Positions 1 to 64,000 of a stretch of DNA of 64,000 nucleotides are shown here, piece after piece (positions within the stretch are counted from its first letter, which is position 1; every line of letters starts with the position of its first letter). Source of the DNA: Promethearchaeota archaeon (GTDB lineage: Archaea > Asgardarchaeota > Lokiarchaeia > Sigyniarchaeales > SOKP01); NCBI GenBank assembly GCA_048940645.1, contig JBHLOI010000006.1:1-64000 (forward strand), given 5' to 3'. Position numbers and translations under genes: made by a program. Below the pieces are notes generated by a model. That model was not told where the DNA came from. It ran no database searches and saw only the letters and a program-made list of their open reading frames with translations.

Positions 1-468
1 TTTAGTAGAATTTTTCAGAAACTAAGTCCCGGAGGCTCAGCTAAAATGATATTAGATAGACCAGATAAACCATTTGAGGGTGGAATTAGCATTGAAGCAA
101 GACCTAGAGGCAAGAAAATATCAAGCTTAGAAATTCTAAGTGGAGGAGAAAAAACCTTAGTTGCTCTTTCATTCATATTTTCCATACAAGAGTTCTACCC
201 AGCTCCATTTTATATTTTAGATGAGATTGATGCAGCTCTTGATGGTCCAAATGTCCACAGAGTCTCCATGGTCCTAAAAGAGTTTTCCAAGCAAGCCCAA
301 TTTTTAGTTATAAGCCATAGAGAAGAGAACATCGTAAATGCGGACAGAATATATGGGGTATCTATGCAGCAATCGGGTATCACGGATGTATTTAGCGTTG
401 ACTTAGAGGAAGAGGCAAAAAGATTGCTTGAGCTTTCTGATGTTGAACCACAAATAGAAGAATTATAA
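1..468 (+). CDS. smc: Chromosome segregation protein SMC, C-terminal ATPase head (5'-truncated by window edge)
   Basis: Frame is open from base 1 (FSRIFQKLSPGGSAKM...). Signature LSGGEK, Walker B/D-loop YILDEIDAALD and H-loop VISH present; scpA and scpB lie downstream. Confidence 0.95.
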   Translation, partial: FSRIFQKLSPGGSAKMILDRPDKPFEGGISIEARPRGKKISSLEILSGGEKTLVALSFIFSIQEFYPAPFYILDEIDAALDGPNVHRVSMVLKEFSKQAQFLVISHREENIVNADRIYGVSMQQSGITDVFSVDLEEEAKRLLELSDVEPQIEEL

Positions 469-527
469 CTAATCGGATTATATTTGAATATTAGAATAAA
501 AAAAAAATGCCGTATAATGATTAGGTA

Positions 528-3500
528 TTAACGAGTACTCTGTATGAACATTCTTTCTTTTTTCTGTTCCTTTTCCCATTTCATGCGTTCTGAACGTAAT
601 TTAAAGAGATCTATATCCTTAAAAATCAATCCCTCCTCCTTTGCCTTCAGTTTTCTTTCAGTTCTATCTTTCTCAGGAGTGTGAATAAATGAATTTCCGA
701 ATTCTGCAATATTTGCAAAAAAACAGTACGCGTAGATTGATCTTCGGGCATCGAAATGCGCAGCATTAAAATCAGCTGTGACTGGAGTAAAGGCTGGATT
801 TAATATAATATCAACAGGGGGTTCAAAATTTTTCAATTCTACTCTTAAATCCATATCAAGAAAATCCCTACAAATTGCGATTGCTATTCTTCCGTATTCG
901 GTATTGCACACGATTGTGGTACTAGGCAAATTACTAACTTCTATCCCTTCTTTAAATCGTTCTCCTTCACCAGTACTTATAATTGCAGGGATATGTTTTT
1001 CCTGTTCCCAAAGGATCCCTTCTGGGCTATAAACCTTACTGATATTTCGTTTAGTATGTAGGTCATGGAACGATCCTGGGATGATATACATCCCATATAA
1101 TTTTGAAAAATCTGCTATTTCTTTAGCAATCTCACCATAATTAAGATCTATTGTCATTTCTGGGAAGAGTAAAATATTTACTCCCTCTTTGTGGGCATTA
1201 TCAACCATAACTTTAATCTTGGACATAAGTTCTTCAATTTTACCCTCTTTTACTGTTAGAAGACCTGAAGATTTTGTTTCAAATAGCTCTTCCACAATGT
1301 TACCCGTTTCAGAAACTCCAATTTGGGCAATTCCAATTCTGCATTCTCTTTTTTGAACTTTAGGATATTCTGTAATTAAATCCCTATAGACTAATTGATA
1401 CTTTCTCCGTTCTTTAGTTTCTAGCTGGCCTCGTCTCTCCTCATTACTGAATTGACGAGCTTCACTTAATCGAGGTGATTGGCTGCTTTCGAGGGGACAA
1501 GAAGGGGCTACTATGCCCGTGGTGCTACGGGATATTGAAGGTTCTTTTATAGTACTTAATGCTGAAATAAGAATTGATTCTTCTTTCTCAACTCTATTCA
1601 ATCGATCCTGAACTTCTTTCTCCTTATCTAGATACCCAGCTTTACCAAATAATTCTACTGCTGACTTTAAATATTGTGCGCCAATTCTTAAAAGTTTCCG
1701 TTTTCCTTGAAGATCTGTGATTTCATCAGCTTTGATTAACTGCCATGCCGCATCAAAATAAATGGAAGTCGCTTGTGCCCAGTCAGCACCACTCTCGAAT
1801 CCTCCCTTTTCATAAGAGTTAGCTGCTTTACTTAACATCTGTTTAACTTTTGGATATAATTCTTTTTTAAAGTCGATGTCAAAAGACTCATCAAATTTAC
1901 AGCCATATTCCAGAGCTTGACAAAAGGTTGAATTTCCAGACGCCAATAATTTTAATTTGGTATCCGTGAATAGATCACTAGCTCTTGCGAACAAGCTTGC
2001 TGCTTCAAAAAATCTATTTGGGTCTTCATATTCTTCAGCTAATTCCATATTTTCCCATGCTCTGCAAAGATAATAAACCGCTTCTAATTCCTCTCTTTCT
2101 CTTTTGATTTTGAATAGGAGACAAATGTCTCTAAATTGCGATGATGTGAGAGCGAATTTTTCTGCAGCTGCAATATGTTCCCCTTGCTTTCCTAAAATCC
2201 GTGCTTCTTCGAGATGTATTCTCGCAGTACAATGATTCACCCGTACTTGAGCTATTTTTTCAAATTTATTAATTCTCTCTTTGTCAAATTTTTCTCTTGA
2301 TCGCTTGTAGGATTTCATTAATGTCTTAATTGCTTCTTCAAAGATTTTCCCCGTTTTTTTAAAACTTTCTATGGCTTCTTCATGCTTTTCTTGTTTACTC
2401 AGTTGTTCTGCTTCCTCCAATGATATCCATCCAGAATAATACGATGCTTCATATCCATAGTTGGGTAAGTTTTTTAATATTTCATAAGCCTTCTCATAAT
2501 ATTCCTTGGATTGTTTGTGATTCTCACGATTATGATATGATTTAGCTTCTTCAATATAACTCCATGCGTGCACGTAATTAAATTTCTCGGTGATTCTATT
2601 CTTTAGTAGCTTATATTGTATCATTTGTAGTGACTTATTATAGGCGTTCTGAGCTTTCTTATAATTTTCAGCTGAAAGCATGTAATCACCCAAGCGATCT
2701 TCTATACGAGCAATATATTGATAACTTGCTGCTTCATAGGAAAAATAGTTCCTATCAACACTCTCTTTTATAGTGTGAAGAAAAATTTCTCTTGCTTGAT
2801 TTAAATCGGAAATATCGCTCGTTACAATGCCTAATTCTTCATATAATAATCCAATTCTCATTTGTTCTGTAAGAGCGCCTGTTCGAGATAAAATCGCAAA
2901 ATCAATTGATTTCTTTTGAGCCTCTATAGCCTTTCTAAGATGCGAGATTCTCTCTTCTTTATTTTTAGAGATATCCGCAAGAGTTTTATGAGCCTTATAA
3001 AGACTTGTATACCCTCCTGCTTGTGGAAATCCCCCTTCATATTTCAACCCGAATTGCCGTGCATTTTTTGCTTCTTGAAGCATAATTTGAGCATACTCCA
3101 ATTGTTTTAGTTTCGATTCTGCAAGAATGGCAAGTTGGGAGTAAGCTAATATCAGCCCTTGGTATAACCACGCTATAATAGGAGGGAAATTTGGTGTACT
3201 CATCGCTTCCTTTACGTATTGGAGCCCTTTTTCAGCATAGATTTTACGTTGTGCTGCAGTAAAAAAACTCCTCTGTGAAGAATTAGTATAATAAAGCGCA
3301 GGTACAACATTTCTCATAGAGCGATAAAGATTATGAGAAAGTGCATAGATCTTCCCTAATTCTGAACAGTTTTTGATATCACTAAGAATTCTCTTCTGGA
3401 GATAATTGATTCTGCCACTAAAAATTGCAAAATAATCTAGAAAAAAAATAATCACTAGCATATTACTTTTACTTTTCACTTTTCTGGCAAAATCTAAAGA

Positions 3501-4361
3501 TTTCTCTAAAAATTCTATTCCCTTAACAAGGTATTCCTCTTGTTCTCTTTCATCTTCGACGAACTGATATCCAGTGTAGCAATAGCAAACACCTGTTGCT
3601 GAATAAACTAGACTGAGGGCATAAGGATCATCTACCATATCAATAATAGCGATGCTTTTATTACATTCTTCCAAGAATTGGATTGTTTTCTCTCTCAAAT
3701 TTTCTTCTCTTTTAAAATCTTTGACTGACCATCCCATAAAATTAATAATGAGTCTCAAATTCAATGACTCAGATAAAAGCTGAATATTTCCAATGTTTTC
3801 TGAAATTTTCCAAGCTATATTAGCAGATTCACCTCCTTGTATGAAAACTTGTTCATATTCTTCTTGATTAATATTATAAGTCATGAGGAGATACGAACTT
3901 GATGCTGCACGGCACCATAATCTCGCAATACTTTCTTTATCACCCTCTTTGGAATAAATCTCACCTGATTCACTAAAAAGTTTAATCGCCTGAAGACTTG
4001 CCTTCTTACCTTCCACATCAGAAGTTGCAAGGAGCCCATTTATAAAATAAGTTTCTGCTTCACATTCAAGCTCTATAGATCTTTTTCCAAGTTGTTTAAA
4101 GAACATACTTGCCTCTTTATACGCTTTAATAGAACACTTAAGTTGTTTCAAATAATCTTCCGCAGTTTCTACCGTATCTGCGCCTCGGAAGTGAGTATAT
4201 CCAAGATTTTTATAACAAAAAGCTGCTCTTTCATCTTGATTATTATCCAAATAAAGCTTTACAACTTTCTCATATAAGGTTGCTGCTTCAATCCAATTAA
4301 ACTTTCTCTCTTCTTCCTGTGCCTTTTCAAGTAGTAACTCTTCATTTTCTACTATAGTCAT
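528..4361 (-). CDS. Large TPR/SNAP-like helical-repeat protein fused to a C-terminal carbon-nitrogen hydrolase (nitrilase) domain
   Basis: About 950 aa of A/Y/E/K-rich helical repeats, then RIGIAQ, LLFPEM (Glu), YIIPGS, QEKHIP (Lys) and GRIAIAICRDF (Cys), i.e. the E-K-C triad. Confidence 0.85.
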   Translation of the reverse strand: MTIVENEELLLEKAQEEERKFNWIEAATLYEKVVKLYLDNNQDERAAFCYKNLGYTHFRGADTVETAEDYLKQLKCSIKAYKEASMFFKQLGKRSIELECEAETYFINGLLATSDVEGKKASLQAIKLFSESGEIYSKEGDKESIARLWCRAASSSYLLMTYNINQEEYEQVFIQGGESANIAWKISENIGNIQLLSESLNLRLIINFMGWSVKDFKREENLREKTIQFLEECNKSIAIIDMVDDPYALSLVYSATGVCYCYTGYQFVEDEREQEEYLVKGIEFLEKSLDFARKVKSKSNMLVIIFFLDYFAIFSGRINYLQKRILSDIKNCSELGKIYALSHNLYRSMRNVVPALYYTNSSQRSFFTAAQRKIYAEKGLQYVKEAMSTPNFPPIIAWLYQGLILAYSQLAILAESKLKQLEYAQIMLQEAKNARQFGLKYEGGFPQAGGYTSLYKAHKTLADISKNKEERISHLRKAIEAQKKSIDFAILSRTGALTEQMRIGLLYEELGIVTSDISDLNQAREIFLHTIKESVDRNYFSYEAASYQYIARIEDRLGDYMLSAENYKKAQNAYNKSLQMIQYKLLKNRITEKFNYVHAWSYIEEAKSYHNRENHKQSKEYYEKAYEILKNLPNYGYEASYYSGWISLEEAEQLSKQEKHEEAIESFKKTGKIFEEAIKTLMKSYKRSREKFDKERINKFEKIAQVRVNHCTARIHLEEARILGKQGEHIAAAEKFALTSSQFRDICLLFKIKREREELEAVYYLCRAWENMELAEEYEDPNRFFEAASLFARASDLFTDTKLKLLASGNSTFCQALEYGCKFDESFDIDFKKELYPKVKQMLSKAANSYEKGGFESGADWAQATSIYFDAAWQLIKADEITDLQGKRKLLRIGAQYLKSAVELFGKAGYLDKEKEVQDRLNRVEKEESILISALSTIKEPSISRSTTGIVAPSCPLESSQSPRLSEARQFSNEERRGQLETKERRKYQLVYRDLITEYPKVQKRECRIGIAQIGVSETGNIVEELFETKSSGLLTVKEGKIEELMSKIKVMVDNAHKEGVNILLFPEMTIDLNYGEIAKEIADFSKLYGMYIIPGSFHDLHTKRNISKVYSPEGILWEQEKHIPAIISTGEGERFKEGIEVSNLPSTTIVCNTEYGRIAIAICRDFLDMDLRVELKNFEPPVDIILNPAFTPVTADFNAAHFDARRSIYAYCFFANIAEFGNSFIHTPEKDRTERKLKAKEEGLIFKDIDLFKLRSERMKWEKEQKKERMFIQSTR

Positions 4362-4940
4362 TTGAGATCATTGTTCGATATATTTATGTTCAGTTTCTAC
4401 CTACTTGTCTAGTATAAATTACTGTGAATGATTAATAAATATTCAGTTTAATCAAGAATTACAATAAATTGTATAAAAATATAAAAAAAGTGTAATAGAT
4501 AGAAATTAGGATCTCTCAATCTATAACTAATTCTTCTCTGGCACTTGCCAATTTCTTATGACATCGTCAATTTAAACTTCTATACATGAATATAAATTAA
4601 AATATAAGAAAATTAAAAAAAAAAAGTTACATCTCTTCTTTCTATCTGGTATTTTTTCAGTTTTAGTAATCATTTTGAGCAAGAAAGCTAAGAAATCCTA
4701 ATAACTAATTATTTTTTCACTTAAGTTTTATTGAAATCAGAAATTGAATTTACCTTTTTTTTATAATTTTTTTTCCAATGTTTTCCTATGAGACTGGAAG
4801 AATGATTCTATTGGAAGAATATTAATATTAAAATAGTTATAGTAGATATAAGAAAATAAATAAAAGTAATTAACCAAGAATATTTTCAAACCTAATTAAA
4901 TTAAATATACAGATTATTGTTAAACAATCAGTGATTTTTC

Positions 4941-5945
4941 ATGTCAAATGAAAAAAAATCAAAAAATGAGTATAATTTTAAAGATTGGACTGTAAGTCAA
5001 CTAAAAGAATTTGCTACGATAAATAATATAAAAATACCATCCAAATCTAAAAAGAATGATATAATAAAGTTGCTGAATGATGTAGTATCCCATCCTGAAT
5101 TTATAGATAGAACAAAGGAAGAAGAGTTAGATGAGGAATTAGAAGAAGAATTAATAGCGGGCGAAGAAGAAGATCCTGCTATATTACAAAAAGAAAAATT
5201 TGAGTTAAAATTTTGGCAAAAACCTCCTTTTTCTAGCTTACTAGATTTTGAGCTAGCAAAAGATTCAGATATAGCTTTCTATGATTTAGCTTCCCTAGTT
5301 GATAAGTTCTTTAGCAATATGCTTCACGAAGAATTGATCAATTATAAAATTTCTGGAATTGCACTAAAAAATTCTGCTTATTTACATCACTATAAAATAT
5401 CGAGTATTATAAAAGAAGAAGAAGAAATTCAAAAAAAAGAAGAACTTGAAAAATTCAGACAAACACATGGGAGATCAATTCCTAAAACCTTACCTCAACC
5501 CATTCAACCAAAATTGCTAGTATCTACTAAGGAAGAATTGTTTGAAGCTATGCGATCGGCAATTATAGAAACAATGCAAAATAAAGAAAAATTAAGACGA
5601 CGACGATTACGTAGAGAAGAATTAAAGGAACAAAGAATACAAATGAAATCAAAAGGTAAATTACCAAAAGAGTTATTAAAACATATTAGTGGTAGAGAAC
5701 AAAGTATAGAAGAATTACACGATTCTTGGTATAATAGAATAAAAGCAAAAACAGAATTTGATAATAAGGAAACGAGCTTTTTCGATATAACTGAAATAAT
5801 TAAAAATGAAGAAGAAAGTGATATAGATAAAAAGTTTGCGTTTGTAAAAATGTTCTTAGCATTAATGTTTTTATCTAATAATAATAGGCTAACTTTATCT
5901 CAAGATGAAGATTTTCAGGATTTTGTGATTACGCTAAAGAAATAA
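4941..5945 (+). CDS. scpA: Kleisin ScpA-like subunit with N-terminal HeH/Rho-N-like domain
   Basis: N-kleisin-like PPFSSLL..YDLASLVDKFF..SGIALKNSAYL; C-terminal winged-helix-like MFLALMFLSNNNRLTLSQDEDFQDFVI; directly upstream of scpB. Confidence 0.8.
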   Translation: MSNEKKSKNEYNFKDWTVSQLKEFATINNIKIPSKSKKNDIIKLLNDVVSHPEFIDRTKEEELDEELEEELIAGEEEDPAILQKEKFELKFWQKPPFSSLLDFELAKDSDIAFYDLASLVDKFFSNMLHEELINYKISGIALKNSAYLHHYKISSIIKEEEEIQKKEELEKFRQTHGRSIPKTLPQPIQPKLLVSTKEELFEAMRSAIIETMQNKEKLRRRRLRREELKEQRIQMKSKGKLPKELLKHISGREQSIEELHDSWYNRIKAKTEFDNKETSFFDITEIIKNEEESDIDKKFAFVKMFLALMFLSNNNRLTLSQDEDFQDFVITLKK

Positions 5946-5971
5946 TAATTTAAGCTATTAGGAGAAATATA

Positions 5972-6703
5972 ATGAAAGATAATAATCATGATAAATTTGT
6001 AAGTAATAATCAATTAAATAATGAGGAGAAATCTAACGATGCATCAATGACAAGAGATGAAAATAATGAAGAAGACCAAACATTATCTTTAACAAATGAA
6101 AAATTCAATGAAATGGGAGTTGAATCTGGATTACAACAGGAAGAACGCCCTCAAGAATCAGAATTTGCCGTAAAAATTGCATTAACTGACCTAAATCGAA
6201 ATTTAATTGAAGGAGCACTTTATGCTTCGGGAAGACCATTAGATATTGAAGAATTATCTACTAAATTAGAGCTTCCAAAAAAAGAAGTCGAGAAATTGGT
6301 CAATGAACTGGCATTTAACTATTTAGAACGCTCAAGTGCTCTTATAATTGCTCAGGTCGGTGAAAGGTTTCAAATGCAATTAAGACCAGAATACACAGAA
6401 CGAGTATCAAAATTTGCTAAAGGGGGTGGTATTTCAGAAGCTAATTTAAGAACCTTGACCGTAATTGCATTAAAACAACCAATTTTAAAATCAACTGTTG
6501 TAAAAATAAGGGGAAGTGGCGCTTATGAGCATGTTAAATATCTTTTAGATAATGATCTCATATCTGCTGTAAAGAAAGGAAGAACTCATGAATTAACAAC
6601 AACTGATAAATATGCTGATATGTTTGGCCTGCCTAAAAGTAAGGAAGAGCTTAAAAGAATGATGATCACACAGTTAGGAATCAAAGAAAATAATAAAGAA
6701 TAA
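5972..6703 (+). CDS. scpB: SMC-Scp complex subunit ScpB (kite)
   Basis: LIEGALYASGRPL, LRTLTVIALKQPI, IRGSGAYEHVKYL and TTDKYADMFGL motifs; acidic N-terminal extension. Confidence 0.93.
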   Translation: MKDNNHDKFVSNNQLNNEEKSNDASMTRDENNEEDQTLSLTNEKFNEMGVESGLQQEERPQESEFAVKIALTDLNRNLIEGALYASGRPLDIEELSTKLELPKKEVEKLVNELAFNYLERSSALIIAQVGERFQMQLRPEYTERVSKFAKGGGISEANLRTLTVIALKQPILKSTVVKIRGSGAYEHVKYLLDNDLISAVKKGRTHELTTTDKYADMFGLPKSKEELKRMMITQLGIKENNKE

Positions 6704-6716
6704 CACTAGGATCGTC

Positions 6717-7442
6717 TTATTTTAATAATTTAATTTTAAATATAAAATATGTCTTAAAAATCACCCAAAGTATCTTAAATAAGTAAATCATAGGATTTTT
6801 AATAAGTCTAGATTTACCAGAAGTTCTTTTATAACACTTAACAGGGATTTCTTTTATTTTGAAACCATATAGGCAGCATAGAATAAACATCTCTTGAGCA
6901 TAATTATAATTTCCTTTCTGATTTCGTACAAGGAATTTTGCTACTTTTTTATTAAATGCCCTATATGATGATTGTATATCATAAACTTGATCAAGTTTTA
7001 ATAGAATTTTGGATAAAAATATAGATAAAAATTTATTTCCTAACATCTTCATAAAATTGAGTTCATATCCAGTTTCATATAAAAAACGATTTCCAATTAC
7101 TAAATCCACCTGGTTATTTAAAATTGGAAATATTAGGGATTCTAAGTTTTTTGGATTGTATTGTCCATCACCATCTAAAATTACAATAATATCTGCTCCA
7201 ATTTTTAATGAATTTATTAGACCGTATTTGAAAGTAAATCCTAATCCTAAATTTTTTTTATTCGAAATTATTGTTGCGCCTGTACTTTTTGCCCGTTTAT
7301 ATGTTTTATCAGTGCTTCCATCATCAATTACGATTACTTCTTGCTTTAGATTTGCAATTGATGGGATATTTTTAATTACTCTAAGGATCGTATTTTCTTC
7401 ATTATAAGCTGGAATTACAACTACTAATTTTTCATTCCTCAT
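6717..7442 (-). CDS. GT2 glycosyltransferase (DPM1-like)
   Basis: VVIPAYNEE, VIDDGSTD, LDGDGQY (DxD) and DIQSSYRAF motifs. Confidence 0.9.
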   Translation of the reverse strand: MRNEKLVVVIPAYNEENTILRVIKNIPSIANLKQEVIVIDDGSTDKTYKRAKSTGATIISNKKNLGLGFTFKYGLINSLKIGADIIVILDGDGQYNPKNLESLIFPILNNQVDLVIGNRFLYETGYELNFMKMLGNKFLSIFLSKILLKLDQVYDIQSSYRAFNKKVAKFLVRNQKGNYNYAQEMFILCCLYGFKIKEIPVKCYKRTSGKSRLIKNPMIYLFKILWVIFKTYFIFKIKLLK

Positions 7443-7537
7443 TAAATCTCGTTTTATTAAAAGGGCATTTTGTAATCTCTTATAATTATATATATTAAAA
7501 TAGAGAATTTAACAATTTTATGTTAAAGTATCTTTTG

Positions 7538-10285
7538 TTAACGTAATATATCAAGCTGATCTTCAAGTATTTTCTTCCTTTCTTTTAATTCATCTAGATT
7601 TTCCCATTCTATTTGAACTATTTCTGAATTTGCACGCATAGCAAAAGGACCACTCAATTTTTTTTCACTTTTTTGTATTTTTTCCTTGATTAATTTAAGT
7701 TGTTTTGAAATTCGCTCTGTTTCCATTTTTAAATCAATAATTTCCTCTAATGGAAGGTAACATATGATCCCTTGAATTATAATTTGAGCAGAATGTTTTG
7801 GTACATCAACTTCATCAAGTTTAAATTGATTTTGATCTATATGAGATAAAGTGATAATTTCTGAAGCATTATTTTCAACTAATTCTCGTTTGTCTCCAGC
7901 TTGTATAATTATGGGTATTGTCAAACCAGGTTTTACATTAAACTCCTTTCTTACACGGCGAATTTCATGAATTAATTCAGTGATTAAATTAAAATTCTCA
8001 TCAAATATGTTATTGATTAAGGATTCTTCAGGTTCAGGCCATTTTGCTACTATTAAAGCGGGTCCATCTTTTATATTATCAGGCAGTGTTTGCCATAAGG
8101 CTTCTGTTAAAAAAGGGATGATGGGATGGAGGAGCCGAAGTGATATTTCTAAAACATGAATTAAAATTGCTATTGGTGTATTTTTATCCCGCTCGTTTTC
8201 ATCATAAATTCGAATTTTAGAAATTTCTATATACCAATCACAAAACTCATCCCAAAAAAATGATCGCATTTCTCTAGATGCGTTTAAATAATCATATTCC
8301 TCAAAATAATGATTTACTTTTTTTACCATTTGATTTAATCGTGAAAGAATCCAATGATCTCCCGTTTTAAGCTTTTCTTTGGGGTATGAGGTTGTAAATC
8401 TTTCTATCTTGTCTGCCTTGTCCAAATTGCCTAAAATATAATGCGTTGATTGCCAAATCTTATTGCAAAAATTTTTTGAAGCTTTGAGAAGACCCTCGCC
8501 CAAATTTAAGTCTTTACCAGGTACCGTGTTAGCGATAAAGGTGAACCTTAGTGGATCTGCACCATATTTTTCAATAATATTTAAAGGATCATATTGCTCG
8601 ATATTTTCCATTGATTTACTAATTTTTTTACCCCGTTCATTGCGAATAATTCCATGAAGATAAACCATTTGGTATGGTGATTGTTTTGTCAATTCTAAAC
8701 CTAACATCATTTCTCGAGCTACCCAAAAGAAAAGAATATCATATCCAGTTTCTCGCATATCATTGGGATAATATCTTTTGAAATCCTCACTTTCTAAATC
8801 AGGCCAACCTAAAGTAGCAAATGGCCATAATCCAGAAGAGAACCAAGTATCTAAAACATCCTCATCTTGCTTTAAATTTTTATCTTTACATTTAGGACAT
8901 TGTTTAGGTTTTTCAGGTTCACAAACTTGATGTCCTTTTGAACAATACCATACTGGAATTTGATGTCCCCACCATAATTGACGGCTGATGCACCAATCTT
9001 GAATATTTTCCATCCATTGATAGAATCGCCTTTCTTCTCTTTCTGGTATCATCCTTGTTAACCCACTTCTTACAACATCCATTGCTTCTCTTGCGAGAGT
9101 TCGAGTTCTTATAAACCATTGGGTAGAAATTCGAGGTTCAATTACAGAATTGCACCTTTGACAATGAATTATTGTATGGGTATAAGGTTCAATTTTTTCT
9201 ATTAAACCTTCTTTTTCTAAATCTTTAACAATTTCATCTCTACATTCAAATCGATCCATATTCGCATATTTACCTGAGTATTTTGGAACCATCCTGCCAG
9301 TTTCATCAATCACCGTTATAGCTTCTAAATTATGTTTGAATCCTATTTCCTTATCGTGTGGATCATGAGCAGGTGTTACTTTTAAAGCACCCGTCCCGAA
9401 TTCTGGATCTACGTATGAATCCTTAAAAACAGGGATTTCACGACCAAGTACAGGTAATACAGCAGTTTTTCCTTCATATTTAGAGTACTCTGGATGCTTT
9501 GGTACGATTGCAACTCCAGTATCACCTAATAGTGTTTCAGGTCGAGTCGTTGCTAAAATTATGAATTCTGTGGCACCTTCCGCCCATTTACCAGATGCCC
9601 ACTCTGCTTTTGGCTTTTTCCATTCATCTGTTATGATCGGATATTTTAAGTACCACAAATGACTTTCATGCTCTTCTGCTTCTGTTTCTAAATTTGATAT
9701 CGCGGATTCACAATTTCCAGGACACCAATTTACCATATATTCTCCTCTATAAATAAGTCCTTTATCATAAAGAAGTTTAAAAGCTGTAATTACTGCTTTA
9801 TGGTACTTCTCATCTAAAGTAAACCTATTGCGAGTCCAATCACATGAAGCTCCCATACTTTTGGATTGACCTAAAATTATATTCTGATTTTTATTTGTCC
9901 AATTCCACACTTCTTCTAAAAATTTTTTTCTCCCAATTTCTTTCCTATAAACCCCTTTTTTAGCCAATTCCCTTTCTACTACATTTTGGGTTGCTATACC
10001 CGCATGGTCAGTTCCTGGAAGAAATAGGGTTTGCTTTTGCTTCATACGTTCATATCGTGTCATTAGGTCTTCAAGAGTAAGGACTATCGCCTGACCTAAA
10101 TGAAGTATTCCAGTTACATTCGGAGGAGGGAGTGTGATACAAAAACGAGGTCCATTCTTTTCGACCAAACCTAATTCTTTTTGCTTTTCTGGGCGAAAAT
10201 ACCCTTGGGATTCCCACCATTCATATATATCTTTTTCGATTTTCTGGGGATCATGTACTCGTGGTAAGTTGTTAAAATCAACCAT
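7538..10285 (-). CDS. valS: Valine--tRNA ligase (bacterial/eukaryal-type architecture)
   Basis: PPPNVTG-HLGQ, PGTDHAGIATQ, ATTRPET, DWCISRQLWWGH, DVLDTWFSS and KISKS motifs; C-terminal coiled coil. Confidence 0.97.
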   Translation of the reverse strand: MVDFNNLPRVHDPQKIEKDIYEWWESQGYFRPEKQKELGLVEKNGPRFCITLPPPNVTGILHLGQAIVLTLEDLMTRYERMKQKQTLFLPGTDHAGIATQNVVERELAKKGVYRKEIGRKKFLEEVWNWTNKNQNIILGQSKSMGASCDWTRNRFTLDEKYHKAVITAFKLLYDKGLIYRGEYMVNWCPGNCESAISNLETEAEEHESHLWYLKYPIITDEWKKPKAEWASGKWAEGATEFIILATTRPETLLGDTGVAIVPKHPEYSKYEGKTAVLPVLGREIPVFKDSYVDPEFGTGALKVTPAHDPHDKEIGFKHNLEAITVIDETGRMVPKYSGKYANMDRFECRDEIVKDLEKEGLIEKIEPYTHTIIHCQRCNSVIEPRISTQWFIRTRTLAREAMDVVRSGLTRMIPEREERRFYQWMENIQDWCISRQLWWGHQIPVWYCSKGHQVCEPEKPKQCPKCKDKNLKQDEDVLDTWFSSGLWPFATLGWPDLESEDFKRYYPNDMRETGYDILFFWVAREMMLGLELTKQSPYQMVYLHGIIRNERGKKISKSMENIEQYDPLNIIEKYGADPLRFTFIANTVPGKDLNLGEGLLKASKNFCNKIWQSTHYILGNLDKADKIERFTTSYPKEKLKTGDHWILSRLNQMVKKVNHYFEEYDYLNASREMRSFFWDEFCDWYIEISKIRIYDENERDKNTPIAILIHVLEISLRLLHPIIPFLTEALWQTLPDNIKDGPALIVAKWPEPEESLINNIFDENFNLITELIHEIRRVRKEFNVKPGLTIPIIIQAGDKRELVENNASEIITLSHIDQNQFKLDEVDVPKHSAQIIIQGIICYLPLEEIIDLKMETERISKQLKLIKEKIQKSEKKLSGPFAMRANSEIVQIEWENLDELKERKKILEDQLDILR

Positions 10286-10377
10286 ATTAAGTCAATTCTA
10301 ATGAAATTTTTAATTTAAAATTGATGTTCTAAATGAATTCTGAAATTCTTTATATTTTGCTTTTATTTGGTAAAACG

Positions 10378-10449
10378 TGGACCTGACGGGAATTGAACCC
10401 GTGACCTCTTGAATGCGAATCAAGCGATCTTCCACTGATCTACAGGCCC
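10378..10449 (-). tRNA. tRNA-Ala(CGC), intronless, CCA not encoded
   Basis: Reverse complement GGGCCTG...CAGGTCC-A folds as a cloverleaf with a G3:U70 pair; anticodon arm CTTGA-TTCGCAT-TCAAG; T-loop GGTTCAATTCC. Confidence 0.95.
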
Positions 10450-10538
10450 ATTTCTTAATTATATTAATATTTAATAAAAATAAGTATCTCTAATATTCTT
10501 TTTTATTTTAATAAAAAGTATTAGCTAAAGAGAAATGA

Positions 10539-12917
10539 TTAATATTGTGTTCTAGCAATTATATCATCTTGTGCGGGTTTTGAGAGTTCTGTAAATAAGA
10601 CTGAATATCCAGCAATTCTTACAACTAAACCACGATAGTCATCAGGACTTTGTTGGGCTTTACATAACGTGTCTTTACCAACAACATTAAATTGTATGTG
10701 ATATCCCCCATTAGGTTCAAAATATGATTTGATCAATGGTACAAAGATATCTTCTTTAATAGTATTTGGATGAAAATCTAATATTAAAGAAGTACCATTA
10801 GTTATTAATTCAGTATCTAATTTTTTTACTGAATTGAGAATTGCGGTTGGACCATTTTTATCTCTTCCATGAGTAGGTCCCACACCGTTTGAGAGTGGAT
10901 CTCTAGACTTTCGTCCATCAGCTGATGCACCTGTAAAAGATCCAAATGTTAAATGAAAAGAAGTGGAATATACCCCCGGATTAAAGCTACCACCACGATA
11001 ATTATTATATTTTGAAATTTCATTACAGTATTCTTTGACAATATCTACAGCAATTTGATCCACATAGTCATTATCATTCCCAAATTTCGGAACTTTATTT
11101 ATGAAGAGTTCTCTCCACTCAGATCCCTTTTTTTCTTTGTAAATTCCTCTAAAATTCTTCATGAGTATTTGTACCATTTCTTCAAACGAAATTATTTTAT
11201 CCTCAAAAACAAATTTTTTAATTACTGCTAAACTATCTGCAACTGTTGCCAAACCAATTAACTGGGGGCCTGTAAAATTATATATCGCACCACCCTGAGT
11301 TACATCTAACCCCTTTTCGATACAATTATCAATAGTAGAAGATAAATAGGGTTGCGGATTGAATTTAGCAATAGTCCTATCGAGTGTATCCATTGTTAAG
11401 ACCATATTTTTTATAAAAAATCTCATCTGTTCTAAAAAAGAATCCCAAAGATCTTGGTAAGATTTAATTTTTTTATCACTCTTTATTCCAATTTCTCTTC
11501 TGATGAAAATATCGCTTCCATTTGTTAAGGCTAATTCTAAACACTTAACAATATTAAGTTGGCATGCATTTGTTGAGCCAAATGATTTACTTGGATGTTG
11601 AGGTTCAACACAACCAATTGGTGCATACTCTCGTGCATCCTCGAGGGTAAAACCACGATTTATAAGACCTCTTATCATTAAATCATCATTAAATAAAGCT
11701 ATACTTGTACCTAATTTAACGGATTTTGCAATTTTAATTAAGAAATCTCCTGGAGTGTTTTGATGAATTCTAATCGAAAATGTGGGTTGAACTGTCTGGA
11801 TTTGAGTATATGCATCTAGTATAATATATGACAATTCATTGGTAGCATCACTTCCTTTTCGATCTAAACCCCCAATCGTAACATTCTCGGTAATTGGAGG
11901 CCCTTCTGCTGCACTAATAGCTAAATAAAAGACATAATTCCATAAAGTTGTTAATTTCAGAAAAAAGCATTCAATTAAAAATTTAACTTCTTCCTTAGTA
12001 ATAATTCCGTTATTTATGTCATTAATAAAAAATGGATAAAGTAATTGATCAAGACGCCCAATACTGATAGCATATCCCCCATCTTCCAGTCTACATATAA
12101 GATGATTAAAATATACCAATTGAAGTGCTTCTTTAAAAGTTTTTGGAGGATTTTCAGAAATATTTAAGCAAATTTCTGAAGTTTCTATAAGTTCTTTATG
12201 TCGTTCGGAATTTGTTTCTTTTTCTGCCATTTTCTTTGCTAGAGATGAAAATCTTTTAATAAATGATTTGGCTGCAGTACATACAATAATAACAGACTGT
12301 AAAAAATACACTTTTTGAATATCAAGTGAAAATTCTTCCAACTTGATTTTTGCCTTTTCAATCAAACCATTTAATCCATATTTTAAAATATTTTCATGGC
12401 CAGAGAAAAAATGACCAATACCATTAGTTAATTCTGTTTCAACTAGGAAAACTAACGTATCCATAATATTTTTCACTTGTGGATCTAAACTTTCTAAAAA
12501 GCGCTCTTTTAAAGTACTTTCCTCACCTTTCCAAAAAGGTAAAATTTCTTCCTTAAAAATTTGTTTTTCCTCGTCTGAAATATACATTTTTTGCGCAAGA
12601 CGATTTTCAAAAGTATCTACATCCTGTTCTAGAAACTCCACATTTATTTCAGGATATAATGCAGTTCCAAAAAACTTTTTACATTGATTTCCTACAATTA
12701 ATTCATCTTCCCAAATTTTTATTGTCATATTCAATAATAAATTTTCCATTGCTTTTGCAAAGCGAATAATAGGATTTTCTCCTTTAGTTTTTTTATACGA
12801 TTCCGTGAATAATTTTGCTCTCTCAATACATACTTCATGTGGAGCTGTAACAACTTTCTTTTTCATTTTAAGGATTCTTTCCTCATAATTTAGATGAGAT
12901 GTCTGCTTTAACTGCAT
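10539..12917 (-). CDS. Glycyl radical enzyme (PFL2/dehydratase-like), substrate unknown
   Basis: Cys loop IGCVEP, glycyl loop VRIAGYS, PKFGND, SIGRLDQ and HIQFNVV motifs; 792 aa. Confidence 0.92.
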   Translation of the reverse strand: MQLKQTSHLNYEERILKMKKKVVTAPHEVCIERAKLFTESYKKTKGENPIIRFAKAMENLLLNMTIKIWEDELIVGNQCKKFFGTALYPEINVEFLEQDVDTFENRLAQKMYISDEEKQIFKEEILPFWKGEESTLKERFLESLDPQVKNIMDTLVFLVETELTNGIGHFFSGHENILKYGLNGLIEKAKIKLEEFSLDIQKVYFLQSVIIVCTAAKSFIKRFSSLAKKMAEKETNSERHKELIETSEICLNISENPPKTFKEALQLVYFNHLICRLEDGGYAISIGRLDQLLYPFFINDINNGIITKEEVKFLIECFFLKLTTLWNYVFYLAISAAEGPPITENVTIGGLDRKGSDATNELSYIILDAYTQIQTVQPTFSIRIHQNTPGDFLIKIAKSVKLGTSIALFNDDLMIRGLINRGFTLEDAREYAPIGCVEPQHPSKSFGSTNACQLNIVKCLELALTNGSDIFIRREIGIKSDKKIKSYQDLWDSFLEQMRFFIKNMVLTMDTLDRTIAKFNPQPYLSSTIDNCIEKGLDVTQGGAIYNFTGPQLIGLATVADSLAVIKKFVFEDKIISFEEMVQILMKNFRGIYKEKKGSEWRELFINKVPKFGNDNDYVDQIAVDIVKEYCNEISKYNNYRGGSFNPGVYSTSFHLTFGSFTGASADGRKSRDPLSNGVGPTHGRDKNGPTAILNSVKKLDTELITNGTSLILDFHPNTIKEDIFVPLIKSYFEPNGGYHIQFNVVGKDTLCKAQQSPDDYRGLVVRIAGYSVLFTELSKPAQDDIIARTQY

Positions 12918-13031
12918 TTTTAATCGTTAAAATAAGCTTTATTAATAATAATAAAAATATTGATTTAAATTATAAATTTATAGATTAAAAAAGATTTTTA
13001 GGAAATAACTAAAAGAATATATGAATATTTT

Positions 13032-13964
13032 TTAATTCATAATTAGTACTTCGTTTATCTCTCCTCTTTTAGAAGAAATAGAATTAATAGCTCTTTTGGC
13101 TTTTAAAGTAATAATCCTGTAATTTTTATATAAATCCAATATAAAATCACAATAAGAATTACTTAATAAAATTTGGCATCCTCTTCCATCCAATTCTTTA
13201 AAGACTTCATATAATTTTATTTGGGATTCTTGTCCAAAATCTTGTTCAGTATAACTTGTAAACAAGGCTGTATCTGAAAGAGGATAATAAGGTGGATCTA
13301 AATAAATAAAATCATCTTTCTCAGCATAATTTAGACATAATTCAAAAGAACCATGAATAATTTTAATATTTGGTTTTAAAACTTTATTTACGGCTTTTAA
13401 ATTTTCTTTGTCACAGATATTTGGGTTTTTATGCCTTCCAAATGGTACGTTAAAAAAGCCTTTGCTATTAACTCTGTATAAACCATTATATCCCGCCTTG
13501 TTCAGAAAAATAGTTCTTGAAGCTTTCTCAATATCAGTTATATTCTTAAAAGTTTGAGGATTACGATCCATAGCGCGAATTTTATAATAGTATTCTTGTT
13601 TATATTTATGTTTTTCTAAAGATATTATTAAACTCTCGACCTCTTCTTTTATAACTCTATAACAATTGATTAATTCTAGATTATTATCTATTAAAATAGC
13701 ATTTGTTGGCAGTAAATAAAAAAATAGTGCTCCTCCACCCACAAATGGCTCGATATATTTATTATAATTAGGGGGAATAAATTTATCTAATTGGGAAATT
13801 AATTGTCTTTTTCCACCTGCCCATTTTAAGAAAGGATGAGGTGTCCCAACGATTGCTTTTTTTTTTTTATTTTCATTTCTTTTGGATGTTATAAATAAAT
13901 CCAATTGATTTTCTAATTCAAAGTATCGAATTATTGATTTCTGGTAATGATTTTTCTCGTGCAA
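13032..13964 (-). CDS. Dam-family (D12 class) N6-adenine DNA methyltransferase
   Basis: FLKWAGGK, EPFVGGGA, YNGLYRVNSKGFFNVPFG and YLDPPY motifs; the true start may be downstream of the called GTG. Confidence 0.93.
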   Translation of the reverse strand: MHEKNHYQKSIIRYFELENQLDLFITSKRNENKKKKAIVGTPHPFLKWAGGKRQLISQLDKFIPPNYNKYIEPFVGGGALFFYLLPTNAILIDNNLELINCYRVIKEEVESLIISLEKHKYKQEYYYKIRAMDRNPQTFKNITDIEKASRTIFLNKAGYNGLYRVNSKGFFNVPFGRHKNPNICDKENLKAVNKVLKPNIKIIHGSFELCLNYAEKDDFIYLDPPYYPLSDTALFTSYTEQDFGQESQIKLYEVFKELDGRGCQILLSNSYCDFILDLYKNYRIITLKAKRAINSISSKRGEINEVLIMN

Positions 13965-14215
13965 ATTTTATTATAAACCTTTTTTAGTTACTTATAATAA
14001 TAAATCATTTAAAATAATATAACTGTTAATCTTGATTATTAACAGATATTATTAGGGACAAAATATTATTTAGAGCATATTCGTATTAATTTTTAAAAAC
14101 AAAATAAGAAACTTTATCTTTTTATTTATTATCTTTAAAAATAAAAATCATCAAACACTTATAATTTGTATAAATAATTTAGAACCTTTAATTACATTAC
14201 ACTTAAGTTTAGAAA

Positions 14216-15157
14216 ATGGAGCAGAAAGAAAGGTTTAAGCAGCTATTTAATGAAAGGCTTATTCAAGATGTAACTGAAGAAGAAATTAAAATCGTATTAT
14301 CTGGTCAATATGGAAAAGCTTTAGAATTACTAAGGGACGCTGAAGCCACTGGTTTATTCCCAGCTTTAGTTGGTCCTCCAGGTGTTGGAAAAACCATCCT
14401 ATGTAGATACTTCGCAAGTTTAAGAGCAAAAGAAAACAAAAATAAAAGTTTTTACTGGATGACTCTTGATGAATCAATTAAACCATCACATTTTATTGGC
14501 TCTTTTGATCCTGCAATAACTTTAAAAAAAGGTTTCGTGCTTGAAGCATTTAATCCAGGCCCCTTATTGAGTGCCATGCTAGAAGGGGGCACATTTTTAG
14601 CAAATGAAATCAATCGAGCTACAGAATATTCACAAAATACACTTTTGGAACCTTTAGAAGAAGCTTCAATTGGAATTCCCCATTTAGGTAGAATCAAAGC
14701 AGATGATGATTTCTTCTTCATTTCTGCGATGAACCCAGAGGAATTATCCGGAACACATCGACTTTCAGAGGCATTAAAAGATAGAATTAAAGTGTGGATT
14801 AAATTAACTTATCCAGATAAGACTACTGAACTAGACATTATAAGAATTAATTTACCTGAACATTTTACTGTTGAAGAATCAGATTTAGAGTTGATTTATT
14901 CGATAATCGATGAAACAAGAAGAAATAAAATAGATATTGAAGTGCCAGCATCCATTAGAGCAGGAATTGCTATTGCTAAGATGTTGGGTAGGAGACGGTT
15001 TTTAGAAAATGAGGGAAAATTAGAAGAAGGACAATCAGTTTATGAATATCTTTCTGAGATTTCAAAATATGTATTACTGGGAAGTATTAAACCAAAACCG
15101 GGAATAAGAGTTGAAAGTATTATTGAAAATGTAATCCATAAAACATTAGGAGCATAG
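14216..15157 (+). CDS. MoxR-family AAA+ ATPase (CoxD/GvpN-like)
   Basis: Walker A GPPGVGKT, variant Walker B FLANEINR, sensor AMNP, Arg finger ALKDRI and lid PASIR. Confidence 0.88.
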   Translation: MEQKERFKQLFNERLIQDVTEEEIKIVLSGQYGKALELLRDAEATGLFPALVGPPGVGKTILCRYFASLRAKENKNKSFYWMTLDESIKPSHFIGSFDPAITLKKGFVLEAFNPGPLLSAMLEGGTFLANEINRATEYSQNTLLEPLEEASIGIPHLGRIKADDDFFFISAMNPEELSGTHRLSEALKDRIKVWIKLTYPDKTTELDIIRINLPEHFTVEESDLELIYSIIDETRRNKIDIEVPASIRAGIAIAKMLGRRRFLENEGKLEEGQSVYEYLSEISKYVLLGSIKPKPGIRVESIIENVIHKTLGA

Positions 15158-15172
15158 GAGGATTATCATTAA

Positions 15173-17665
15173 ATGAGCGTATTCCCAGAACATCCATGTG
15201 AATTCGCTGTTGATTTTATCAGAAAGATGAGAAAACATCCTGATATTGTACAAATACCCTCTTCACGACAAGTCCTCTCCATTCCAAAATTAATTTTATC
15301 ACGATACTATCGAAAAGGGAAAATAACTCCTAATGATTATATTGAAATTAGCACAGTGACATCTTTTCCGGATAATCAACAATTAGCACAAGACATTGCT
15401 TTTGAAATACTTTTTCCAAATTATAAAAAAGATATGATGGAATCGTTCTTTCCAAGCGATAATGAATCAGAGGAAGGTGAAATCTTAACTGATGAGATAA
15501 AATCTGAGTTAGATCAAATTCAAGAACTCATTGATGAAATTGAACTCTCAAAAGCTATTGATAAGGATTCAATTATGGAATTAGAAGAATTTATTGAAGA
15601 TTTAAACCTCAAAAGAGAACAAGAACCATTTAAATCAGCAATGCATTTTTTTAATGATGATTCAGAATTGTATAAAGAGGAAATTTCCTCATTAGAAAAA
15701 CTGATTGAAGAAGCTAAAAAACGTTTAGAACAGAATATTAATTCACTGGAACCAGATGATATAAAAGCAGGAGTTGAATTAGGTTTAAATGATCTAATCC
15801 AATCGAATTCCTTTCGAGAATGGGAGAAAATCACTAGTAAAGCTCTAAGTAATCAAGATATAACTACAGATTTAGAAAATTTAATCAAAACCAAAAAGCT
15901 TGATGATCTTCTACAAACAATGAAGTATCTAAATATTACTGTTGAGAAAAAAGATATTAAGAACCAATTACAACATCTAACAGATCAACTTCAAAGTCAA
16001 ATCAATAATTTAGATCAACTATTTAATGCTGCAAAAACTTTGGGAGAAACCCCTCAATTTAATCAGCAAAAAGTATTAAGTAATTCCTTAAATAATTCTT
16101 CCTTTGAACATAATTTTAATTTAGCTAATTCCTTAGATCAATATTTTGGAACCAATCTTAGAGCGGAACTATTAAATCAATTTCAGAAACAACACCAAAA
16201 TTCTGAAATGAATTTGTCGCTTGAAAATTTAACCAAAAGTGCTTTCGCCGATAAGTCATGGAATTCCTTGTTTAATCAAGCACTTCAAAACGCTATAAAA
16301 GATGCCATGAATCAAAAAGTAAAATATGAGGCCTTCAAATCGCTTTCTCATCGGTTACAACAATTAACAAATAGCTGTGCAAATATACATTGTAGTCAAA
16401 AAATGACACAGCAAATGTCTAATCTAATGAAACAAGCTCTGGAAGTCTGTGAAACACCAGACCAGTTGAGAGATGTAATAGAATTTTTTAGGAAAATTGG
16501 CTTAAATCCAGAATCAGAAACAATTAAAAATGTAGGAAAAAAACTAAATATGGCTGAAGAAGAGATTTTTGAATTAATAGAACCAAATTATCAACTATTA
16601 AAAAAGATGATTGAAAAAAATACTGGTGATTTCCAGAGAGTATCAAATTTAATGCATCAAATTCAAGACCAATTGAGTTATGACAGAATTAAAGAGTTAA
16701 TAAGCAGTGCTTTAGCAAACGATAATAGAGATGCTTTAGGTGCCTTAGGACATTTTAATTTAAACCAAGCGTTAAAAGCAGCTCAACAAATTGGAGGAAA
16801 TGAAGGACAAGATAAGACTATTGCTTGCTTATCAGCTGGTAGTGGTGAAAATTTACTAAAACAATGGTTTATACATCGTAAAAATCTGCCAGAACGTACA
16901 AAGCAAAAAGTTAAGGAATTAGCTAAGAAGATGTTAATAGAATTAGGTATATATTATTCTAGAGCTCGTTTAGGTTCTGCTACTACGGGGCCTATACCAA
17001 TAAACATAGTACGACCATATACAATCGGTGATGATTTTGAAAATATAGATTTAGAAGAAACTATTTTTAATTTACTAGAAAAAGGAAAAGAACTCAATCA
17101 CATAGATTATGATGATTTTTATGTTTATGAAACTGCAAAGGGATTGCGTTCTTCTTGTTTTGAATTAGATATAAGTGGTTCAATGTCCGGTGATAAATTG
17201 GCATATATGAGTATTTGTATTACTATGCTGTGTTATGGAATGCGTAAAGATGAGTTCGGAATAACATTTTTTGAATCAGATACTCACGTTCTAAAAGAAT
17301 TGGATGAAAAAATAGATTTAGAAAAATTAGCTGATGATCTACTTTCTGTGACAGCTCGTGGGGGTACAAGAATCCAGAGTGCTCTTGAGTGGGCAAATAA
17401 ACAGTTTAAAGAACATTCAAGTTCGCGTGAAAAGTTAAATGTGTTGTTTACCGATGCTGAAATCTTTGATCTTAGAGAATCGATGCAAGAATTGAGAGTG
17501 ATGCGCTCACTTGGCGTAGATTTCATTCTTATTTGTCCCGAAACATCTTATAACTTAAAGGAAGCCGAAAAAATGGTTAAGACTGCAGGAGGACAACTAC
17601 TCACAATAAAGGATTGGAATGAATTTCCAAAATTAATATCTGAAATAATTAAGTCAAGATTTTAA
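15173..17665 (+). CDS. vWA (MIDAS) domain protein with long helical body, partner of the upstream MoxR
   Basis: IDLEETI pre-vWA motif (CoxE-like), MIDAS LDISGSM, GGTRIQSAL and LFTDAE. Confidence 0.85.
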   Translation: MSVFPEHPCEFAVDFIRKMRKHPDIVQIPSSRQVLSIPKLILSRYYRKGKITPNDYIEISTVTSFPDNQQLAQDIAFEILFPNYKKDMMESFFPSDNESEEGEILTDEIKSELDQIQELIDEIELSKAIDKDSIMELEEFIEDLNLKREQEPFKSAMHFFNDDSELYKEEISSLEKLIEEAKKRLEQNINSLEPDDIKAGVELGLNDLIQSNSFREWEKITSKALSNQDITTDLENLIKTKKLDDLLQTMKYLNITVEKKDIKNQLQHLTDQLQSQINNLDQLFNAAKTLGETPQFNQQKVLSNSLNNSSFEHNFNLANSLDQYFGTNLRAELLNQFQKQHQNSEMNLSLENLTKSAFADKSWNSLFNQALQNAIKDAMNQKVKYEAFKSLSHRLQQLTNSCANIHCSQKMTQQMSNLMKQALEVCETPDQLRDVIEFFRKIGLNPESETIKNVGKKLNMAEEEIFELIEPNYQLLKKMIEKNTGDFQRVSNLMHQIQDQLSYDRIKELISSALANDNRDALGALGHFNLNQALKAAQQIGGNEGQDKTIACLSAGSGENLLKQWFIHRKNLPERTKQKVKELAKKMLIELGIYYSRARLGSATTGPIPINIVRPYTIGDDFENIDLEETIFNLLEKGKELNHIDYDDFYVYETAKGLRSSCFELDISGSMSGDKLAYMSICITMLCYGMRKDEFGITFFESDTHVLKELDEKIDLEKLADDLLSVTARGGTRIQSALEWANKQFKEHSSSREKLNVLFTDAEIFDLRESMQELRVMRSLGVDFILICPETSYNLKEAEKMVKTAGGQLLTIKDWNEFPKLISEIIKSRF

Positions 17666-17669
17666 GATT

Positions 17670-20045
17670 ATGGTTGATAATTCTTTAGCTGAATTATTAA
17701 AAGATCAATTTGGATTAAATTTATATAAAAAATCATATGAATTTCCCACCAATAAAATAAATATAATTTCTTTAGAGGAAACTCCAATTAATATAAGATG
17801 TATCATTCTAGATGAGGATCGTGAATTCCATTTAATAATTGATGAGAAAAACTATGAAATCTTCCACGATTGCCCAACTTTTTTGATCCATACTGAATTA
17901 GATGATAAAATTTGCATCCATATAGTAAAATTATTAATTATTTTAAAAGAAAAACTTTCATTAAAAATATTTAAGGAACTCAAGAAGTATAATTTAACTT
18001 CTGAAGATTTTGGTTCAAAAAAAAAAAGTGATAACTTCCTAATATTGGCAAATTCTTGTTTAGATGGAGATAATTATGTGGAAGGTTTGAATTATTTAAA
18101 TAAAGCGATAATCAATCAATATGAGTGTGAGCCAATAATCGAAAAATATCTCAAGATAGCCCTGAATAATTCCCTATTTATTGAATTTTTTGAGTTCGTG
18201 AAGTTTGCCTATGAAAATGATCTTGGAGATTACTTGATAAAATATAGATATTTCATTGAAAAAGGATTTAAACTTATTTTATCTGCTATATGGAAATATG
18301 ACTTTTTTGATGTACTTCGAATTATTCAATTTATAGCTAAAATTCTAGATATATATCAATTTGAAGACTTTTCATTTTTATCATCTTTAATTGATAAGTT
18401 GATAAGGATGACAAAATCTAATAAATTTAATGAGAGATATTTTTCTATATTTTTTATTAAGAAAAATCTGAAAAGAATAATTGAATTCAAACCTTCTTTT
18501 GAAAAAATATTTTCATCTAAAGATTATATATCATTTAATAAGGAAATTTTGAATTATTTTATGAATGAGATCGATAGTTTTTCTGTTATCGAAAAAATTA
18601 AATTAATGAAAAACCAATTTGAAATATTTAATATTCCTAAAACTGATTATTACGAGGAGTATAAAAGATATAAGGCTGAAATAAGAGAATTAGAGAGAAA
18701 AGTTTATTTAAAAAAGTTTGCTTTTTTAAAACTTCTTGCAGAACACCATAATTTAAAAAAAACAAAAGTTGATTTCAGAAAGAAAAGGAATACGTATATA
18801 GTCACTCATAATAAGGAGAATCTAAAAATTCCAGTTTATAATTATATAATTAAACATATTGGATTTTATGGGTTGAATGAATCAACGATTAAGTCCTCCG
18901 AAATCGGTTTTAATTATTTTATAATTAAAGAATTGTTTTTAGATGATTTAAATAATTTCCCGGATATATTTTACTATAAAAATCAATTTTGGGGTGAAAA
19001 TGAAGAATACAACGTAAATCCTGTTGATGGATTTTCTTTAATTTCAAAAATTATTGATGATAGTTATGATATCTCCCAAAAATTCTCAAATTTCAAGGAT
19101 ATCATCATAATTGAATGGGATTTAGCTAGTAAACCTCGTCAAGCAAATATAGTTAATGCATATGAATCTCAAATTGTAATTCCAGATCAAAATAATCCTT
19201 TATTTCATGACCTAAAACCTTTTGATTTATGTTATTGCCAAAAAAATCCTGTTAAAATTGAAGGGAACATAATTAAAACTATAAATATAATAACCAAATG
19301 TTCTTTTAAAGATGCAATCAATAGTGTTTCCAATGGTATGGAATTTATTGAAGGATATTACCCATTGTCCGTTATTAAACTTGTTTTAAATAAAAAAATA
19401 TCTCCGTTTGAAGCTGATGAACTTGTATATTCCAATCCTAATAAATTATTTATTCCAAATTATGATCAATTTATCAAAAACTTCAGAGAATTTTTATTTA
19501 ATTTCATAAATCAAGAAAGAGAATACATTTTTGATGAATTAAAAATAAATCAAGAAATTAAAACTAATCAGATATTATCTTTATTAAATTTAACTACGGA
19601 ATTAGCTGGTTTAAATTTACCCTATGCTGATATTATTAAGAACTTATTCTCAGAAGATATCACTCTAAAACAATTTAGAAAAAAATTTTTGAACGAAACT
19701 CATTCTTTAATTAAAAATATTCTTACTAAAAGAGAACCTGGAACAACAAAAGTATTCAAAATAAAAAAAATGAAAAATACTCCGTTTATGAAATATTCAG
19801 ATGAGATATTAAAAATTAGAAAAGAAGAATTTGAAAAATCTACAGTATATAAATCCTCAGATGAAGAAAATTTGCAATATGATATAAGAAACCTTTCTAA
19901 AACGTATTATGGCCAAAAACTTTCCCAAATCCTAAATTTAGGTAAGAGGAATCTGGTAAATCAAGATTTTTTTAATAAGATCAATAAATTTGCGAATAAA
20001 TTAAATTTAAAATTAGATCTTAAAAATTCTCAAATTGCCTTTTAA
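17670..20045 (+). CDS. SWIM-like zinc-finger helical protein
   Basis: N-terminal HDCPTF-x9-ICIH resembles SWIM CxC...CxH; starts 4 nt after the vWA stop; 791 aa. Confidence 0.6.
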   Translation: MVDNSLAELLKDQFGLNLYKKSYEFPTNKINIISLEETPINIRCIILDEDREFHLIIDEKNYEIFHDCPTFLIHTELDDKICIHIVKLLIILKEKLSLKIFKELKKYNLTSEDFGSKKKSDNFLILANSCLDGDNYVEGLNYLNKAIINQYECEPIIEKYLKIALNNSLFIEFFEFVKFAYENDLGDYLIKYRYFIEKGFKLILSAIWKYDFFDVLRIIQFIAKILDIYQFEDFSFLSSLIDKLIRMTKSNKFNERYFSIFFIKKNLKRIIEFKPSFEKIFSSKDYISFNKEILNYFMNEIDSFSVIEKIKLMKNQFEIFNIPKTDYYEEYKRYKAEIRELERKVYLKKFAFLKLLAEHHNLKKTKVDFRKKRNTYIVTHNKENLKIPVYNYIIKHIGFYGLNESTIKSSEIGFNYFIIKELFLDDLNNFPDIFYYKNQFWGENEEYNVNPVDGFSLISKIIDDSYDISQKFSNFKDIIIIEWDLASKPRQANIVNAYESQIVIPDQNNPLFHDLKPFDLCYCQKNPVKIEGNIIKTINIITKCSFKDAINSVSNGMEFIEGYYPLSVIKLVLNKKISPFEADELVYSNPNKLFIPNYDQFIKNFREFLFNFINQEREYIFDELKINQEIKTNQILSLLNLTTELAGLNLPYADIIKNLFSEDITLKQFRKKFLNETHSLIKNILTKREPGTTKVFKIKKMKNTPFMKYSDEILKIRKEEFEKSTVYKSSDEENLQYDIRNLSKTYYGQKLSQILNLGKRNLVNQDFFNKINKFANKLNLKLDLKNSQIAF

Positions 20046-20105
20046 AGATCAAATCTTAATTAATTAATTTTAGTAGTTTAAAACTTTTCTTCAATAAATT
20101 CTATT

Positions 20106-20648
20106 ATGTTTTATACTATTCTAGAAGACTTAGTTTTTTATCAGGTTTTATCTTTTATAAGGAAATATTCAAATTTTGAATTAAAATTGTATGATTTCTT
20201 CTTTAAAAAAACGAATATATATCCTAAATGCGTTATTGTGATTAACCAATTCGCTTTTTTTATTGTAAATAAAGATCTAATTACTTATAACAAAATCAAA
20301 AAGAATATATACAATTTAAGAAGACATTTATGCAAAAAAGTAGCAATAGTTAAAGAACAATCTACTTTAATACATCTTCTATATAGTCTTTTCCCTGATA
20401 TTTTTATTTATAATATTAAAATTGAAGCAACTAATTTCTTAAATGAAAGATTAATCTCAATAAAATTTTTGTCCTATCAGGACAGAGGTATTGCGGTGGG
20501 CCGCAATGGAGAATATATTAAAGCTGTAAATCAGCTATTAGAAAAACACATAATTTTTCAAAATAACAAGACTCAAATTAAAATTATATGCAAAGTAGCA
20601 GATCAAAATGAAATCTATCAAAACTTAAAAATAAATATATCCTCTTAA
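20106..20648 (+). CDS. Divergent archaeal NusA-like KH-domain protein
   Basis: C-terminal KH motif DRGIAVGRNGEYIKAVNQLL; the first KH GxxG loop is degenerate. Confidence 0.65.
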   Translation: MFYTILEDLVFYQVLSFIRKYSNFELKLYDFFFKKTNIYPKCVIVINQFAFFIVNKDLITYNKIKKNIYNLRRHLCKKVAIVKEQSTLIHLLYSLFPDIFIYNIKIEATNFLNERLISIKFLSYQDRGIAVGRNGEYIKAVNQLLEKHIIFQNNKTQIKIICKVADQNEIYQNLKINISS

Positions 20649-20734
20649 GCAAAAATTATCACAGTCTATCAACTTTATTTAAAAATTAATTTAAAATTGA
20701 ATTATACTCAATATAGGAAAAAAAGTGTAAATAT

Positions 20735-21487
20735 TTGACGATAAAGCCATTGAACAATTTTGACAAAAATAATTCTTTTACTGAAAAATCTATAATTAAG
20801 TTTGCTTCTAATTCAAAAAATTTTAATGAAATACCCCCAATATTAGGCATTATTGTTGCAGATCAATATGGGAATACCATTTTGGTTTTAGAATATGATT
20901 CAAGAGAAGGTTGTAATTATGGACCAATAAAGAGGTATATAACTGAAGATACTAAAAATTTTTTAGATGTTGATCTGATATCAATGTATTTTAGCTCTTT
21001 TAAAGTCTTTGCAACACAAACTAATATTAAAAATTTATCTCATCTTGAAATTTATGGTTCTAATCTTAAAATTCAGCTATATTTTCTATTTGATGAATAT
21101 ATGATAATATTATTTCTTAATTCTAATACAAATTTAACTTCAATAGATAAAAGCCATATCATAGGTTTTTTTGAAGAAAAACTAGAAAAATATAATTATG
21201 AGTTTAAAAATTTTAATGCTACATATTCTAAAAAAATTTTAAAGACTTTGGAAAGAAATGGAAAAAAATGGTTAGAAAAAATTAATAGAACTTACCTACA
21301 CACCTATGAGAATTTATATTTGAAAAAACATGAGATTATCGAGAAATTTATCAATAAACTAAGTCCAATAATCCAAAATGATTTGTTCGAATATCTAGAA
21401 AACTTTCCAGAGGATAGAATGAATAATCTATTAAAAGAAATTAAAAATAAAATACAAGATAAGCTATTTGAATTTAGCTTGACTTAA
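20735..21487 (+). CDS. Roadblock/longin-like domain protein
   Basis: ILGIIVADQYGNTIL strand pair, DLISMYFSSFKVFA helix, then beta strands ending YMIILFLN. Confidence 0.5.
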   Translation: MTIKPLNNFDKNNSFTEKSIIKFASNSKNFNEIPPILGIIVADQYGNTILVLEYDSREGCNYGPIKRYITEDTKNFLDVDLISMYFSSFKVFATQTNIKNLSHLEIYGSNLKIQLYFLFDEYMIILFLNSNTNLTSIDKSHIIGFFEEKLEKYNYEFKNFNATYSKKILKTLERNGKKWLEKINRTYLHTYENLYLKKHEIIEKFINKLSPIIQNDLFEYLENFPEDRMNNLLKEIKNKIQDKLFEFSLT

Positions 21488-21609
21488 ACTTTACCCCCTT
21501 TAAAGTTCTAGTCTATTAACTTCCATAAAGTTATACCCACTACTATCACTATTTTTAAATTAAACATAAAATTTTATTATGTATACTCTCTTTTAGTAGA
21601 TGTTGCATT

Positions 21610-22887
21610 ATGAAACAAGAGAAATTTCATCATCCTTCAAAAGATATAATTGAAACAAAAGGCACAATTTTACATGGAAAAACAATATGTATGTGTTTAA
21701 CTGGTTCAGTTGCGATAATAAATGCTCCTATAATAGCTAGAGAATTAATGCGGTTAGGTGCTGAAGTAATTACTGTATTGTCCAGGGCAGCAACCGAATT
21801 AATAGATCCATCCTTGATGCATTGGGCGACTGGTAACCCTGTTATCACTAAATTAACTGGGGAGGTGGAACATGTCCTTCTTGCAGGATATAGACCAAAT
21901 GCTGCAGGAAAAGCAGATTTAATATTAGTATGTCCAGCTACAGCAAACACAATATCAAAAATAGCTAATGGAATAGATGATACTCCTGTTACAACCGTAG
22001 TTTCAACAGCATTCGGATCCTCAATACCAATTGTTATTGTACCAGCTATGCACGAAAGTATGTTTCATCCAATATTAGAAAAAAATATATCAATATTAAA
22101 AAAGTATGGTATAGATATACTTGGACCAAGAATTTCCGAAGGAAAAGCCAAAATTGCCAAGCTAGATGATATAATTGACCGTGTAATTGATTTATTAATA
22201 GCTAAAAAGGATTATGAGGGAATGAAGGTATTAATCACAGCAGGTCCTACAAGAGAACCTATTGATAAAGTAAGATTTGTGTCAAATAGATCCTCAGGGC
22301 GAATGGGTATTGAATTAGCTAAAGAAGCTGCAGCGAGGGGTGCAGATGTATTATTAATCGCAGGCGAATGTATGGTGAAAATTCCTGAATATATAAGTAC
22401 TATAAATGTGGAAACAACAGATGACTTTATTAATGCTGTTAAAAATGAACTTTCCTCCAAAGACTATCATATATTCATTTCAGCAGCAGCAATTAGTGAT
22501 TATAAACCTATAGAATATATCGAAGGGAAAATCTCTTCTGATGAAGTTAAGCAATTGCAAGTCAATATGAGGTTAACTCCAAAAATTATTGATGAAGCTA
22601 GAAGAAAAAGTTATAAAACATACATCGTTGGATTTAAAGCGGAAACTAATGTATCAAGAACTCAACTAATAGACCGTGCTTATAAAAGGTTATTAAAATC
22701 TGAAATTGAATTAATAGTTGCTAATGATATAGGTAGAGACGATATTGGATTTAGCAGTAAAGATAATGAAGTATACATAATTGATAAAGAAAAGCATATA
22801 ACTCATGTAGAGAAATCTACAAAAAGATATGTTGCCTCACGAATTTTGGATGTTGTCTTAGAAAACTATCATAAAATAACCAAATAA
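21610..22887 (+). CDS. coaBC: Bifunctional phosphopantothenoylcysteine decarboxylase/synthetase
   Basis: LTGSVA, PATANTISKIANGIDD, VPAMHESM, ITAGPTREPID..N.SSGRMG, AAISDY, VGFKAE and IVAND motifs. Confidence 0.97.
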   Translation: MKQEKFHHPSKDIIETKGTILHGKTICMCLTGSVAIINAPIIARELMRLGAEVITVLSRAATELIDPSLMHWATGNPVITKLTGEVEHVLLAGYRPNAAGKADLILVCPATANTISKIANGIDDTPVTTVVSTAFGSSIPIVIVPAMHESMFHPILEKNISILKKYGIDILGPRISEGKAKIAKLDDIIDRVIDLLIAKKDYEGMKVLITAGPTREPIDKVRFVSNRSSGRMGIELAKEAAARGADVLLIAGECMVKIPEYISTINVETTDDFINAVKNELSSKDYHIFISAAAISDYKPIEYIEGKISSDEVKQLQVNMRLTPKIIDEARRKSYKTYIVGFKAETNVSRTQLIDRAYKRLLKSEIELIVANDIGRDDIGFSSKDNEVYIIDKEKHITHVEKSTKRYVASRILDVVLENYHKITK

Positions 22888-23113
22888 GATTTAGTTTTAC
22901 TATTTTTTTAAAAATTTTGAGTATATGAAAATATTTAAATAATAATTCAATTTCTTTTCAAAATGAAAGAAAGAATGTATATTGAATAGATAACCCGGAC
23001 TATTATAATTATAGGGTTAACTAATATTGCTTTCTGATTAATTAACGAATATGTAAGTATTTATATATAGTTTTGATATTAATGTATTGAAAAAATGATA
23101 GGTGAAGGAAAAA

Positions 23114-26100
23114 ATGCCTTCTGAAGAAGATGGAAGAATTACACAGGGTACCATCGCTCAATTCATGAGAAAAAGAACTCAGTTAGTCGGCTTTGAATTT
23201 GGATATTGGAAGCATACACAATATGTCGCTGAATTTTTAGATAATGCATTAGATGCAATTGAGTCATTTCAATGGAATGAATTAGATGAAGATGATTCCA
23301 AAATTAAATTCTCATTAGATCAAGAATTAACATTAGAAAATCTGTCAATAATTCAAGAAATAAGAGAAGATGAGGTGATTCATCCTTTAAACAATGAAGC
23401 AAAGTTAGCATTAATGCAAGAAGTAGGAATAACTGAATCAAAAGGATTAGAGGAAAGTGAAATTCTTAGCGAGGAAAAAGAAGAACAATCAGGAGAAATA
23501 GCGGATAAAACGCAATTAGAAGTGGAAGAAGAAGTAAGAAGAATTATAGATGATATGAACGAAATAATTAAGCCAGTTGCAAATATTGTTGATACTGAAC
23601 CTATAGTAATAATTAGACTTAGAGAAAATGAAGCTCCTTCTTTCCTAACTTCAGAGCTAACTCAAAAGAATATAATGAATTATACTTTCGAAATTTTTGA
23701 TAACGGATTAGGTATGAGTAAAGCTGATTTACGAAAATTTGGCAAATATTTAGCATCTTCTAAAAGTGTTGAATTAAAACAAACAAGAGGCAGTCAAGGA
23801 TTTGGAGCCCCAAGTGCTTTCAGTGATGCTCAAAATACTACTGGAAAACCAATTATCGCGGTATCAAAAACATCAGACATGATTTATAACACAGTATCGG
23901 AATTTTTTACTACATCTAAAAATGAAAAAAAATATTTAGTTCATCCTTCTGAGGTCGATAGTCCCTTCCTTCATGGAACTTATGTAAAGTTGAATTACTT
24001 AAATGTTAAATACATACGGGGCTATGTAGATACATATATCAAAGAGACTGCCTTAATGAATCCTCATGTTACACTTATTTATATTGATCCTTATGGTGAA
24101 GAATTTATTTATCGAAGATTGGTATCTTCCTTCCCAAAACAACCTAAATATGCTAAGCCACATCCTTCTTCAACTAATATTGGAGATTTGCAAGATTTAT
24201 TGACAAAATCTGAAAATTTTACAATATCTGCCTTTTTACAGGAAAACTTCGTCAGAATAAGCCCTCGAACTGCGAAAGAGATAATAAGTATTGCAGAAAG
24301 GGATTTGCAAGATAAATCTAATCTTTTTATTCTTAAAGAAGGATATCTTTCCAAATTAGAAAAGAAAAGCGATCCGATATATTTCTTGAAGTTTGAGAAG
24401 AGAGTTTATGGAAAATCTACAAAACCAAGAAATAAATTAATAATCTATGAAGTAACCTCTGAAGAATTAAAGGAAAATTATTGGAAATTAATTGCCAAAT
24501 ACAATACATTAAATAAAGATCTTGAGAAAATCAATAAAGAAATAAAGAAGTACAATAATAAAATTGAAAAAAGTGAGACAAAGAAAGATGTTAAGCAAAT
24601 AGAAAAGAAAATCACAAATTTAATAAAAGATATAGATATTGCTAATAAAGAGAAAGAAAAGATTAAGGTTAAACTAAATCAAATATTTCAAGCGAATAAA
24701 AGTGGATTAGTAGAACTAAAAAAAGTTAAAAATAGGACAGATTTTGAAGATTTAATTAGTGAGGTTCAGTTATCAAAAAAAAGACCTACAGAATTATCAA
24801 CTGAACAATTTAATTCCTTATTCCATGCATTTAAGTCTATAAAATATATGGCGCCTCCAACTGATACGGCAATACCCGTGGGAGAACAAGTTTTAGAGAA
24901 TACTTTAATTAAAGAGATTGGAATACAAGTTTCGGAAAATATTGATGATTTTGAAGATCCAATTGAAACAATTAAAACTATTAACGATGAGATTATTAAA
25001 TCAAAAAAAAAAACGATTATTAAAGAAAACCCATCTGTAGGTGATGAGATACTTAGAAATATTTCATTAGGAAATCAAGAGTTAATTACATTAAATTCTA
25101 GAATATTAGCAAATGTTGCAATTCATAATGATGATATTGAATTGACCCAATTTAAAAAATCTAATGAAAAATTTTTAACAGATAAAAAAGAAAGCGATGA
25201 TACTGATTATCAAGATGTATTTGATTACTTTATCGAAAATTACACTAAGGATGATGATTTTGTGTCAGCTGAAACTAGATCCCCTACAAGTGGGAAAGGA
25301 TTAGCATATGTAGTTGAGGCAGCGTTAGCTTATTGCAATGATGCTACTAAATTAGATACTCCCAAGCGATCCAGGGATGTATTATCCAGGTTTGTGAATA
25401 GAACTCCAAAATTGAGAGATAGTGCTGATTGTGCAATAACTAAAGCAGTTCAATCAGTAAATTGGAAGAATTATAAACTAGATGCTTATGATAATAATCT
25501 TCCAAAGGGACCAATTAAATTGTTAATAAATGTTTCTGGCCCTTATGTACATTTAATGTTTAAATCACAGTCAAAAAACGCTTTAGCAGATGATGAAGAT
25601 TTAATTAAAGAAATAAAATTTTGTCTTGAAGCAATAGGTAGGAGATTACGAGTATATCTTAACAGAAAACAGGCAATACATAAAAAAGAAAAGAGAGCAA
25701 GTTTAATTGAGAAATATATACCTCAATTCGTAAACAGTGTATACAACATTGCTTCTAAAGGAGAAACTAAATATGAGAAACAATTGAATAGAGATGATTT
25801 AGAAGATTTAATGAAGAATGCTATAGGAGTAAAGCCAAGAATATCTATATCTAAAGAGGAAACAATCGAAACAAAAGATATAACAATATTAAAAGCGGAG
25901 GAACAAAAAATTGAAGAAAAAGAAATTAAGATCGAGAGTATAAAAGAAAAAAAAGTCGATGAAAAAAAGATCCTATCAAAGGAAATTGAAATAACCCCTG
26001 AAGTACCTGTTGAGATTAAACCTCAAAAAAAAGTCAAAAAAACTCCTAAGAGTAAAAAATTAGAAGTGCCAATAATTACCACCGAAAAAATCTTAACCAC

Positions 26101-26266
26101 CTTATCTGATAAGGATTGGCAACCAATTACTCATCTCATTTTTAAATTAAAAATCCAAGATATGATGGATGCTCGTTTTTTACAGATTAAAATGAAAGAA
26201 TTAGTAAGAAAAGATTTAGTTGAAGAAAATATAATCAAATCTAAAAAACATTGGAAATTAAAGTGA
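23114..26266 (+). CDS. top6B: DNA topoisomerase VI subunit B with large insertions
   Basis: GHKL N-box EFLDNALDA, DNGLG, TRGSQGFG, KPHP, RFVNRTP, WKNY and FKSQSKNAL; start placed at ATG 23114 behind GGTGA rather than GTG 23102. Confidence 0.92.
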   Translation: MPSEEDGRITQGTIAQFMRKRTQLVGFEFGYWKHTQYVAEFLDNALDAIESFQWNELDEDDSKIKFSLDQELTLENLSIIQEIREDEVIHPLNNEAKLALMQEVGITESKGLEESEILSEEKEEQSGEIADKTQLEVEEEVRRIIDDMNEIIKPVANIVDTEPIVIIRLRENEAPSFLTSELTQKNIMNYTFEIFDNGLGMSKADLRKFGKYLASSKSVELKQTRGSQGFGAPSAFSDAQNTTGKPIIAVSKTSDMIYNTVSEFFTTSKNEKKYLVHPSEVDSPFLHGTYVKLNYLNVKYIRGYVDTYIKETALMNPHVTLIYIDPYGEEFIYRRLVSSFPKQPKYAKPHPSSTNIGDLQDLLTKSENFTISAFLQENFVRISPRTAKEIISIAERDLQDKSNLFILKEGYLSKLEKKSDPIYFLKFEKRVYGKSTKPRNKLIIYEVTSEELKENYWKLIAKYNTLNKDLEKINKEIKKYNNKIEKSETKKDVKQIEKKITNLIKDIDIANKEKEKIKVKLNQIFQANKSGLVELKKVKNRTDFEDLISEVQLSKKRPTELSTEQFNSLFHAFKSIKYMAPPTDTAIPVGEQVLENTLIKEIGIQVSENIDDFEDPIETIKTINDEIIKSKKKTIIKENPSVGDEILRNISLGNQELITLNSRILANVAIHNDDIELTQFKKSNEKFLTDKKESDDTDYQDVFDYFIENYTKDDDFVSAETRSPTSGKGLAYVVEAALAYCNDATKLDTPKRSRDVLSRFVNRTPKLRDSADCAITKAVQSVNWKNYKLDAYDNNLPKGPIKLLINVSGPYVHLMFKSQSKNALADDEDLIKEIKFCLEAIGRRLRVYLNRKQAIHKKEKRASLIEKYIPQFVNSVYNIASKGETKYEKQLNRDDLEDLMKNAIGVKPRISISKEETIETKDITILKAEEQKIEEKEIKIESIKEKKVDEKKILSKEIEITPEVPVEIKPQKKVKKTPKSKKLEVPIITTEKILTTLSDKDWQPITHLIFKLKIQDMMDARFLQIKMKELVRKDLVEENIIKSKKHWKLK

Positions 26267-26273
26267 TTCTAAT

Positions 26274-27461
26274 ATGGCAAAAAAAAAAGCTAATAAAAGT
26301 TATAATTTAAAAGCCACAAAAGAATTATATTATGAATATTTAGAAAGAGGAAAGGAGATAAAAGATTTTGAGCAACCAATAAATACCATTAAAGTTGAAG
26401 ATCTAAGTAGAGATAGTATTTTAGAAAGAATATATGAACTTACTGATAATATTATTAAACAAATCTACACTACTGGAAGACCATCTATTGAATTACCTTC
26501 TAGATCATCATCAAATATAATTTGGGATGAAGAAAGTGACTTATTATTACTTGGTAAACAAATTATGGAAAAACAATTCCATTCACTTACAAGTGTAGCT
26601 GATATTACGCGCTTAATGAGAGTTCTTGAAGTAGTTACTGAGTTACTTAATGAGGATCTTCATGCTACAAAAAGAGAAGTGTTTTATACAGATGTGAATT
26701 TATTTAGTGAACAAAAAAATAGTGATAAAAGCATTGAAGACGTTTCTACTATGTTGTATACTTCAAGAAATTCTACACATATAGTTGCAGCTCCAAGAGG
26801 TTCATGTGTGGGTAGATTAAGAATAAGAGACAGAACTGATATCATAGATCTTGAGGCGCAAGGAAGTGGTGGATGGACGATATCACCATTTCTGGATCAA
26901 ATTGAAATTATTGAATCTGATGCTGAATTTATCTTGGTTATTGAGAAAAATGCTGCTATGATGAGACTTGCAGAAGATAGATTTTGGCGGAAATATCCCT
27001 GCATTTTACTTACTGCTCAAGGCGTAGGAAATGTAGCTACGCGTATGTTTTTAAAAAGATTAAATAAAGAATTAAATTTACCGACTTTTACCCTAGTTGA
27101 TAGTGATCCTTATGGACATTATATTCACTCTGTTTATTTAAGAGGCTCAAAAAGATTAAGTTATGAATCCCCTTTCCTTGCTACACCAAATATAAAACTT
27201 TTAGGTGTTTTAACAAGAGACTTAGATAAATATCAAATTCCTGTAGCTGCAAGGATTAGGATGAATAAACAGGATGAAAAGCGTACAAAAGACTTATTGA
27301 AAGAAGATTTTGTGAAGAAAAACAAAGCTTGGGAAACAGACTTAAAACTTGCAATAAAATTAAGAGAGAAAGCAGAAATCCAAGCGTTTGCATCACATGG
27401 TTTCAAATTTTTAACAGATGAATACTTACCAGAAAAATTAACCACTGGTGATTGGATATAA
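26274..27461 (+). CDS. top6A: DNA topoisomerase VI subunit A (Spo11 family)
   Basis: TKREVFY (catalytic Tyr), TOPRIM VIEK and DSDPYG, KAEIQA. Confidence 0.96.
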   Translation: MAKKKANKSYNLKATKELYYEYLERGKEIKDFEQPINTIKVEDLSRDSILERIYELTDNIIKQIYTTGRPSIELPSRSSSNIIWDEESDLLLLGKQIMEKQFHSLTSVADITRLMRVLEVVTELLNEDLHATKREVFYTDVNLFSEQKNSDKSIEDVSTMLYTSRNSTHIVAAPRGSCVGRLRIRDRTDIIDLEAQGSGGWTISPFLDQIEIIESDAEFILVIEKNAAMMRLAEDRFWRKYPCILLTAQGVGNVATRMFLKRLNKELNLPTFTLVDSDPYGHYIHSVYLRGSKRLSYESPFLATPNIKLLGVLTRDLDKYQIPVAARIRMNKQDEKRTKDLLKEDFVKKNKAWETDLKLAIKLREKAEIQAFASHGFKFLTDEYLPEKLTTGDWI

Positions 27462-27976
27462 AATTATTTCGCAAAAAAGATGGTGGAGTAATTCAGTTAG
27501 TAGATAAGGAAAAAATGAAAGACTGGCCAGTAGAATTACCTCTTATATTTATAGAATATATTAGAGAAAAAAAATTAGATACATATGAAGATAATTCAAT
27601 TAAGAAAGATATTGAGAGTTACCTTGATGAGGTTATGAAGGAAGTAGCAATTCCACGTTTAATCGGTGTATTAGATAGCGAAAATGATGAAGAAATAATT
27701 CTCTCTCTAACTCGAATATTAGATGTTGCAAAAAAAAATGTTGAAATGGTAAAACCTATTCAAAAATATCTTGTAGATCTTCAAAAAAGTAAAAATAAAA
27801 AGGTAGTAGAATTATCAGAAACTATATCAGAAATGTTTGAAAAAGCTGAGAGGAGAAAAGAATTAGCGAGAAAAAGAAAAATCATGCGGCAGAAGGAAAA
27901 AGAATTTTTAGATGGAAAAATTACTGCTCAAGATTATGCAAAAATTAGAAAAGATTATCTACTTTTAAAAGAATAA
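27452..27976 (+). CDS. Hypothetical protein, short helical/HEAT-like core with SHOCT-like C-terminus
   Basis: Overlaps the top6A stop; IPRLIGVLDSENDEEI and C-terminal FLDGKITAQDYAKIRK. Confidence 0.7.
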   Translation: MDIKLFRKKDGGVIQLVDKEKMKDWPVELPLIFIEYIREKKLDTYEDNSIKKDIESYLDEVMKEVAIPRLIGVLDSENDEEIILSLTRILDVAKKNVEMVKPIQKYLVDLQKSKNKKVVELSETISEMFEKAERRKELARKRKIMRQKEKEFLDGKITAQDYAKIRKDYLLLKE

Positions 27977-27984
27977 AATGATTT

Positions 27985-28662
27985 TTGATGCATTGGGAAG
28001 CTGAAAAAGAAAAATTCTATGAATTTATTATTGAGAATAAAGTCATTGGATTTTATAAGAAACCAGTTCTGTTAAAATCTGGCAGAGAGTCTCCATTTTA
28101 CGTTAATTGGAGAAATATTTCTGAAGACGTTTATTTAACCGATAAATTAACCGACTATTTATTATCGTATATAAAACATTTACAATTGGTTCCTGATTGT
28201 TTTTTTGGTGTACCCGAAGGAGCTACTAAATTAGGTATTATCACGCAATTTAAGTGGGCAAGAAAAAATCGAAATTATAAGCCAGGAACTTTTACATTGT
28301 CAATGGGCCGAGGAAAACCAAAAAGTCATGGAGAATTAAAAGATAGATTTTATTTAGGATTACCTAAAGGCAAGGTCGTAATTCTTGAAGATGTTACTAC
28401 CACTGGAGGGTCGTTAATTCAGTGCATCGAAGAATTACAAAACATTGGAATAAATGTAATTTCTGCTATTGGATTAACTAATAGAAACGAAATAAGAGAT
28501 GATGGAAAAACCGTTGAGCAATTAATTAGTGAAAAAGGAGTAAAATACTTTGCGATGAGTAATATCATCGAAATCTTACCAATGTTAAATCCAAATAAAG
28601 AAATTGCATCATCAATAGAAAATTACTTTAAAAAATTTGGAATTAAGCCAATCAAATTATAA
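27985..28662 (+). CDS. pyrE: Orotate phosphoribosyltransferase-like protein
   Basis: LKSGRESPFYVN, RGKPKSHG and PRPP loop VILEDVTTTGGS. Confidence 0.88.
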   Translation: MMHWEAEKEKFYEFIIENKVIGFYKKPVLLKSGRESPFYVNWRNISEDVYLTDKLTDYLLSYIKHLQLVPDCFFGVPEGATKLGIITQFKWARKNRNYKPGTFTLSMGRGKPKSHGELKDRFYLGLPKGKVVILEDVTTTGGSLIQCIEELQNIGINVISAIGLTNRNEIRDDGKTVEQLISEKGVKYFAMSNIIEILPMLNPNKEIASSIENYFKKFGIKPIKL

Positions 28663-28681
28663 GAATTTGATTAACTCTTTT

Positions 28682-29254
28682 TCAGTCTATTGACAAGAAA
28701 AATGCTCTCCACGCTTTAATAATAGCATATAATCTTCTATATAATAATTTCTCAGCATAACTCAGTCTTTTTTCATCATCTAAAGATAACTCTGCTTTAG
28801 ATAATCTAAGTAATTTTAATAATCTGCTATCAATGATATTTGTAGTATAAGAATTGTATCGATCTAAATCAACCTTAGGTTTATGGTTGCGATTCACCTC
28901 AATTTCCATAAAATGTTTAAACTCTTTAATTCTATTCAAAAAATAGATATTTAATTGATGGATTAATTTTTGATCATCACGTTCACTTATTGCATGCCTT
29001 TGAACATCAATATTATCACACTTTTCACTAGAACTAAGTTTTAAAATCTCATTTTGAATAAACGGTAATGCTAAAAAGTATTTCAATTTGTATTTATTTC
29101 CTTTCTCAAATGCACCATATTGTTCTCCTAATAAAGAAAACCCTCCATGATTTTTTAAACATTCAGTAATGATTTCTTCGTTTTTAAATATAAAATTAAC
29201 TCTTTTTAAATTTAAAGATAACTCTTCCTCAATTTTTTCCAAATTTAACCACAC
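28682..29254 (-). CDS. GINS complex subunit, Gins23 (Psf2/Psf3-type, B-A domain order)
   Basis: N-terminal beta domain YGAFEKGNKYKLKYFLALPF, then helical IIDSRLLKLLRL...LSYAEKLLYRRL; near mcm. Confidence 0.72.
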   Translation of the reverse strand: MWLNLEKIEEELSLNLKRVNFIFKNEEIITECLKNHGGFSLLGEQYGAFEKGNKYKLKYFLALPFIQNEILKLSSSEKCDNIDVQRHAISERDDQKLIHQLNIYFLNRIKEFKHFMEIEVNRNHKPKVDLDRYNSYTTNIIDSRLLKLLRLSKAELSLDDEKRLSYAEKLLYRRLYAIIKAWRAFFLSID

Positions 29255-29351
29255 TATAATTTAAAAAATACTTTAATATATTAAAAAAATGAACCACTAT
29301 TGAAATTAAATATTATTCATTAAATAAAAAAAAAGAGAATTTGTTGAGAAT

Positions 29352-32300
29352 TTGCTCGTTGAATTAATTCTAATAATAATTTCTATATTAATCTTTATTT
29401 TTGGTTATTTTATTATTTATAGACAAGTTGCTCTTGTAAAAAAAGGGGAATTTAATATTAAAGATCGCCTTCAATGTATTATTTATGGTATTATTTTTAG
29501 CTTAGCTGATATGATCGTTGTTCCAATGGGATTTATGTTTGCAATTGGACCTATATCACCTCTTACTTTATTAGTTCCTTTTATAGTTTGCCTAATCTAT
29601 ATTTCTGCTTATCCATTAATAGATTTCCTCTTTATTGCCTTAAGTAAAGAATCTGATGAGGGTCTTACACCTTTTCATAAATTTATTGGGAAATATTTTA
29701 TCAACAGATCAAAAAATAAATTAATAGCATTTCTTATGGCTATATTTTTATATTCCTTGTTTATTATCCCTCCGCTTTTATTAACGATTCTGGGATTACC
29801 CTTTTTATTGATCTGGATATTCTGGATGTTAATTTACCCTTTATTAATATTAGTGTTCTATGGAACAAAAGGTTATATAGCTGGAATTTCAAATGAATAT
29901 TATCATATCCCAGAAATAAAGAGGTCCATATTTTTAAATTTTGAAAACAGTAAACGTGGAATGAAACAGTTTGTATCTTTTCCTAGACCTTATATTGTTT
30001 TGGGATTTATGATATTTGTCTTTGTATGGGCATGGATATCTTTAATTCAAAGCATAAATTTTTTCCTCACTGGAACACTCGCTATTTCCATAATGTCTTC
30101 TTATTTTGTGTATGTAACCTTATTTTTTGGAATTATTGGATACTTTACACGATTTTGGGGGAGAAAAATTAAATATCGCGGTATTGATATTTATTTCGCT
30201 GCGTATTTAATAGCTGCGATTGGAATAAATGTATTTGTTAATTTTGTGTTAGTAAACATTACAACTTTGACTAGTACTTTAAATTTCTGGACGTTAACTC
30301 AGGAAATAGTACCAAATTATTTACTATTTGCATGGCCCTCAGTAATTGAAGAAGTCATTCTAATAGTATTTACAACATTTTATTTATTATCAAGAAAGAA
30401 TGAATTTAAATTTAATTTAAAGTATTCTAAAATTACTGAATGCGGTCAAACTTTTGATCCTATCCCTCTTTTTACTTTTATAAAAAATCCAAATTCAGAA
30501 TTAAGAAAACATGCTGAGAGTACATTAATTCTTATGTTTGAGCGAATCCCGTTAAAATATGAAATTTCTCCAAATGAATGGAAATTTAAAAATTTACTAA
30601 TTGATGGTTTGTGTGATCCAAATATTAATTCGAGAAAGGTATGCTTCAAAATATTAAATCAGTTAGAAGAAGATATTCCAGAAACAATCCTTCCTTGGAT
30701 ATTAGAGGGTTTAAACTCCCCAAATTATGATAAAGTTCTTCCTTTTGCGAGATCTCTACTAAGCGCTAAAATTGAACTATTACATAAAATCCCCAAAAAA
30801 ATAATTCTTAACTTAATAAATGATTCTGAGTGGAGATTAAAATTAATCGGATTAAAATTAATTTCAAAATTAAGTCAACAAGAAAAAGAATTAGTATTAA
30901 AATTGAATATTAAAAAGCTAATAAATGATCCAGATAATCAAATACAGATTGAAATTTTTAATGTTTTAGAAGAATCTGGGTTCCCCATTCCAATTAACAT
31001 AATATTGAATAAACTAAATCATCCTAATAGAGAAATAAGAGCCGCTGCTATTCGAAATCTTAAAAATATTTCCTTAGATAATATTGATTTAGAATTGATT
31101 TCTCAAATTCTTCTCTATATGAATGATCCGACAGCAAATGTTAGAGCTTCTGTTTTTGAAATTTTAGCAAAAATAGGGAATTTTAAGAAGTTTTTAATTC
31201 CAATCACACCACTCTTTGATGGATTGGTTGATTCTGATGAAAATGTTAGAATTTCAGCAGTTCAAGCGCTTAAAAAATATTTTGATGAAAACCCCAAAGC
31301 TCTAGATGTAGATATGATTATAAACAAAATTGACCCAAGCAACACCAAAATTTTAAAAAATGTGATAAACCTTCTTGGCGATTTATGGGAAAAAGATCCT
31401 GAAAAAATTTTAACTATCCTCCTGATTTTCATAAAATTTAAAGATAATGAATTAAAAAACGAAATCTCAAAGATTCTTATAGCAATGTATCCTAAATCTC
31501 CAGATTTAATTTTCGAAAATCTAATAAAAATAAAAGATGAATCGAAATTTATATCAAAAGGGATTATTTCAAGCACCATAATTGAAATAGCTAGAAAGAA
31601 TCCAGATATCGTAATCCCAAAGCTGCTTAACTTCGTTCACAGTGATAATGATGATATCATATTAAATTCGATTGTTTCATTAAAGGGCTTAGTTGATGAA
31701 TATCTTCATAATATAGATAGAAATGCAATTCTTTCAATATTTCAAAAACCATATAATATCAATGCTAAAAAGGAAGGTTCTCAATTAATTTCAAGGATCG
31801 CTAAAATAGATCCAATCTACTTAAAATCTGTAATAAATGAATTAATGCAACTACAATATAAACAAGATTTATCAGTAAGAGTTATCTTAACAAAATCGTT
31901 ATTAGAAATTGCTAAGAGAGAACCAAATTTAATACCAGTGAGTACTATAATAAATTTATATTCAGATAAGGATTCATTTATCCGCGAAACAAGTGTTAAG
32001 ATATTAGGATTTATTGGTTATAAAGTTCCTTTAGAGGCCGTGAATGTTTTACTAAACAAGGCATTAATTGATGAAGAATGGATTGTACGGGATGCAGCGG
32101 TCTCAAGTTTAGGAATGATTATTCAAAAGATTGACGATAAACGACAAATTATTGAAAATTTAGTTGAATTAATTAATGATAAAAATAATTGGGTCCGTAA
32201 TTCATCAATGAATTTAATTGCCTCAATAAAAAATATTGATTCCTCAGTAATTCCAATTGAAAAGGTGTTAGGAAATCTTTATCATGAAGATTCTAAAGTT

Positions 32301-32660
32301 AGACAAGGAGCTGCTAATTTACTAAAAATTTATGATTTTGATATTATTGATGACAATTTTAAAAGAGTTTTAGTTCTATTAGGAGATGAATCTGATGATG
32401 TAAGAAGATCAATAATAAATACCATGATTGAGATCATCCAAAAGGTTGGATTATCTAAAATTCTATCTAGATTATTGAAAAATCTCAGTGATTCTAGTTC
32501 TTTAGTCACACAACAATCCATTGCCTTAATTTTAGGAAGAACTGCTAAATATGAAGATGAAAAAATAAGGAAGAGAATCATTGCTTTATTAAAGGTAAGA
32601 TGTGAGATGTCGCAAGATCCTATAATATGCGAAACACTAGCTAAACTAAAAGAAGCTTAA
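29352..32660 (+). CDS. Polytopic membrane protein with C-terminal HEAT-repeat solenoid
   Basis: About 8-9 hydrophobic segments in aa 1-350; repeated L.D....VR..A units (DPTANVRAS, DSDENVRISA, DEEWIVRDAA, DESDDVRRS). Confidence 0.85.
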   Translation: MLVELILIIISILIFIFGYFIIYRQVALVKKGEFNIKDRLQCIIYGIIFSLADMIVVPMGFMFAIGPISPLTLLVPFIVCLIYISAYPLIDFLFIALSKESDEGLTPFHKFIGKYFINRSKNKLIAFLMAIFLYSLFIIPPLLLTILGLPFLLIWIFWMLIYPLLILVFYGTKGYIAGISNEYYHIPEIKRSIFLNFENSKRGMKQFVSFPRPYIVLGFMIFVFVWAWISLIQSINFFLTGTLAISIMSSYFVYVTLFFGIIGYFTRFWGRKIKYRGIDIYFAAYLIAAIGINVFVNFVLVNITTLTSTLNFWTLTQEIVPNYLLFAWPSVIEEVILIVFTTFYLLSRKNEFKFNLKYSKITECGQTFDPIPLFTFIKNPNSELRKHAESTLILMFERIPLKYEISPNEWKFKNLLIDGLCDPNINSRKVCFKILNQLEEDIPETILPWILEGLNSPNYDKVLPFARSLLSAKIELLHKIPKKIILNLINDSEWRLKLIGLKLISKLSQQEKELVLKLNIKKLINDPDNQIQIEIFNVLEESGFPIPINIILNKLNHPNREIRAAAIRNLKNISLDNIDLELISQILLYMNDPTANVRASVFEILAKIGNFKKFLIPITPLFDGLVDSDENVRISAVQALKKYFDENPKALDVDMIINKIDPSNTKILKNVINLLGDLWEKDPEKILTILLIFIKFKDNELKNEISKILIAMYPKSPDLIFENLIKIKDESKFISKGIISSTIIEIARKNPDIVIPKLLNFVHSDNDDIILNSIVSLKGLVDEYLHNIDRNAILSIFQKPYNINAKKEGSQLISRIAKIDPIYLKSVINELMQLQYKQDLSVRVILTKSLLEIAKREPNLIPVSTIINLYSDKDSFIRETSVKILGFIGYKVPLEAVNVLLNKALIDEEWIVRDAAVSSLGMIIQKIDDKRQIIENLVELINDKNNWVRNSSMNLIASIKNIDSSVIPIEKVLGNLYHEDSKVRQGAANLLKIYDFDIIDDNFKRVLVLLGDESDDVRRSIINTMIEIIQKVGLSKILSRLLKNLSDSSSLVTQQSIALILGRTAKYEDEKIRKRIIALLKVRCEMSQDPIICETLAKLKEA

Positions 32661-32828
32661 AAACTTTAGTTAATTGAAAATACAAATAAATCTATATATT
32701 ACTAAACTATATCTCTCTCTTTACTTTTTTCCAACAATTTTTATTTACAGTTTAATAAGCTTAAATCGTTAATATAACGAATTAAAATATCATTAAAAAT
32801 AATTTGGGTATATTAACTTATTTATTTA

Positions 32829-32833
32829 GGTGA
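32829..32833 (+). promoter_or_regulatory. Shine-Dalgarno-like GGTGA upstream of mcm
   Basis: GGTGA 6 nt before the TTG start; the same motif occurs at 23101, 27447, 38000 and 48588. Confidence 0.65.
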
Positions 32834-32839
32834 ATTTTC

Positions 32840-34966
32840 TTGGCAACACCTTCAACAAGTCCCAGTATTCCTATTCATCAAGTTCAGCGATTTGAGGATT
32901 TTTTAAGGTTATTCGAAGATAAACCGGGAGTATATAAGTATCAAGATCAAATTAATGACATTATTTCCAAGGGTGGAAATACTCTAATCATATTATATGA
33001 GGATTTATTAGCTTTTGACTCTCAAATTGCTGAAATGCTTAAAAAAGATCCTGAATTACTGCTAGAAGATGCCATTGAAGCTTTTGAAAATATTTTAAAA
33101 TTTCAAGGAGGAAGTAAAACTAGTAAGGAACTTTTTGTTAGAATCACCACAAAGGATGAAAACAGTCCATTAATTATACCTTTAAGAGGATTAAGAGCAA
33201 AACATATTGATACATTAGTATGTTCTAATGGAATTGTAGTAAGAAGTTCAACAATAAGACCAAAATTAATTAAGGCGACTTTTGAATGTACAATATGTGG
33301 TTCTCAGTTTGAAGTAATTCAACTTACATCAAAAATAAAGTGGCCAAAATTCTGTATAAATAAAAGGTGCAAGGCTAAGGCACAATCAGATTTTAGATTA
33401 ATATCTAAAAATTCTTTATTCATAGATTGGCAGAGTATTATGATACAAGAAATTCCTGAAGATTTACCACCTGGAAGAATTCCTAGAGCTATTCAAGCGA
33501 TTTTAAAACAAGATTTAGTTGATTTTGTAAAACCCGGAGATAGAGTAAAAATTATTGGTATTTTCAAATCAGTTATAGCCCAATCGATCAAAAATATCAA
33601 TAGTACTTTATTTAAAACCTTTATTGAAGTAAATCTTATCGATCCAGAAGATAAAACAGAAGATATCATAGAATTATCAAAAGAAGATCTTAAAGAAATT
33701 AAAAAATTATCAAAAGAGCCAATGATACAAAGAAAAATTGCGCGATCCATTGCTCCTACGATTTATGGAAGGGATGATCTTAAAATGGCTTGTGCTTTGA
33801 GTTTATTTGCAGGTACTAGAAAAAAGAAACCTGACGGCGGTTATAAGAGAGGAGACATACATGTGTTATTTGTAGGGGATCCTGGGACCGGCAAAAGTGA
33901 AATACTCAAAAGTGCAATTGATATATCACCGAGGGGACTTTACACTTCTGGGAAAGGATCTACTGCTGTTGGTTTGACGGCAGCTGTTATTAAAGATTCT
34001 GACACAGGACAAATGAACCTTGAAGCAGGTGCAGTTGTATTAGCCAATGGTGGTGTTGCGGCTATTGATGAATTCGATAAAATGAATCCCGCTGATAGAT
34101 CTGCTCTACATGAACAGATGGAACAACAAACAGTTAGTATAGCTAAAGCTGGTATAGTAGCAACATTAAAGGCACAAACAGCAATTATTGCAGCAGCTAA
34201 TCCCCGATCAGGAAGATATGATCGATACAAAACACCAACTCAAAATATTTATTTACCACCTTCCCTCTTATCTCGATTTGATCTTATTTTTGTAGTTATT
34301 GACAGACCAAATCCTACTGAGGATGCTCAAATGGCTGAATTCATACTACAGAATTCTATGATTGGTGCAGATCAAACAGTTCCAGATGAAATTACTAAAA
34401 TTTCTCCGATATCTGGAGATTTATTAAAAAAATATATCAAAAATGCTAGGAAAACGTGTCACCCTTTAATAACTGAAGAAGCTAAAGAACATATAAAAGA
34501 TTTTTATTTAGATTTGAGAGGTCAATATGAAAGTGAAGATGCGGTTGTATCAATCTTGGCAAGAAATTTAGATGCACTTGTCAGATTAAGCGAAGCTTAC
34601 GCTAAAATGGCATTAAGAAGTAAAGTACTTAAAGAAGACGTAGATGAAGTTATAAAACTATTTAAAAGATATTTAAAAGATACGGGCTATGATGAGACAA
34701 CCGGAAAAATAGATATGGATAGAATTTTAGTTGGCCAATCTAGGAGTTCAATTAAAAAACTCGATAAATTTCTAAATAGATTAAAAGAAATATTTGAAGA
34801 AAATAATTGGAAGTTAATGGAGAAGAAAGCCGTAATTCAAATTCTTGATGTAGAAGAGGATTTAGATGAAAAATGGATTAGAGATGCTCTCGAAGAATTA
34901 ATAAAGGAAGGGACTTTATATGAGCCAAGGAATAATTTTATAAAGTTCATAAATAAGGAAGAATAA
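32840..34966 (+). CDS. mcm: Replicative helicase MCM
   Basis: Zn finger CTIC...CINKRC, GDPGTGKS, IDEFDKM, AAANP, Arg finger LLSRFDL and C-terminal winged helix; no intein. Confidence 0.97.
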   Translation: MATPSTSPSIPIHQVQRFEDFLRLFEDKPGVYKYQDQINDIISKGGNTLIILYEDLLAFDSQIAEMLKKDPELLLEDAIEAFENILKFQGGSKTSKELFVRITTKDENSPLIIPLRGLRAKHIDTLVCSNGIVVRSSTIRPKLIKATFECTICGSQFEVIQLTSKIKWPKFCINKRCKAKAQSDFRLISKNSLFIDWQSIMIQEIPEDLPPGRIPRAIQAILKQDLVDFVKPGDRVKIIGIFKSVIAQSIKNINSTLFKTFIEVNLIDPEDKTEDIIELSKEDLKEIKKLSKEPMIQRKIARSIAPTIYGRDDLKMACALSLFAGTRKKKPDGGYKRGDIHVLFVGDPGTGKSEILKSAIDISPRGLYTSGKGSTAVGLTAAVIKDSDTGQMNLEAGAVVLANGGVAAIDEFDKMNPADRSALHEQMEQQTVSIAKAGIVATLKAQTAIIAAANPRSGRYDRYKTPTQNIYLPPSLLSRFDLIFVVIDRPNPTEDAQMAEFILQNSMIGADQTVPDEITKISPISGDLLKKYIKNARKTCHPLITEEAKEHIKDFYLDLRGQYESEDAVVSILARNLDALVRLSEAYAKMALRSKVLKEDVDEVIKLFKRYLKDTGYDETTGKIDMDRILVGQSRSSIKKLDKFLNRLKEIFEENNWKLMEKKAVIQILDVEEDLDEKWIRDALEELIKEGTLYEPRNNFIKFINKEE

Positions 34967-35116
34967 ATAGTGATTAATTTCTACTTAAAAGTTCATTAAA
35001 TTTTATTATTAATCGTTTTTTACTTAAATGAGAAGACTATTTGTTTATTTTGATAAAGCTTTAATGATACTAATTCAAATAAATTTAAATGAAATTATGA
35101 AAAAAAGAGATGATTA

Positions 35117-36106
35117 TTGATTAGAGCTGCTGTTTTTGAGGATATTCAAAGAATTGTTTATAAAGAGGATTACCCTAAACCTATTATAGGAAAAGATGAC
35201 GTAATTGTAAAAGTTCATTATTGTGGGATATGTGGAAGCGATGTTACAAATTTTAAATTAAAATTATACCAAGTTCCACTAATTATGGGTCATGAGTTTA
35301 CAGGAGAAGTGGTTGAAGTAGGAGAAAATGTGTTAGGAGTGAAAAGTGGTGAAAGAGTGTGTGGAATAAATGTTGCTCTTGATTTAAGCCAAAGAAAGTT
35401 AAGTGGAATGGGTATCTTTGAAGATGGTGGTTTTGCAGAATATGTAAAGGTACCTATAGAAAATTTATTTCATATACCAAAAAATGTCTCAACAAAAGAA
35501 GCGGTAATGATTGAATCATTTGCTAATGCAGTAAGAGGTACGAGATTATCTAATATTGAAGATAATCAAAATATACTTATAATAGGTGGAGGAAATATTG
35601 GATTGTGTTTCTTAAAATATTTACTAAATGAAAAGAATCCTAATTATATTGGAGTAATTGAACCCCATATTTATTTAAGAGAAAAATGCCAGCAATTTGG
35701 AGCAACAGATGCGTTTCCTCCTAGTATGACAAAAATTAAGAGATTTATTAAATTCTATGGAGAGCCTTCTTTTATTTTTGATTGCGCTGGTAATGAAAAA
35801 TCAATGCTTATGGCAATAAACTTAATAAAAAAAGGTGGAACAATTCTTCTGGAGGGGCTTTATAAAGGAACAGTAGTTTTTCCTATGTCTATAATAAATT
35901 CGAAAGAAATTTGTATTAAAGGTTGTATAAGTCATGATAAAGGAGATATTCTAAATTCAATCAATTTTTTTGCTAAGGAAAAAGTTAATGCTGATCATTA
36001 TATCTCCAAAATTATATCATTAAAAGATATGCAAGACACATTTAAAATGATTTTAACTCCTGGCGAAAGAAAGTTTATAAAAATTGTTGTCAAAATCGAT
36101 CAATAG
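35117..36106 (+). CDS. Zn-dependent medium-chain dehydrogenase/reductase
   Basis: CGICGSD, GHEFTGEV, GGFAEY and Rossmann IGGGNIG motifs. Confidence 0.9.
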   Translation: MIRAAVFEDIQRIVYKEDYPKPIIGKDDVIVKVHYCGICGSDVTNFKLKLYQVPLIMGHEFTGEVVEVGENVLGVKSGERVCGINVALDLSQRKLSGMGIFEDGGFAEYVKVPIENLFHIPKNVSTKEAVMIESFANAVRGTRLSNIEDNQNILIIGGGNIGLCFLKYLLNEKNPNYIGVIEPHIYLREKCQQFGATDAFPPSMTKIKRFIKFYGEPSFIFDCAGNEKSMLMAINLIKKGGTILLEGLYKGTVVFPMSIINSKEICIKGCISHDKGDILNSINFFAKEKVNADHYISKIISLKDMQDTFKMILTPGERKFIKIVVKIDQ

Positions 36107-36144
36107 AATTACTTTTCTATTCTAAAAAATATTAAAAACTAATG

Positions 36145-36672
36145 CTAGAATTTTAAAGATAATTCTGATATCAATTTGAATGATTCTTCAACATGTTGTC
36201 CATTTTTTGCTGAAGTATACATTATTGAATTAGCCTTTATTTTATTGCTAATTTCCTCAATCTCTGTTTTTGAGATATCTGGTTTAAGATCATTTTTATT
36301 AGCTAGTAAAATAATTGGGATACCACTGCAATTTCTTTTCAAATCTGGTATCCAAAATTTAGTAATTTGATAAAAAGTATTCTTTCTTGTAAGATCTCCG
36401 ACAATTAAAGCTCCATCCGAACCTCTATAATATAGATGCCTCATTTTCACCCAACGTTCCTGCCCTGCTATATCCCAAATATTAAGTGATATCTCCTCAT
36501 CAGTATCTGAATCCAATTTCTTGATAAATAAATTTGTGCCTATTGATGCTTTATAATCTCTGGAGAATTGCCCTGTTATAAACTTCTTTACTAAACTCGT
36601 TTTTCCAACTCCAGGATCTCCAATAATTATAATCTTTAAATTGTAAGTTCGATAAACCATGGTTATTTTCAA
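36145..36672 (-). CDS. Rab/Ras-like small GTPase
   Basis: G1 GDPGVGKTS, G3 WDIAGQE, YYRGS, G4 NKND and G5 TSAK. Confidence 0.95.
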   Translation of the reverse strand: MKITMVYRTYNLKIIIIGDPGVGKTSLVKKFITGQFSRDYKASIGTNLFIKKLDSDTDEEISLNIWDIAGQERWVKMRHLYYRGSDGALIVGDLTRKNTFYQITKFWIPDLKRNCSGIPIILLANKNDLKPDISKTEIEEISNKIKANSIMYTSAKNGQHVEESFKLISELSLKF

Positions 36673-36798
36673 ATTTTCTTAATAGTTATTATTATGTAAT
36701 AATACATAATAGATTTAAAATAAAAATATGTAAGTATTAAATAAATTAAAACCTAAAATTAAACTAAAAGAAGATTATCAAACTTATAAGATGAAATA

Positions 36799-37893
36799 TT
36801 GATGACAACTGGAATAGTATATGATGATATTTATCTAGAACATAGGATAGGCACGCACATAGAGAGCCATGAAAGGCTTATTGCTATAATGGAATTTTTA
36901 AGAGAAAAAAAAGTATTAGAAGATTCAGATTTTAAATTAATAAAACCAAGAAAAGCAACTTTAGAACAGATAAAATATGTCCATAGAGAAGGGTTAATTA
37001 AAGAAATTCAATCAGTTTGTGAATTAGCTGAAAAAACCAATCGTATCCAACACATTGATATGGATACAGACGCATCAGCAATGACATATGAAGCCTCATT
37101 ATATTCCGTTGGAGGAAATTTACAAGCTGCGGATGAAATTTTGAATGGAAATTGTAAAAACGCATTTGCCTTAGTGAGGCCTCCTGGCCATCATTCTAAT
37201 TCGTATAAGTTTTCAGGATTTTGCATATTCAATAATATTGCTATTGCTGCAGAATATCTTTTTAGAGAGAAAAATATTAACAGAATTGCTATTATTGATT
37301 GGGACTGTCATCATGGTAATGGTACTCAAGATATATTTTTTAATGGATCAAAATCTGATGGAGAATTAGTAATGTTTAACTCTCATCAGGATGGACGGAC
37401 TCTTTATCCTGGAAGTGGATTTATTGGTGAAATAGGTACAGGAAAAGGAAAAGGTAAAATAATTAATTATCCCATGCCTCCAAGGGCTGCTGATGATGTA
37501 ATTTCTATTTATTTCGACGAAATAATAGCGCCTATTTGTAATGAATTTAAGCCTGAATTTATTCTCATATCGGCAGGTTTCGATACACATTGGACAGATG
37601 AATTAACAATGATGGGATGGACTTACCAAGCACCAGCAAATTACTTAAAAAAAATTAAGACAATTGCTAAGGAATTTGCCAATGATCGTATTCTAATTAC
37701 ATTAGAGGGAGGCTACGAGGTTGACAAACAAGCAAAAGCCGTTTATAATTGTTTACAAGTTCTTAATGATAATTATGATCAATTAATTGAGGAGAAACCC
37801 AAAAAATCAGATAAAGAACTATTAGATTATATGAATAATAAATTAATACCGAAATTAAAGGAGATACTAAGTCCTTATTGGAAGTGCTTCTAA
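36799..37893 (+). CDS. Histone deacetylase superfamily Zn-dependent deacylase
   Basis: RPPGHH, GFCIFNN, DWDCHHGNGTQ, SAGFDTH and LEGGY motifs. Confidence 0.95.
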   Translation: MMTTGIVYDDIYLEHRIGTHIESHERLIAIMEFLREKKVLEDSDFKLIKPRKATLEQIKYVHREGLIKEIQSVCELAEKTNRIQHIDMDTDASAMTYEASLYSVGGNLQAADEILNGNCKNAFALVRPPGHHSNSYKFSGFCIFNNIAIAAEYLFREKNINRIAIIDWDCHHGNGTQDIFFNGSKSDGELVMFNSHQDGRTLYPGSGFIGEIGTGKGKGKIINYPMPPRAADDVISIYFDEIIAPICNEFKPEFILISAGFDTHWTDELTMMGWTYQAPANYLKKIKTIAKEFANDRILITLEGGYEVDKQAKAVYNCLQVLNDNYDQLIEEKPKKSDKELLDYMNNKLIPKLKEILSPYWKCF

Positions 37894-38000
37894 TTTCTTT
37901 AAATTATTACTCTTTTTCTTTAACTTTTGTGCGATAATTTATAAAGTTAGTTCACTATTAAAGTTACAAATTAGATCATTTTTTATAAATAATAAAAAAG

Positions 38001-38840
38001 GTGATTATAATTTCATACGAATATGAAAGAGATGACGAAGAAGAACCAAAAAAACCCTCACCCCCTCCTTTAAAGCCTCCTTCTATGCCCCCACCTACCG
38101 TCCCTCCTCCAACCATACCTCCACCATCTATACCTCCGACATATCAACCTGAACAATCAATTCCAAGTGGCCCATCACAAGCAGAATATAATGCAGCAAT
38201 GAGTCAAGTTCAAGAAAGAGAAGCTCGTCTCAGGGATTTAGAAAATCAACTCCAAAGCGTTAATACTCAATTTGCTAATTTAAATGCACAAGTTAATGAA
38301 AAAGATTACCAAATAAACCAATTAACTTCTAAAGTCCAAAATCTTCAAGCTACTATAGAAACCTATCAAAATCAAATTAATCAGTTAAATAATGAAAAAG
38401 CACAATTACAAGCACAATTACCACAGCTGCAAGGGCAGCTCCAGCGAGTTCAACAAGAAAATATGAATTTACAGCAACAAATTGGTCCCCTTCAATCACA
38501 AATTAATAAATTACAGGAAGAGTTAACCTATAAAGAAAGGAGGATTCAGGAATTAAAAGAACCCAAACCAGTTATGCCCTCTAGTTTAGCCCAAGGAATT
38601 ACATCTCAAACATCAACTTTTGGAAGTAGTCCTTCTTTTGGAACATCTACCACCCCAACAACTACTCCTTCCCAAGATGTAGGAGTTGAACTTGGTGGAT
38701 CAAGGAGAATCTGCCCAAATTGTGGTGCTTCCGGTTTTGCAATCAAGGAAGTTGAAGATAAAACAAAGATAATCAGCTACATACCAAAACCACAATATGC
38801 AAAGAAAAATGTTTGTACTAAATGTGGATTTGAATTTTAA
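38001..38840 (+). CDS. Proline-rich / coiled-coil / C-terminal zinc-ribbon protein
   Basis: PPP(T/S)h repeats, about 125-aa Q-rich heptad region, S/T/P linker, CPNC...CTKC. Confidence 0.85.
   Translation: MIIISYEYERDDEEEPKKPSPPPLKPPSMPPPTVPPPTIPPPSIPPTYQPEQSIPSGPSQAEYNAAMSQVQEREARLRDLENQLQSVNTQFANLNAQVNEKDYQINQLTSKVQNLQATIETYQNQINQLNNEKAQLQAQLPQLQGQLQRVQQENMNLQQQIGPLQSQINKLQEELTYKERRIQELKEPKPVMPSSLAQGITSQTSTFGSSPSFGTSTTPTTTPSQDVGVELGGSRRICPNCGASGFAIKEVEDKTKIISYIPKPQYAKKNVCTKCGFEF
38058..38139 (+). repeat. Coding degenerate 15-bp repeat encoding PPP(T/S)(M/V/I)
   Basis: SPPPL-KPPSM-PPPTV-PPPTI-PPPSI-PP; C-rich tract standing out from the AT-rich background. Confidence 0.75.
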
Positions 38841-39125
38841 AGTAGTAGTTTGTTAAATTTCAACGAAAATTCCTTTGAAATTGCCTTAGGGGTCAGTGTT
38901 TTCAATCATTAATAATATTTTTAATAATTATTATCTTAAATCTTCAATCATTCTTACTTCTCAATTTATTACTAAAATCAATGAAGTTGTTTTTGAAATA
39001 AGTTTAAAAACTCATTTATAGATATTTCATATCATAACAATTCATAAGGAAAATTATTTATATAATAATTTTAATTAATATTGCAAATTTAATTTTGTAA
39101 ATGTTAAGGGAATATTTGATTATAT

Positions 39126-42100
39126 ATGTCAGAATTTCGTGAAGATTTACTTATTTCACCTATTAATAAAAAGCGACTAATTGGGATATTTCTTGTTACT
39201 ATTTTATTAATTTCCCTATTTGCTTTTTCTGTACTTCTTTATAGTTTACTTTTTGGCACTCAAAGGCCCTTTCCTAGCGATCTATTATCAGAAGCAGAAT
39301 ATGAGGAGGGAAATCCGGTATTTATTCCCATACCTTTTAATTGGTCTGATATTTTTGATAATTTAAATTTATCTCAAGATCAACTTCAAGACTTATTAGA
39401 CTCACTACAAGATATGTTTGATGGTGATATTGATGATTTAGATCTAGGAAATTTTTCACAAAGCATTTTAGGCTTATTAGCTTCTGAAATTGAAGTATTT
39501 AGAGTTTTTTATTACAATGATATTAATGCTATGACTAATAAATTATGGAAATATGAATGTTTTGATGAATATACTGGAGATGGATGGCACTCAACTGCTT
39601 CCACTCAAAATTATAATTTTTATTCTTATAACGATTGGCTTACTTATCATTCTGATAAAGATTTACTAAAAATAAAAATACCATTAACTCCTACCTTAGG
39701 AATAAATTCTATGGTTGCCCCTACTCTTTTTCCAAATCCATATGTTATTGATGGTTCAATTTTTGCGCCCAATATGGTATTAACACCACCAGATGATCCT
39801 AAATTATATAAAGATGACTTTAATAGTACTACTATGGATCTTACTTTTACAAGTGAAGCAGATGTAAATATGAGTTATTATATGTTTGGCTTAAACCTTC
39901 CCTCGAATGATGATATCAATAATAGTGCTGTTGAAGCAATGTATACCCCCCCTGTAATTCAAAATCGATATTTACAATTACCTTTAACCTTAAATGCTTA
40001 TCTAACTAATAATTATTTTGTTAATCAGATCTTTGTAACATTAAATAATACTATAAAGGAATATGACAATGCCTTTGTAGTAGCTAATAAGATTAGAAAT
40101 TATCTTCAAACCTATTTTACGTTTCCAATTGATCCTAACTCTTATAATCCTGCTCCGCCAGGTAGAGATGTTGTCGATTGGTTTTGTGAGACCAAGCAAG
40201 GGGTTTGGTCTGATTTTGCATCTGCCTTTTGTGTTTTTTGTCGAATTTTTGGAGTAGCAAGTCGATTTGTTGATGGTTTTAATAGTTTTGGTATTCAAGA
40301 AATGTTTGATCCATTTGAAGGTGCTAATGGTTTTGCAATTAAATATAAAAATTTATACAATTGGGCAGAAATTTATGTCCCATCAGATTTTTTGGGAAAT
40401 GGTCAATGGGTGCAAATGGATATCATATTTGACAGCTTTGGAACTGGTGGAAATCCAGTAACAGGAGGAGATTACAATATTTCCGTTTATACTGATCAAC
40501 CCTTTCCTGCCGTTTATTATCGACCAGATATTGCTAACATAACTGCTTATTTGACTTCTATTACCGAACCTATAGATAATATAGGGATTACTTTTAGAGA
40601 TGTAAGTAGCGGAGAACTTCTTGGTATTGATTATACAGATATTTATGGACAAGCTTCAATCTTAGTTAATATAAATGATTCAAAAGTAGTTGGACATCAT
40701 CTAATAGAAGCAAGAGTAAACCCTGTCATAGCAAATTATACTCTCTTTACAATTCCAGGAGATATTAAAGTAGAGCTAACTTTAGTGAGTCCAACAATGG
40801 TAAATCGTTCTGATACATGGCCCGATATTACAAATGTTACAGGATATGTATATGATCCAGTAGCAAATAAAAGAGTTAAGGATGCTGAGGTAAATTTTAA
40901 ATTACTTCAATATGGTACGAATAATGAAATCTTTAATGCTTTTATCCCCTCAACCCAATTTACCGATCCTAATGGTGAATTTAGTGAAATTTTAAATGTC
41001 AATCCCAGCGTACCAGCGGGTCAATACGAAATAAGGGTTGATTTTAATGGAACATGGATGTTACCCATATTTTATGTTCCTTTTACTAGTATCGTTCCTA
41101 TTACAAATTCTAGCCAACGATGGGAATTTAATATAACAAAAGCATTATCCTTATATTTCTATATAAACAGTTTTCCTGCAAATGATCCGAATAACCCACT
41201 TGTTTATAGAGATGATCCTCTTATTCTTACTGCAAGAGTCATGCTTGAAAATGTAGGACCAGTTCAAGGAAAAAGAGTATTTTTTCATGATTGGACTAGA
41301 GGAAGAATCGAACTAGGAAGTGATATTTCAGATGTGAATGGATTTGCTTCAATTACTATCCCAGCAAATAATAGTTTCACAGCTGGTCCAAATCTATTAT
41401 TTGCTAGATATAGAATGCAAGAAAACTTTTCTTATTTCATTTTAAATGAAGAACCAACGATATTTGCGATTGGTCCATATCCAAGGGAAATTAATCGCAC
41501 GGGTTCAGGTAATTCAAATACAATATTTAATATACAGGGAGATATTACAGATAGTACTAATGGAAATCCGTTACGAAATTGTGAATTAAGATTAAGACTC
41601 TTACGTGGAGGATTAGATTACTCTTCTTACTTAATTCCAAGCGAATATTTTTGGTCTAGATTTGATGGATCCTTTGACTGGAACTTTGAAGTTGCCTCAA
41701 ATACCCCGATAGGAAATTATACTTTAAGAATAGATTTTAATGGTACCCTTGATTACTCTGGGCATCCAATCTATCCTTATTTCTTTAATTTACCATTATC
41801 AGATTTAGAAACTTCATATCTCTTGCCAAATGAATTATCAGTTAGTAGTCTTGCCACTTTATCATTTAACTTTTGGATAAATGGAACTACTTCATATGAT
41901 TATAATCAACCTATAATTAATTATAATGATCACCTTGACCTCTCAGTTTATTTAACTTGGGGGGGTGCGCCGATAGGAGACGGAGAACCGATAGATTTTT
42001 ATGATGTAACTCAAGATTTTTTTATTGGCACTGCATTTACTAATTTGGGGTTTGCCCAAATACTCTACAGCACAGATTTTTTTACTATTGCCGGACCCCA

Positions 42101-43583
42101 TCAAATATATGCAAGATGGGGATCATATTATAATTTTTCATACTTTATTTTGGATGAACAAATAGTAGTTGATTTTGAAAGTGGTCCTGTACCTCGTGAA
42201 ATTAGTAGAGGTCAAACAATTTTCAATTTGCATGGATATGTAAATGATTCTTTTAATCGTTCCCCTATAAAATACGCAGAAATTTCTGTACATCTTTATG
42301 ATCTTTCTGAAACAGAAGTTTTTGGTTATTTAATACACGAAAGTGGTTCACTGCAGTTGGATGACACTGGTGAATTTGATCTATATTATTCAGTTTCAGG
42401 CTCAACACCAGATCAAAACTATACAATTAAAGTAGAGTTCAATGGAATTTTCTTATATTCGTATCCCCCAAGTAATAATCCATACGATTTCTTTTTATTT
42501 CTCCCTAATTTCTATGATATAGTAAATGCTTCTCATCAGCTTAAAGTTAATGATCCAGATAATCTTGATATTTATTTAGCAGTTGAAGGAAACCCAACTT
42601 TACCATTTTATGACAATAGTAATCCTCCTGAAACATACGGATTTGGAGAAGTAGCACATATCCAAGTTACCGTTGTTCATATTGAAGATATTTTTAATAG
42701 AGAAGTAAGAATTTATGATGATTACGATAATACTCTATTAAATTCTTCTATCTTTACAATCCATGCTTTTACAGGATTTATACAATTTAATATTCCAACT
42801 ATTAATTTCCACGCTGGATTAAATAGATTACGAGTAGAATACCACAGTTTTGCTACTATTAACACTACTTACGTAGTGGTAAATGAAACTATCACAATAA
42901 CACCAAGCCCAACTTGGTATTCTGTTTTACGGAATTTTGATAGTTTCTATTTGAATACATACATCCAAGATGGGACTATTGATTTAAATGGTTTGGAAAT
43001 TACAATATTGTTATTAAATAGTACTTTCAATGATGTCTCATTTTATCTAAATATCGCTGGACCTCAAACAATAACAGTATATAATGGATATTATCAATTC
43101 AATATTAATTCAATCAACTTAAATTGTCCTGAAGGACAATATTATCTAATAATCGAGTTTTATGGAAATATTTTCGATGCAGGAGTTAGTCTATTTAATT
43201 ATATGGGCTATGAAAGTAGCTCACTTATTCCTATAAATGTTAGTGCTGGAACTACACTTTCAGGAAATTATGATACGAGAGTTGTTAAGGATCAATTTTA
43301 TGAAGGAGATGACTTATATGCCTATGGTTATTTAAGATGGGATAATGGTACTGGAATTGCTGATATGCTTGTCAACGTCACCATTCGAGATAGCCTTGGA
43401 GGGATTATTGCTAGTGGTTTTGGAACTACCGAAAGTGATGGATCCTTCAATATTACAATCGTTATTGGAGCTGGTTGGCCAGATAATGCTGAAGTATGGG
43501 TAAGTTTTTACCCAGAAGATAATTTTCCTGCTCCAAGATATTATTTTATAAAATCAAGTGAACAACAGTTATTTAGACCTTAA
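39126..43583 (+). CDS. Membrane-anchored surface protein with an inactive transglutaminase-like domain and Ig-like beta repeats
   Basis: N-terminal TM; TGase-like QGVWSDFASAF..CRIFGVASRFVDGF..YNWAEIY..WVQMD; repeated Y.IRVDFNG modules; many NxS/T sequons. Confidence 0.82.
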   Translation: MSEFREDLLISPINKKRLIGIFLVTILLISLFAFSVLLYSLLFGTQRPFPSDLLSEAEYEEGNPVFIPIPFNWSDIFDNLNLSQDQLQDLLDSLQDMFDGDIDDLDLGNFSQSILGLLASEIEVFRVFYYNDINAMTNKLWKYECFDEYTGDGWHSTASTQNYNFYSYNDWLTYHSDKDLLKIKIPLTPTLGINSMVAPTLFPNPYVIDGSIFAPNMVLTPPDDPKLYKDDFNSTTMDLTFTSEADVNMSYYMFGLNLPSNDDINNSAVEAMYTPPVIQNRYLQLPLTLNAYLTNNYFVNQIFVTLNNTIKEYDNAFVVANKIRNYLQTYFTFPIDPNSYNPAPPGRDVVDWFCETKQGVWSDFASAFCVFCRIFGVASRFVDGFNSFGIQEMFDPFEGANGFAIKYKNLYNWAEIYVPSDFLGNGQWVQMDIIFDSFGTGGNPVTGGDYNISVYTDQPFPAVYYRPDIANITAYLTSITEPIDNIGITFRDVSSGELLGIDYTDIYGQASILVNINDSKVVGHHLIEARVNPVIANYTLFTIPGDIKVELTLVSPTMVNRSDTWPDITNVTGYVYDPVANKRVKDAEVNFKLLQYGTNNEIFNAFIPSTQFTDPNGEFSEILNVNPSVPAGQYEIRVDFNGTWMLPIFYVPFTSIVPITNSSQRWEFNITKALSLYFYINSFPANDPNNPLVYRDDPLILTARVMLENVGPVQGKRVFFHDWTRGRIELGSDISDVNGFASITIPANNSFTAGPNLLFARYRMQENFSYFILNEEPTIFAIGPYPREINRTGSGNSNTIFNIQGDITDSTNGNPLRNCELRLRLLRGGLDYSSYLIPSEYFWSRFDGSFDWNFEVASNTPIGNYTLRIDFNGTLDYSGHPIYPYFFNLPLSDLETSYLLPNELSVSSLATLSFNFWINGTTSYDYNQPIINYNDHLDLSVYLTWGGAPIGDGEPIDFYDVTQDFFIGTAFTNLGFAQILYSTDFFTIAGPHQIYARWGSYYNFSYFILDEQIVVDFESGPVPREISRGQTIFNLHGYVNDSFNRSPIKYAEISVHLYDLSETEVFGYLIHESGSLQLDDTGEFDLYYSVSGSTPDQNYTIKVEFNGIFLYSYPPSNNPYDFFLFLPNFYDIVNASHQLKVNDPDNLDIYLAVEGNPTLPFYDNSNPPETYGFGEVAHIQVTVVHIEDIFNREVRIYDDYDNTLLNSSIFTIHAFTGFIQFNIPTINFHAGLNRLRVEYHSFATINTTYVVVNETITITPSPTWYSVLRNFDSFYLNTYIQDGTIDLNGLEITILLLNSTFNDVSFYLNIAGPQTITVYNGYYQFNINSINLNCPEGQYYLIIEFYGNIFDAGVSLFNYMGYESSSLIPINVSAGTTLSGNYDTRVVKDQFYEGDDLYAYGYLRWDNGTGIADMLVNVTIRDSLGGIIASGFGTTESDGSFNITIVIGAGWPDNAEVWVSFYPEDNFPAPRYYFIKSSEQQLFRP

Positions 43584-43603
43584 TTACAAAATTTTCTATA
43601 ATA

Positions 43604-45187
43604 ATGAGAAAGATTTTCAAAAACAAAAGAATCATTGGAAAATTAGGTAAAAAAAAGGGAAAGTTAGCTTTAGGTCTATTTTTTTCAATTCTATTTTTGT
43701 TTTGTTTAAATAGTTTCAGTACGAATTTCCCAACTAATATTGACAATAAAAATTTAAAAAAGTCCGGGATATGGGCAACCTTAGATTTAATTGACATATA
43801 TAATGTAAATAATTCTCGACATCCTCATAATAGCTTAATACAGATTTATGGTAGGTTATATAATAGGATATGGGATGATGGTAAACAAGGATATACAGTA
43901 GCCTTAATAATTGATGGAACATTATACCCGGGAATAAATGAGATTACTGATTCAAATGGGTATTTCCAAATTAATTATAATGTTAATATTGATCATTTTT
44001 CTTATGATGTTTATTCCCCTCATACAATCGAAGCTGAAGTTACTAATCCAGTTCCTCCGGACAATGTAGAATATCGTACACATTTACTAATTTTTGTAAA
44101 TATTTCTTCTTATTTTGATGTGCAGGATCCTTCATCTGCATTTTTACATGATGAATTTTTTAATTTTGATGGTCATTTAAATTTTCAAAACGGAATGGGA
44201 ATCTCTAATGCATTAGTTAATTATTATTGGTATGATGGTTCCACTATTGTGGGATTGGGTTCTTTTATTACAACAGGATTGGGTCAAATCCCGTATGATA
44301 CTATAACCATCCCATTTGTTGCTGAAAATGATCTTATTATAAAGTTGAACTACTCTAACTCTCCATTTATTGGTTATTCAGAAGCAGTAATTTTTAATAC
44401 TAAGATTTTTTCAGATATTTCCTGCTTATGGAATTTACCCACTACTATTACCGAAAATAGCAATTTAAATATTGCTGGGCAATTAGTATCAAGCACAAAT
44501 CCCTCCATTTTAATTAATAATAGAGATATTGATATATATTATAATGGATCTTTTATTGGAACAGATAGAACAGATAATAATGGAGATTTCTCTTACGTAT
44601 ACCCCCTCCCTGCAGGATTAGGACTTTCTAGCCTAAGAATTGTTTTAATTGGGAGTGGCCTAGAAACAACTCGATATATTGATATTGAAGCTCAGCAACC
44701 AAGTGGACCTTCAACCCCAGGTGAAACCCCCTTCTTTATGTTTATAACAATTTTTTTACCTATATTAGCTGTTGTTATTGCAGGATTATCATTTTATGGT
44801 TATCGTTATTATAAAAAACAAGATAAGCTTTCAAGGGTAATTAATCTCCCTCTTGAAAGTAAAATAATAAATCTTAAAATTTTAAAAGATTCTGGAAGAT
44901 TAGAAGAATCTTTATCTTACCTTTTTAATGCAATTTATATGGATTTAGTAAATGCTAAATATGGAAGAACAAGAGAAATTAATGAAACAATAAGAGATTT
45001 TGCGATAATTAGTGTAAAAGATTTAAAATTAAATCCTACCACCATTTATCCTTTTATTCAAAAAATTGAACAAATTATTTATGCTAAACCATTTCAAATA
45101 TCTGATCATGATTTTTATAAGACTGTAGAATTATTTTCACCAATTTATTTACAATTAACGGGATATAATTTTGTATTGAATTTTTGA
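43604..45187 (+). CDS. Single-pass surface protein, Ig-like repeats plus cytoplasmic DUF4129-like domain
   Basis: Signal-like N-terminus, TDSNGYF/TDNNGDF beta repeats, TM near aa 375-400, then ETIRDFA...IEQIIYA. Confidence 0.72.
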   Translation: MRKIFKNKRIIGKLGKKKGKLALGLFFSILFLFCLNSFSTNFPTNIDNKNLKKSGIWATLDLIDIYNVNNSRHPHNSLIQIYGRLYNRIWDDGKQGYTVALIIDGTLYPGINEITDSNGYFQINYNVNIDHFSYDVYSPHTIEAEVTNPVPPDNVEYRTHLLIFVNISSYFDVQDPSSAFLHDEFFNFDGHLNFQNGMGISNALVNYYWYDGSTIVGLGSFITTGLGQIPYDTITIPFVAENDLIIKLNYSNSPFIGYSEAVIFNTKIFSDISCLWNLPTTITENSNLNIAGQLVSSTNPSILINNRDIDIYYNGSFIGTDRTDNNGDFSYVYPLPAGLGLSSLRIVLIGSGLETTRYIDIEAQQPSGPSTPGETPFFMFITIFLPILAVVIAGLSFYGYRYYKKQDKLSRVINLPLESKIINLKILKDSGRLEESLSYLFNAIYMDLVNAKYGRTREINETIRDFAIISVKDLKLNPTTIYPFIQKIEQIIYAKPFQISDHDFYKTVELFSPIYLQLTGYNFVLNF

Positions 45188-45286
45188 TTAAAAAAAAAGA
45201 AAATATGGCAAAAAAAATAAGATAAAAATAAAAACTTGAAAAAAATAATTTATTAAAATAGAAAAATATACTGAAAGGGTTTTAGT

Positions 45287-45667
45287 ATGGTAAAAGTAAA
45301 GAAAAAGAAAAAGGAACCAGAGCCAGAATTAGACGTGACACAAAGTTTTGAAAATGTTAAAGTTTTAGTTCAAACGGAACGATCCACTGAAGCTATTGCT
45401 TATATATATCTTGTCTACAACGATTTAGTTAGAAAAAAATTTAAAAAACCTAGATTAGCCCATCAAACAATTCGCGAATATGCTATTACTTGTGTTAATG
45501 AATTAGGGCAAAAACCTGAAGCTGTGTATCCCTTCATAAAAAAAATTGAAGATATTATTTATGGGGGAATAGAACCTACCAATAAAGAACTAAATTTCAC
45601 AATAGAATTATTTTCAAACTTGTACAATGAAATTACAGGTAAAAAATTACGAGCTGTTAGTTTCTAA
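45287..45667 (+). CDS. Stand-alone DUF4129-like protein
   Basis: EAIAYIY...QTIREYA...IEDIIYG, clearly paralogous to the C-terminus of the preceding ORF. Confidence 0.72.
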   Translation: MVKVKKKKKEPEPELDVTQSFENVKVLVQTERSTEAIAYIYLVYNDLVRKKFKKPRLAHQTIREYAITCVNELGQKPEAVYPFIKKIEDIIYGGIEPTNKELNFTIELFSNLYNEITGKKLRAVSF

Positions 45668-45719
45668 AATTTTAAGAAAATAAAGAAATAATAATTTAAA
45701 TTAAGAAGATTCAAGAAAA

Positions 45720-47471
45720 ATGGCAATTAGTGGGAAAAATAAAGGAAGAAATGTAAATTTATCGAAAGGGATACTTTTAGTATTCGGGACTATATTTCTA
45801 ATATATTTTGGTGTTTTCATTTCAGATTTTATCGAAATTTATCAAATAAACCATCCTGGTGAAGTACCCCCGGTTTACTTAAGTTATATTCCCTTTGTAT
45901 GTTATATTGGAGCCATTTTCTTAGTAATAGGGTTTGCTATTTTTCTTCGTAATGTTTATGCACAAAAGTCAAGAGAGGCTCTCTCCCGTAAAAAAATCCA
46001 AACTGGTTCCATTTACAAAGAAGCATTACTACTTACCATTTTTATTTTTATTTTAATCCCATTAATAGGACCCATTTTTGATAAAGGAGAAAATAACCAC
46101 AATTTCTCAATCTATAATGATGAGTGGAATGGTGCTTCTGATTATAGAATAGCTCTTGAGCAGGAAGGATATGATGTTATGTCAATACAAACTAGCTTAA
46201 GTGCAACTCAACGCTTAAATAAATCGGTTTTATTAATATTGTTAGGTCCAAATCAATTTTATAATCCGTTATTCGAAGTACCGTTCTTTGTAGATTTTTT
46301 TAGTAATGAAACTAAAAATTCAATTTTGATTTGCCATGATCATGGTAGCACCAGCACATTATTATGGGAAATTTATATTGCGAGTGCTTTAGATCCAGAT
46401 ATCCAAGGAGTAATTCCCGTAGCAATTTTCCCTAACGGTATATTGCGAGATAATGATTCTTATGATACGCGCCCAGATTTTCCCGTTATTGATGAATTTG
46501 TTGATCATCCCACAACTAATAGTATAGATGATGTAATTCTTTCACACTCATCTAGTGCACTTGGCAAACCGTTTACTGATTTCTTTGGGTGGGATGTGAT
46601 AGGTTCTACTTCAAAATATGCTTATGTTGATAAAAACGGAGATCATATGTATAAATTTGAAGATGATTATGTAGATTTGAGCTTGATAACTGCGTTTATT
46701 CCTGAGTGGAATTACACTAAATGGCCACTAGCGGGATACTATCACGCTGTCTTTATGGCCAAAGATCTCACTGCTTTTGGTGGAAACGGTCGAGTTTTTG
46801 TGTCTGCTGATGCTAGTTTATTTAATAATGAATTGATTAATCATCCAAATTATGATAATCGTCAATTTGGGATAAATATAGTAGACTGGCTTACTTTTGG
46901 AGAAGATAAGAACAATTGGGTTATTGCATTTGATGAAGCTCATATCCGCCCTGAATATTCAAGAGATTTAACTTCTGCTGGACTTTTTGGTTTTATTATT
47001 CAATATGTTGTTCACCTTTCTACCAATCCAATTACGGCTTGGATATACCCTCTTCTAGCAGTCTATACATTAAGAAAGTATTTACCAAAAAAAGATGAAA
47101 AAGCAGAAAAAAAGAAAGCAAAAAAACAAGAACAAATAGAAGAACGAGAAAAATTTAGAACTTCCTCTTATTTTGCCCAAAAAATTGAATGGTTTAGGAA
47201 TAAAAGTGAATATGGTAAAGCTCTAAAATTATTATATAGAAGATTAGAGCGGAAATTAAATGCCCAATTAGGTGGTGGAACCATAACAACTCAAAGTGTT
47301 GTTGATTTGGCAATTTCTAAAGATCCTAGTATCAATAAAGTAAAAATTAAAAGAATTTCTAAATTTATGGATAGAATATTACCTATTAAAGAAGGAAAAT
47401 CTAAGGTTAAAAATGTAGAAGATTTTGAAAACCTGTTCTTTGAGATGGAATGGGTTGTGAATAATATTTAA
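45720..47471 (+). CDS. Membrane protein with DUF4350-like extracellular domain
   Basis: Three N-terminal TMs, FSIYNDEWNGAS, GRVFVSADASLFNN, DNRQF and IAFDEAH. Confidence 0.78.
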   Translation: MAISGKNKGRNVNLSKGILLVFGTIFLIYFGVFISDFIEIYQINHPGEVPPVYLSYIPFVCYIGAIFLVIGFAIFLRNVYAQKSREALSRKKIQTGSIYKEALLLTIFIFILIPLIGPIFDKGENNHNFSIYNDEWNGASDYRIALEQEGYDVMSIQTSLSATQRLNKSVLLILLGPNQFYNPLFEVPFFVDFFSNETKNSILICHDHGSTSTLLWEIYIASALDPDIQGVIPVAIFPNGILRDNDSYDTRPDFPVIDEFVDHPTTNSIDDVILSHSSSALGKPFTDFFGWDVIGSTSKYAYVDKNGDHMYKFEDDYVDLSLITAFIPEWNYTKWPLAGYYHAVFMAKDLTAFGGNGRVFVSADASLFNNELINHPNYDNRQFGINIVDWLTFGEDKNNWVIAFDEAHIRPEYSRDLTSAGLFGFIIQYVVHLSTNPITAWIYPLLAVYTLRKYLPKKDEKAEKKKAKKQEQIEEREKFRTSSYFAQKIEWFRNKSEYGKALKLLYRRLERKLNAQLGGGTITTQSVVDLAISKDPSINKVKIKRISKFMDRILPIKEGKSKVKNVEDFENLFFEMEWVVNNI

Positions 47472-47538
47472 ATTATAAAATTAAGCATGATAACCAAATT
47501 AAATTAGTTAAAAAAAATAAAAAAAAAGTGAAAAAAAA

Positions 47539-48519
47539 ATGGAAGCCCCAGATAAAGCAAAATATTATGAAAGAGAGGAACTTGATGTCGCTCCTATTCG
47601 AGAGATGGCCCAAGAAGTTTTGAGTGAGGTTTCACGAGTAATTGTCGGTTATGGAGAAATCTTGCAAGAACTCTTCATAGCTCTTCTAGTAAATGGACAT
47701 GTACTTCTTGAAGGAGTACCCGGTCTAGGAAAAACCGTTATGGCCAAAACTTTTGCTAAGACACTTGGAATTGGTTTTAGACGTGTTCAATTTACTCCCG
47801 ATCTTCTTCCAGCAGATATAACTGGCACGAAAATCTTTTCTCAAGAAGAAGGGACATTTGTACTTCAAAAAGGACCAATTTTCGCAAATGTGGTTTTAGC
47901 AGATGAAATAAATAGAAGCGCACCAAAGACTCAAGCGGCATTATTAGAAGCTATGGCTGAGCGTCAAGTAACAATAGAAGGTCAAACTCTGCTTTTAGAA
48001 AAGCCTTTCATAGTTCTAGCTACTGAGAACCCTATTGAAATGGAGGGTACTTACCCTTTACCAGAAGCACAATTAGATAGATTTCTCATGAAATTATGGC
48101 TTGATTATCCTGAAGAGGATGGAGAGGTAGAAATTATGAGAAGACAAATTTCTGGTGAATCCCCCTCTGTAGAACAAATTACAAGCGCTCAAGAAATACT
48201 TGCTGCTCAGAAACTAATGAATCTTGTTTACATTGATGACAGAATACTGAAATACATTAGAGATATAATTCTAAAGACACGGAGCCACCCACAATTAAGT
48301 ATGGGTGCGGGCCCAAGAGCTAGCTTGGTATTAATGAAATGTGCTAAAGCACGAGCATCGATTCTAGGTCGTCAATACGTAACACCCGATGATGTACGAG
48401 CGTTAGTAATCCCTGCCCTCAATCATCGTATTTTATTGAAACCAGAAGCAGAGTTGGAAGGTTTAGATGTTATGTCAGTAATTAAAAACATCATAGAAGA
48501 AATACCTATTCCAATCTAA
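47539..48519 (+). CDS. moxR: MoxR-proper AAA+ ATPase
   Basis: GHVLLEGVPGLGKT, RVQFTPDLLPADITG, LADEINR and EGTYPLPEAQLDRF. Confidence 0.95.
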   Translation: MEAPDKAKYYEREELDVAPIREMAQEVLSEVSRVIVGYGEILQELFIALLVNGHVLLEGVPGLGKTVMAKTFAKTLGIGFRRVQFTPDLLPADITGTKIFSQEEGTFVLQKGPIFANVVLADEINRSAPKTQAALLEAMAERQVTIEGQTLLLEKPFIVLATENPIEMEGTYPLPEAQLDRFLMKLWLDYPEEDGEVEIMRRQISGESPSVEQITSAQEILAAQKLMNLVYIDDRILKYIRDIILKTRSHPQLSMGAGPRASLVLMKCAKARASILGRQYVTPDDVRALVIPALNHRILLKPEAELEGLDVMSVIKNIIEEIPIPI

Positions 48520-48598
48520 TTCAAGACACTCTATCATAATAAATTAAAAAATTGGAAAATTTTTTATAGGAAAATAATTAAAAGAATGGTGAAATGAA

Positions 48599-49927
48599 AT
48601 TTTTGGAGGAAAAGGAAGAACCTTAATCCTATTTTCAGTGTTTTTTCTGACAGCTGGATTTGCATTTGTAAATTATTATTTGATCTATTTCGCCATTCTA
48701 TTATTATTTAGTACAATAATTAGTCTACCAGTTTTTTATTGGAAAATGAATGTAGAAGAATTACGTGTACATCGTGAGTTAGAGAAAGAAAAGGTCTTTA
48801 AAGATGATTTTGTTCATGTAAAAGTAGTGGTTGAAAATACTGGAAAAAGCAGTTTTGATTTTCTTGAGATTCGAGATTATTATAATCCCGAACTTTTTAG
48901 ATTAGTACTAGGAGAAAATTTTATTTCTACCCGTATTGGTCCCAAAGGTTTAATTAAATTCTCATATGTTCTTGAGCCAAAAGTTAGAGGAGAATATCCA
49001 TTGGGTCCACTCTCAATTACTGTAAAAGACAGACTTGGTTTTAATTCAGAAGAACGAATAGTTCCAGAGAGTGTTTCAGATATTTTAGTTTATCCCCCTT
49101 ATGAAGATATTAAAAAAATTGAAATTTTGGGATCTAAAAGATCTCTGCAATTAAACTATGGTTTACAAAGATCTAAGCAAAAAGGGCTCGGTTCAGAATT
49201 TTATGGGATGAGGAAGTATGTTTTTGGAGATCAATTCAGGCTAATAGACTGGAAAGCAAGTGCCCGTTCTCAACAATTAATTGTAAAAGAATATGAGAGT
49301 GAACGAGACATCACTGTCATGATCATTGTTGACTCGTCAAACTCTATGGCAGGAGGTGCTATTGAAAACACAAAATTTGAATATGCTATAAGAGCATGTA
49401 TGCTTTTAACAAAAGTTGCGCTAACACGTAGAGATAGCGTTGGAGTATTTGCATTTTCAGATAAAAAAAATGTGCACTTTTTAAAACCAGGAAAGGGAGA
49501 AGATCATTTCTATCAAGTATTAGATTTTGTGGCAAAAATTAAACCTGAAGGAAAAAATAGAATGGTCGAAGCAATGGATTATTTTATAAGACGTTTTCAA
49601 AAACGCAGTTTAATCTTCTTTATATCAGATTTAGAATCACCTATTAAAGAAATAAGTCAAGGTATAAGAAAATTGGTGCCATTCAACCACTCGATTATAA
49701 TTGTTAATCCTTTTAGTCCTTGGTTTGAGATTCATGAAATTGATTTATCTACAACCGATAAAGCTTTAGCAGAAGCCATAAGTGAAGAGATGATGGAACA
49801 TATACTGAAGATTAAGCAAGATATTCGAAATCTCGGAATTAACATTGTAACAGTAGGTCCTGATGATATGATGAACCAAGTATTAGGTAATTATATGGAG
49901 GCAAAGAAAAAAGGAAAGGCGTTTTAG
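48599..49927 (+). CDS. DUF58 (vWA-like) protein
   Basis: EFYGMRKYVFGD..R.IDWKASAR, IVDSSNSM and FISD; frame stays open upstream of GTG 48638 to a probable ATT start at 48599. Confidence 0.88.
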   Translation: MFGGKGRTLILFSVFFLTAGFAFVNYYLIYFAILLLFSTIISLPVFYWKMNVEELRVHRELEKEKVFKDDFVHVKVVVENTGKSSFDFLEIRDYYNPELFRLVLGENFISTRIGPKGLIKFSYVLEPKVRGEYPLGPLSITVKDRLGFNSEERIVPESVSDILVYPPYEDIKKIEILGSKRSLQLNYGLQRSKQKGLGSEFYGMRKYVFGDQFRLIDWKASARSQQLIVKEYESERDITVMIIVDSSNSMAGGAIENTKFEYAIRACMLLTKVALTRRDSVGVFAFSDKKNVHFLKPGKGEDHFYQVLDFVAKIKPEGKNRMVEAMDYFIRRFQKRSLIFFISDLESPIKEISQGIRKLVPFNHSIIIVNPFSPWFEIHEIDLSTTDKALAEAISEEMMEHILKIKQDIRNLGINIVTVGPDDMMNQVLGNYMEAKKKGKAF

Positions 49928-49929
49928 AT

Positions 49930-51378
49930 ATGGTGAGATATTATTTACAAATTTTAAAGATAATCAATGCTCTGATGTTTGTTTGGTTAATATTAGTTTT
50001 TCTCTCTATATTCAACTTTAATGAAGTTCTTTTTACATCTGGTGGTGAATTTGCTTTATTTTCGTTTATCGACAGTATTAAAAACATTTTTACGCTCATT
50101 ATTTTTGCAGGAGCATATATAATAGCAATAGGTTGTGCTTTCATCGCAACTTCCGTTTTTCTTCCATTTATTAATCGAGACTTCATGTTTAGCTTCATAG
50201 ATGGCTTTTTTAAAAATTTCTTAAATCTTTGGTTCACTTTCCCTAATGAAACTACACCAGATTTAAATCAAATTCCAGATTTGATTCTAAATGAAGTTTC
50301 AATCTTCTTTGGAGATTTTTATTTAATCCTTTTCCAATTACTATTTGTTATTTCAATTATTTATGCAATTAGAACACTTTTAAAAACAAATCCAAAACAT
50401 GACTTAATTGCTGTAGGAGCTTTAGTTCTAATGATTATAGTACCCTTAATTTTTTCTGGTTTTAATGAACTTTTAGATTTATTTCATGTTTCAATTGAAT
50501 ATCTGGAAGATTTACCAAATCCTTTAGACCCATCTTTAAATTCAATTCCAATAAATAATTTCTTTCTTTTTCTGGCAAGTCCAGTCATACTACTCGCAAT
50601 TATATCCTATATGTATATAGAATTAGCATTTCAAATTAATTATACAGAAACGGTTACAAGACCTTCATTAGAAAGAAGTAATAGACTAGAAATTCAGTTA
50701 GAAATTTTGAAGAGTGAATCCCATTATATTACTGCAAACGTAGAAAAAATTAAAGAGGAAGCCAAAGGTAGAATGGAAGAGCTGGAAATTGGAGAGAAAA
50801 CAACAATAAGTAAATTTTTTGCCAAAACAAGTGAAAAATTTTCATATATCAAAGAAATGATTGAAAAAAGGAAATTAGAGGAAGAAGAAAAAAAATTAGT
50901 GACTGCAGCATCTAAAACAAGACGACTGGGAAGATATGTCGAGAGACTTTATCGTGAAGATATTGAAGCTCAAGATACATTAACAGCGAGTTCATCTGCA
51001 CCTAGAGCACAAAGTTTGGCATTATCCACTTTTACAAATATTCTAATTCGTCTTGTTGTACTTATCATCATAAGTTTCATAATTATTCATCCAAAATGGT
51101 TCTTAGAAGATGTATTTAACTTACCCCCAGCAATCACAGAGAGTGTAGTAATGTATTCACCAGAAATTATATTACTCATATTATTACCAATAATGTTAAT
51201 TTTTCCAATTGTATCTAAAATTATTTCTTTTGTTAAACATAGGAATTTAATTATCAGATTACAGCAAGAGGGAAGAATCAAAGAAATTTTAGCCTCTGTT
51301 GGAGATTATGTAAAGAAAGAAGAAATAAAAGAAAAAGAAGCCAAAGAAGAAGTTAAAGCAGAGGAGGCAGTTACATAA
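49930..51378 (+). CDS. Polytopic membrane protein with cytoplasmic coiled-coil loop
   Basis: About 7 hydrophobic segments and a charged loop at aa 240-360; starts 2 nt after the DUF58 stop. Confidence 0.75.
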   Translation: MVRYYLQILKIINALMFVWLILVFLSIFNFNEVLFTSGGEFALFSFIDSIKNIFTLIIFAGAYIIAIGCAFIATSVFLPFINRDFMFSFIDGFFKNFLNLWFTFPNETTPDLNQIPDLILNEVSIFFGDFYLILFQLLFVISIIYAIRTLLKTNPKHDLIAVGALVLMIIVPLIFSGFNELLDLFHVSIEYLEDLPNPLDPSLNSIPINNFFLFLASPVILLAIISYMYIELAFQINYTETVTRPSLERSNRLEIQLEILKSESHYITANVEKIKEEAKGRMEELEIGEKTTISKFFAKTSEKFSYIKEMIEKRKLEEEEKKLVTAASKTRRLGRYVERLYREDIEAQDTLTASSSAPRAQSLALSTFTNILIRLVVLIIISFIIIHPKWFLEDVFNLPPAITESVVMYSPEIILLILLPIMLIFPIVSKIISFVKHRNLIIRLQQEGRIKEILASVGDYVKKEEIKEKEAKEEVKAEEAVT

Positions 51379-51384
51379 TCATAT

Positions 51385-52320
51385 TTAATCGTTAATATCA
51401 ATCATAAATTGAGCCAATTTCTTCTTTTTATCCAAATTTTCCATTATTGTATCAAAACAATAAGTTTTTATATCTAGTTCTTCTATTTTTGATTTTAAAT
51501 AACAATCCTTATCATCAATTATAAAATGACCTAAAATATCTTGATAATATTTTGCAACACCTATACATGAGACTTCTAAACCGAGGTATTTCATCAATTT
51601 ATCAGCTGGACCTTTAATTGTTTTGCCTTCTATTATTGGTGATATGGCAAATACTTTATCTTTCACTTTACTCAAGGTTTCTTTGATTCCTTTAACTTGA
51701 AGAATTGTCCCTATTGATACTATTGGATTTGATGGGCTTACTATTATTCTCCTTGCTTCTTTAATATATTTCAAAACAGATTTTACTGGTTTTGCCTCAT
51801 CAATTCCCTTAAATTGTATACCCTTAATTTCAGGTTCAGAATTATGCTTTATATAGTATTCTTCAAAATTTATTGATTCCGAACCTATGTTGATAATTGT
51901 CTGAACATCTTCATTACACATAGGGATAAGATGAGCTTTTATTCCTAATTTCTTACTAATCAATAAAGTAACTTCTGCCTTAGTAAATCCTTTTTTAAGT
52001 AAGTCTGTTCGAAAAAGATGGGTTGCTAAATCTTTATCACCAAGATTAAACCACTTAAATTGATAATATTTTTTTAAAATACTCAAACAATTAAATGTTT
52101 CATTAAAGTAACCCCATCCCTTTCCTCTATCTACTATATTTGCTAATGTGTAAGTAATAATATCAATATCTGGGCAAATTTTTAAACCGAATAAATCAAG
52201 ATCATCACCTGTATTTATTACTACTTTAAGCTCTTCTTGAGGAATTACATTTGACAGACCATCAATAAATTTTGCTGCACCAACCCCACCAGCTAGCACT
52301 AAATAGAAACGATCTTTCAT
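51385..52320 (-). CDS. cofD: 2-phospho-L-lactate/PEP transferase (F420 biosynthesis)
   Basis: LAGGVGAAKF, NTGDD, CPDID, WFNLGDKDLATH, SPSNPIVSI and KGPADK motifs. Confidence 0.95.
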   Translation of the reverse strand: MKDRFYLVLAGGVGAAKFIDGLSNVIPQEELKVVINTGDDLDLFGLKICPDIDIITYTLANIVDRGKGWGYFNETFNCLSILKKYYQFKWFNLGDKDLATHLFRTDLLKKGFTKAEVTLLISKKLGIKAHLIPMCNEDVQTIINIGSESINFEEYYIKHNSEPEIKGIQFKGIDEAKPVKSVLKYIKEARRIIVSPSNPIVSIGTILQVKGIKETLSKVKDKVFAISPIIEGKTIKGPADKLMKYLGLEVSCIGVAKYYQDILGHFIIDDKDCYLKSKIEELDIKTYCFDTIMENLDKKKKLAQFMIDIND

Positions 52321-52335
52321 CTTGACTATATTTTA

Positions 52336-53742
52336 CTATTTTAAATTATATATTATATCCTCTAATCTCTTTCTTTTTGGAACAGAGGGTGTTTTTTTTG
52401 AATATCCTGTGGTGAAAAAGGCAATTGGATAATAAGATTCTGGTAAATTTAACACTTCTTTCACAGTATGCTTAGCAAATAATGGAGCACAATACCAACA
52501 TGCCGCTAAACCTTTGGATTCAAGAGCTAACAATAAATATGTCGCTGATGCGCTAACACTTTGAATCTGCATAAAAAACTCATTTTGATTACGATCAGGA
52601 TCAGGATATTTTTCAAAATTAGGCTTATCTAAACAGAGTAAAATTAAGTAGGGAGCGTTCAAGAACTGATTTTTTGTTCTTTCAATTTTACTTTTTATGA
52701 AAGTATTTGATTTGCCATCATTCAATAAATCTCTACGTAATTTTTCATTCATTTTAGTAATTAGAGCTATGCGAAGCTTGGATTTTTCCAAAATAATATA
52801 CCGCCAAAACTGTCCATTATGAGCACTTGGAGCCCAACGAGCTATATCAATGCATTCTTCGATCAAATTTTTATCAACATCTTCCGAACTAAATTCTAAC
52901 TTATAACTTCTTCTTGATTTTAAAAGTTCAACCAAATATCCTTCTGAAGCTTTTTCTCTAAATAAGTCCAGATTTTTATCTCTTAAAATTGCTGAAATAG
53001 ATGTTTTTTCCACAAAATCAAATTCATAATTCCTAATTATTACAACAGGTAAACCTTCATCAGCTTCTCCCATAACTAATTGAGCTGCTGATGCCAAATT
53101 ATCAACCTGCCCTATAATTGTGCTTTGTAACTCATATCCAAATAAATCTTTTTCACCCTTTTTATCTAAAATTGGTTTAATTCCAGAAATTCCTAATGCT
53201 ACTCCTATTGCTCCAACCCTGAAAGGACGTCCAAAAGAATCAGAAATAATTATAGCTAAATCTTTACCAGTTAATTTCTTTAGAGAAGAGCGTATCTTAT
53301 TTGCTTCTTCATCAGGATTTTCTGGTAATAAGCTTATATTATTCTCTCCCTCAATATTGGATTTATCAATACCTGCATTTGCACAAACAAATCCGTGTTT
53401 AGTTTCAACTATTAAAACATGCTCAGTTTTTAATATGGCTTCTGATTCATCTAAAATTGCTTGAATAAGTTCAGGGCTTTTTATCGGTATATGGACTTTT
53501 TTTCCTTTTGGAGTTATTCTATTGTAAATGTCAATTGCTTTTTTACTTGGAATAATTTTTTTTAAATCTCTAATTCTTCCATTGCTCTTTGAGATAATAG
53601 TTTGAGCTATGACAAGAATATCTCCATTTTGTAATGAAATATTATTTTCATTTAATTTTTTAAAAATTATTTGGGCAATATTATCTCCCACTTTTATAAG
53701 AGGAAAATTCTTTAATCCTATTAACTCGATTTTTTTATTCAT
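52336..53742 (-). CDS. cofE: F420-0:gamma-glutamyl ligase fused to an FMN nitroreductase domain (FbiB architecture)
   Basis: GFVCANAGIDKSN, DSFGRPFR and MGEADEG, then SRRSY..F, WAPSAHNGQFWRY and GLAACW. Confidence 0.93.
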   Translation of the reverse strand: MNKKIELIGLKNFPLIKVGDNIAQIIFKKLNENNISLQNGDILVIAQTIISKSNGRIRDLKKIIPSKKAIDIYNRITPKGKKVHIPIKSPELIQAILDESEAILKTEHVLIVETKHGFVCANAGIDKSNIEGENNISLLPENPDEEANKIRSSLKKLTGKDLAIIISDSFGRPFRVGAIGVALGISGIKPILDKKGEKDLFGYELQSTIIGQVDNLASAAQLVMGEADEGLPVVIIRNYEFDFVEKTSISAILRDKNLDLFREKASEGYLVELLKSRRSYKLEFSSEDVDKNLIEECIDIARWAPSAHNGQFWRYIILEKSKLRIALITKMNEKLRRDLLNDGKSNTFIKSKIERTKNQFLNAPYLILLCLDKPNFEKYPDPDRNQNEFFMQIQSVSASATYLLLALESKGLAACWYCAPLFAKHTVKEVLNLPESYYPIAFFTTGYSKKTPSVPKRKRLEDIIYNLK

Positions 53743-54805
53743 GATAATAGTTAAATTCTTTATATTTTTTCAAATCAAATTCTTTACTTTTAGCATACTT
53801 TTCAAACTTTTCAGGTATTGCACAACAAGCAGAAAAAAATTTAAACTTCATATCGGGATATTTTTGCTTTAACCACTTTAAAGTTTCAATAGAAGGAATT
53901 TCTATTCTCGTTATTCCAGCCAAAATTGCAGATTTTTCGATTTGGGTTTTTATTATTCCTCTTGGTCTCATACACCCAAGAGAAATTTCTGTTTTAGGGA
54001 AAACAAACCTAATTATTGCAATTACTTTTGCTATATCAATTGGATTGAGTCTAATAAACTTAGTCTTAGATTCTTTAGGTGGGATTAATGCAATTAAAAC
54101 AATCAAAGAAGGATTCATTCCAGATTCTTTAAGAAATTTTATTGCCTCCAATTCTTTATGTATTTTCCCATAAAATAACCCAATACAAATATGAGGTACG
54201 ATATTTAAATTATACTTCTTTAGATACGCAATAGAATTTTTATAATCTTCAGGATCTTTACTTAAATGGTAAATCCTTTTGATTACTTCCTCATCCATAG
54301 TTACATCGAATGAGACAATATCTACTCTTGCTTCAGCTAACTTTTTAGCAGTTTCTTCATTTAATAACCCTGTATGTGTATTTATTATCAAATTTGTTTT
54401 ATCCTTTATTAACCTGATTGAATCCAGGAATTCTAATAAAGGAACAGAACCGTCTGGCTCACAGCCTCCTGATATTAGTGCACCAACTCCTCCGTTTTCG
54501 TAGTGATTGAATAAAAATCTCTCTAAATCATCTTTATTAAGGGCTTTTTCCATTCCTTTTAGATACTTCTTGTTACAATGCTCACATGCTAAAGCACAAT
54601 CGTCTCCAGTTACACTAATAGCTGGAAATCTCTTGTTTGGAATATATATCTTTATTTGGTTGCCAAAATTCTCATTTTTCAATTTTAAGGCAAGTTGTAA
54701 AAAATGATTTATATTATTCGTTTTTAAATCTATAAACTTTGAGTAATCAGACCAAGTGGGGTTTCCATTTTTAAATTTATCTAATAGATTTTTCGTTTTA
54801 CTCAT
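53735..54805 (-). CDS. lipS1: Radical SAM lipoyl synthase subunit LipS1-type
   Basis: CALACEHC (Cx3Cx2C), ISGGC, LGCMRP and C-terminal ACCA; adjacent to a lipoate ligase. Confidence 0.8.
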   Translation of the reverse strand: MSKTKNLLDKFKNGNPTWSDYSKFIDLKTNNINHFLQLALKLKNENFGNQIKIYIPNKRFPAISVTGDDCALACEHCNKKYLKGMEKALNKDDLERFLFNHYENGGVGALISGGCEPDGSVPLLEFLDSIRLIKDKTNLIINTHTGLLNEETAKKLAEARVDIVSFDVTMDEEVIKRIYHLSKDPEDYKNSIAYLKKYNLNIVPHICIGLFYGKIHKELEAIKFLKESGMNPSLIVLIALIPPKESKTKFIRLNPIDIAKVIAIIRFVFPKTEISLGCMRPRGIIKTQIEKSAILAGITRIEIPSIETLKWLKQKYPDMKFKFFSACCAIPEKFEKYAKSKEFDLKKYKEFNYYHE

Positions 54806-55577
54806 ATTTCTTTAACCAATTATCCTTAAAATATTTCTCCATCATTAATTTTCTTGCTAAATTTAACTCATTTTCAGTAAAGTTACCTTCTTCCAGTTTT
54901 ATTCCTAATGTGGATTCAAATCCCCTTTTCAAAGAAGATAATAAATCACTTTCGTTGTAATTTTGGAGTTGGTCCCTTATACCTACGCATTTAGAATAAA
55001 CAGATCTAACCATTTTTGATTTTGATACATTATGAGGAGCTTTTAATACAGAATACATTAATTCAGGATTAATTTCTAACAGAATAGTTCCATGTTGCAG
55101 GAGATAACCCTTCTTTCTTACTTGAGCATTACCAGAAAATTTTTTACCATTTAAAAATATCGCAGGGCAATGTATAATACCCTTTTCTGGTTTTAATCCA
55201 TAGTCAGTTAATCCGTTTACTATGCCTGTTTCAATTATTTCAAATTGCTCAATCACCTTTTTAGCATTAAGTTTTTCTAAGAATTTAAGTGAACAAATGA
55301 TTGAATAAGTAATTTCCCCAAACTCATCATGAAAAACAGCTCCACCTCCAGTGATTCTCCTAACGATATTGAAGCCATTTTCTTTCACAACATTCAAATT
55401 TACCTCTGCCGAAAGACTTTGATTTATACCTATTGAAACTGTTGATGGTTTCCATTTATAAAATCTAATCGTATAATATGAGTTTCTATTTATTACTGAC
55501 CTCAAAATTGCTTCATCTAAAGCCATATTCCAATAACCATTTTTAGTTTGCAATGGTATAAATCTCCATTTTTCCAT
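54798..55577 (-). CDS. Lipoate/octanoate-protein ligase (LplA/LipM catalytic domain)
   Basis: NMALDEA, RRITGGGAVFHD, GKKFSGNAQ and LLQHGTI motifs. Confidence 0.92.
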   Translation of the reverse strand: MEKWRFIPLQTKNGYWNMALDEAILRSVINRNSYYTIRFYKWKPSTVSIGINQSLSAEVNLNVVKENGFNIVRRITGGGAVFHDEFGEITYSIICSLKFLEKLNAKKVIEQFEIIETGIVNGLTDYGLKPEKGIIHCPAIFLNGKKFSGNAQVRKKGYLLQHGTILLEINPELMYSVLKAPHNVSKSKMVRSVYSKCVGIRDQLQNYNESDLLSSLKRGFESTLGIKLEEGNFTENELNLARKLMMEKYFKDNWLKKYE

Positions 55578-55583
55578 GATTCT

Positions 55584-56585
55584 TCACAATATAAATTTTA
55601 AAAGTGAATGATAAATCTCTTCTTGCTCTGTTATATTTAAGCCTCGAGGGTAATTATAAATTGGTCCAGAAGGTTTTGATGTATAATAAGGACGATTACA
55701 ACCAGGACATCCACTTGTCATAAAGGCATTAGAATTTTCAATTATATTTTTCAATTCCTTCTTATTTAAGTTAAATTTAATTATATCTCCTTTCGAATTA
55801 AAGGTAAAATCTTTCAATTCTTTATTCTCATTGATTATCAAATATCTCCCAAGTTGGATTTTCCTAAATATTACAATTTCAGGCTTTGAATTACTCTGAA
55901 GTATTGTTCCCTTTATAGGTGTAAAAGCAAAAAGGCTTACCTTGATTTTTAAATTATGTAATCTTTCAATCAGTTCTAAAACCTGTTGCGGAGTTTCTCC
56001 TAACCCGATTATTAGATGAGTGGTTACAAAACCTACTGAAAATATTTCTAATGCATCATTTAGGCTTTGAAGGTGCAAATTCCAATTATAGGGTCCACTT
56101 ACACCTTTTCCCTTTACTTTTTCAAAAATCTCTTCTGTAGAACCATCTAAAGCGATTCCAACTCTCTCAACGCCAATTAATTTCAAATCTCTTAGCTTGC
56201 TTTTTGGCATAGGAGGTATTGCAATCGAGAGAGGAATGTTTGAATTTTTCTTAATTTTAGTTATAATTTCTACTAAATCCTCAAAATTTTGATCATAATT
56301 TAGTGTTTGTATACAAATCCTCTTAAACTTTTTATGAGGAGGCATATAATTTAATTTTGTTAAAAATTCCTTAAATTCAAAAATTGGCCAAGTTATTCGT
56401 GATAAAAACTCTATAGAGCCTTCCGACTCTCTAGCTTGAGGGCAAAATCCACAATTTGCTGTACAACGCCCTTTAAGGTATGTCATAACGTAGCAAGTAG
56501 TTGGTTCGATATTAAATTTATTACTTTGAGATAATCCTAAAACTACAGCACTTCCAATTGAAACTCTAATTTTTTCAATAGTCAT
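55584..56585 (-). CDS. lipS2: Radical SAM lipoyl synthase subunit LipS2-type
   Basis: CTANCGFCPQAR, LSRITWP, HLIIGLGET and TSGCPGCNRPYY. Confidence 0.82.
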   Translation of the reverse strand: MTIEKIRVSIGSAVVLGLSQSNKFNIEPTTCYVMTYLKGRCTANCGFCPQARESEGSIEFLSRITWPIFEFKEFLTKLNYMPPHKKFKRICIQTLNYDQNFEDLVEIITKIKKNSNIPLSIAIPPMPKSKLRDLKLIGVERVGIALDGSTEEIFEKVKGKGVSGPYNWNLHLQSLNDALEIFSVGFVTTHLIIGLGETPQQVLELIERLHNLKIKVSLFAFTPIKGTILQSNSKPEIVIFRKIQLGRYLIINENKELKDFTFNSKGDIIKFNLNKKELKNIIENSNAFMTSGCPGCNRPYYTSKPSGPIYNYPRGLNITEQEEIYHSLLKFIL

Positions 56586-56711
56586 TAAGCTTTCTCCAGT
56601 TTATAATTATGTTAATTTACAATAAATTTAATCTCTATTTCAAAAAAAATTTAATGAATAAATTATTCAAAATAATATTTAGCAATTTTAAATTAAATAT
56701 GGTTCATTTCT

Positions 56712-59498
56712 ATGGTTGAATACGATCCCCCCAAAATTGAGAAAAAATGGCAAGAAAAGTGGGAAAAGAGTAAAATATTTGAGGTTAAGGAAGATTTAGC
56801 TAAAAAAAGCCTAAAATATTATGTTCTTGAAATGTATCCGTATCCATCATCTGAATTACATATGGGACATTTAAGAAATTATTCTATTGGGGATGCTTTT
56901 GCGCGTTATAAGAGAATGTGTGGCTTTAACGTTTTGTATCCTATGGGATACGATTCTTTTGGCTTACCAGCTGAAAATGCTGCCATAGATCATGGAGTAG
57001 ATCCTAGAGAATGGACTGATTCGAATATTAATGCTATTCAACAACAACAAAAACGTATAGGACTTTCATATGACTGGACGAGGATGATTTATAGCCATGA
57101 TCCAAATTATTTTAAGTGGGACCAATGGTTTTTTTTAAAAATGTTTGAAAAAGGTTTAGCATATAGAGAAAAATCTTATGTAAATTGGTGTCCTGATTGT
57201 GCTACAGTGCTTGCTAACGAGCAAGTTCAAGGAGGAAAATGTTGGAGATGTAATACAGATGTCGATCAAAAGTTTCTCACTCAATGGTTTTTAAAAATAA
57301 GAGCTTATGCGGAGCAATTACTCGAGGGTTTGAATATAGTTGATTGGCCAGAAAAAGTGAAATTAATGCAATCTAATTGGATTGGAAAATCAGAAGGGTC
57401 AATTATTAAATTTACAATAGAAGGAGAAGAACGCACTATTGATATTTTTACAACTAGAGCAGATACATTATTCGGTGCTACATTTATGGTCTTCGCACCT
57501 GAACATCCATGGATTAGAGAATGGGTAGAAAACACTGATTATTTTGAAGAATTTGAGCAATTTTATGCAGAAGTAGCAAAACAGAATAAATTTGAAAGAA
57601 CTGATATTGATATTGAAAAAAAAGGGATGTTTATTGGTAAGTATGCTTTAAATCCAATAAATAATGAAAAGCTGCCTATTTATATTGGAAATTTTGTCAT
57701 CTATGAATATGGTGCTGGTGCAGTCATGGCTGTTCCTGCCCATGATCAAAGAGATTTCGAATTTGCTAAAGAATATAATATTCCAATCAAAGTAGTGATT
57801 CAACCATACGATTATAAATTAACTCCTGAAAAGATGACTAGAGCTTATGTAAGTGATGGAATTTTATTTAATTCTGGTGAGTTTAATGGTATGGAAAATA
57901 GAAATGCAATAAATGCTATTACTGAAAAATTAGCTCAATTAGAAATGGGTTTTAATACTATTAATTATAAATTAAGAGACTGGCTAATTTCACGTCAGAG
58001 ATACTGGGGTTGCCCAATACCTATTATTTATTGTGAAAACTGCGGAACTGTTCCTGTACCTTATGAAGCTTTACCCGTCAAACTGCCAACAGACGTTAAA
58101 TTTACAGGTAAAGGAAATCCATTGAAAACAAGTAAAATTTATGCTAATGTGAACTGTCCTAAATGTAATAAACCCGCTAAGAGAGAAACTGATACAATGG
58201 ACACATTTATTGATAGTTCATGGTACTTCTTTAGATATTGCGACCCTGAATCAAAAGATCTCCCATATAGAAAAAACCTTGTAGATTATTGGGGTAATAT
58301 TGATCAATATATTGGTGGAATAGAACATGCAGTTATGCATTTATTATATGCTAGATTTTTTACTAAAGTTGCACGAGACTTAAATTTGCACTCTCTTGAT
58401 GAACCCTTTCAAAGATTATTAACTCAAGGTATGATCAATAAACTACACCCATATTGTCCAATGTGCGAAGCATTTGCAATGAAAGCAGATATGAATAATA
58501 AAGAATGTAAACGATGTGGTACAAAATATATATTAAAAAGTGTAAAAATGAGTAAAAGTCTGGGAAATACCGTAGATCCTATCAGTATAATGGATAAATA
58601 TGGTGCTGATGCAGCAAGATTCTTTATATTATTTGGTGCTAGTCCAAAGTCAGGACTAGAATGGTCAGATGAAGGTGTTGATTTTGCATTTAAATTTATT
58701 AAGAAGTTTTTCACATTAATGTGTGAACCCCTAGACAAAATTAGAAAAGAGAGAAATATAAGAGACATTCTAATTGAATATTATTTAAATAAGACCATTA
58801 AAAGTGTTACTGAAAGCTTAAGCAAAATTGCGATAAGGGATTCTATTAATGAAATTATTCAACTTACATCAGAATTGAATAAATATAAACTTGAAGGAGT
58901 AAACAAAAAGATTTTTGAAATCTGCAAAACTAATTTAGTAAAATTATTACATCCAATTGCTCCTCATATCTCTGAGGAGATATGGGAGATTTTAGGAAAT
59001 AAAAGTTTTTTAAGCTTAACAACATGGCCCTCATACGATGAAAATATTTTAACTGTTGAAAATGACTATAAATGGAAACTTCTAAATAATACAATGGATT
59101 CAGTGAATCATATTTTGCATATTATCAAGTTAAATAACATTAAAGAGATATCAATTATCGTCGCTGAAGATTGGAAGCATAGTTTAATTTCAGATTTACT
59201 AGAATTAATTGAAAATATGGAAAATCATAACCAAATCATAAAAAAAATAATAAAAAATGAAGATTATAAGAAATATGGTAAATTCATCTCCAAGATAGTA
59301 GAAAACGCATTAAAAAATCGTGGTAAATATATGAGATCAACCCTATCTGCTGATGAAGAATATAATTTTTTTACCGATATAAAGTCGTTATTTGAAAAAA
59401 AATATCTCTGCCCCATTAATGTATTGCATGAAAGAGATTCACATGAAAAAAAGGCAATTCAAGCTTTACCTGGAAGACCTGCTATTATTTTAAAATAA
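56712..59498 (+). CDS. leuS: Leucine--tRNA ligase (bacterial-type core)
   Basis: EMYPYPS..HMGH, FTTRADT, RDWLISRQRYWG, YIGGIEHAVMHLLYARF and KMSKS. Confidence 0.97.
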   Translation: MVEYDPPKIEKKWQEKWEKSKIFEVKEDLAKKSLKYYVLEMYPYPSSELHMGHLRNYSIGDAFARYKRMCGFNVLYPMGYDSFGLPAENAAIDHGVDPREWTDSNINAIQQQQKRIGLSYDWTRMIYSHDPNYFKWDQWFFLKMFEKGLAYREKSYVNWCPDCATVLANEQVQGGKCWRCNTDVDQKFLTQWFLKIRAYAEQLLEGLNIVDWPEKVKLMQSNWIGKSEGSIIKFTIEGEERTIDIFTTRADTLFGATFMVFAPEHPWIREWVENTDYFEEFEQFYAEVAKQNKFERTDIDIEKKGMFIGKYALNPINNEKLPIYIGNFVIYEYGAGAVMAVPAHDQRDFEFAKEYNIPIKVVIQPYDYKLTPEKMTRAYVSDGILFNSGEFNGMENRNAINAITEKLAQLEMGFNTINYKLRDWLISRQRYWGCPIPIIYCENCGTVPVPYEALPVKLPTDVKFTGKGNPLKTSKIYANVNCPKCNKPAKRETDTMDTFIDSSWYFFRYCDPESKDLPYRKNLVDYWGNIDQYIGGIEHAVMHLLYARFFTKVARDLNLHSLDEPFQRLLTQGMINKLHPYCPMCEAFAMKADMNNKECKRCGTKYILKSVKMSKSLGNTVDPISIMDKYGADAARFFILFGASPKSGLEWSDEGVDFAFKFIKKFFTLMCEPLDKIRKERNIRDILIEYYLNKTIKSVTESLSKIAIRDSINEIIQLTSELNKYKLEGVNKKIFEICKTNLVKLLHPIAPHISEEIWEILGNKSFLSLTTWPSYDENILTVENDYKWKLLNNTMDSVNHILHIIKLNNIKEISIIVAEDWKHSLISDLLELIENMENHNQIIKKIIKNEDYKKYGKFISKIVENALKNRGKYMRSTLSADEEYNFFTDIKSLFEKKYLCPINVLHERDSHEKKAIQALPGRPAIILK

Positions 59499-59659
59499 GA
59501 AAATTAGTATATCAAAAGAAAAAAATATTTAAAATTCTTTTGTTTCACCAATTATCACATAGATATTAACTCAATTAATTTAAATATTTATACTTAAATC
59601 ATTATTAGTAGATATACCATAAATTAATTGATGAAAACTTATTATTAAAATCAACAATT

Positions 59660-60517
59660 ATGACCTTTTATGAACTTTCAGTTATAACTAATACGGGATT
59701 TCCTTATTACCACTTAAAGGTGAAAGATCCACCGAAAAATGTAACACTATTTTTAAGATTTTTTGATTTTTCCGAAAACAAATCAGAGCAAGTCTTAAAT
59801 TTAGACCCTCTCAGTTCTTTTGAACTTAATGCGGGTCTTGCTTCTGCCTTATTTGAATTTGCGCGTAATTTAGATAAAAAAATAGAAATTCTTGAATTTA
59901 ATTCAAATAAAAAAGCTAATTATTCTAATGAAGATTCAAAATATAATGGAGATGTATTGATAACTACTCAAACAGAACCTTATTTGTTACATAAATCAGT
60001 TCGTCAAAAAATAAAGCTAATTTACAATTTAATTATAGGAGACAAAGTTCCTCTTGACTCAGCATTAGAAATTTTACAAAATGAGGAAGATCTGATTCTT
60101 GATATATTAATGGATAAAGAAGCAAGAAATCGAATTCAGGCTAATAATAAAGAAATATCAAAGCTAGGAAATGATCTACTCAGTGAAATGAAAGGTTACG
60201 GTCTTAATGGAATATGTATTACTTCATTTGATTTATCACCAATTATTGTATTTGGAAAAAAATATACTTTGAATGATCTTAACACAATTCTTAGGCATAT
60301 AGGAATTTTTCCTGAAATATCTCCTATGGAATGGATCTATAGGCAGTCTTATCTTTCACAAGAGCAAATATGGGTTTACATTATTAAGTCAGGAGTAGGA
60401 CCAACAGTTAATGGGCTGTTTGAATCATATTTTTATCTCTTATTCTCTGAACCCCAATCATACTTAGGAGAATTTCCTGGAACATTAGCCACAAAATTTA
60501 ATCAAATACTTGGATAA
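59660..60517 (+). CDS. Longin/roadblock-like two-domain protein
   Basis: FYELSVITNTGFPYY..NAGLASALFEFA longin-like pattern; second unit GICITSFDLSPII. Confidence 0.5.
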   Translation: MTFYELSVITNTGFPYYHLKVKDPPKNVTLFLRFFDFSENKSEQVLNLDPLSSFELNAGLASALFEFARNLDKKIEILEFNSNKKANYSNEDSKYNGDVLITTQTEPYLLHKSVRQKIKLIYNLIIGDKVPLDSALEILQNEEDLILDILMDKEARNRIQANNKEISKLGNDLLSEMKGYGLNGICITSFDLSPIIVFGKKYTLNDLNTILRHIGIFPEISPMEWIYRQSYLSQEQIWVYIIKSGVGPTVNGLFESYFYLLFSEPQSYLGEFPGTLATKFNQILG

Positions 60518-60531
60518 ATTTTATAAAACTT

Positions 60532-61311
60532 CTAATTTAAAGTTGCTTGTGCTGCTTTTATTATTTCAAATAAGGAATCTGCTTGTAGAGAAGCGCCTCC
60601 TACTAGCCCTCCATCAATATTCTCTTTTCTAAATAAATCTTCAGCATTATTTGGTTTTATTGAACCACCATATTGGATTCTTACACTTTGAGCTGTATCT
60701 TTATCATAATAGGTATCTAATAATTCACGAATGTAGAGATGTATCTCTTCAGCCTGCTCTGGTGTGGCTGTTCTACCTGTTCCTATTGCCCAAATTGGTT
60801 CGTAAGCAATTATTGTTTTTCTTATTTCTAGTTTAGTTAGATCCTTAAATGTATTCCTGAATTGATTAAGAATAATTTCTTTAGTTCTACCAGCTTCTCT
60901 ATCTTCAAGGTGTTCTCCTATACATACTATTGGATTTAAACTCACGGATAAAGCTTTTTTCAACTTTTTATTTATTAATTCATCAGTCTCTTGAAAAATA
61001 TCCCTCCTTTCACTATGTCCCAGTATAACATATTCGCAACCAATATTTTTAATGAATATAGGAGAAATTTCTCCTGTAAAAGCTCCTTTTTCTTCAAAAT
61101 ACATATTTTGAGCTCCAACCTTTATTTGTGTCTTTTTAAGAGTATTAAAAATTGTATTTAAAACTGTATATGGCGGAAAGATAATAATTTCAACTGAGGT
61201 TTTCTTTTTTAGATAGGATTTAAGGTCTTGAATCATTTTTAAAGCTTCTTTAGGCGTTCCTCGATTCATTTTCCAATTTGCACCAATAACTGGTTTTCTC
61301 ATCAAATTCAC
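60532..61311 (-). CDS. tpiA: Triosephosphate isomerase (bacterial/eukaryal type)
   Basis: ANWKMN, GAFTGEIS, GHSERR, AYEPIWAIGTG, YGGS and LVGGASL. Confidence 0.97.
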   Translation of the reverse strand: MNLMRKPVIGANWKMNRGTPKEALKMIQDLKSYLKKKTSVEIIIFPPYTVLNTIFNTLKKTQIKVGAQNMYFEEKGAFTGEISPIFIKNIGCEYVILGHSERRDIFQETDELINKKLKKALSVSLNPIVCIGEHLEDREAGRTKEIILNQFRNTFKDLTKLEIRKTIIAYEPIWAIGTGRTATPEQAEEIHLYIRELLDTYYDKDTAQSVRIQYGGSIKPNNAEDLFRKENIDGGLVGGASLQADSLFEIIKAAQATLN

Positions 61312-61434
61312 TTCTTTAATGATTATTAATTTTAAATAAATCTATCTTCAATCTAATTTCAATTTTAAGAAGGATTATAATGTTAAAGATTCTAAAAAAT
61401 AAAATTGTTTTTAAAAAGAGTATCAAAAGAAAAA

Positions 61435-61938
61435 TTAATCTTCTTTCTTAAGTTTTTCAGCTAATTTTGTTGTTTCTAAAAGTTTTTGTACTTCATTAAC
61501 ATCAGGAGTCAAAACTTTTGGTAAACCAAGTTGATCTCTCCTTCTTTCTATCGCTGGTTGCATCGGGATTGCTTTTCCATTTTCCAAAATTGTTGAAGCC
61601 TGAGTAGTATAGTAATCAGGAGCTTCTCCCCGATCAACGCTCATATTTTTTAGAATAGTAAAGATTTCAGTAAGTTCAACCTTTTGAGGGCAAACCTCAT
61701 CACAGGTATCACAAACTGTGCATCCCCAGATATTAAATGCGTTTTCCTTACCAAAAATCTTTTCTTTTAGCCCAAGGAGAGCATCTAAAATCAATCTTCT
61801 TGGATTATAACGTCCATTAGTGACTTGTGCTACCGGACATGCTCCACTGCAAGTAGCACACTGATAACAATAAGCAAGCGTACTCCCAATATCAGATTGG
61901 ATGATTTGGTTTCTAAAATCAAAATCTATTGTTGCCAT
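61435..61938 (-). CDS. hdrC: Heterodisulfide reductase subunit C-like 2x[4Fe-4S] protein
   Basis: CYQCATCSGACP, YNPRRLI and WGCTVCDTCDEVCP. Confidence 0.85.
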   Translation of the reverse strand: MATIDFDFRNQIIQSDIGSTLAYCYQCATCSGACPVAQVTNGRYNPRRLILDALLGLKEKIFGKENAFNIWGCTVCDTCDEVCPQKVELTEIFTILKNMSVDRGEAPDYYTTQASTILENGKAIPMQPAIERRRDQLGLPKVLTPDVNEVQKLLETTKLAEKLKKED

Positions 61939-62131
61939 TTTAATTATATGAGATTTACTTAAACTTATATATTAATAACTCTCATTCTATTTTAAAATTA
62001 ATTCTTTTATTTTTCAATCAAAATCATTTTAAAAAAGATATTTTAAACATTTTTAATGAAATTAATAAGGTTTATAAGAGGTAGGTAAAAAAAAGATAAA
62101 ATCAATTTTTTAAATATATTTTTATGAAAAA

Positions 62132-62488
62132 TTAAATTTTCGCTATAATACTTTTTAAAACATTCTCTCCGGCAGCTCCTATCATTATTCCATCTATTAC
62201 TGAAGCTTGACCTGGAATCTCAATAGTACCGTCAACCATTTTGCCATCTTTAAAAAATAAAAGCGTTGGGATAGCTGTCACACCAAACCTTTCACCTAGA
62301 GGTCTATTTTGTTCTAAATCTACAGTTAGTAATTTTATAAGCCCCTCTTCCTTGAGCTTTTCTAAGATTGGACTTAAAAATTTGCAGGGATTACACCAAA
62401 CCGTATAAATATCACATATTAAGACCCCTTCCTTCATATCCTCAGTAATATCGAGTCCATAATTTTTTAGTTCTTCGATATTAGTCAT
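62132..62488 (-). CDS. Thioredoxin
   Basis: WCNPC active site and cis-Pro motif AIPTLLFFKDG. Confidence 0.9.
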   Translation of the reverse strand: MTNIEELKNYGLDITEDMKEGVLICDIYTVWCNPCKFLSPILEKLKEEGLIKLLTVDLEQNRPLGERFGVTAIPTLLFFKDGKMVDGTIEIPGQASVIDGIMIGAAGENVLKSIIAKI

Positions 62489-62759
62489 ATAATCTCAACC
62501 TTTAATATTTACAAATTTTGCTAAAGTTAATTTTAATAATGTACGAAATAATAAATTATTTTGGTTAATATTGATAGGAATAATTAATTTGAGTTTATAT
62601 TAGTTTCATTTATAAAAAATCAAGGAGCTAACAAGAAAAGTTATGAATTTCTTCTCATAACAAATCTCTTTTGTATAATTAAAATCTCATCTATTTAAAA
62701 TTCGAATTTGTATCATAAATGTTAAATTAGATTATCCTTTTTCAATTATTATTTAAATT

Positions 62760-63293
62760 TTGATTTTTCTGAGTGAATTAATGATGAGTTATACAAGGAA
62801 AGATTTAGTACAATCAGATGCTACTATGAATCAAATGCGTAATGCAATTTATCACCTTGAACGTTTTATGAAGAATAATAGTATTTCTGAAATTAAACAA
62901 AGATTTCATAGAATGGGTCAAAATATTGCTAATACCTACATTAAACATTGGAAACCCATTGATAAGGTAGATATTACAAATATAAAGAGTGTTCTCGCTA
63001 CTATTTATAAAAATATCTTAAATAGCTCAGTTTCAATTGAGATCAATGATTATGAAAAACTTATTATAATAAGAGATAGTGATTGCCCTCTATGTAAATA
63101 TCATTTTGAAGATATTCAAGTAGCTGGATGTGAAATTATAGCAGCAATGGTAATCGAACTTGTTTCATTGATAAATAAACAAGCAACTAATAATTCTTCA
63201 TTCTCTATTCATCCTATTGAAATTAAAGAATCACGTACTTTTGGTAATAAATCATGTATTCAACTATTTAAGTATGATAACGGAGGAGAATAA
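62760..63293 (+). CDS. V4R/TRAPP-Bet3-like domain protein
   Basis: HRMGQNIA helix, DCPLC, AGCEII and ESRTFGNKSC. Confidence 0.65.
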   Translation: MIFLSELMMSYTRKDLVQSDATMNQMRNAIYHLERFMKNNSISEIKQRFHRMGQNIANTYIKHWKPIDKVDITNIKSVLATIYKNILNSSVSIEINDYEKLIIIRDSDCPLCKYHFEDIQVAGCEIIAAMVIELVSLINKQATNNSSFSIHPIEIKESRTFGNKSCIQLFKYDNGGE

Positions 63294-63294
63294 G

Positions 63295-64000
63295 ATGGGT
63301 GTTGTTCAATGGTTATTAAAAAAGATTACAAAAGTTTTTGGTCGTAGTACTAATTCTCTTTTCTATACACTTCTTTATCGTGAAATTCTCAAAGAGATTA
63401 ATGAAATTACTGAGAATGAACAAGATAGTTTAATCATTTTAAGAGAAGTTGGTAAAAATGCTGCTTTAGAATCATGTGAGCGCCATTCAGGTATATTTAG
63501 GTGGATGCCTGGCAATCCTAAAAAAGTTCTTGAATACTTTGAACTATTATGGGTGGTCGTATTTGGAAAGGAGATTGCAGAAGGAGATTTAACACATGAA
63601 GAAATACCTAAGAAGGATTCAAAATATAATGATTATATAATCACAATTAAGAATTGTCCAATTTGCGCTGGTTATGGACTAGATGAGAAAGACACTTTTA
63701 ACTTTCAAAAAATAAAGAATCAGGAAACTGAAGGATTAGCTTGCGGCTTATGTGGAATGCTGGAAAGTGTAGCCAACTTTATTCTTAAAATAAAGAGAAA
63801 TGATTATCGAATTAACATAGTAGAGCAAAAATGTAAGGCAAAAGGAGATGAATCTCTTCAGTTTATATGTAAAATTTATGATCTTGCTGAATGGAAGGAA
63901 ATCACTGCGATTCAAATACAAAATCAATTAAAATCTAGTGTATTTCTTGAAGAAAGAATGGAAGAGGACCTTATTCAAGAGACAAAATTAGATATTATAG
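63295..64000 (+). CDS. V4R/TRAPP-Bet3-like domain protein (3'-truncated; absent from the ORF track)
   Basis: ATG 63295 (MGVVQWLLKK...) open to the window end; LREVGKNAA, LWVVVFGK, NCPICAG, CGLCGMLE and EQKCKAKGD. Confidence 0.72.
   Translation, partial: MGVVQWLLKKITKVFGRSTNSLFYTLLYREILKEINEITENEQDSLIILREVGKNAALESCERHSGIFRWMPGNPKKVLEYFELLWVVVFGKEIAEGDLTHEEIPKKDSKYNDYIITIKNCPICAGYGLDEKDTFNFQKIKNQETEGLACGLCGMLESVANFILKIKRNDYRINIVEQKCKAKGDESLQFICKIYDLAEWKEITAIQIQNQLKSSVFLEERMEEDLIQETKLDII

Follow-up and report, generated by a model that had tools for sequence, protein, structure and literature searches.

A candidate sensor-effector protein of Asgard archaea combining a TPR-like solenoid with a nitrilase-superfamily domain

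The minus strand of the window (the 64,000-nucleotide stretch of Promethearchaeota DNA analysed here) encodes, at positions 528-4361, a protein that looks like a one-protein sensor-effector and that is not described in the papers we searched. A long TPR-like solenoid is followed by a linker with a conserved motif and by a nitrilase-superfamily domain. With moderate confidence, we read it as a self-contained, NTPase-less sensor-effector of a conflict (probably antiviral) system and as one member of an Asgard-wide family. Innate immunity in animals, plants and bacteria is built largely on modular proteins that join a repeat sensor to an effector. To our knowledge, almost none has been characterised from the Asgard archaea, the nearest relatives that eukaryotes are known to have, and this family is not mentioned in the two Asgard defensome surveys that we searched.

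Architecture of the fusion protein

The gene is a single uninterrupted open reading frame of 1277 amino acids plus stop codon. Its features are as follows (window coordinates):

528..4361, minus strand: whole gene; one open frame, >700 homologues of near-equal length (1260-1290 aa)
3042..4361, minus strand: residues 1-440, most variable part of the solenoid by column entropy and proposed specificity region; helical hairpins with pLDDT >90
2262..3041, minus strand: residues 441-700, mid-solenoid of intermediate conservation; contains the sole Pfam TPR hits (residues 601-670)
1551..2261, minus strand: residues 701-937, conserved C-terminal helical module of the solenoid, defined by identity and near-invariant residues
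1362..1550, minus strand: residues 938-1000, linker, disordered in the model (pLDDT 24-31), with the conserved low-entropy motif PSISRSTTGIVAPSCP
531..1361, minus strand: residues 1001-1277, nitrilase-superfamily domain (Pfam, AF2/Foldseek, PADLOC, catalytic residues)
4412..4438, minus strand: conserved upstream element TTATTAATCATTCACAGTAATTTATAC, 51-77 nt 5' of the start codon

More than 100 independently assembled homologues (JGI, ENA, NCBI, Logan) are 1260-1290 aa long and share 51-95% identity over 99-100% of their length. The first-pass annotation of this DNA had proposed a fusion of solenoid, linker and nitrilase, with about 950 aa of helical repeats. The analysis bears this out: a single frame encodes a solenoid of 37 helices, a linker and a nitrilase fold with its catalytic tetrad.

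The AF2 model of residues 1-937 (45 sequences; mean pLDDT 90, pTM 0.81) is an unbroken α-solenoid, and Foldseek matched it to long TPR solenoids only, the best matches being Ctr9, Ski3 and IFT-A subunits (E 1e-10 to 1e-8). These eukaryotic scaffolds are long superhelices built of helical hairpins, and they hold protein partners, but the TM-scores are just 0.2-0.35 and the sequence identities 10-14%; as modelled, the likeness is one of generic fold, with no sign of common descent or shared partners. Profile matches are marginal: Pfam TPR_12 scores 25.3 bits on the window protein (cut-off 30.1), and SNAP scores 27.1 bits (cut-off 25) on a relative, P0010. PADLOC, Pfam and NCBIfam contain nothing specific for the solenoid itself. 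The sequence has no Walker A motif, none of Pfam, NCBIfam and PADLOC assigns it to an NTPase family, and the model consists entirely of helical hairpins.

Conservation rises along the chain. Among 112 full-length relatives, column entropy is 1.4-2.4 bits in residues 1-440 versus 0.2-1.1 bits in the nitrilase domain, and mean pairwise identity climbs from 0.50 (residues 1-700) through 0.69 (residues 701-925) to 0.76 (nitrilase). Several residues, including R707, C711, W769 and C814, are near-invariant down to relatives at 22-25% identity. The 701-937 module also occurs alone, joined to a small-GTPase-like P-loop domain, in another protein of this genome (P0402; 47% identity, E 5e-57).

The S/P-rich linker picked out by the first-pass annotation, PSISRSTTGIVAPSCPLESSQSPRLS, is present at residues 941-966, but it is not a loose spacer. 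Its motif at residues 941-956 (nt 1494-1541) belongs to the better-conserved parts of the protein (entropy 0.77 bits at 921-960 in the 112 relatives), and the consensus PSISxSTxGIxAP is retained by relatives that end in TIR, Metallophos or β-sandwich modules. The AF2 model leaves residues 938-965 unplaced.

The nitrilase domain and its relatives

The nitrilase domain, though real, is divergent: with Pfam CN_hydrolase (cut-off 23.2 bits), the whole protein reaches 22.6 bits and the isolated tail 25.9 bits. Modelled with AF2 (pLDDT 69, pTM 0.78), the domain matches β-ureidopropionase (2vhh, E 2e-12) and Nit2 (2w1v, E 3e-12) in Foldseek, with a probability of 1.00 and TM-scores of ~0.6 to 2vhh, 2w1v, 1j31 and 6ypa. 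By AF2/Foldseek and Pfam, the domain thus has the αββα fold of the nitrilase superfamily, and the boundaries first assigned to it (~528-1345) were correct to within a few codons. The Glu/Lys/Cys triad that had been called intact is invariant in 20 homologues, along with a second glutamate: E1068 (FPE; nt 1158-1160), K1122 (EKH; nt 996-998), E1138 (nt 948-950) and C1164 (ICRD; nt 870-872). When the profile is searched against solved structures, the regions around the Cys and the Lys match their counterparts in Nit2 and β-ureidopropionase. The extreme C-terminus, FIQSTR (nt 531-548), is also invariant.

The domain is predicted to form a homodimer through residues 1168-1178 and 1196-1209, with an ipSAE of 0.61 compared to 0.00 for the best control, contact agreement of at least 69% between runs and a partner pLDDT of at least 86. 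Among proteins of solved structure, 20 of 30 one-chain pairs attain the ipSAE mark, compared with 1 of 23 single chains; given that nitrilase dimers have been solved many times, however, the pass may mirror likeness to solved structures rather than pairing of this particular copy.

Profile scores, with controls, support a nitrilase that is nearer to defence-associated models than to the generic family. The window protein scores 43 bits on PADLOC CARF_nitrilase, 42 on RTasNitrilase and 39 on RT_UG5-nitrilase, and for the three paralogues in this genome the ranges are 39-55 bits with RTasNitrilase against 25-43 bits with Pfam CN_hydrolase. The controls behave in the opposite way: the two ordinary CN hydrolases of the same genome reach 142 and 83 bits with Pfam, whereas PADLOC gives either nothing or 18.6 bits, and only one of 14 control genomes, 12 of which have CN hydrolases, contains a match to the PADLOC model. 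The affinity to defence nitrilases is one of profile scores. A word-based homologue search with the nitrilase-domain profile returned only Asgard fragments. The profile search against solved structures ranked DRT1 (E 0.012) below Nit2 and β-ureidopropionase (E ~1e-4), and no DRT1 chain was among the Foldseek matches listed for the domain (PDB copy to 8 April 2026).

DRT1 (UG1) and UG5, two defence reverse transcriptases of the UG/Abi class 3, either carry a nitrilase at the C-terminus or are associated with one (PDB 9yfd; PMC13275509, PMC9226505). In DRT1 the nitrilase is the effector, oligomerisation is required and conserved C-terminal residues form a lid (PMC13275509). There are several points of resemblance to the Asgard protein. 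Both are multidomain proteins of ~1200-1300 aa, in which the last ~280 residues are nitrilase and are preceded by α-helical repeats; the Asgard domain matches PADLOC RT_UG5-nitrilase, RTasNitrilase and Drt1a and aligns weakly with residues 1114-1221 of 9yfd, at the E-value given above; and both have a conserved extreme C-terminus, which is the lid over the active site in DRT1 and FIQSTR in the Asgard protein. The Asgard nitrilase is, in addition, predicted to pair with itself, with the reservation given above. There are also differences. Pfam finds no RVT family in the Asgard protein, the first 937 residues of which are all helical repeats, and the matches to PADLOC RT-nitrilase models span the nitrilase part only (e.g. 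positions 628-879 of 907). Lacking a reverse transcriptase domain, the protein cannot have a DNA-adduct switch like that of DRT1. Its helical part is a TPR-like solenoid of 940 residues, and its carriers are archaeal and restricted to Asgard lineages.

CARF-nitrilase is predicted to serve type III CRISPR-Cas as an ancillary effector. It follows the same logic of a sensor domain joined to a nitrilase output, and its PADLOC model (CARF_m7--CARF_nitrilase) is the best PADLOC match of the tail, with E-values down to 3e-18 among relatives. The match covers the nitrilase part only (positions 215-400 of 457), and no CARF family was found by Pfam; lacking a CARF domain, the protein would receive no input from cyclic oligoadenylates. 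We saw no CRISPR neighbourhood around the window gene.

Module exchange and distribution

The end of the protein is exchangeable. A relative that is 73% identical over the solenoid, P0038, ends in TIR_2 (E 5e-14). The 116 tails found after the solenoid include 8 CN_hydrolase domains, 7 matches to TIR_2, 6 matches to ThsB_TIR and 2 Metallophos domains; the remainder are β-sandwiches with or without KaiC, DUF835 or AAA. This agrees with the early suggestion of a scaffold family with swappable C-terminal effectors. In PADLOC the TIR tails match bSEFIR, TIR-NLR and ThsB, and the Metallophos tails match its 'Effector endonuclease' model as well as PDC-S10 and PDC-S60. The reverse swap occurs, too: in other Asgard families, the same nitrilase (~60% identity, FIQSTR end kept) sits on an unrelated TPR_12-rich array of ~600 aa. 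On distant scaffold relatives, a DUF11-like β-sandwich is the commonest tail, often with an added KaiC-like ATPase; these tails look more like signalling than killing modules, which we count against a role in conflict.

The module is found at 241 loci in Asgard species genomes. A match is present in 105 of 301 Asgard genomes and in 16 of 27 genomes of its own genus. Three paralogous copies are encoded here, including a tandem pair, and several genomes have tandem arrays of 2-3 paralogues (~48-50% identity). Both the nitrilase and the conserved scaffold module are missing from five congeners with a completeness of 98-100%. With swapped tails, three paralogues and five congeners without it, the fusion is neither invariant nor single-copy nor universal, traits that the first-pass annotation had named as telling against its reading. 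A search of the IMG/VR viral contigs with the nitrilase module found no relative.

The closest orthologues (75-81% identity) lie in unrelated neighbourhoods, and the surrounding genes are mainly housekeeping or metabolic. Six neighbourhoods that we inspected contain no consistent defence genes and no recognisable defence island; a toxin-antitoxin pair adjoins the gene in just one of the six. We also considered a functional link to the smc-scpAB locus, which we rejected: the closest orthologues are elsewhere, and the same slot in a congener is occupied by a metallo-β-lactamase-fold gene.

Possible functions

We propose that a macromolecular trigger, for example a viral protein, is bound by the solenoid, chiefly by its fast-diverging first ~440 residues. 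Binding would alter the assembly state of the protein, allowing the C-terminal nitrilase domains to come together in an active arrangement; the predicted pairing involves their least variable surface, and each domain ends in the invariant FIQSTR. By hydrolysing an amide or nitrile bond of some essential protein or small molecule, the active nitrilase would then arrest either the cell or the invader. Each of these steps, from trigger and switch to substrate and role in defence, is inferred. Consistent with a conflict system are the swapping of modules in both directions, the affinity to defence-type nitrilases, the patchy, accessory behaviour, the tandem arrays, the gradient of variability and the homodimer prediction. 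On the other side are the housekeeping neighbourhoods, the empty IMG/VR search, the fusion to a GTPase-like P-loop domain and the ranking of DRT1 below Nit2 by E-value. The activation step has no support from precedent, since the protein contains neither an NTPase nor another known switch.

The same absence makes the analogy with Avs-type sensors, drawn in the first-pass annotation, a partial one. Avs/STAND-type and other TPR-bearing immune sensors (e.g. TIR-NLR) have in common with the Asgard family a repeat-array sensor with interchangeable effectors that include TIR, divergent tandem paralogues and repeats that evolve faster than the effector. This part of the analogy holds, but the Asgard protein has no NTPase, its order is reversed, with the effector C-terminal to the repeats, and PADLOC returns nothing for its solenoid. 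If the conflict reading is correct, the family would represent an abundant immune-receptor design without an NTPase switch, often present several times per genome. The Asgard enzyme would also provide a second, independent handle on the targets of defence nitrilases, the substrate of DRT1 itself being still unknown (PMC13275509).

It is possible, though on balance unlikely, that the protein is instead a cellular regulatory or protein-modifying machine, in which the solenoid recruits a host protein and the nitrilase deamidates it or cleaves an amide, or which acts in GTPase- or KaiC-linked signalling. Nta1, the N-terminal amidase of the N-degron pathway, is a nitrilase superfamily member and would be the model for the former. 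The mainly housekeeping neighbours are compatible with such a role, as are the very strong conservation of the enzyme, the joining of the conserved scaffold module to a small-GTPase-like P-loop domain and the β-sandwich plus KaiC-like, AAA or DUF835 tails of distant scaffold relatives. In this genome and one congener, moreover, the tandem paralogues adjoin an E2 / E1 (ThiF) / JAB operon. However, in G192 and G049, two genomes that belong to a different genus of this family, no E1, E2 or JAB gene lies within 9-12 kb, and as the adjacency is not conserved beyond the genus, the link speaks only weakly for a regulatory role. Absence from complete congeners would be odd for a core regulatory enzyme, and the swap partners (TIR, bSEFIR, Metallophos), like the PADLOC affinity of the nitrilase, indicate conflict systems. 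If this alternative were true, the protein would be a new protein-directed amidase linked to Asgard ubiquitin or GTPase biology.

A bolder form of the conflict reading, about which we are doubtful, is that the family is a novel class of archaeal innate-immune receptor. The solenoid would bind a viral protein directly, with no NTPase switch, and the helical module and linker motif would release or assemble a plug-in effector (nitrilase, TIR or phosphoesterase); small-GTPase-like proteins would read the same module, tying sensing to GTPase networks.

We think it very unlikely that the protein is an ordinary metabolic nitrilase or amidase that has acquired a large scaffold for localisation or complex assembly. 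The intact nitrilase fold and catalytic tetrad would suit such an enzyme, and its best matches among solved structures are metabolic (β-ureidopropionase, Nit2, carbamoylases). But two canonical CN hydrolases are already encoded in the genome, and profile searches set them apart from this protein; TIR or phosphoesterase domains replace the nitrilase on the same scaffold, no metabolic neighbours are conserved and presence is patchy inside a single genus. Finally, an assembly or gene-calling artefact joining a TPR gene to a nitrilase gene, a chimera that had been of concern at first reading, is ruled out by the uninterrupted frame, the >100 independent assemblies, the three copies in this genome and the 241 loci.

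One further feature is shared across the family. The core of the upstream element, TTATTAATYATTYWNAR, was found nowhere else in 31 loci, and it lies 57-78 nt 5' of every family gene examined, including the TIR variant. The element is likely to be a promoter or leader that is carried along with the gene.

Architecture and exchangeable C-terminal modules

The window protein is encoded by a single open frame of 1277 residues:

528-4361, (-): solenoid-nitrilase gene

In an AlphaFold2 model of residues 1-965, calculated from an alignment of 45 relatives, 37 helices pack as hairpins into a continuous stack that reaches residue 937 (mean pLDDT 90, pTM 0.81); the tail beyond this point is unplaced (pLDDT 24-31). 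The solenoid finds only long TPR superhelices in Foldseek, namely those of Ctr9, Ski3, IFT-A subunits and separase (TM 0.2-0.35, identity 10-14%). Pfam returns TPR_12 alone for the window protein, below threshold, and SNAP or MIT for relatives. A motif check and family-library scans revealed no Walker A motif or NTPase family in the window protein. The C-terminal ~280 residues form a divergent domain of the nitrilase superfamily, with Pfam CN_hydrolase scores of 22.6 bits for the whole protein and 25.9 bits for the tail alone (cut-off 23.2); a model of modest quality (pLDDT 69, pTM 0.78) matches beta-ureidopropionase, Nit2 and archaeal amidases with a Foldseek probability of 1.00. E1068, K1122, E1138 and C1164 are invariant across 20 homologues, as are the stretch around the catalytic cysteine, ICRDFLDMDLRVELKN, and the last six residues, FIQSTR. 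The first-pass annotation of a TPR/SNAP solenoid-nitrilase fusion, including its coordinates, is thus correct, since the frame, solenoid, nitrilase fold and catalytic residues are all confirmed.

The same annotation had proposed a scaffold with swappable C-terminal effectors, and this is borne out by CN_hydrolase, TIR, Metallophos and other tails. With only the solenoid as query, a search of 1.84 billion cluster representatives yielded 535 relatives (E below 1e-3). In the full-length relatives, the solenoid ends at about residue 940-975 and is followed by a tail of 100-440 residues.

Modules among 116 tails behind the solenoid
DUF11 / BatD / TRAP-beta-like beta-sandwich: 27
KaiC-like ATPase, behind the sandwich: 11
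CN_hydrolase: 8
TIR_2 matches: 7
ThsB_TIR matches: 6
Metallophos: 2
DUF835: 1
AAA: 1

Several more small groups among the 116 tails have no family assigned. The clearest swap is seen in the relative P0038, whose solenoid is 73% identical to that of the window protein and which keeps the linker motif, but ends in a TIR domain (E 5e-14); its gene lies amid ordinary genes on a 39-kb contig. In PADLOC, TIR tails match bSEFIR, TIR-NLR and ThsB, and Metallophos tails match an effector-endonuclease model and two candidate-system models. The reverse swap occurs in other Asgard families, where this nitrilase, at 57-64% identity and with an identical FIQSTR end, follows an unrelated, TPR_12-rich, MalT-like array of ~600 residues in proteins of 840-930 aa.

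The last ~220 residues of the solenoid are a separate module. It recurs in P0402, a 409-aa protein of the window genome:

L025:5405-6634, (+), contig 11: P0402, a P-loop domain plus a 206-residue copy of solenoid residues 717-922

The copy is 47% identical to the window solenoid (E 5e-57). The P-loop domain, which has no Pfam match, looks small-GTPase-like by its motifs GEKGVGKST and NFQD. Frames of ~343 aa with the same scaffold module are present in four congeners (G204, G109, G240 and G132).

Conservation, linker and predicted self-pairing

Among 112 full-length relatives, column entropy is 1.4-2.4 bits at residues 1-440, about 1.2-1.4 bits at 441-720 and mostly 0.7-0.9 bits at 721-960 (up to 1.2 at 881-920), falling to 0.2-0.5 bits after the catalytic cysteine of the nitrilase. 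Mean pairwise identity rises from 0.50 in residues 1-700 to 0.69 in 701-925 and 0.76 in the nitrilase, with 0.67 in the linker. A fast-changing front joined to a conserved output is the pattern that would be expected of a receptor under diversifying pressure. The linker is no simple spacer: relatives at 22-35% identity, and relatives that carry other end modules, retain its consensus, PSISxSTxGIxAP. In the AlphaFold2 model it is disordered.

In DRT1 the nitrilase acts as the effector; its activity requires oligomerisation, and conserved C-terminal residues from a neighbouring protomer keep it closed (PMC13275509). For the Asgard nitrilase domain, a homodimer is predicted with an interface at residues 1168-1178 and 1196-1209, where the domain varies least. 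The ipSAE of this prediction is 0.61 (best control, 0.00), a pass that may only reflect likeness to known dimers because nitrilase dimers have been solved many times; at least 69% of contacts are shared from run to run, and the partner's pLDDT is 86 or more. The ipSAE mark is reached by 20 of 30 proteins solved as one-chain pairs and by one of 23 solved as single chains. The activity of TIR, RecA/KaiC-like and nitrilase domains depends on self-assembly, and such tail partners would fit a scaffold whose job is assembly control.

The best-supported reading of the protein, with moderate confidence, is a one-protein sensor-effector of a conflict system; it had first been put forward as a candidate sensor-effector. 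The solenoid would do the sensing, and assembly would control the nitrilase as its plug-in output. The fusion is classed with the modular repeat-sensor plus effector kind, in this case having a nitrilase as output and lacking an NTPase. A full-text literature search, Asgard defensome papers included, brought up no account of a TPR-nitrilase or this solenoid scaffold family.

Genomic surroundings and a possible regulatory role

A cellular regulatory or protein-amidase role, though rather unlikely in our view, stays alive because the window protein lacks an NTPase switch, none of the six neighbourhoods inspected has a defence-island context, no copies of the nitrilase module were found on IMG/VR viral contigs, and the wider family has signalling-like partners (beta-sandwich, KaiC-like ATPase, GTPase-like domain). 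A hint in the same direction comes from the operon that is divergent from the tandem solenoid-nitrilase pair of the window genome:

L004:6433-9353, (-), contig 60: E2 (UQ_con), E1 (ThiF) and JAB genes, with an unassigned 294-aa gene

This adjacency recurs in a congener (G121), but is not seen in another genus (genomes G192 and G049).

The window gene itself, in antisense orientation, separates the 3' end of smc from putative scpA and scpB, and its closest orthologues (81% and 75% identity) are in unrelated contexts. The gap between smc and putative scpA-scpB (window 1-6703) is a variable slot, occupied here by the 1277-aa gene and, in a congener (L022, G113:C49:15000-26000), by a metallo-beta-lactamase-fold gene of 277 aa in antisense. 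An HeH/Ish1-like motif stands at the N-terminus of the putative ScpA, for which Pfam gives no ScpA match at E 0.001 or below. Two further features were recorded in these neighbourhoods:

Window 13032-13964, (-): Dam-like DNA methyltransferase frame, judged from sequence alone; with a gene trio at 14216-20045 (+) it lies 9-16 kb from the window gene, with no evident link
L007:14285-15113: nucleotidyltransferase (Polbeta) / HepT-like toxin-antitoxin pair, directly downstream of P0015 (a 75% identical relative)

A conserved element, TTATTAATYATTYWNAR, travels with the gene. All family genes examined, in both nitrilase and TIR versions, have it 57-78 nt ahead of their start codon, and it occurs nowhere else in 31 loci; about 40 more conserved bases follow it. 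A promoter with its leader is one possible reading, an operator another.

Window 4412-4438, (-): element upstream of the window gene
L004:9765-9781, L004:13729-13745, L006:9923-9939, L020:929-945, L027, L028 and L029: other copies

Nitrilase affinities and distribution

In the published view, defence-associated nitrilases are a clade separate from metabolic ones (PMC9226505). With the PADLOC model for RT-associated nitrilases, the three window-genome paralogues reach 55, 42 and 39 bits, against 43, 34 and 25 bits with Pfam CN_hydrolase. For the two ordinary CN hydrolases of this genome (264 and 276 aa), Pfam gives 142 and 83 bits, and the PADLOC nitrilase models give nothing or 18.6 bits. CN hydrolases are present in 12 of 14 control genomes; only one of the 14, that of Methanosarcina acetivorans, matches the RT-associated model. 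The nitrilase tail alone matches CARF_m7--CARF_nitrilase (43 bits), RTasNitrilase (42 bits) and RT_UG5-nitrilase (39 bits), and seven of eight nitrilase tails also match Drt1a. These profile scores, which are not a tree, agree with a defence-associated clade apart from metabolic nitrilases. In a profile search of solved structures, DRT1 (9yfd; E 0.012) ranked below Nit2 and beta-ureidopropionase (E about 1e-4). We consider a plain metabolic role of the fusion protein very improbable.

That the fusion is an artefact has a negligible probability, an assembly chimera being ruled out by full-length relatives from independent JGI, ENA, NCBI and Logan assemblies and by the 241 loci at which a scan of one genome per GTDB species located the nitrilase module. 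More than 700 database proteins match the window protein; the best 120 of these are mostly 1260-1290 aa long, 51-95% identical over their full length, and labelled Promethearchaeota (Loki), Thor-, Hermod- or Hodarchaeota. The gene is neither single-copy nor universal. Three paralogues are present in the window genome (3.83 Mb in 126 contigs, 89.6% complete): the window gene and the tandem pair, which is 52% identical overall to it. Other genomes, too, carry two or three paralogues in an array (about 48-50% identity). Of 301 Asgard genomes, 105 have a match; within the genus of the window genome the figure is 16 of 27, and five congeners that are 98-100% complete lack both the nitrilase module and the conserved scaffold module by profiles that match in the window genome. 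Among the 79 loci listed out of the 241, seven are labelled merely 'uncultured archaeon', and every phylum-labelled one is Asgard except two in oddly named bins: L039 (DATKTW010000007.1; Nanopelagicaceae bacterium, 76% identity) and L091 (JAFCGI010000032.1; Pacearchaeota archaeon, 67% identity). Both are likely to reflect mis-binning rather than transfer.
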